DNA of 38,221 nucleotides, filler included, from Thelocarpon superellum (GCA_026025795.1; 12 parts of 12 records of this genome joined end to end with filler, not necessarily neighbours in it); one strand, 5' to 3'. Shown: positions 1-38,221, counted from the whole stretch's first letter. Program-made: numbers and translations. Notes: generated by a model from the sequence alone, not told the origin.

Positions 1-118
1 TGCCCCCCGCCAAGCCAGTTCTCATCTCATGGATGCGGGGAGACGAGCAGGACACAGAGTCCGAGACACGTTGCTGTGCCCTCAAGCTGCAGAGTCATCT
101 CGCGAATAGCCGTCGCTT

Positions 119-1486
119 ATGGCCCGCGGCCCCGTCGACCGGGCCGGCCAAGCGCCATTGCAAGATACGGCGAAAGTGAGTTGATTGGGATCAACGACCC
201 TAGATCGCCCGACTGATCAGATCGAGAAGACAAGACCCATTGCGTCGGGTGCCGAAGACGGTCGATTGCTGGACTGGAACGAAATCCGTGAGTGCGATGT
301 TCTCCATGCATCTGACAAAACGCCGAGCTGACGCGGAGCCAGCAAAATGGCAACAGTAGGTCACGCTACGATGGCCATATAGTCCGAGCCTTGCGAAAAT
401 GAAGATTAACAGCCTCAGGGATAATGAATATATCTTGACAAGCTACCGGTAAGCAGGATGTGTACTCAAAATGGGCCAATACTGAAGTTCCATCATAGGC
501 CTCCCACTGGGTCGCTCGCAGAATGTATCAAAAGCGTGCTCCAAGCTCACAACGACACCGGTATCCGCGATGGCCTTTGTCAACATACCGAAGACCTAAC
601 GAGCAAGCTAGTGAACATCCACAGCCATTTGTTTGGCGCGGCGTTGTTCTTCGCATTCCCGGCCTACTATTTCCTGAAGCATCCGTACTTCCAAGATGCG
701 AAGCCGGCGGACTTCATCGTCTTCAGCACCTTCTTCTTTGGTGTTGGAATCTGCTTCTTCCTGTCCTCGACGTCTGTCCCCTATGCATCATCTCTCCGAT
801 ATCTCTACCATCCCTGACTAGATCATGATCCCAGGTTCCACACAGTCTCGAACCACAGCCCGCGGGTCAACGTCATCGGAAACCAGCTCGACTATCTAGG
901 TATCGTGATTCTGATGTGGGGATCGACCATCCCCAGCGTCTATTACGGATACTACTGTGATCCGAACTTGCAAAAGCTCTACTGGGCCATGGTAATCCCT
1001 TCCCCGCTAGTGGCAGCCAAGCCTCCTCTCACCCAGGTACTAGGTGACTGTCTTGGCCGCGGCCTGCACCATAACGACCTTAGCACCAACCTTCCGCCAT
1101 CCGACGCTGCGGCCATGGCGAGCGGTCATGTACACAGGCTTGGGGTTTTCGTTCCTGATCCCTATGCTGCATGGCCTGATCATCTATGGCTGGCGCGTGC
1201 AGAACTACCGGATGAGCCTGAGTTGGATGGGCATCATGACATTGTTCAACTTGACGGGTGCGGTCATCTACGCGCTTCGGGTGAGTCTCTCGGCGATTGC
1301 TAGAGGAAATCCAACTGATGAGAGACGTAGGCGCCGGAGCGTTATCTTCCACGACGATACGACATCGTAGGATCCAGTCATCAAATCCTCCATTTCATGG
1401 TGATTTTCGCGGGAATAACACATCTGGTCGGCCTGCTGGAAGCGTTGAAACATGTTCGTGAGGGGACCGTGCCCTGTTTGGCGTGA
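119..1486 (+). CDS. PAQR / haemolysin-III family membrane protein (IZH-like), multi-exon
   Basis: Manual splicing gives MARGPVDRAGQAPLQDTAK|IEKT...RLLDWNEIP|KWQQ|DNEYILTSYR|PPTGS...HNDT|VNIHSH...FHTVSNHS...NQLDYLGI...PERYLPRRYDIVGSSHQILH...PCLA*. These are the PAQR motifs (NxxSH, SxxxH, D, HxxxH) with multiple hydrophobic helices. Includes a 13-nt micro-exon at 343-355. Start ATG 119 inferred; stop 1484-1486. Confidence 0.85.
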
Positions 1487-1722
1487 TGCCCATCTCATCA
1501 ATGTGTCATCCTTCATCTCTCCTCTTTTCAGAGTGCAACAGCACCTGAAAGACATGACCAGAAAACATGTGAACGAAATAGGCGTAGACAAGTCCTGGAG
1601 AGCACATGGAGCATTGCTAATCATATCGTCATCATATCCCATCCGCATGCGAATTCCGGTGTCGTTAAGCTTCCCCAACAGGTCATGATTCCAACAGATC
1701 TGGGCTAAGATGCCAAAGTCAG

Positions 1723-3379
1723 TCAGGCTTCCTTCCACTTCACATACTCCGTCACGACGGTCCCATCTCGCAGCGCGATCTTCTGATCCCGCCAGACGAA
1801 GCGGCCAAGTCGTGGCAAGAGCTTCCGCCAGATGGCCCAGTATAGCACACCTCCCAACAACACCACAATGCCGACAATCGGATAGAGCCAGTAGGGGAGG
1901 TTAGTGTCACCCTTGCCGCCCGGTGGGTACAGGAACGGCGCGACCAGGAGGAAGACCTGGCTCGCGAGAAAGAAGAGCGGCACAATGATCCACGATTTGA
2001 AGGGGCGATGGACCTCCGGCGCCGCGTAGCGAAGCCACAGAAGGCCGATCACCACGAACAAGTTGATGGCAGCGCCCGGGTAGCCCTCGACGTCGAGAAT
2101 GAAGTTATATGCGTCTCCGAAGGGGATGGCGACAATGACGATGAAAGACGGAATGAAGTGAAGGAGCAGCCCAGTTGAGGGTGAGCCCACCGGCCAGGTC
2201 GATGCCCAGAACCGTGGGAAGGGAATCACGCCCTCCTTCGCCAGCTCCTGATTGACCCGTGACTGAGCAAAGGTGACGGTCAACACGTTACCAAGCGCCG
2301 ACAGCGCGATGAATACGCTGATCGCCTGCTGCGCCGCAGTACCAAACACCTCGCCCACAAAGAACGAGGCGACCGTCACACCGCTGGCGCCGATCTGCTT
2401 GGGGGTGGCGGCCGAGTAGTAGGCAACGTTCGCCAGGATGTACAGGACGCCGCAGATACCTAGTCCAAGCGGCCCGGCGATCTTGAGTGTACGGACGGGA
2501 TTTCGGACTTCGTTGAGTACGTAGGCCGCGTTAGACCAGCCAGCGTACGAGTTGAGGACTTTGAAGAGCGCTGTCGCATACGGGCTCCCCGAGCGAACGG
2601 AGCCGGCGAAGGCGTTGTGATAGCTGGCCCCTGGATCCGGGACCCTCTTCACGCGACCGCTCAGGACGACCCAGCCTGTCTTTGCGGGCGTCAGCCACGG
2701 CGCGTAGCTTGTGGGGGAGAGGGATACTCACGACTACAATGAAGAGCAAGATGGCGACTTTGATTGAGCCCAGCAGATTCATCAGCCGGACGCCCCATTT
2801 GGGGAGCAGCGAATGAAGAAGCGTAACAAAGACGATGACCCCGATGGCGATGCCTCGTTCCGCCCATTCAGAGACCGTCGCATTTGCCGCAAGCAAGATG
2901 TTGGACGCGAACACGATACATCCCGACGCGGTGAAGCCGAGTAAGATGGCCTGGGTGGAGAAGACCACGGTGGCCAAGAACCTGGGCCGTTTATAGACGG
3001 CTTCGAGGTAGACCTTCTCGCCGCCGGAGCGAGGGAACATGGTGCCAAACTCAAGCCAGACGAAGAGACCCGCGAAGGAGAGTACGAGGCCAAAGACCCA
3101 GAGCAGCAGGGCCGCGCCAACGCTCCCCACACCGCTCGTGATGGACGACGGCGTGGAGAAGATACCGGTCCCGATGATCCGGCCGATGCTGCGACATGAT
3201 CAGCGCGATAACCTAGCTCAGGATGGCCTCTTGCACATGAGAAAGGTGGTCGAGAACAGGCCCAAATGCCGCCCCAATCCTCCTGCGGTATCCTCTTCCA
3301 GAGTCAGCGTGCCTGCAGGCACGACCTCCTCCGCAACGACCCCATTCTTCCTATCCACCTGGTCATCCACGTAAGACAT
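1723..3379 (-). CDS. APC-superfamily amino-acid permease, high-affinity methionine permease (MUP1-like), 3 exons
   Basis: MSYVDDQVD...GLGRHLGLFSTTFL|IIGRIIGTGIFSTPSSI...LEFGTMFPRSGGEKVYLE...SYAGWSNAAYVLNEVRNPVRTL...SRVNQELAKEGVIPF. LAT/MUP-family signatures and many TM segments; GT-AG introns near 3195-3235 and 2677-2730. Confidence 0.88.
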
Positions 3380-3668
3380 GACGAGGGCGACAAACGAAAG
3401 CTGATAAGAAAGATCCCTGCAAAGAGGTGTGAGAGATGTTGAGAAGATCACTTGTCGCGATCCTTGCAATGCCTCATCATGATTTCCCAGAACGGCAATG
3501 AAGACGACTAGATATATGCGTTTAGGGGCCCGAATCGCAATGTACGTCATGAGATCATGGCGACATCTTGCGCGATCATTCAGATCAAGCCCGTGCCAGC
3601 GCACGAGCCCACTTTAGACTCGCCCGCTTGCTACCACTCGGCCCAAACTGCCGAGGCCGAGGCGGCTC

Positions 3669-3768
3669 NNNNNNNNNNNNNNNNNNNNNNNNNNNNNNNN
3701 NNNNNNNNNNNNTTAATTAATTAANNNNNNNNNNNNNNNNNNNNNNNNNNNNNNNNNNNNNNNNNNNN
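3669..3768. other. Artificial contig-joining spacer N44-TTAATTAATTAA-N44 (first of 11)
   Basis: Identical 100-bp spacers with a six-frame stop linker at 3669-3768, 7420-7519, 10733-10832, 14046-14145, 17233-17332, 20406-20505, 23508-23607, 26593-26692, 29631-29730, 32609-32708 and 35471-35570. Confidence 0.99.
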
Positions 3769-3787
3769 GCCATCCAAGGTCACTGAC

Positions 3788-4117
3788 CACGACGGGGTCG
3801 ACAAAGGCCGTCCAATCGTCTCCACTTTCGAAGAGGGCCAGCGCAAAGGAGACGGCGGCCGAGCCCAGGAGGATGATGACTAGCTGGTCCTTGAATTGCT
3901 CGAGTACGAGCTGCCAGAGGGGGGTGGGGGGCTCTTCTTCCAATGCTGTCGTAGATCATCAGCGGGGAAGACTTGGTGAAGGGGTCTTGTCCTCCCTACC
4001 ATTGCGTCCGTACTGCTCCCGCGCAATCTGCACCTGTACTTCCGACAGCCCATCCTTCTCCGAGCTACCCAGCCGCTTAAGGCATTCCGCTTCCGAACGA
4101 GTGTACGGCTGATCCAT
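3788..4117 (-). CDS. SERCA-type P-type Ca2+-ATPase, first two exons only (truncated by contig end)
   Basis: [92 protein letters not shown]. This is the typical SERCA N-terminus plus TM1-2. Confidence 0.9.
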
Positions 4118-5861
4118 GACGCCAACGCTGGAGTGGCGAGCTCTGAAGCTCAAAAGATCTTGGAAATGTGGAGATGGGGAGCTTGGCGGAGGGCCAGCTG
4201 TACCCGAGAAAGATATGCAACCAGCTCCAATGAGGGAGGAAAGGGGGACTACCGGTAATGAGCGGAGCGAAAGGAAGAAAGAAGCGGCCGTTGGTCAAGG
4301 TCAAACATGATCCACTTTACCACATCGACCAATTCTCGGCGACACAACGTGGCCTGAAATATGGTCGGAACTAGAGGACGGTTCGATATTATCGTGGTTT
4401 GGATTAGGTAAGCCGGCCGCTAATGACGCTCAAATGCCACGGCCGTGATCGGGGGTGGAAGGATTTCGTAGGGGATCCTCTCGGTTGGCGGATCCGAGCG
4501 GGCAGCCATTGACCGACGTCGCCGTCCGCCTGTCCCTCGCGCATTGTGCATGTTGCGATGTGCAGTGGGTCAAAGGCATCTGATCCCCGCCTGCGGGATG
4601 ATCGTCATCGTTCGTATCGCTCCTAGAGTAGCAGTACTTGTACCCGTGGTGACGCTGGTCGGGGACATGCTGTGGGCAGGTTACTCATCCGGCGTAGTGA
4701 GGTGCAATGTGACGTCGGAGATACTCTGCTCTACCTCAAAGCAGGACTAGCGATGCGCGCGACAGCGGTGACTACGAGACTAGGATGGATGTAGGCAGCC
4801 ATGATGTATGGCGCAGGGGAGCGTCGGGGAATTATGTACAGGAAGAGTTGCTTGTCGCCTCTGGCGAGTTGGTCAACCACAACAAAAGATGGGGGCATGC
4901 GCGAGGCTGAACCGGATGCGCCAATGGCATGCGTGCGAGTTCAGCCACGGCAGCGGTCCTGTCAGCCCCCAGCGCGCGCGAGGGCGTGGATTGGGGCGGA
5001 GATATGGCCGTCTCAACGTGGTGGAGAAGGGTGCAGGTGCGACGGTGATGGACGAGTACCACCTCCGTGCCTACCGTGGAAAGGGTGAGGCATCGAGGGA
5101 GGCGCAAGACTGTGCAGGCATGAGTACCAGCGTTGGGTGGGACTAGTCATCATGCTAGCAGAACTCGTGGCAGATGCTGGAACGGAGCGAGCTTGATAGC
5201 CACTCGGTTCACTCATGTTTGTTGTGCTTGAGGCAAGCTGTGGCCGGCCGACCACCAACGGGCCGCATTAAAGGTCGGCATGGAGGGAAGTGTGGGAGTA
5301 GATTGGAAGGCGCGAGACGGGTGTGATCGGTGGGAGCGCCTCGTGGCTCCGTCGCACTCTCAACACTGACGAGTAGTGCGTCGCCGTGCTCCGTACAGAC
5401 AATGGCGCTGTGATTCCGTTGGCGTGGGTGCGTGCGTGCGTGGCTGCGAGGCTGGGTGGTGGTGGGTTACGGGGGAGTGGTAGAGGGAGCAACTCGTACC
5501 GCAGGTTTCAGGCGGCAACAACGGTCGGCGAGCAGCGAGCAGCGAGCAGTCCCGGCCAGCGGAGCCAGCGGCGAGAAGGCAACCTGGGAAAGGCACGGGG
5601 GGTGGTGGGCGGTCGGTGGTATGGGTGGGTGAGGGTCGCTAAGACGCTACGAGCTGCGCCCACCAGGACAGCAAGACACCGCGTGCGGGCCCTTCGATCG
5701 TCGCCCAAATCTCGAATGCACCACACACGATAGCCCTCTCTCTCCACCACGATACCTGATCGACTTGCACACGCATCCACCTCTAGCTTCTCTCATCTTC
5801 ATCACTGCTTGCACTCCTTCTTTGCCTCTACCAGAACATCCTCCTCCGGCGATAGATCACC

Positions 5862-7271
5862 ATGACGACTGAGGTACGTGATTCCGCTAGATGGTCTCCT
5901 TTCCATCCCTCCACCCTACCTCGCGGCCGGCCCCGTGCGTTCCCGCTCCGGAGTGGTGGATTCCCGGCCCAGATCATCTCACTTTTGCCCCTCCTGTCAC
6001 TCGGCCGCTATCGAAACCGCTTACTGACGATGATCCCACAAACAGCGCGAGAGGTATCTAGGACCACGAACGTCCTCGTCCCCAATCCCACGTTGACCGT
6101 CTCGCAGTAAAACCTTCCTGGCTCGGCTATGCGAGCAGGCGGAACGCTACGATGGTGAGTCTCGGAGACGGAGAAACGTGGGAGCGATGGCGGATGCTGA
6201 TGCTGGTTCGATGCAGAGATGGTCAATTTCATGAAGGTGGGTGTTGTCCCCACACGTCCGTTACCCGTGCCACTAAGATACTGATGATGTTGCGATACGC
6301 AGGAGGTGGCAAAGGTACGGCCGCATGCTCATGGCATATGATCCCCCACCACGGCGGCGCCTCTAACGGGTCCCTTTGCAGCTGAGCGGTGAACTGACCG
6401 TGGATGAGCGGAATCTGCTGTCCGTGGCGTACAAGAACGTGGTCGGCACCCGCCGTGCCTCTTGGCGCATCATCTCGTCGATTGAGCAGAAGGAGGAATC
6501 CAAGGGCTCAGACAAGCACGTTGGCACCATCCGCGACTACCGCCAGAAGATCGAGACAGAGCTCGAGAAAGTGTGCCAGGATGTGCTTGATGTGCTGGAC
6601 GAGTCTCTGATCCCCAAGGCTGAGTCGGGCGAGTCCAAGGTGTTCTATCACAAGATGTGAGTGTCGGCAGGATGGCTAGTCCTGATCTCGACGCCGCCCA
6701 CGACCCATGTTCATGCGTAGCCGTACAGGAAGGGTGATTATCACCGCTATCTCGCCGAGTTTGCGTCGGGCGAGAAGCGCAAGGTCGCTGCCACGGCCGC
6801 TCACGAGGCTTACAAGGTCGGTCACCTCGTCCGGTCTCTTCAGCTATTCCGTACCGCCATGGTGCTGACTGCGCCTAGAACGCCACCGATGTGGCGCAGA
6901 CCGAGCTCACGCCGACGCACCCGATCCGCCTAGGCCTCGCGCTCAACTTCTCCGTCTTCTACTACGAGATCCTCAATTCCCCCGATCGCGCGTGCCATCT
7001 CGCCAAGCAGGCCTTTGACGACGCCATCGCCGAGCTCGACTCGTTGTCGGAAGAGTCTTACCGTGACAGCACGCTCATCATGCAGCTCCTCCGAGACAAC
7101 CTGACCCTGTGGACCTCGTCCGATGGTGCCGAGCCCGAGACGGCCGCCGCCGCGCCCGCGGAGCCGGCCAAGGAGGCCGATAAGCCTGCGGAGCCGGCCG
7201 AGGCTAAGCCCGAAGAGCCGGCGGCCGAGGCCAAGCCGGAGGCGGTGCCGGCGCCTGCGCCGGAGTCCTAG
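5862..7271 (+). CDS. artA: 14-3-3 protein (ArtA/Rad24/Bmh type), 8 coding exons
   Basis: Exons 5862-5873, 6046-6053, 6108-6154, 6217-6236, 6303-6314, 6382-6657, 6729-6816 and 6879-7271 give [55 protein letters not shown]...[20 protein letters not shown]...[17 protein letters not shown] plus an Ala/Pro/Glu tail. Confidence 0.96.
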
Positions 7272-7519
7272 ACATTGGCAGAGCACGGGTTGTGGGGATG
7301 GGGGTAGGCGTGGGTGTGGGTAGACGGGACGGTGGATGGTTGAAGCGGGAGTGTGGACGTGGACATGAACTCAGACGGGCGAGCGTGGTCTTGGGCCTGG
7401 CCTGGGCCGGCACCGTCCANNNNNNNNNNNNNNNNNNNNNNNNNNNNNNNNNNNNNNNNNNNNTTAATTAATTAANNNNNNNNNNNNNNNNNNNNNNNNN
7501 NNNNNNNNNNNNNNNNNNN

Positions 7520-7712
7520 TCTGTATTCGCGCCGATTCCAAGCCGGATTGGGTCAGGTGGCCCGAGGGGAAGAAGAGCGTGCATGTGGAGTACGGCGAAG
7601 AAAGCATCGAGGGGTATGTGGCTGCTGAGACGGGTGACCGGGGTAGGAAGAAGGTGCAGACTGATGACCGAGAAACAGTTGGCACCGCAAGCACGGCTTG
7701 TATTTTGACTAG
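7520..7712 (+). CDS. 3' end of a probable GFA/Mss4-like (CENP-V) family protein, partial
   Basis: CIRADSKPDWVRWPEGKKSVHVEYGEESIEG|WHRKHGLYFD* across an intron GTATGT...CTGAT...CAG. Resembles the SKxxWV...YxxESIxxWHxxxGL C-terminus of fungal GFA-domain proteins. 5' part is off-contig. Confidence 0.55.
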
Positions 7713-7813
7713 GGATGGATGCCACGCGTTACGGACATTCAAAGCCGGTGGAAAGCAGGCGCTAGCTAACCACCCACCTCGTCTCTACAATCATCGTTCT
7801 ATCCGTTCTTTCA

Positions 7814-7988
7814 CATCCTCATTCTCATCCTCACCTTCATCTTCACCCTCATCCTCATCCTCATCCTCATCCTCATCCTCACCCTCATCCTCACCCTCAT
7901 CCTCATCCTCATCCTCATCCTCATCCTCATCTTCACCCTCATCCTCATCCTCATCCTCATCCTCATCCTCATCCTCATCCTCATCCTC
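7814..7988. repeat. (TCCTCA)n hexanucleotide microsatellite
   Basis: About 175 bp of near-perfect ATCCTC units with ACCCTC/ATCTTC variants; overlaps the TRL1 stop codon. Confidence 0.97.
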
Positions 7989-10455
7989 GCTGCTGCATGA
8001 TCGCGCGAACACTCCCGTCCAAGATGACAGTCTTGTCCAGGGGCAGCTCACCGATCCCACTGTCCTCTCCGCTCCCTCGTTCCAACCAGGCCGCAAGCAG
8101 CTTGTTGCTCTCCTTGGGCTTGATGTCCGGAGAGGCGGTGCCAATGGTCACATGTGCCATGGCGTTGGTCGTATGAAAGCGCTTCTCGTCCGCATCCAGC
8201 AGTCGCGCCACGATGCACATGAGTCGCTCGTCCCACACCACCCGCTCGAGCTGCACCCGGCACTCGCCCAAGGACGGATCGATGGGCATGGATCCGGCCG
8301 GGCGTCCAGCCGCCTCGGACGCGAGCGTCTCCGTGTAGAGCTGCGTGAACTTCCGCCACGCGTCTGGGAAGGCGGTGCTGTTGGCGCGATGGACCAGCGT
8401 GACGTGGAAGCTCGCCTGGATCCGGCGCCCTTGCTGCAGCACGCGGTAGAACCGGGACACGTCCGCTGGCTGCCCGTCGAACAGGGTCTCGAGCGTGTTG
8501 AGCACGGCCATGGTGGGCAGTTGGACGCAGAAAAAGTCGACCTTGCCATCTTTGCGCTTCGGCTCGCGCGGCGGAGCCGCGCCACGGTTGGGCAGCTGTC
8601 GTTTCTTGTCCCTGGGCGAGGCCAGCGCATGCTTCACGTCCGGTCGATATTCTTGCAGCGCGGCCTCGAGCGCTCGGTCGAGCGATGCGGACGAGGGCAT
8701 GTCCACGATGAGCTTGGGATAGAGGGCGTGAAGTTGCCTCACCACCGTCTCCAGATTCTGGCGCGAGGAAGCCAGGACGTCGAGGTCGATGATGGCGTCG
8801 AACCCGTCGTCCGGGTGATTGTGCGGCGTCACTGGCTGAAAGCGATGCAGGAAGCCTTCCATGATGCCCACAACCTTCTCCGGCGCCTCACTCCCCGCGT
8901 GGATGGTCTGGTGATTGTCGCCGCGAGAGAGCACACGGTCTCGCGTGACCTTCCGGATCTGATCGTAATATCGCTGTCGGCCCTCCCCCGCCTGCTCGTG
9001 CACATAATGCAGCGCCACCAGCCGCGGGTCGGGAAGGCGAAGGCGAACGTCGTGAATGATCTGCTCACGTTCACGTTTCTCGGAATTGTTGCGATCCGCC
9101 ACCACCGCCGGCGAAACCTGCAATGCTTCACGGACCTGCTCGGCGAACCGCCGTGGTCGATTGCTGCCCACGATGTTGTCATTCTGCACGTGGCCCCACC
9201 CAAAGAGGTGGTGCAGGGCCACGGCCACCGTCGTTTTGCCACAGCCGATCGTCGCCACCGGAACCAGCACGACGTCACCCGTCACCTCTAGAGCCTCGTC
9301 GCCGGACTCCTCGTCTTCCTGTCGAATGACGTCGGCTCCCCGGAGGCCTTTCTCCTGCAGGAAGCCGTCCCGCATGGCGATGATGCCATGATTGCGATTG
9401 AATTCGTGGACCAGCTTGGGATTCTTGGCCAGCCGTCGTTTCGCGTAGAGGATATACTCATCCGTGATCCTCTTGTGCTTCTTGTACTTTGCCGGCCGTC
9501 CCGCAATCACAGCCCTGGTCACTTCGCGCCATTGTCGGTACATAAGGTAGGGCTCCTCGAATTTGTACTTGAAGAACCAGTCCGTCCATGCCCCGCGAGC
9601 ACCGTCGCGCGCTTGGCATCGGATCACGAAGCCCTCCACGTCCTTCCCCTCCCACGCACCCGTCTCGCCCACACCCTCCAGAAAGTCGCGAACGGCGCCA
9701 ATGTCCTCCTTGATCAAGTACTCTGCCTTGCGGAATCCCCACGCGTCGGCAAAGGCGTGCACCAAGTGGCCCGGATACGTCGCAAATTCAGGCAGGTTGA
9801 GGTTGATACCATGCAGATAGAGGCCGGCGTGGTCCGCGTCGTAGGTGAGGACATGCTCCTCAAACTCGTCGTCGCAGAGCTCGGCCACAGCGGTGGCGTT
9901 CATCCGCCGCAGTTGTCGCGCCAATTGCTCCCTCGTCTTGCCCACCGCAGCCAGGTGCCGGTCGACCCAGCGCTCGCCAGCCACGGCGTGACTGAGTCCG
10001 TCATTTGACCCGGCGCCGGTGGAGTGTTTGCTACAGATGAGGAGAGCATCATTGGGAAGGGCCGACAGGAAGATGATGCACCCATTTTCCTTCACGCTCA
10101 GCTCGTACGGGCCCCGCGTGTTTTCCTCGATGTTGGCCCAGCTGGTCTTGGCCACCTCGTCCGTGTTGAAGAACTTGTCGTATCCTCGCACCACAATCTC
10201 CGGGTGAGGCCGAGCGAGCGTGAAGAGTCCGCGCGCATAGGTGGGCAGGTCGTCGAGCTTGTAGTCCCAATCTCGGAATCGCCATGAATCGACCGTGACG
10301 CCATCGAGCCCTGGTGCGGGAAAGCTGCCTTTCTTGCAGCTGAACGACTTCGCTCCGTGCGTCGCCTTCTTTGCATGGGCTTCTAGGCTCTGGATGAGCC
10401 GACTGACCTCATGAGCGTTTTGCGGCGCAAACGGCGCCTCGTGTGTCCCCGCCAT
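7981..10455 (-). CDS. TRL1: Fungal tRNA ligase Trl1 (ligase-kinase-cyclic phosphodiesterase), single exon, 824 aa
   Basis: Ligase motif I (ELSVKENGCIIF), RGYDKFFN, EGFVIR, FFKYKFEEPYLMYRQWRE; kinase P-loop (VATIGCGKTT) and ADRNN; two 2H HxT motifs (FHVTL, AHVTI). Confidence 0.96.
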   Translation of the reverse strand: MAGTHEAPFAPQNAHEVSRLIQSLEAHAKKATHGAKSFSCKKGSFPAPGLDGVTVDSWRFRDWDYKLDDLPTYARGLFTLARPHPEIVVRGYDKFFNTDEVAKTSWANIEENTRGPYELSVKENGCIIFLSALPNDALLICSKHSTGAGSNDGLSHAVAGERWVDRHLAAVGKTREQLARQLRRMNATAVAELCDDEFEEHVLTYDADHAGLYLHGINLNLPEFATYPGHLVHAFADAWGFRKAEYLIKEDIGAVRDFLEGVGETGAWEGKDVEGFVIRCQARDGARGAWTDWFFKYKFEEPYLMYRQWREVTRAVIAGRPAKYKKHKRITDEYILYAKRRLAKNPKLVHEFNRNHGIIAMRDGFLQEKGLRGADVIRQEDEESGDEALEVTGDVVLVPVATIGCGKTTVAVALHHLFGWGHVQNDNIVGSNRPRRFAEQVREALQVSPAVVADRNNSEKREREQIIHDVRLRLPDPRLVALHYVHEQAGEGRQRYYDQIRKVTRDRVLSRGDNHQTIHAGSEAPEKVVGIMEGFLHRFQPVTPHNHPDDGFDAIIDLDVLASSRQNLETVVRQLHALYPKLIVDMPSSASLDRALEAALQEYRPDVKHALASPRDKKRQLPNRGAAPPREPKRKDGKVDFFCVQLPTMAVLNTLETLFDGQPADVSRFYRVLQQGRRIQASFHVTLVHRANSTAFPDAWRKFTQLYTETLASEAAGRPAGSMPIDPSLGECRVQLERVVWDERLMCIVARLLDADEKRFHTTNAMAHVTIGTASPDIKPKESNKLLAAWLERGSGEDSGIGELPLDKTVILDGSVRAIMQQRG

Positions 10456-10606
10456 GGCGGCTGGAGCGCTGAATATCAGGCCTGAGATTGCACCAGCCCT
10501 GATGCGAGAACTTCAATGAAGATGCTCCCATAGGTAGAACTGTAGTAGGGCAAGTGACTAGGACAAACGTTCTGGATGTCCTGGGCGCGGTGGGAGGAAT
10601 ATGGAA

Positions 10607-10732
10607 GATGGGAGACAGGAGATGGGAGACAGGAGATGGGAGACAGGAGATGGGAGACAGGAGATGGGAGACAGGAGATGGGAGACAGGAGATGGGAGAC
10701 AGGAGATGGGAGACAGGAGATGGGAGACAGGA
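10607..10732. repeat. 14-bp tandem minisatellite (GATGGGAGACAGGA) x9, running into the contig end
   Basis: Nine identical units with no spacers. Confidence 0.97.
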
Positions 10733-11431
10733 NNNNNNNNNNNNNNNNNNNNNNNNNNNNNNNNNNNNNNNNNNNNTTAATTAATTAANNNNNNNNNNNN
10801 NNNNNNNNNNNNNNNNNNNNNNNNNNNNNNNNCGCAGGGTGCGGCCGTGGCCCTCGGTCGGATGAGCGCCAGCGCCGGCGACCAGCGACAGGTCAGCCGG
10901 GGCGCGAGCGCGGGGGGCGAAAGCGACAGACTTTCTCTCATCGACGAGTCAGGTACCGCCTATCCAGAGGGAGTAAAGTGAGAAAAAAAGCGGAGGGTCC
11001 GTCGCTGGCCGACCGCACCGCCATTCTCCTTACCTTAATTTCCAATATGGCAGGGCCGCATGCGCCTGCGCCTGCGCCTGACCGTCTCTTCATTTCAGCA
11101 TAATCTCGCGCGCTCCGTCCCTAGCTGGCAGGCTCGACGCTGGGCCAGCGTGGTAGCGCCCCGTCCTCGGCCGCGGTCGTTTCGTCCTCGCCGGCCTCCA
11201 TCCTTCTCGTCGCTGCCCGCTGACTGCTGCCGCGCCGACCTGTGTTTCTCTTACATCGTCTGCCCCAGTATCCGATTTGCATCGTGTGTTTGCTCGACCA
11301 TTTCCCCCTCCCACCCGCCGCCGCCGCCGCCGCCGCTCATCCACTAATTGGCCTGCACCACCTTCCTTGACACGCTCCTTGTGTGCGTTCCATCGTCGCT
11401 TTTCCCGGCGCCCGTCTCTCAGTTCCATGGA

Positions 11432-13622
11432 ATGTCCGTTATAATATGGTGCGCGCGACGCGTCGTCAGTCTCAGTCTGCTCCTGCTTGGATGTCTCCTC
11501 TATCTCGCCCTGCGCCCGGGTCCAGCACACGCGCCGGCCGGCGATCGCACCACCGCCTCCACCTCCACCTCCACCTCCACCTTTTCCTCCCTCACCCGCG
11601 GTGACGGCAACGGCAATGCCAATGCCAGCAAGGTCCCCGTCCCGCCCGAGAGCACGTCGCAGCGCATCTTCGTCGTCTACACCATCGTCGTCCATGCCCT
11701 CCTCTTCACCTTTCTCATGCGCGCCAGCTGGGCCGTGTGGAACACAACCAAGGCCCTGCGGTTGATCAATTCGCGCCAGCCCAGACGCTCCGTCCGCCTG
11801 AGCCGGCCGCTGAAGTCGGCCCTCGAGACGACCAAGTCCATCTCGTCGAGCGGATCGGACTTTGAGGACTCGAGCGTCGAGTATGATGCCGACGTGGAGC
11901 CGGATGAGGACACCATCCTGCACGCCATCCTGCTGCCCAACTACAAGGAAGACGTGGATACGCTGCGGGAGACACTCGAGGTGCTCGCGTGTCACCCGCA
12001 GGCCAAGTCGACCTACGATGTGAGTGTTCCCCGCGCTCTGGCCGGGTCGGGCCCGGCAGAACTGACGTCGCATGACCTCGTGCTAGGTCTATCTTGCCAT
12101 GGAGCAGAATGAATCGGGCGCCGAGGCGAAAGCCTGTGGGCTGATTGCCGAGTTTGCACGCTTCTTTCGCTTGTTGAACTTCACCATGCACCCCAAGGAC
12201 ATCCCGGGCGAGGCGCAAGGGAAGAGCAGCAACATCAGCTGGGCGGTGCGACAAGCGAGCGCCATGTACGCGGAGAAGAGATCGCGGGGCAACGTCGTGG
12301 TGACGGTCATGGATGGTGAGACGTTCGCTCCACGTGGGGTGTGACAAGGACTGACCCGTGTATCTTGGGTGCCACAGCGGATAGCCACCTCGCAGCGCGG
12401 TACTTCACGCTGTTGACGAACCTGCACCTGGCCCATCCCACCACCAACGACAAGACCGTCTACGTGCCTCCGATCGTGTTTGACCGGAACGCGCACGTGG
12501 TACCGACGTTGGTCCGGATCGCCGATCTCCTCTGGTGCAACGCCGGCTTGTCCGGACATTATGAGTCGTCGGCCATTCGACCGCCCACCTCGGTCTACTC
12601 CGTCCCGCTCAAGCTCGTCGATCGAGTGGGCGGGTGGGACACCGGTCCCGAGGCGATTGGCGAAGATCTCCACATGTACATCAAGTGCTTCTTCGGCCTG
12701 GCCGGCAACCTGACGACTCGGACCATCCTGAGCGCGGTCAGCCAGAGCAACGTGCACAGCGCCGAGCGAGGCTTCCGCGGCTTGATCGCCGACCATCGGG
12801 CGCGATACAAGCAAGCCCTCCGACACATGTGGGGCGGGCTGGACAGTGGATACGGGGTGATGAAGGCGTTTGAACTGTGGTGGTACGGGAGCACGACGGC
12901 GGATCTTATCGAGCCGGTGCATGTTACGCGGTGAGTCAGCATCCCGTCGCCCCACCCGACCGACGCTCGCGGGAGGAGAAAGCCGAGCACGCGCGCGCAC
13001 TCGAGCATACGAGAATACGAGAAGACGAAGCTAACGAGAAGACAGAACCACCTCGCCGCGATACAAAGATGACTCATCCGACGAGTCGGAGCGGCAGCAG
13101 TCGGCCAATGAGGCCGCCTTTGACAATACGCTTCGACACACGCACTACACCAACATGGCGGTGCTCTTCCACCGCTTGTTCGAGGCGCATTTCCTTCCGG
13201 CGCATTCGGTGATCATCCTCATCGTCACCTCGATCTACATGTTCTTCACCCCGCCCGGCGACATCCATCCGACGATGCAATGGGTGTTTGACGTGACGGG
13301 ATACATGCGCTTCTCGAGCTTCCTCGGGATGATCTGTGTGTTCTTCCTCTACGACGACTTCCACCACGCCTGCGTAAAGAACCGTGAGGACGAGATGCGC
13401 GCCGTTGGACTGGCCGACCGCATGCAAGGATCCTTCACCTACCGGAAAGCGCCGTCCAAGTACCTGGACTACTTCCTCTTTCCGATCGCGGGCATCATCT
13501 TCGGCTCGGCCCCGGCCATCCACGCGCAGGTTGCTCAATTCTGGAGTTTGAACATTGTCTACAGCGTGTCCAAGAAGCCGCCGCGAAAGGCGACCCCCTT
13601 TTCGTCGGAGATGTTAGTCTAA
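11432..13622 (+). CDS. Membrane-bound glycosyltransferase family 2 (GT-A) protein, 4 exons
   Basis: HAILLPNYKEDVDTLRETL, GKSSNISWA, MD|ADSH (DxD), GGWD...IGEDLHM and QALRHMW (QxxRW-like), with N- and C-terminal TM helices. Introns at about 12020-12087, 12316-12378 and 12931-13045. Confidence 0.85.
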
Positions 13623-14272
13623 CGCTCCGATGCGACAAGAGGTGTGGAGTGTGGAGTGTCTGTTCCTTTCTGTCCGAACGCCTACACTCGCCCTAATGAC
13701 CTCACGGTCTTTTCTTGGTCCCGTCAGCTAGGGGATTTGTCTGGTGTCTTTTTGGTCCTCCTTTACGTCCTTTCCTTTTGGTGTACATCTTTCATTTCTT
13801 GGCCGGGGACGGGGTCGACGCAGGAGACGGAGAGACGGAGAGACGGAGAGCTTCGTTGCATGCATCCTCCCATCCCCTCGCGTCCCCCATCCCCGATCGC
13901 AAGTATCAACCAGCATGCGTACAGAAGACGGGGCGGCGGAATACCGTCGATTCTTTGTTATTGGGAAGGGAAGAAATGAGTTTGGTGCGCGGTCGCTGGC
14001 ATTCCGTCTTTTTAGAAGGCACGACCGAGATGGCTTATCGTCCTCNNNNNNNNNNNNNNNNNNNNNNNNNNNNNNNNNNNNNNNNNNNNTTAATTAATTA
14101 ANNNNNNNNNNNNNNNNNNNNNNNNNNNNNNNNNNNNNNNNNNNNCGGAGGAAGGTCTCGAAGAACCTCATTCGAATCGCTTTGGTGACCTTGTTCAGGG
14201 TGTGGATGCTCTTCTTATACCCGTCTAAGAGTGTTGCCAGCTTAGCGAGGCGGTCCTCATGTATTTTCGTAA

Positions 14273-14362
14273 TGTAGGAATCAGAGCTGAATTGCTAATC
14301 TACGCGTAGTCGGGATAGTGATAGGAGTGGGCACGTGACCAGGTCACGTGCACGCTCCTACA
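14273..14362 (-). mobile_element. 90-bp non-autonomous element, copy A (MITE or very short solo LTR)
   Basis: Termini TGTAGGA...TCCTACA (7-bp TIR); TSD GTAA at 14269-14272 and 14363-14366. Reverse complement differs from copy C at 6 of 90 positions. Strand is given relative to copies B and C. Confidence 0.9.
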
Positions 14363-14950
14363 GTAAGAGGTTTGCATAGTCGCAGGGGGCAAGTCTTGAA
14401 ATACCTTTGGCAATCGAGACCGCTATATGAGGGACCCCCGGACAGAATATCGAGCTACTTATTGTGGAGTGGGAGTGCCCTTGAACATATCATACTCGAT
14501 ATGCAGATTGGTGTGGGGTGAGTCAAGGTATCTGTAGAGACGCGAGCAATGACGTAGAAGGAGTCCCCAAGCAACAAGCAATATATCATTGTTGGGCATG
14601 CCCCCCAGGTAAGCAGGATAGTTTGAGATCAGCATTTGGCGTACTCCGAGAACTATCCATAGCGAGAGGGATAGTAGCAGAGGGCGCATCCCGATATCTG
14701 GGCGCCCGAAATCATAGGCGGAAAGGGCACGCCATGGTATCATACCAGCTCATCACGTCCGAAGAGAGGAACAGGGCAGTCTGGTATCAGCGACGAGCCA
14801 TTGCTTTTCCATTCACGCACATACACCGAGCAGCCGCGCTTGACTAGATGCAACCTCTAGCTCCGGCAGGTCAATTTCGATACTGGATGGCGGCCTCGAT
14901 GGCAAGGAAAGATCCAACACAGGTCCAACTCTGCTATTCCGCTGTAATTG

Positions 14951-15747
14951 CTACCTTCCACCGTGGCGCACTTCTCTCGCAAACCAGAAATCCATCTGGT
15001 ACTCGGCATGATAAAGACACTCATACATGCCTTTCAGGCACAGATATTGCTCTTCGGCGTCTAGGAGAAAGTTACAGGATTTGCAGACGTCCCAATGCTC
15101 GGGATGCCAGCTAGAGAATTTCCAGTCGATGATGGCGGCGACATGCCCGTCCTTGACCATGACATTATGCAAGCCGCGATCGCCGTGGCTGAAGACAATA
15201 CGGTGGTCGGTGCGGTGTAGAGCGGCATACGTCTCGCGGTTATAGAGCGTGATAGATGGCCGTAGCTGCTCAAGCTGCCACTCATTGAATTCCAGCTCTA
15301 ACGCGAATGGACCAGCTAACACGGCCTGTTGCCTTCGGTCGGTCGCTGGTTCACCATCGATGGCGCCAATGAGCGTACTTTCGGGACACGGGAGGCGACG
15401 CATCTCGCGAGTGCAGGCTCCCAGCTCGTTGACGATGGTACTCCGTTGTGGTGGAGGAAGCCGATCCCACACCGAGTGGAGCATGTCCCTGTCGATGAAC
15501 TTCATGAGAATGTGACGACAACCCTCCTTCTCGTAGACCCAAGCACCTTTGGCACTAGGACGGTCGTATTCCGTCAAACGCAACGCATCGTCTCCGCCTC
15601 AGCCAGATGAATATTCGGTCCAATCTTGGCCACGACGTTTGTGCCGATTTTGAGCATTTTTCTAGGGCTGCCTCGGAAGCTCTGCAGCGCCGTGGCTTCC
15701 GCCAGGTCGTCGGGGGAAAGCTCCATCGTGCCAGATGTGAGATGCAT
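14951..15747 (-). pseudogene. Aminoglycoside-phosphotransferase/choline-kinase-like (APH, kinase-like fold) pseudogene
   Basis: VVAKIGPNIHLAEAETMRCV*RNTTVLVPKVL(frameshift)VYEKEGCRHILMKFIDRDML...IVFSHGDRGLHNVMVKDGHVAAIIDWKFSSWHPEHWD. In-frame TGA at 15574-15576, a 1-nt frameshift near 15540, and degraded HGDLxxxN and IDWExxGWxPxxWE motifs. Confidence 0.8.
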
Positions 15748-15899
15748 TGGCGTAGAGAGAAGCAAACAGGGTTGGCTAAGGCATCCTTGACGCTGTTCCG
15801 CTGTGCTCCGAGTCAGACTCGGGGTGACGTGACAGCTGAGCTACGACTGCCAGCCTTGGCGGTTCCGAGCTGCTGGCCCTATCGTTACTAACATAGGGC

Positions 15900-15990
15900 T
15901 GCAGGAGCGCGCACGTGATCTAGTCACGTGCCCACTCCTATTACCATCCCAGACTACGTGTAGATTAGCAACTCAGCTCTGATTCCTACA
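15900..15990 (+). mobile_element. 90-bp non-autonomous element, copy B (91 bp)
   Basis: TGCAGGA...TCCTACA; TSD GGGC at 15896-15899 and 15991-15994. Differs from the reverse complement of copy A by 8 transitions and a 1-nt insertion. Confidence 0.88.
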
Positions 15991-18190
15991 GGGCTATGTT
16001 AGAGCTCGCTCGGCGCGTCCACCAGCCGATGGTGGAACTTGAAACGCCCCGCCACTGGACGCATGCTGAGGCGCACCCACCCAAATCCTTCGCCCACCAC
16101 CTACCGCCCGTCCAGCCAATTACCCTGGCAGCGATTAGGCGCGAGCGACCTGCGCCCAATTCTTTATCGTCCACGCCGCAGCAGACATTATGGGATGGAA
16201 ATGATCTGCCACGCATCGACTCGCTTTTAATTAGGCATCCAGAGTGTGTAGCAGATCTATTTGATCTTTGGACAGGATGGTAGGTCATGCGTGGATTTCG
16301 GCTGGGTGCGCGCAGGTGTAGCCACCACGCGCAAACAGCATGAAACCGTCCTAAGGGCAGGTACTCCATCAGTCCATCTTCCACATCTGTGCCAACGATG
16401 TTCCCGTAAAAATGATGCCCCTCCTTCTTCGTTCTTCCATCCAGTGGTCCGCTCGACATGCCGAGGAGATGCTGAGACACACATCCTGCCAAAGGTCGAG
16501 GCGGATGCAAGAGGGGCGGGTCGGAGTGGGTCGAGCACTCCCTCTGCCCTGGCCGTCGCTTCCCCCTCGCCTCTCAGAGCCAGAACGAGACTTCTTTTCC
16601 TGGCCGGCTCGCGACGCCCCGCAACTACTAACTTTGGCCATAGAGCAAGCCGATTCTACAGTAGTGCATGTAGGGCCCCTGGGGAGTCACCCAATCGTGC
16701 CTCCGCCTGGGAAGCAAACGCCAGGTCCTAGATTTGTCGATCGCAGCACCATGTACGAGGACAGAATATACACGAGCGTCAAGTGGTTGGTAGCGATCCC
16801 TGTAAATGGTCCACGTGAATCACGATCGAGACTAGCCACAAGATATCATCAGAAGGAAGACGCCCCCGGTGCTCGCAGGGAAATAGGAGACACGCATCAC
16901 GGCCAGGGGCGGTCCAAGGGCCTTTGAGCTGAAGGGCGTGTCTCTGAGGATCTGGACGTGGAACGTTCTAGTAGATTGTACGCAGGAGAGAGCCCATATA
17001 CTCTCATCCCTCGAGACACCCAAGCCGACGTCATCAATTTTTGGGCTGCAAGTATCACAGGAGCCGGTAATAATAACGGAGGACTTCCCGGCGGAACGAG
17101 CGAATCGTTGCGACGCGAGAAGACGACGTCGTGTAATGGCGGACACACGTGCCGGGAGCACCTCACGTACAATGGCGTTATCCTTCGGTTGACGAAACGA
17201 GAAGCGCGCCAATATACCATCACTCAGGAGCGNNNNNNNNNNNNNNNNNNNNNNNNNNNNNNNNNNNNNNNNNNNNTTAATTAATTAANNNNNNNNNNNN
17301 NNNNNNNNNNNNNNNNNNNNNNNNNNNNNNNNGGACGGCCAGTAAGGGCCCTGTTTAATTTCCCGCCCCCCTTATCCCACGTTGTCGCCTCCCGGAACGC
17401 CAGCGAACATGGGCGTTAAGCTTCAACCCGGGCCGCTATGCAGTCGTCGTCCCCCAGATGCAGGGAGTGGTACAGGGGATCGAGTGACGGAGCACCGCTC
17501 AACGTGCGCTAGGTCCGAAGAACTCCGTGCGAAGACCTTGGTAACTACCGTTCCGTCGTTCTCGTACGATTGTATACACCGTCCTCCCTTTCTCCTCCGC
17601 CCTGGCTCACTACGGCAGTCCTCCTTCCTCCTTCCTCGTCCCCTAGTCCCTCGTCCCGTCACGTCCAGACTGCCCTGGCGCCCAAGGCGGATCGCGCTCG
17701 TGCAGCGTCGGCCAACGTTTGACCGGAATGTGATCCGTGCCATTTTTTCATGGTGTTCGCCTGGGCCGACTAGGATCGTCTGTCGTGCTACTGTACCCCG
17801 TACGCGGCCGAGCACACGCCCGGGCGGGAATCTTGCGGGCCTGATAATATCATGACGTCGGGCTATCACGCAGCTGCCACACGATACGCTGTGTGCTTCA
17901 GCGACCCATTCCTCCCGGCCACGCGATGGGATTGCGGGCGATGGACGAGCAACTATCGATGAGGGCACGAACAAAGTACAAATCGTCATGCCAATCCGCA
18001 CCGCCATTGACCGGGATTCGAGATGGGAGATGATTCATCTGACCCGCCACCGACCCCGCCATCTCCATCGGTGACCCCGACGATCATGAAACCCGTCCGT
18101 CTCTGGTGCGCACGGGCGCACGGGCCAGGATGTTTTGGTTGGCCGGAGCCGATGTGGTCACCGGCCTCGCTGTGGCGAGGCCGGTATCTA

Positions 18191-19787
18191 CTACGTCTTG
18201 CTACGCTGGCCATACGCCTTGGTGGCATAGTCGCCCCCTGTCACGATCAGGTCCTCGGGGCGGTAGTCATGCTTGCCCGTCAGGTAGCTCTCAAGGATGG
18301 CCTTGGTGCCGTTGGCGTACCGCCGCTGCGCGTCCAGCGACGTGCCCGACATGTGCGGCACCATGCCGTTGCCACCGCCAAAGGGATTCTTGGCGTATCG
18401 CAGCGGGTGGTCTTTGGGCGCGGGTTGAGGGAACCACACGTCGCCGCCGTAGCCCCGAAGATGGCCAGTCTTGAGCGCGGCGGCCACGTCTTCTTTGACC
18501 ACGATGGCTCCACGCGCGGTGTTGACGAGCCATGAACCTAGCCGTCCCGTTAGCCCGTGTGCTCGGTGCCCGACCACAGCGCGTGTGAGACGTGGAAGGC
18601 GCACCCTTTTTCATCTTCGCAATCAGTTCGCTGTTGAACAAGCCCCGCGTCTTCTCGTGCAATGGGCAGTTGATGGTCACCACGTCACATTGGCCCAGCA
18701 TCTCCTCGAGCGAGTCGACCCGGCGGCAGCCAATCTCCTTCTCCACCTCGGGTTTGAGCGGCTGGTAATCAAAGTAGAGCAACTCCTTGCATTCGAACGG
18801 CTTCAGCCGACGCAGCACCCGCTCGCCGATGCGGCCCACGGCCACGGTGCCGACCACCTTGTCCTCGAGGTCGAACTCGTTCTTGGCCACCGCGGCCACG
18901 TCCCACTTCCCCGCCTCGATCTGCTCGTGTGCTGGCACGAAGTTACGGACGAGGAGGAGGATAGTCATGACGACGTGCTCCGCCACGGACACGACGTTAC
19001 TTCCCGTCACCTCGGCCACGGTGATGCCTCCATTGGTCTTGTTGGCCGCGTCCAGGTCGACGTGGTCGGACCCGATGCCCGCCGTGATGGCCAGCTTCAG
19101 CTTCTTGGCCTTGGCCAACCGGTCGGCCGTGAGGTATCCGGGATGGAAGCTAAAAGACCGCGGATCAGCCCGGTGGCTCGCCCCGCCGTGCATCGTAGCA
19201 CTCACGGCGTCGTGACGATGACTTCAGAGTCGACCAACTCCTGGTCAAATTTAGAGTCGTCCCCTTCCTTGTCCGATGTCGTGACCAAGGTGTGGCCTTG
19301 CGCCTCGAGCCATTTGCGGATGCCCAGCTCATTTTCCGTCGTGCCTGTAGCCTGTCTCAGCCTTGTGGCTCCCCCCCGCCTCCCCGTCGGTGGCACCCAC
19401 CCAGCAATTCTGGAACTTGCGCCGCGTGCTCCCCACCCTACATCATCGCGGGGCATCAGCATCCAGGACACGTCACAGGGGGCCTTGGTCGTGACTTACA
19501 TCATACAAGACCATCAACACTTTGACCTATCGAAGACGATTCGTTAGCATGATTGCCGGGGCAATTGCGAGGATGCGTTGGGGACCATGACAGGGGAGAC
19601 ATGGTCGCTTGAACGAAAGGCTTCGGACCGAGTGATCGTTCGGCACACTGTACATCCGGACGCCATGGCGCTGGCGGAGCGACGTAGCTCCGAGAGACGT
19701 CCAGGCGGGGAGGGCACGAGCACTCCTGGCATAGAGGCAGGAGGATACGGGGCGCGCCAATCGCGAAACGGAGTGGAGCAATACCAT
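18191..19787 (-). CDS. FDH1: NAD-dependent formate dehydrogenase, multi-exon, with optional mitochondrial presequence
   Basis: [35 protein letters not shown]...TTP|FHPGYLT...[11 protein letters not shown]...[11 protein letters not shown]...NCPLH...VNTARG...[16 protein letters not shown]...[18 protein letters not shown] at 19787. Confidence 0.96.
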
Positions 19788-20150
19788 TATGACGGAGTGT
19801 GATGCCAACCTCCACGGGTGACCGAGATAATTGGGACGAGAGATTCAGACCGGGGGAGGGGTCGGTGGTCCGGGTGGGGATGAACTGAGCTGCGCTGAGG
19901 GGTATTGCGAGTTGCTCGGATTACCTGATACCAACGAGCAGCTTGGCTGTGTCGTCGCTTCGCTGATGACGTCGGTCCGAGTATTAGTCCGGCGACGGCC
20001 CGCTCAATGGCCGTACGGGAGAGCAGTACTCTTCTTCCTCGTACAGCAGGCGGTAGGGTGGGTCGAACGACTTGCCGGATCGCCGAGTTTCTGAGTACGA
20101 GAAGAATAAGACTTGCTCAAATGTGGGTCTCCAGGCCCATTAGCTTTCCA

Positions 20151-20156
20151 TTTATA
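20151..20156 (-). promoter_or_regulatory. Candidate TATA box (TATAAA) upstream of FDH
   Basis: TATAAA on the minus strand about 365 bp upstream of the FDH ATG in otherwise GC-rich DNA. Motif match only. Confidence 0.3.
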
Positions 20157-20302
20157 TTCTTCCCACAAAGGTCCTCGTCAGAATTGGTCACCCCCGCCCT
20201 CGCGGTCGCTGCCCCTCATCTTCCCCGTCGGTCCGACCGAGAAATATCCGGTCAAGGCTAGCTGACTCCAGTCACGATCCCCCGGGCCATGAGGGCACGA
20301 GG

Positions 20303-20394
20303 ACGAGTATAGCAGCCCACTACTTACGAGTATAGCAGCCCACTACTTACGAGTATAGCAGCCCACTACTTACGAGTATGGCAGCCTACTACTA
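20303..20394. repeat. 23-bp tandem repeat (ACGAGTATAGCAGCCCACTACTT) x4
   Basis: Three perfect units and one diverged unit, no spacers, 11 bp from the contig end. Confidence 0.95.
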
Positions 20395-21221
20395 GGACGG
20401 GTACGNNNNNNNNNNNNNNNNNNNNNNNNNNNNNNNNNNNNNNNNNNNNTTAATTAATTAANNNNNNNNNNNNNNNNNNNNNNNNNNNNNNNNNNNNNNN
20501 NNNNNTAGTAGTGGCAGTCGTGGCCGCGGATCGCTACCATCCCTGCATACCGCCTGTGGTACTCCGACCTCTCAACACGCTCCATCGGACTACGAAACGA
20601 TCGAGTCGTCGTGTGGTCATGATCCGTTTTGTACCATGTGCCCTTTGAATCAACTCGATCCCGGGCTCTGCCGTAATATGACCCGCCTCTGGATGCCCCG
20701 TCTCTACGCAGCGATTCAGCGACTTTCTCAGCCCCGCCGGCCCACCAGTGACCGTTTTACGGCCCAGTGGCTGGCTGGAGAGCTGTAAACACGCCCTAGC
20801 TAGAAGGGGGATAGCCCCGCGCCACAGTCCCGTACAAAACGTCGTCCACCTGGCAGGTTTCAGATTTTCTCCATCATTTAACTTATTGTCAAGATCCTCA
20901 ACAAACCCATGTAGGAGATAGTCTCACTGTTGTCTCTGCACATTCCCGAGTGATCGAGAGGGAACCATAGACGCCTTTCTAATCCTGATTCGTGCCCCAC
21001 TCGATGGGTGATTTGGGTTCGCTTCCGGCGCACAAATTGCAGAAGTTGATGTAGGTGGAAGCTGCCTTTGTCGTGGCCGTCCACCCTGTGGACTTCAGGG
21101 TCGTGTAGTGTCGAGAGCCAAATTCATTGCATCATCACGGGATTATCATACGTCTAGAGCCGAATGCGATTCATCTACCGTTCGTGGATTGTGGGTCGGA
21201 AGGATCAAGCACACGACTCGT

Positions 21222-22207
21222 TCATGTAACTGCCTTGCCGCCCTTGGACTTCTTAGGTCGCTTACCCTGTTTGGCTTTCCCCTTCACCACTTCGATCTCC
21301 TCCAAGACTGCCGGTGGCGCGTTTCCCGCTGTCGTCTGGACCGCCTCTATCAACGTCTCAGCATCTGCTGCAGATTCGCCAGCGGGTGGGATCTCTGCTG
21401 GCGCTTCGCCGACGGGCACGGCATCTACGCGCTTCAGCGCCGGGGCTTCGAAATCGTAGCCGATGGCCTTCAGCTTGTCCCGCTTCTTCTCCCGCTTCTG
21501 CATCTCCATCTCGACCTTTTTGTCCCAGGCTTCGCGCGTCCGAGGAGCATGTAACTTCTGGGCTTCGAGCTTGCTCCACGGCACCTTCTTGAAACGACGA
21601 TTGGCGCCTTTCCACAGCTCCGGGTGAACCTGCTCAAGTGGGACGGTCCGGCACTTGAGAATGTGTCCAAACAGCAGGTAGTTGTTCATCGTGTCGGCGA
21701 CGATCTGCGCCACCTCGGCGTCGGCGAACTCGATGAAGGCATAATGCTTACTGCGCCCAGTCTTGCGATTGCGGGAGAGGCGGAGCCGTGTGATGTCTCC
21801 AAATTGGGCAAAGTAGGCTCTCATTTCGTGCTCGTAGAATCCGTGAGGGATGCGTCTGGTCCAGGTCAGCGTCAAGGATCTCGGCGGTGTCTTGAACGCG
21901 TCTCATACCCCACGTAAACCACTCCGGGCTTGCCTGCGGTCTGGTCTTTGGTTCCCTTCAAGTTTCTCCGCAGCTTGCGGTCATTGGGGATCTCCGGCAC
22001 GTCGTTACCGGTCTGGAAGCCTTCTCCAGCCGCACCATCGTCGCTGTCTTCATCGACGCTTTCGAAGCCTTTGAGGAGGGCCGCCGTCTGGTCATCCACG
22101 TCCTCGTCGTGGGCGTCATCAACTTTGCGCTTCCGAGAGGAATTTTTGAGATTGAGCGCCGAGGCCGATGTCTTGCCTCTCTTCCTTTCTACGACGGCAG
22201 GGGCCAT
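21222..22207 (-). CDS. NOP15: Nucleolar RRM ribosome-biogenesis protein Nop15/NIFK, 2 exons
   Basis: KPGVVYVG|RIPHGFYEHEMRAYFAQFGDITRLRLSRNRKTGRSKHYAFIEF...IVADTMNNYLLFGHILKC...LWKGANRRFKKVPW. Confidence 0.92.
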
Positions 22208-22530
22208 GGTGACTGGCGGTAGAATTTCTTCGATTGGTCTGATCCTTGCAATCCGCCGGACATTCGTTAATTCTGCGTGAAAGGTCGCCTATCTTTACAC
22301 GGACGCCGGACGCCTGAGGAGCCGCACCTGAAATGATCCAGAGGATTCGCTTCGCCTGAGGTCGGTATTTTCCGAGGAGCCAATCACAAACCAGAGATTA
22401 TTCTATGTTCTGCTGGTCTGCGAGTGCTCCCTACCTCCGTCCAGTTGTCACCAGTATGAGAGCTTCCCGCAAGAGTATGCACAGTCACCTCGGTTCGATG
22501 ACCTCGTGATCGGAATGTTCCACGGCGACA

Positions 22531-23314
22531 ATGCCGTCGAAAAAGCGGAAAGTGTTATCGCAAGCGGAAATCTGGGATGACTCGGCCTTGATACAATCTT
22601 GGGATGAGGCGCTCCAGGAGTATCAAGTGCACCATTCCCCGCCCTCGTTGCCTTGAGCGCGGATCGCTGATGAGTCAAAACAGCACTACCACAGCATACA
22701 TGCACGGGGGGAGAAGGTTGAGGAGGTCCTGGCTGCAGAAGATGAAGCCAGGATGGATCCGTATGTCAGACGCCTGCACAGCTTGTACGGGCTGACCCAC
22801 AGTTGCCAGGCATTCGTCCAGAACGACGCCAGATGGCGCCCATGCGGTCCAGCCTCCTCCACATGGCCGCGCGGACGCAGCACGTGTTGAGGCGGCAGAT
22901 GAGGAGATAGAGGAACCGCTCATCGTACCTAATGCAGTGCTTGCAACTACGGAGGTACATGGCCTACGGACTCTCCACCGTGGCTCAAGCCTGTCATTAA
23001 TGATGGTGTCACAGGAGGCCAGAGTCCAGGCTGAGCCCCAAAGGGAAGCCGCACTGCAATCTGGAGGCGCCGTGCGTGGAGCGGAGCGAGCTGGCGCCGG
23101 CCCGCTGCACATGCCGAACGGACTGATCGGAGCAGGTACGACCCGACCGGTGGCCCGGCAGTTGTCGTGGAGCAGGCGTGAACTAAACGGAACCAATGCA
23201 GGAGACGACGAGGCATTGAAGGGCCTAATGATGTCTTGGTACTATGCCGGATATTACACGGGACTCCATGATGGTTTGCAACGAAGCAAGCGGGATGCTG
23301 AGGGAGGAGGGTGA
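22531..23314 (+). CDS. SMN1: Survival motor neuron (SMN)-like protein, spliced
   Basis: N-terminal Gemin2-binding motif (EIWDDSALIQSWDEALQEY|HYHSIH) and C-terminal YG box (LMMSWYYAGYYTGL). Internal exon boundaries are approximate. Confidence 0.85.
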
Positions 23315-23607
23315 CCGTTGGCGGGGAACGCTCTGGGCTTGGCCAAGTGTATCTCGTCCTGAAATCAAGTGAGCCCGCGCTCTGGAAACGGGTGGCGCAA
23401 AGTCTCTTCAAGATAGAGGTGGTGAGGTGAGGGAGGTGCAGAGCCGTGGCGAAGTGGGTATCGCAGTGGGCCGGGTCAGGTATGGTCCGTGGATGGCAAT
23501 GACACGCNNNNNNNNNNNNNNNNNNNNNNNNNNNNNNNNNNNNNNNNNNNNTTAATTAATTAANNNNNNNNNNNNNNNNNNNNNNNNNNNNNNNNNNNNN
23601 NNNNNNN

Positions 23608-25233
23608 TGATCAGCGCGCAAGGCCAGAAGAATATCCAAGAGCGACTGATCCAGGAGCTCATGTCGATCCCGAACGCGGCGGTAAGTGGCGAGGTGCCCG
23701 GTCGGACCGATTGTGCGATTGTGCGATTGTGCGAGACTGATTCTCTCTTGCAGTGGGATTCCATCATCCAGTCGGCGAATCAAAACCCGGCGAGCCTGCA
23801 GGACGCCGACACGATCAAGGTGGTGGGCAACATCATGAAGACCAACGTGTCGGCGTGCACGTCGATCGGGAGCTACTTCTACCCACAGATCGGCCGGATC
23901 TATCTCGACATGCTCTCGATGTACCGAGCCACCAGCCAGATGATCTCGGAAGCGGTGGCACGAGACGGTGAGCATGGGAAGCGCGGTGACGGGGGCGATC
24001 GGCTGACACATGGGTAGGCACGATCGCAACGAAGATGCCCAAAGTTCGAGGATTGCGGACGATCAAGAAGGAGATTCTCAAGCTGATCGACACCTACGTG
24101 CAGAAGGCCGATGACCTGGAGGTAGTTAATACCAGCGTCGTGCCGGCCCTGCTCGATGCCGTGCTCGTGGACTACAACCGCAACGTGCCGGATGCCCGCG
24201 ACGCCGAAGTGCTGAACGTCATGTCGACCATCATCACCAAGCTTCATGTACGTTGGACCCCACACACCACCCGATTCATGGTTGGGCGCATCTCCCACCC
24301 GTGGCATGGGACGTGGCTGACACTCGACAGGGCATGATGGAGGACAAGGTGCCGATCATCATGGAGAATGTGTTCGAGTGTACGCTGGAGATGATCAACA
24401 AGGACTTCTCGGAATATCCCGAGCATCGCGTGGAGTTCTTTACCTTGCTACGCGCCATCAACCTCTATTGCTTCCCTGGTGAGTGTGGCGGGTCAATCGC
24501 GGGCCGCGGACCGGATGGCTAACAGGGTTGCGCTAGCGTTGCTGAAACTGGACAATCGTCAGTTCAAATTCGTCATCGATTCGTGTCTCTGGGCCAGCAA
24601 ACACGACAACCGCGAGGTGGAGAACGCGGGGCTCAACATGTGCATCGAGCTGATGAACAACATCGCCGAGACGGATGCCCAGACGTCGAGCGCCTTCTTT
24701 AACCAGTTCTTCATTCCCATCCTTCAGGACGTCTTCTTCGTGCTCACGGACACGGATCACAAGGCGGGCTTCAAGTCGCAGTCCTTACTCCTGGCGCGCA
24801 TGTTCTACTTTGTCGAGTCGGGCAAGATCCAAGGACCCATCTACCAACCCGACCAGGCTCAAGCGGGCACGTCGAACAAGGACTTTCTACGGGAATTCGT
24901 CGGCAGCCTCCTGCAGAACGCCTTTCCCAACCTCCAACCGTATGTCTTTTCTCTACATGAGATGAGCACGGGCTGACGCAACGATGACACAGGATCCAAA
25001 TCAAAACCTTTGTCGATGGTCTCTTCGCCCTAAACCACGATCTGCAGCGCTTCAAGCTGAACTTGCGGGACTTCTTGATCCAGCTCAAGGAATTCTCTGG
25101 CGACAACGCCGAGCTGTACGCCGAAGAACGCGAGCAGGAGCAGCAATCGGCCAAGGACGCGGAGCGAGAACGCGCCCTGAAGGTGGGTGGGTTGCTGAAG
25201 CCTGCGGATCTGGACCAGGATGACGAGCTATGA
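23608..25233 (+). CDS. CRM1: Exportin-1 (Crm1/Xpo1/KapK), 3' part, multi-exon
   Basis: [97 protein letters not shown] and [17 protein letters not shown]. Confidence 0.96.
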
Positions 25234-25615
25234 CTGGATGAGGAGTGGGGGGAAAGGCGTCGAATCGGGACAAATCAGGGCGGAGAAAACGAAGGGAACG
25301 ACAAGGTGAGGTGGCGCGACGAGAAAGAGGAAAAGCGACGGCGGCAGCGACAGCGACATGAAAACGAACGGGGGCCGGATCAGCAACGGCGATCAGGAGA
25401 GCGAGCACGAGAGCGAGAACGAGAGCGGAAAGATGTCTTCTTTGAAGGGTGGTCATTCTACGGACTGTGACTGACCCACCGACCGATGGACCGATGGACT
25501 GATTGACGATATGTGACGGGGCAGTGATTGCGATTGCGATTGTGACGGTACCGTGATTGAGGGATGCGAGTGATACGCGTCCGACGAAATGCAGATGAAT
25601 CAATTCAAACCAACT

Positions 25616-25657
25616 CAAGCCAAGCCAAGCCGAGCCGAGCCAAGCCGAGCCAAGCCA
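25616..25657. repeat. (CMAGC-type, CAAGC/CGAGC)n pentanucleotide microsatellite
   Basis: About 8 CAAGC/CGAGC units between the convergent CRM1 and AGX1 3' ends. Confidence 0.85.
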
Positions 25658-25932
25658 AACGAGAGTTCTACCAGGTTCTACGAGCACAAGAATGCATGAT
25701 CTACCACGCAGCTATACTATAGCGCCCCTGCTCGCGGATGACCTAGGTCTTTCATACGACCGAGCTGTGTTTGCCAGGTGAGCAGAACAGTACCCATTCC
25801 CATTCCCATTTCGAGCACTAGAAAGAAGCATGGGAAAAAGGGGGTCTTGTAGATCATTCGTCCGTTCTAGTTGCCTAGATCAGGTTTATCATTACTCTGC
25901 TTCTCTTCTCTTCTCTTCTCTGTCTTCTTCAA

Positions 25933-26487
25933 TTATTTGCTTTCTCCCCCGCTTGCCTTGGCATAGCCACATTCCACCAACGATGCTTTCAACGCTTGTA
26001 ATGCGCGCTGGATATCTGTTCGGTTCGGGTCGGTCTGTAGAACAAGTCAGCCGCCGTGTTGACGGAGACTCCCTCTCCCCTCTCTCACTCCCTCCTCCCC
26101 TTTGGAAAGAAGAAAGGATACATACCGCACTGACGCCCATATGGCCGATACGGAAATAAGTGGGCGCGATGGCGCGGTGCAAGCCGCCTGCGAAGACGAC
26201 CTGATGGGACGAGAGCAGTTTGGGCAGGAGATCGGAGACCTTGAGGCCCGACGGGAGGTATATGGCTGTCATGCTGTTGCTTTGTGATGCCGCGTCGGCT
26301 GCCAGCTGCGTGAGCCCCAGCTCGGCGATGCCGGCTTTGACTCGCTGCGATGCTGCCCGGTGCAGCGCGAAGCGCTCCGAGAGTGGTGCGGATAGGATCT
26401 GCGTCAGTGATGTGTGCAGCGCGTGGATGAGCTGCGGGGATGGCGTGGCGAAGTAGGATGGTTTGCCTGCTTCGTAGTTTTGCATGA
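25933..26487 (-). CDS. AGX1: Alanine-glyoxylate / serine-pyruvate aminotransferase (class V PLP), last two exons
   Basis: MQNYEAGKPSYFATPSPQLIHALHTSL...VVFAGGLHRAIAPTYFRIGHMGVSA|TDPNRTDIQRALQALKASLVECGY...GESK*. 5' part is off-contig. Confidence 0.88.
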
Positions 26488-26692
26488 CTGTTGGTGTGTG
26501 TTTTTGTTAGTTGATTGGGAGCATGACAGCGATGGTGGCGGTTGTGGATGAGACAAGGGCCGGGGGGCGGGGGGGGGGGGGGAAGACTCGGANNNNNNNN
26601 NNNNNNNNNNNNNNNNNNNNNNNNNNNNNNNNNNNNTTAATTAATTAANNNNNNNNNNNNNNNNNNNNNNNNNNNNNNNNNNNNNNNNNNNN

Positions 26693-27741
26693 TTGCCCAG
26701 CATGTTGAAGCCCCCTTCGTCGCTCTGGGCCACGCTGTTGTCGCGCGTCATGCGGTCGAGGTCGACAATCTCGTAGGTGCTGCCGCCAGGCTCGCACTCG
26801 CGGTCCGCGGCCAAGAGCCGTTCCACCTCATCCTCCACCGCTTCGATGGTCCGATTGGAGACGCGCTTACGGAAGCGATTCTTGCGGACGTTGTGCATGG
26901 GGGGCGTCAGGCCATGCGGGTACTGAAAGGTCTTGGGGTCGATGTTGGGCGGCAGCGGGGCCGTCAGCGCCATGTCCTCCGTGTCGACGCGGCCCGTGAC
27001 GATGAGCATCTGGCAGATGTCGGCGGCCTTCCACCAACCACGTCGATCCCAGCTCTTCATGCCCTCGACGACGCAAGGCAGATCAACCATGGTGGCAGCG
27101 TAGTGGCGCTGGCGGATGGTCACGATGGCGCGGCGGCCGTCCCGATTCAAGAACTTCATGCTGACGTCGGCGCCGCCGTCGCGCTTGGGCAAGCCCATCT
27201 TCTTCTCCTCGATGGCCTTGCGCAGGTAGTCGCAATCGTCGCCCGGCTCCATGCGCAGAATGAACTCCTCCTCAATGTGCGGGTCGATCTCACGGTCGGA
27301 CGACTCCGAGTCGTAGCCGACCCCCAAAGGTCGGGGCGGGGGTTTGCCCTTCAGCTTGGCACGGATGATGGGGGTGACAGGGCCTTTGTGCTTCAGCTTC
27401 AACCGCTTGGCGGGGTTTGCGGAGAGTGCAATCATATCTGGATCCACGACATCGTCGTCACCGGGTTTGACACGCTTCTTGCTCGAGGGCGACGTTCCGT
27501 TCGTCACAACCTTGACGGTGGTCTTGGACTTTTTCGGCTTCTTGTCGCCTTTGGCCGAGCGGGAGGCGTGCGGCGAGTTTGCGGCAGGGGTGGAGGGCTT
27601 CGAGGCGCCACCGAGTTTCAAGGTGATCTTTGGCGTCGACGTAGAAGATGGAGGAGGTTCAAAGGAAGCAGGCTGAGTGGAGTGGAGAGAGGAGGTTGAG
27701 AGCTTGAGCTTGAGCGGCGGCCGGCTCGGAGGATTCGACAT
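26693..27741 (-). CDS. TAF7: TFIID subunit TAF7 (TAFII55_N domain), 3'-truncated
   Basis: DPHIEEEFILRM, YAATMVDLPCVVEGMKSWDRRGWWKAADICQML and YPHGLTPPMHNVRKNRFRKR. Confidence 0.93.
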
Positions 27742-28319
27742 CTTGATCAAGGGCAGGGGTTGCTGGCGCACGAGCGCTAAGAGTTATTCGCGGCTGGGGC
27801 TTCTGTTGCGCACCATCTGATAGAGAGGATGCTGAGGCTTCACAGGGTATCTGGCGGCCATGGCCGTCGGAAGTGAGATGGAAGTATCGCGGTGGTGATG
27901 GAGTCCCGAAGTGGGACGCGTAGGAGATCGCGCAAGACAATCAGTGACTAGGGTGCACCGTAGGCTGTGGTAGCGCAAGTCAGCCCGTCGCCCCATTCAC
28001 CCCCGTCACCCCTGCCATCCCCATCACCCCCGTCATCCCCATCACCTCCGTCACCCTATCCCCCCATCACTACGTTACCAGTCAGCTTCAGGAGTATGTC
28101 GACCCTCAAGTGGGGATGCCACCCCACCTCCTCCCATCTTCTCCCAATATCGCTCCTGAAATCCTCACCCTCTGTGGTCTAGCGCAAAATGCCATGGACA
28201 GTGAGACCACTGCTAAGCACGTGATGGGTGCAGAATGACAGTGGTCGCACGATCACCCTCTCCCTCTTCGTGCCTTGCCTCCCCATCCCACCTGGCTCAG
28301 CAATCGACCTGCCGGCAAC

Positions 28320-29001
28320 ATGTCGGCGCACGGCCTTCACAATTCGCTCCTCCGACCGCCCATCCTCCAGATTCTCCGTGCCGCCGGCTTCCATTCTACT
28401 CGGCCCTCGGTGTTGGACACGGTCGTTGATCTCGCCGCACGCTATCTGGACCTCCTGGCCAGCACCACGGCGGCGCAATCCGCGAACCATGTACATTTCC
28501 CCGAACCCCAGCTGGAAGATGTGCGCGTGGCCATGGAAGAATGCGGCGTCTTTCGACCGCAGCGCACCGTCGCCGAGGATGAGTGGCAGGGCGAAGAGGA
28601 CCTACGGGGACTGGAGGCTTTCCTGGACTGGGCGCGTGGCGACGTCAACCAAGAGATCCGCCGCATCGCGGGCATGGTCGGAAAACCAGACGCGGTCAAC
28701 GTCGAAACTACTGTGGCCGGAGAAGACTTCCTCACTGGTGAGTGCGACGATGATGACTGAGGTCGATTGACGTCGCTGACGAGGTGCAGCGTTGAAAAAG
28801 AGACACAGCAAGACGGGGGATGAAGCTCGGTACCAGGGCACGGTGCTGGGTGGTACCGTGGACGATCGGACGATCACCATCGAAGGCGGACCGATGAGCA
28901 GCATCGCCGAGTGGGCCGAGCACCTCACACACCAACGCCACGGCGATCCCTCCGCCGCGTCTGACGGCCATCCGATGAGGGCCATGTCGACTTCGGCGTA
29001 G
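28320..29001 (+). CDS. TAF3: Bromodomain-associated (BTP) histone-fold protein, TFIID subunit TAF3-like, 2 exons
   Basis: LHNSLLRPPILQILRAAGFHSTRPSVLDTVVDLAARYLDLLAS parallels the yeast Taf3 N-terminal histone fold as I recall it (LLRxxILQxLxAxGFxxxRPSxxD). Intron about 28738-28789, then ALKKRHSK. Confidence 0.78.
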
Positions 29002-29134
29002 TGTGACCAGGCTGCGGATGAGTGATACATACCAACGTGTTTGGACCGGAAGCAGACCATGCTAGGACGTGGGTTCATGAACATGGAACATTGCATGTCT
29101 TGATCGGCATCCTGTATACCTGTGACATGCCCCA

Positions 29135-29605
29135 CTATCGTCCTTCCACCGCTGCTGGACCCCCCGTCTGCCCGCGGGGACCATCCACATTAAAGCCTTC
29201 CTCACGGGCGTCCTTGACCGCCTCGCGCCGGCCGCGTTGCTCCTCCTTCTTTTGATCCAAGCCACTGGTCAAGCTCGGCTGCTCGCCCGTGCCCGTCTTG
29301 TTGAGTTGCGCGCGCATGACATCCCCTTCCCCAGGCGCACGCATCTGCTCGCCATCGAGCGGACTTGCCTCCCCGATCTCGTCTTCCGCACGATCCGCCC
29401 CCGCGCCAGGGCCGGCGCCGAGAGCCGAGGAAGTGGGCTGGGCCTCCGCCTGATCCCCGGCTGTACGACGAGCCGTGTTCCGATCGCTATTCAGCGGCGA
29501 TTGTTGTGCGGCGGCCGAAATCTCGGCAGGGGTCTGCTCCACGGCGTTGCCGGGCGTGATGTAGGCTTGGTCGAGCTTGGGCTGGGCTGGCTCTTGCGGA
29601 TTCAT
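29135..29605 (-). CDS. Hypothetical hydrophilic protein, 156 aa (Gly/Ala/Glu/Gln-rich)
   Basis: Strong GCCACCATG start context, GC3-rich codons, intact ORF, no Cys or Trp; contains GEQMRAPGEGDV...GEQPSLTSGLDQKKEEQ. Confidence 0.7.
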   Translation of the reverse strand: MNPQEPAQPKLDQAYITPGNAVEQTPAEISAAAQQSPLNSDRNTARRTAGDQAEAQPTSSALGAGPGAGADRAEDEIGEASPLDGEQMRAPGEGDVMRAQLNKTGTGEQPSLTSGLDQKKEEQRGRREAVKDAREEGFNVDGPRGQTGGPAAVEGR

Positions 29606-29733
29606 GGTGGCGGCTAGATGGAGATATCAANNNNNNNNNNNNNNNNNNNNNNNNNNNNNNNNNNNNNNNNNNNNTTAATTAATTAANNNNNNNNNNNNNN
29701 NNNNNNNNNNNNNNNNNNNNNNNNNNNNNNATC

Positions 29734-30620
29734 ATGTCGAGCATCACCCTTAAGCTCAGTTCGCTGGTCATCAAGACCCTCTCCAAACCTATCGCGGTAG
29801 GTCTCTTTTCCCCTGAAGTCGTCTGCCGCCCGAGGTTGCCCCCGCTAACGCCGATGCCAAATAGAATCAGATCAAGGCGCAAGCGCGGGAGCACGCACGC
29901 TTCCGACGACTATGCATCTCATTTGCGCAGTCGATCCACCGCATCGACATGCGGCTCCGGCTCGGCCTGCTGCAAGACACGGCAGCGATTGACCGGCAGG
30001 CGGCCAAGGAGGCGGCGGAAGCACAAGCCAAGAAGCACAAGATCGACGCGCCCACAGTGAAGACGGAGGCCCAGACCAAATTGGACGAGGCAGCGGTGGC
30101 GCGTGAGAAGCGAGATCCGAGCCTGAAGGCCAAAACGGCCGTCAAGCCGCGCATCAGACCCTTGTCCGAGGCCAAAGCCATCGACACGGGTGCCAACTTC
30201 ATCAGCGAGACCTTTCTGTTTCTCGTTGGCGGCGGCTTGATCGTCTTCGAGTCCTTTCGCTCGCGGCGCAAGGAGAGCAACCGGCGGGAGGATGTGGCCG
30301 GCCGCATCGGCGAATTGGAGGAGAGTGAGCGCAATGCGCGGCGGGCGTTGGTGGCGCTCGAAAAGGAAGTGCTCGATCTAAGGGCGCGTGAGATGAAACA
30401 CGCGCCCAAATCAGGCACACGAATCTTGCCGAAAGAGGTGTGGGAGCAGGAGGAGCAGGAGGAGCAGGAGGACGAAGAACGGGCGCAAGGCTGGTGGAGC
30501 TGGGTCACTCGACGAGGCCACGCTTTCCCGGCCCCCACCCCCGCCGTCGCCAGCGAGCCGACAAGCACGCCCCCACCTCCTCTGTCGTCGACGCCACAAC
30601 CATCAAGACCAGCTTCATGA
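29734..30620 (+). CDS. OPA3: OPA3-domain mitochondrial protein, 2 exons
   Basis: MSSITLKLSSLVIKTLSKPIA|NQIKAQAREHARFRRLCISFAQSIHR...IRPLSEAKAIDTGANFISETFLFLVGGGLIVFE followed by a coiled coil. Confidence 0.9.
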
Positions 30621-31606
30621 CGCATGTACCGTTGCTCGGGTGATCGGGTGATCGGCGTCTGGCGGGAAACTTCAATCTGATTGCCAATGTAACTGCTCTC
30701 CTCTTTTAGGTCGTCCTACTCGTGGCCCGGCTCGGCTGTGAAGCTTTGGTGTCCAGTACCGGCGTCGATGTATCGTTACGGCACCAGGAGGCGTTTCGGG
30801 AACCGGCACTCTCCTCTCCACGCTACGAGGGTTATGCTCGACTCGTCCTCGGCCTCGTCCGTCTCCCGCTCCCTCTCGTCCTCGTCCTCGTTCTCTTACT
30901 CGCCCCTCTATCAAGAACCTGACTTGCCCCTCTGCATCGCCCCATAGAAGAAGGCGTGATCCCATACACGTGGCTGTGCAATTTACCCGCCCCTGTGCCC
31001 TGCTTCCTCTATTCCACTGATGCGACACCAGCCTACACAAGATGAGTTACACTCCACAGACTTTCTGCTTACCCAACTCAGAGCGACCACAAACGCAGTC
31101 TGACGTAACGAGCTTCGCTGGGTGATTGGCCAATGTTTCAGGAACCAGCATTCTGGGGGCTCTCCGAAGAACCAGGCGTGCCCCCGCACATCTAGCGGTG
31201 TATTACGGATGGGAATAGCAACTAGGAGGCGCGCTGTAATTTTGTATGGATGTGTGCCTGTATTCTACAACTAGCTTCTTACTCCCCCACCACGACCTTT
31301 GGCACTTGAAGCCATGATGCTTCTAGAGCATATGTCGAATCTACCACTTGATGTACCAGCAATTAGATATGACATGCTTGGGTGTCCTGGATCCACATTG
31401 GAAAGTCAGGTCGCTTCCAAGCTTCACAAGTCCTTCTAGTCATATCGGAGGGACCCCCTACATTTAGCCATGTTCTGTGGCAATCACCACTTAAGAGGAT
31501 CCATCGGAGCAGGGGCTTGTCTTGCCCACCCAAACCATTACGGTCAGTCTCCCCTCCCATTACCTCGCCTGGTTCGTAGCAGACGCCCACGTCAGGATTT
31601 GGAAAG

Positions 31607-32494
31607 ATGTACAACTTGGCGCTACAGAAGAGCTCGGTCTGGCATCCCACCATCCGTCAACTGTCCGACGCACCATTCTATCTACGGGGTGAGAGTTACC
31701 GTAGGTCCTGCTTTCCAATTATGAGGTTAACGTTTCGTGGGGAGATCCAGCATCCACGCTGGATGGACATGACGTTGCCATTCCCCGTCGTGTTGAAGTG
31801 CCTTCGACCCAGGGGAGGCAGGCGAATACCGAGAGCCACGAGCCTCTGGTTCGATTTCTCTTCCTCTCTCCGGACTCAATTGGCACAGATCATTGCGGGG
31901 CATCCCTGGACAAGGTCGCGAAGCTATGGCGGGCGACCGGCGGGCAGAACGTGGCGTTGGTGTGTCTCCTCCATCTACCTTCATCCCCGGGAGTAGATCG
32001 TGAAGGTACCGGTGGCGGGACTATCGACGCGGACGACTCAGTGCTCGAGGGCACCTACCTGCTGATGACGCTGCAAAGCTTGTTCGTGTCCCCTTTCCCA
32101 CTGTGCTTCAGCGTGGGCGTCGTTGACACTGTCCGTCAACGCTGACAGGCTTCTCTCGCGACGAGATGTCGCGGCCACCCCACCCATCCTACCTCTCACG
32201 AACCCATCCTCCTTGGTCAAGCTGCTGGCATCATACATGGACACGCTTCGCTCCGTGTCAGACGCGTTGCCTGTCGTCAAGACCCCTCCCGCACCCGACC
32301 TTCTCTCACATCTCACGACAGCTCCATACCTCTCCAAAGAAGCTCAAGATCTCCTGCGAGAGGCGTTCCCGACATTAAGACACGTTGCAAAGGCCTCGAC
32401 TTGCGTTGAGGGCCGACAAAAGATTCAAGACATCTTGGGACCAGAGGCAGCAGGGATCCTGGAGTTCTGGGATTGCGAGTGGATTGCGGAGTAA
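31607..32494 (+). CDS. Conserved-looking hypothetical protein; candidate Spo16/SCRE (ERCC1-like fold plus HhH-like C-terminus), 3 exons
   Basis: Phase-compatible introns at 31689 (or 31701)-31750 and 32092-32148 join three ORF fragments into MYNLALQKSSVWHPTIRQLSDAPFYLR|ASTLDGHDVAIP...VRFLFLSP...LDKVAKLWRATGGQNVALVCLL...LLMTLQSL|LLS...ILPLTNPSSLVKLL...LSKEAQDLLREAFPTLRHVAKAS...ILGPEAAGILEFW. Confidence 0.6.
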
Positions 32495-33123
32495 GAAATG
32501 AATGTTGCTCATCCCAGTATCGTCCGAATCCAATCCTTCGTAAGATGTTAGCCTTGCGAAAGGATCTCTGGGCATCCAGGGAAAGTCTTGTCCAAGTAAT
32601 AGCAGGACNNNNNNNNNNNNNNNNNNNNNNNNNNNNNNNNNNNNNNNNNNNNTTAATTAATTAANNNNNNNNNNNNNNNNNNNNNNNNNNNNNNNNNNNN
32701 NNNNNNNNCCTTGGCGCTGTCGCAGCATGGATTCATGGCTGCGTTGATAGGAGACGAGGGGCCATTATCCTGAGGAGGTTTGCGTGGGGAAATGTTTCTA
32801 AGAGGCGACGATGGATGATGGCTTACGGATGGATGGAGACATGGTAAAGGGAGACGGAATGAAGAGTGAAGCGATCTGGACGGGCATGTACGAAGAGCGA
32901 CGATCACAGGAACGAGAACGAGAGCTTCTCGCTGTGTAAAACTAGCGACACGAACGGTTCATTCGTCTACATAACATATACCCGCCTCTTCTTCTTCTTG
33001 TCCCTCTTCTTCCTCTTTCTTAACCTTCTTCGTGCCGTCTCTGTAGCGTAGAAATGATCGCGGAGATCAATACATTACCCTGCCGCTGTGAAGCTCACTC
33101 GTTGATCTGCCAAAACAGACGCT

Positions 33124-33213
33124 TGTAGGAGGGCGCACGTGACTTGGTCACGTGCCCACTCCTACAACTATCCCGACTACGCGTAGATTAGCAATTCAGC
33201 TTTGATTCCTACA
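33124..33213 (+). mobile_element. 90-bp non-autonomous element, copy C
   Basis: TGTAGGA...TCCTACA; TSD CGCT at 33120-33123 and 33214-33217. Lies on a different contig from copies A and B. Confidence 0.9.
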
Positions 33214-34899
33214 CGCTTTGATTTCGGCTAATGAGAATTGTGTAAAGGAGATGCCTTGTGGTATGATCCGTTGCTTCGTTGACAGCTCTATCTCATGATT
33301 CGTCGTCCCTAAATCCACTTCCTGTGTCCACCAATAAAGACACGATGGGGAGAGGATCACGGGATGACCACTTACCAATTCGATTACCAATTCGAGTCTC
33401 AGGAGGGTGTCCCATACCTCCTTACACGATCTAGATAATCACGAACGGCTTCCTCGTAACTCACACCGTGTTTCGACTTGCTGAAAATCATTCCCGAGCT
33501 GATGTTCGAGCGAGTCTTGTCTGTGGCTACTTCAGTAACCGACTCATTCCCTTGTAGCTCGAGCTTCCAGGCTTTGATCGCAGTTTGCCGTCTGCCGTCT
33601 GCCGTCTGCTGGCCAGGACGTGTGAGGGAAATGCCACCAGTGGTCCCATCGGGTTCCTTGAGTGATGCGGGCGCGGATAACGATTTGTGTGATACATGGG
33701 GATTGACTGCAGAGTCGCGGTGGCGATTGACACGACTTCGCCAGGCGTGATGAACAGAGCTGGCAGTTCCAGGAGGTAGAGGCATAGGTCACATGGGTGG
33801 TCATGCAGAGACTTTGCTTCGACCAAGATACCTCCATCACGCCAGGTCCGAAGAGTCCCAAGAGAAGCGTCAGGATATTTGAGATGACTGCTCCGTGGCT
33901 CTACCTAGTCATCGAAAGTCTCTCGTCTCTCGGACTTCCGGAAATAGGGAAACGATGAACGAGGTCCTTCACGCGGCGTGAATAGCGGAGCCATATCCAC
34001 AGCTCATGGAAGTCGGCATGTTTGTGCGGTTCAATTGCAAGGGCATTCCAAATCATGGATAATGAATCAACTACACCGGCCGGCGAAATAGCTGCGCACA
34101 CCCCACTGAAGGGCCAAGACTGACCACCCTCCTGACCGGCCGGTGTTCGAGGGTGCGTTCAAGCAAAGCACGGATCTACAGTACTACTGTACTAGTACGG
34201 TAACTTGATGGTAGAGTTGAGGTTGCGCTGATCGGTATCCGCCGCCTGTAATCATGCCGATCGGGGAAGCCTCCAATTTCTTCCACTTGTTGAGGCCGAC
34301 CGCATGAAGTACAATGATGGGTCACGTGCTTGACCGCCCTAAACACGGATGACTTCCGCGTCCGCGTCCTCGTCCGCGTCAGGTTCCGGGTCCCGGTCGC
34401 GGTCCCGGTCCGGGCACTCGCCGGACCGCGACTATAACCTCGTCAGCGCATTTACCCTGAGTAGCGCCCTTTCCTCCTTCAAATCCTTCTCCAGTTCCTC
34501 CGGAAGACAGTCTCGTAATCATCGGCCTATGTCTTCCCTGAGCTTTTCGGCCCCCCTAGCGCGGCGCCCCCCGTCAGTCACGTCGCTGCCGGCTCGACAT
34601 GCTTGGCACGGGAAGCGTGACCAATCACAGCCTCCTTGTCCTTCAGGTGACTTGCAAGGTGTGGGAGCACGGCTGGCGTCGCTGCCCGCAGCTACTGCGT
34701 AAGATCCCGTCAGATCCAACCAAAGAATGGCCTTCCCTCTTGGCACCCATAAAAGCTAGCAATCGCCGTGGTACTTTCGTACAAAGACGTAATACTCCGT
34801 GGGGGCCGTTGACCAAGACAGATAGGACGGACGAATACAAATCGAACGGGCACCCCCAGAGGTGCACGCCGAGACTTAGACCCAAATATGTAGGCCATC

Positions 34900-35470
34900 A
34901 TGGCCGGGGCGAATCGCTGGCTCGGCGCCTTGCTCGCTTTCACGACAGCTGCCACGCTGACCGGCAGGGCCGATGCCTTTGACTCTTACGAACTGAATTG
35001 CACCACGCCGCCCACCTCGGTCAATTATGTCTTCGAGCCGGCCGTCCGGGGCACGATGGGCATCGTGTGGAATTGCCTGTCGGTACTCGTGCTCTGCATC
35101 TGGTCCGTTCAACATTTGTCAGTGCCGATACGCGTTCACCTCGAGCATCCGACGTGGAATCGCGCCGTTTTCGAGAAGGCCCGCTTCACGTTGGATAAGA
35201 TCAAGTGGATGCTCCTCACCATCCTCGGGCCCGAGTACCTCTTGGGCAAGGCCATTGCCGAACATCTCGCCGCACACCATTCGCAGCGCCAGATTCGTCG
35301 GCGGGAATGGACGCCCACACATGGATATTTCGCGAACATGCGGGGCTTCGTGCTGAGATTCGAGATCGCCGCGGTGCAAACACCGCTCAAAACCACCACG
35401 GCCACCGCCCAAGGACAGAAGGTCACCCGATTGCGGGTGGATGGTGATCCTCCCTACGAAGAGCAAGATG
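34900..35470 (+). CDS. Uncharacterised fungal multi-pass membrane protein, 5' part
   Basis: Signal-peptide-like start, then RGTMGIVWNCLSVLVLCIWSVQHLSVP, KIKWMLLTILGPEYLLGKA and WTPTHGYFANMRGF. This motif pattern recurs in an expanded fungal hypothetical family. Open to the contig end. Confidence 0.75.
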
Positions 35471-36979
35471 NNNNNNNNNNNNNNNNNNNNNNNNNNNNNN
35501 NNNNNNNNNNNNNNTTAATTAATTAANNNNNNNNNNNNNNNNNNNNNNNNNNNNNNNNNNNNNNNNNNNNCACCAACATGACTGGGCTGCCTCATGCGTG
35601 GGACAAGCTGCATGCCCAATCCGTTCACAAGGCAAGCCACGGGGCTCCAGGGATATTCCAGACCTCGGACAGGAGGGTGGCCTAGGAACACATGCCACAC
35701 ACTCTGCCCGCGGCCGGTCATCGTCATGAGTTTTGACGTGCCGGTGGAGGGGTTGTCGCTTATTGTCCGACCCAGCGCATTATCAGGTGGTTTTGGGCCG
35801 CCGTGCGGGTGCCTCACCCAAGCAACGAAGGGCTCTCTGGTCCTACAGTATTCTATATGCATCGCGGAGACGGCACTCCAACAGCGCCTGTTTGCATAAC
35901 GGAATAGTGCTTGTTGTCATCGAAAGAAATGGTAGAGTGTGATGGCCCACCAAGCTAGCCTTTCTTCCATGCTCTTAGACTGCCGTGACAATATTGGTCG
36001 GAGCGAACGGCCTTCAAATCGGATGTGCTAGTCACATACTTAGGCGACTGCCTTCCCCGTGTTTCCTTCCACATTATCTTGCTTCTGTTATGGGCGCTTC
36101 TTACAACATCTTTCCCAATAGTGTCTCTCTTACGGCCCGAGGAAGTGATGGAGAGAATGCAATGTGACAGCGTGGAGGAGAAGCAGATGTTGAGATCCTC
36201 GTGATTAGACATGAGAGATCTACACGTTAATTTCGTCGCCAAATGGCACGATGTTTCAGACACAAGGTTTCACGGCACATTGTCTCCGCCTGCCAATCAT
36301 ATTGCTCCGCTCGGCGGAAGGCGGTGCAACATGACGGTACAGTGGACGTCAAGGTACGTCATGCATGCCACACCCGCCTTTGCATGGAGAATGGCCGTTG
36401 TGTCTTTTGTACGAGCACCGTTCTGCGGCTCCGCTGCTGTCACTGCGGAGCATTTCCCTCTCTTCCTGCCACCTCATTGGGCGCCATGGTCGTGACGCGT
36501 TTGTTGATCCGATAAGATTTCCGCCACGGACGCCTGAAACAAGCCCAGCCCAATGTGGGTACTCGTAGGACGACTCGGGACGCATCATGACGACCGGGAG
36601 CCCCTGGTCTCCCGCGACTGCAGACGGGAGGACTGGGATTCTCCGAATGGCTCATGGAAGACTGGCGTGAAGCTCCGAGTCGAGAAGCTCTTTGCGTTCG
36701 GGGAAGACGCGTAGAATCATGCTTCATCCGCCTCCATCCATTCTCGCCTTTGCCCAGTCTGCGGGCACTTCTTCGGTCTCGACCGCGTCTGCTCTTCTCT
36801 CAACCTCCCTCCCTCACCTTCCGTCTCCTTCCCTTGTACCGTCATCTCGATCTCCTCCAGCACCTCACTGTCTAGACCGGCGCTGCAGTGAGGCCTGCAC
36901 ACTTTGAAATTCGTCCAACCTGTCACGGTCATCGAAACCTGATTTGCCCTTCCCGTCATCACACTCGCGGACCGCAACC

Positions 36980-37495
36980 ATGAAGTCGCTCATGCGCAGT
37001 CTCACTGGGCTACTGGTATCATTCTCACCGATGCTCGCCTCGGCACGAGCGTGGCCCGACAACGCTCCGGAACCATCGGCATCGGTCTCCAACACATCCG
37101 TTACGGCAGGACTGACTTCGTCCACGTCCACCACCGCCAGTACGTCCGACCTCGCTGCCTTCGCTCCTGTCACCTTCTCTGCGACCATGCTTCCCATTGC
37201 ATCCGCGGCAATGGCCAGCATCGCTACAGACACGTCGGTCCCATCGAGCGTTCACATGGCTAGCAACGTCGAGCTACCCACGAGCCAGGAGACGCCCACG
37301 CCGGCGTCAGGCAAAAACGCCTCTGGCCTCGTGGCGCCGACGGCGGGCCGGGCACTCTCCTCGTCCATCAGCAACAGCTTTGCTTCGACGACAGCGCCGA
37401 TACAAAATTCAAGTGCCCCACCAATGTCACAGGTTCCATTCCGGTCCAGATGGTTGGCGATCGTGGTGGTGATGGGCTGGCTGGGCATGCCATAA
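36980..37495 (+). CDS. Secreted Ser/Thr/Ala-rich, probably GPI-anchored cell-surface protein (171 aa)
   Basis: ACCATG start after a CT-rich leader; signal peptide ending ASARA; S/T-rich body with N-x-S/T sites; small-residue omega region (NSSA) and a hydrophobic C-terminus (WLAIVVVMGWLGMP*). Confidence 0.7.
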   Translation: MKSLMRSLTGLLVSFSPMLASARAWPDNAPEPSASVSNTSVTAGLTSSTSTTASTSDLAAFAPVTFSATMLPIASAAMASIATDTSVPSSVHMASNVELPTSQETPTPASGKNASGLVAPTAGRALSSSISNSFASTTAPIQNSSAPPMSQVPFRSRWLAIVVVMGWLGMP

Positions 37496-38221
37496 TGCAG
37501 GGACGGAACGTTTGTCTCAAACATTTACTGGAGGGAAAGTGGAGGGAAAGTACGGCGCCTCTTGATACCAAGTTCCTGTACATATCTCGTTAGGTCCACC
37601 CCACGGAAATAGCATTGCGACCTTGGAGTTGTTAGTCAAACATTCACGTCCTATCTGACCTACTTGAGGCACTCCATGCGACTTTGATTTGTGTGTTGCT
37701 ATAACAAGGAGTGCTCCGGTCTCCCTCTGTAACAAACAGGAAGACCTCCACACTCCTTTGCATACCTATCATGATATGATAAAGAGCACTCTCGACTGGC
37801 CAGTCAGTGAACAGGGGAGCTACTCGTGCTCCCTTGGCGCCTAATTCTATCAGATACAGCTCCACGGGTTGTAATCAGATCCTTGTCAAGCAGAGCTATG
37901 ACTCTTCCTGCAAGGGTGCTCAGCTTTACGCAATGCCTTCTCCTCTGGCTGGTATCAGGCAACGTGGAGTTTTGAAATCAACTCGTTGTACGCCATTCGG
38001 AATTTGTTGGATGGAAACTAGATTCGGTTTCGAAGTCGACATGACGATATGATGGATAGATCTCAAGACGACCTGATCAGTAAGCAGGGGAGCTCTGGAG
38101 CTGTGCTCGGTGCATGGGGGAGCCCCGAATAGCTCGGCTCAGTTACTAGGAGAGTCCTCGTCATGTGTTCTTGTGCTGATAATGACGGCCGTTAGTAGTC
38201 ACGGCCTCGGGGGCGGCGTAG

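Follow-up and report, generated by a model that had tools for sequence, protein, structure and literature searches.

A dispersed 90-bp mobile element with TG...CA ends and 4-bp target site duplications in a fungal genome

Introduction

MITEs of a short, non-coding type are known from fungi, with mimp and Guest as well as the EFT families of Epichloe as examples. The Epichloe elements are short, non-coding and size-homogeneous, lie near genes and remain below the lower size limit of RIP, which is about 400 bp (PMC3227409). Their target site duplications (TSDs) are TA, AT or TWY and, among the families listed, their terminal inverted repeats (TIRs) measure 29-61 bp and the most abundant has 97 full copies (PMC3227409). 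Here and below, statements taken from cited papers refer to excerpts of those papers.

Among transposons moved by enzymes of the retroviral-integrase type, Ginger1 and Ginger2 have TGTNR-type termini and TIRs of 40-270 bp and 50-180 bp, respectively (PMC2836005), and TSDs of 4 bp in Ginger1 and 4-5 bp in Ginger2 (PMC10045372; PMC2836005). The TSD of Ginger1 is CCGG or CCGT in 99% of copies, and the excerpt of PMC2836005 reports this group only from animals. Ginger2/TDD elements prefer the AT-rich target RTATAY, and the sole curated fungal member of Ginger2 is a vestige without TIRs (PMC2836005). Elements labelled as rve-type "Ginger" are ubiquitous in fungi and expanded in Dikarya, where Sola elements are rare (PMC5751038). 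The IS481EU elements of parabasalids, known in the excerpt of PMC10045372 only from Trichomonas and Histomonas relatives, have TGT...ACA termini, TIRs mostly shorter than 50 bp and non-autonomous derivatives; TSDs are of 4 bp in several families and of about 15 or 25 bp in many.

Similar ends are found in LTR retrotransposons: Gypsy LTRs have a TGTNR-type start and TG...CA ends in the form of a short terminal inverted repeat (PMC2836005), and TSDs of 3-6 bp are quoted for LTR elements (PMC10045372). Solo LTRs retain their TSDs, which measure 5 bp in fungal TRIMs and solo LTRs (PMC10886601).

Here, we describe a dispersed element of 90 bp from a fungal genome, which had been noticed in a sequence-only reading and compared there with a Ginger-like MITE and with a solo LTR. 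It is a short non-autonomous transposable element, or a solo LTR, with unusual parameters.

Materials and Methods

The window, that is, the whole stretch of DNA analysed, comprised 38,221 bases and consisted of 12 small contigs of 2.6-3.7 kb each, with a G+C content of 55-62%, joined by artificial spacers in which N runs flank a 12-base linker. Contigs of four public runs (X1, X3, X5 and X6) were aligned to positions 14146-16200 at 80% likeness. In X1, 93% of the sampled words of the contig carrying copies 1 and 2 were present; this run may be the sample behind the window assembly and, if so, is not independent of it. X3 is a moss metagenome from a different study, and X5 and X6 come from other organisms in the same study as X1.

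Results

Copies of the element

The three copies that had been reported on two unlinked contigs were all located where they had been placed (Table 1), copies 1 and 2 on the contig at 14146-17232 and copy 3 on the contig at 32709-35470. Pairwise identities were 82/91, 84/90 and 79/91 (87-93%); the upper end of the 90-93% claimed in the sequence-only reading was borne out (84/90), but the lowest pair (79/91, 87%) fell below that range. Overall, the pairwise differences amounted to 21 transitions and 4 transversions. In a three-way alignment with 40-base flanks, 78 out of the 90 positions of the element were invariant, versus 11 out of the 80 flanking positions; the similarity thus ends exactly at TGYAGGAG... 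and ...GATTCCTACA.

The left ends read TGTAG in two of the three copies and TGCAG in copy 2, and the right ends read CTACA in all three. The description of sharp TGTAGGA/TCCTACA ends with a 7-bp TIR therefore stood as regards the sharp limits, and as a whole for copies 1 and 3, in which the perfect TIR measured 7 nt, but not for copy 2, which starts with TGC and has a perfect TIR of 2 nt. Over the first 20 nt, matches were found at 9-10 positions.

As had also been claimed, each copy was flanked by a perfect direct repeat of its own (GTAA, GGGC and CGCT), which was exact in all three cases. These repeats were exactly 4 nt long in every copy, the register failing at 3, 5, 6 and 7 nt. In the window, a 4-nt match at the same spacing occurred at 195 out of 36,154 positions (0.0054), so that the probability for all three copies is about 1.6e-7. 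Coding capacity was absent, in agreement with the sequence-only reading, with at least one stop in each of the six frames of all three copies. Apart from self-hits of the internal palindrome, a profile search built on the three copies revealed no further copies in the window, and a 10-mer scan found no partial copies or fragments there, including at contig ends.

Table 1. Positions of the element copies, their flanking duplications and their foldback halves in the window.
Feature	Position	Strand	Length or sequence	Observation
Copy 1 of the 90-bp element	14273..14362	-	90 nt	alignment; empty-site contigs in X3 and X1
Copy 1 TSD, left	14269..14272	.	GTAA on + strand	4 letters fit either side of empty-site joint
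Copy 1 TSD, right	14363..14366	.	GTAA	flanking repeat and empty-site joint
Copy 1 foldback half	14320..14362	-	43 nt	DNA fold -15.3 kcal/mol, z -3.5; arms 16/20
Copy 2	15900..15990	+	91 nt	starts TGC; one extra A
Copy 2 TSD, left	15896..15899	.	GGGC	exact flanking direct repeat
Copy 2 TSD, right	15991..15994	.	GGGC	exact flanking direct repeat
Copy 2 foldback half	15900..15942	+	43 nt	DNA fold -13.8 kcal/mol, z -2.95; arms 14/20
Copy 3	33124..33213	+	90 nt	alignment
Copy 3 TSD, left	33120..33123	.	CGCT	exact flanking direct repeat
Copy 3 TSD, right	33214..33217	.	CGCT	exact flanking direct repeat
Copy 3 foldback half	33124..33166	+	43 nt	DNA fold -19.5 kcal/mol, z -5.1; arms 18/20

Internal foldback and palindromes

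The left 43 nt of each copy form a foldback with an internal repeat of the end motif, a feature that the sequence-only reading had overlooked. Read from its outer end, the foldback has the end motif and a 3-nt spacer, then a 9-nt arm with CACGTG and its complementary arm on either side of a 3-nt loop, and finally, after a further spacer, the right-end motif repeated internally. For each of the three copies, none of 200 shuffles folded as well. The internal end motif was intact in copy 3 (…CTCCTACA), where it still ends in CA, and the foldback half of this copy looks like a complete mini-element; the motif was decayed in copies 1 and 2 and in the majority letters of the family, as deduced from contigs of the public runs. 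The depth data were considered for a stand-alone 43-bp mini-element, which was set aside: the bins were too coarse and the palindrome aligned twice.

The right 47 nt contained a 10-nt palindrome around ACGCGT and the terminus TCCTACA. Among the 15 CACGTG sites of the window, 6 were located inside element copies, two per copy (14332-14350, 15912-15930 and 33136-33154). Moreover, 2 out of the 13 ACGCGT sites of the window were found in copies 1 and 3 (14302 and 33179, respectively), the site of copy 2 having been lost by a C-to-T change. We take these two palindromes to resemble bHLH/Cbf1-type and MluI-box sites, respectively.

Empty site, haplotypes and abundance in public runs

Empty sites in other reads, which the sequence-only reading had proposed to look for, were found for copy 1. 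The joint, 14268->14363, skips 94 bases (90 + 4), and the 4 letters fit either side of it. In X3, the empty-site contig measured 375 nt; of the letters flanking the joint, 0/123 differed on one side and 2/93 on the other. In X1, one contig (n = 1) exhibited the same joint, at a depth of 78.6 versus 143 for the shared flank; its shorter side comprised 26 letters, which is under the 31-letter rule. The empty site of copy 1 is precise and holds a single copy of the TSD.

Two haplotypes were observed in X1 (14409-14584), with depths of about 33 and 80 and differences at 7 out of 122 letters. The allele that lacks copy 1 is that of the second haplotype, and it agrees with X3 at 14409 and 14415. Together, the empty site and the diverged haplotypes identify copy 1 as an insertion polymorphism between diverged haplotypes. 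The presence of two haplotypes in X1 suggests that the sample was diploid, hybrid or heterokaryotic, or else a mixture of strains.

The alignment to 14146-16200 retained 512 contigs of X1. In the bin lying wholly inside copy 1, the summed word depth of this run was 95751, versus about 125-143 in single-copy bins (about 700-fold); this is in line with the high copy number suspected from the three copies of the window, although summed word depth is not a strict copy number. In X3, the corresponding values were 315 on the element and about 3.4 on its flanks. Summed word depth being distinct from strict copy number, these values suggest that the family has copies in the order of hundreds.

In addition, contigs of X1 with loose ends were found at the limits of the element: among the positions listed, 6 out of 6 (7, 14, 18, 5, 5 and 5 contigs, 54 in total) were 1-3 nt from an element end. 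The positions listed were 14272/14273, 14362/14363, 15903 and 15990, of which 15903 lies 3 nt inside the element, copy 2 having C for T. At the positions listed, the flanks of these loose ends agreed with their consensus at only 0.42-0.59, indicating diverse flanks. X5 yielded no contigs on 14146-16200 and X6 a single one, away from the element (15081-15139), which does not by itself prove absence from these organisms.

Target sites

In the reconstructed targets, 24 out of 44 positions were symmetric for copy 2, 22 out of 44 for copy 3 and 14 out of 44 for copy 1, chance being about 11. The symmetry at copies 2 and 3 agrees with a DDE enzyme acting as a symmetric multimer. At copy 2, the target (15888-15899 + 15991-16002) was an 18/20 palindrome with 9-nt arms, centred on the TSD; it may reflect a preference for symmetric targets or be what is left of a further small foldback. 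Among the aligned contigs, the plurality flank letters were CTAG on both sides at copy 1 and ATAG on both sides at copy 2; these letters, taken at the level of the consensus, weakly hint that the 4-bp rule applies to other copies as well and that palindromic targets are possible.

Host and gene context

The host is a fungus, and probably an ascomycete. The gene content of the window was that of an ordinary fungal genome, including a three-domain fungal-type tRNA ligase, for which the nearest protein clusters were mostly from Ascomycota, as well as a 14-3-3 protein, the C-terminus of CRM1, TAF7, OPA3, an amino-acid permease, a 2-hydroxyacid dehydrogenase and an APH-family kinase-like gene. The 2-hydroxyacid dehydrogenase gene (18194-19223) and the 14-3-3 gene (6367-7268) each comprised two reading frames, which fits short fungal introns. 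None of the 150 ORFs of the window (at least 97 aa) matched a transposase, integrase or reverse transcriptase family.

Copies 1 and 2 lie in opposite orientation, with 1537 bp between them, and enclose the APH-family gene, which is on the minus strand. Copy 2 was located about 155-175 bp upstream of the likely ATG of this gene, in the promoter region, and copy 1 about 590 bp past its stop. A composite transposon formed by copies 1 and 2 around the gene was rejected, as the outer flanks differ (GTAA and GGGC) and each copy has its own TSD. The surroundings of copy 3 contained no ORF with a family match.

Other repeats were also observed in the window. About 11 tandem copies of a 14-nt unit (10578-10732) reach a contig end, and this array is probably the reason why the assembly broke there. 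A 23-nt unit is repeated four times in tandem near another contig end (20303-20393). Finally, a long repeat of the CATCCT type with 6/12-nt units (7766-8022) gives a His-Pro repeat when read on the plus strand, whereas the minus-strand reading is an acidic run of Asp and Glu. This repeat is located at the 3' (downstream) end of the tRNA ligase frame, which is on the minus strand (7984-10512), and overlaps no more than the last residues of that frame.

Searches for described relatives

Exact-pattern scans with two parts of the element returned no loci in collections of metagenome, prokaryote-genome or viral contigs, and a blastn search of copy 3 against plasmids returned no match. Four 16-letter words of the element did not occur in the literature text searched, and no such family was described in the literature searched on Ginger, MITEs, Ascomycota, short LTRs and fungal TRIMs. 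The searches, which covered contig collections, plasmids, Rfam and literature, gave no known match.

Discussion

The repeat described here is a mobile element, as seen from its sharp ends, 4-bp TSDs, one insertion polymorphism, high abundance and heterogeneous flanks. That its copies are independent insertions, as the sequence-only reading had held, is confirmed by the unlike TSDs and by the precise empty site of copy 1 in X3, a run from another study. The differing 4-bp duplications, together with the precise empty site, require an enzyme capable of making cuts with a 4-bp stagger in targets of varied sequence and of attaching the defined element ends to them, a requirement that excludes hairpin/HUH, rolling-circle and tyrosine-recombinase mechanisms.

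The same observations bear on explanations without transposition by such an enzyme, namely a regulatory or structural repeat spread by gene conversion, an artefact of assembly or contamination, or a hairpin-dependent or tyrosine-recombinase element (IS200/605-like, Helitron, Crypton or Starship-derived). The strong subterminal hairpin would suit them, and the palindromic motifs are presumably of the kind bound by transcription factors, but the 4-bp repeats differ among copies, the empty site is precise, the family was found in runs of two studies, and there was neither an Rfam match nor a tRNA-like part; taken together, we regard these explanations as very improbable. Hairpin/HUH elements, Helitrons and tyrosine-recombinase elements were each rejected on account of the three different 4-bp duplications. 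A SINE was likewise rejected: ARAGORN predicted no tRNA or tmRNA genes, Rfam gave no matches at its gathering thresholds, no tail was present and the TSD was fixed at 4 bp.

We favour, with about even confidence, a non-autonomous element of the MITE type, moved by a DDE enzyme resembling retroviral integrases. TGT...ACA ends combined with a 4-bp TSD are the joint signature of the integrase-like DDE clan, which comprises Ginger1 and Ginger2, IS481EU and the integrases of LTR elements. As in MITEs, the copies are short and non-coding (90-91 nt, with stops in six frames in all three) and bordered by a TSD of fixed length whose sequence differs per copy, 4 bp in each of the three and present once at the empty site; the three copies measure 90, 91 and 90 nt. 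Moreover, the foldback resembles a pair of TIRs placed back to back, an arrangement unexpected inside an LTR, and this repetition of the end motif within the left 43 nt makes derivation from a TIR transposon more probable.

On the other side, the perfect TIR of the whole element, 7 bp or, in copy 2, 2 bp, is shorter than usual in MITEs and of the kind typically seen at LTR ends, and there is no autonomous partner among the 150 ORFs of the window. The described relatives also fit in part only. TGTNR termini and a 4-bp TSD, as in Ginger1 and Ginger2 (PMC2836005), were found here (TGTAG in two of the three copies, TGCAG in copy 2 and CTACA in all three). However, the Ginger label of the sequence-only reading fails if strict membership of Ginger1 or Ginger2 is meant, both on TIR length (7 bp) and on target preference (0 of 3 sites), when compared with the values in the excerpt of PMC2836005. 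Unlike Ginger1, with its CCGG or CCGT duplications, its TIRs of 40-270 bp and its reports from animals only, the element is flanked by GTAA, GGGC and CGCT, 0 of 3 being of that kind; unlike Ginger2, with TIRs of 50-180 bp, it has TIRs of 7 bp, or about 20 bp when the foldback arms are counted, and 0 of the 3 reconstructed sites fit RTATAY (PMC2836005). IS481EU shares with it the TGT...ACA termini, the short TIRs, the non-autonomous derivatives and, in several families, the 4-bp TSD, but it is reported, in the excerpt of PMC10045372, from parabasalids only, and the TSDs of about 15 or 25 bp seen in many of its families are absent from these three copies. With the Epichloe MITEs, the element has in common its short, non-coding and homogeneous form, its position near genes and a size below the RIP limit; it differs from them in TSD and TIRs, and it is apparently several times more abundant than the 97 full copies of the most abundant family listed (PMC3227409).

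An alternative that we consider possible, but distinctly less than evenly probable, is that each copy represents a solo LTR, or an LTR of a TRIM, left by a retrotransposon with exceptionally short LTRs of about 90 bp, which was inserted by its integrase and then lost its interior by LTR-LTR recombination between the TSDs. TG...CA ends, a short inverted repeat and a fitting TSD length were all found here: the ends, the 7-bp terminal inverted repeat and the TGTNR-type start follow the Gypsy LTR pattern (PMC2836005), the 4-bp TSD is within the 3-6 bp quoted for LTR elements, which also weighs against a reading of these ends as those of a MITE (PMC10045372), and TSDs persist around solo LTRs (PMC10886601). 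The diversity of the flanks and the high copy number would fit equally well. In addition, the haplotypes with and without copy 1 differ nearby at 2/93 to 7/122 letters, so that there was time enough for an LTR element to collapse into a solo LTR. However, 90 bp is under the usual LTR sizes, even if very short LTRs of about 80 bp exist. Furthermore, recombination between 90-bp repeats should be inefficient, so that hundreds of solo LTRs would imply many full-length copies. Reverse transcriptase, integrase and gag were absent from 150 ORFs on 12 small contigs, on which the element also occurred without a direct pair or an internal region. The sole pair on one contig is not an LTR pair, being inverted and having unlike TSDs. 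Finally, LTRs are not known to contain a 43-nt foldback in which the end motif recurs. Fungal solo LTRs and TRIMs thus resemble the element in their TG...CA ends, short terminal inverted repeat, retained TSD and dispersed, abundant copies (PMC2836005, PMC10886601), but according to the excerpt of PMC10886601 they differ in their 5-bp, rather than 4-bp, TSDs, their longer LTRs and the lack of an internal foldback.

The transposase might also belong to a DDE superfamily unrelated to integrases, the TG...CA ends then being coincidental; candidates with 4-bp TSDs are AcademX, Sola and MuDR-like elements. Such TSDs are possible in the Sola superfamily. They are also compatible with the 3-4 bp of AcademX and the 4-10 bp of IS256/MuDR elements (PMC10045372), and Academ is present at low copy in most fungal taxa (PMC5751038). 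We nevertheless consider this quite unlikely, as TGT...ACA ends, when combined with a 4-bp TSD, mark the integrase-like clan (PMC2836005, PMC10045372) and Sola is rare in Dikarya (PMC5751038).

For an integrase-like MITE, the following course may be proposed. The transposase would be encoded elsewhere in the genome and supplied in trans; it would join the TG...CA ends to target cuts with a 4-bp stagger, thereby inserting the 90-bp unit, and gap repair at the staggered cuts would leave the 4-bp duplication. The element itself may have originated from a 43-bp foldback in which two inverted ends of about 20 bp, each with CACGTG, are separated by a 3-nt loop. The right end of this foldback would then have decayed in most copies, and a new TCCTACA end, 47 bp downstream, would have been recruited. 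We infer which type of enzyme acts, that the 90-bp unit moves directly as such and that it originated from a foldback.

Taken further, the observations can be joined into a broader picture, which we put forward as speculative and unlikely to hold in all its parts: this would be the first abundant integrase-like MITE (of the Ginger/IS481EU type) active in a filamentous ascomycete, derived from a 43-bp foldback of two 20-bp TIRs by recruitment of a new end, small enough to escape RIP, and scattering a fixed cassette of paired CACGTG palindromes and one ACGCGT palindrome into promoters (for example, about 160 bp upstream of the APH-family gene), where it could rewire regulation.

If the copies are solo LTRs, few known LTRs would be as short, and the existence of a lineage of fungal LTR elements with 4-bp TSDs would be indicated. 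If they are MITEs, enzymes of the integrase type would be active in cut-and-paste transposition in a filamentous fungus, and the family would be among the smallest and most abundant non-autonomous elements of fungi. Its length of 90 bp is far below the RIP limit of about 400 bp (PMC3227409), which could explain how it multiplied where larger elements were destroyed. As its insertions vary between closely related haplotypes, the family readily provides markers for strains, and the position of copy 2 in a promoter region makes any effects on neighbouring genes accessible.
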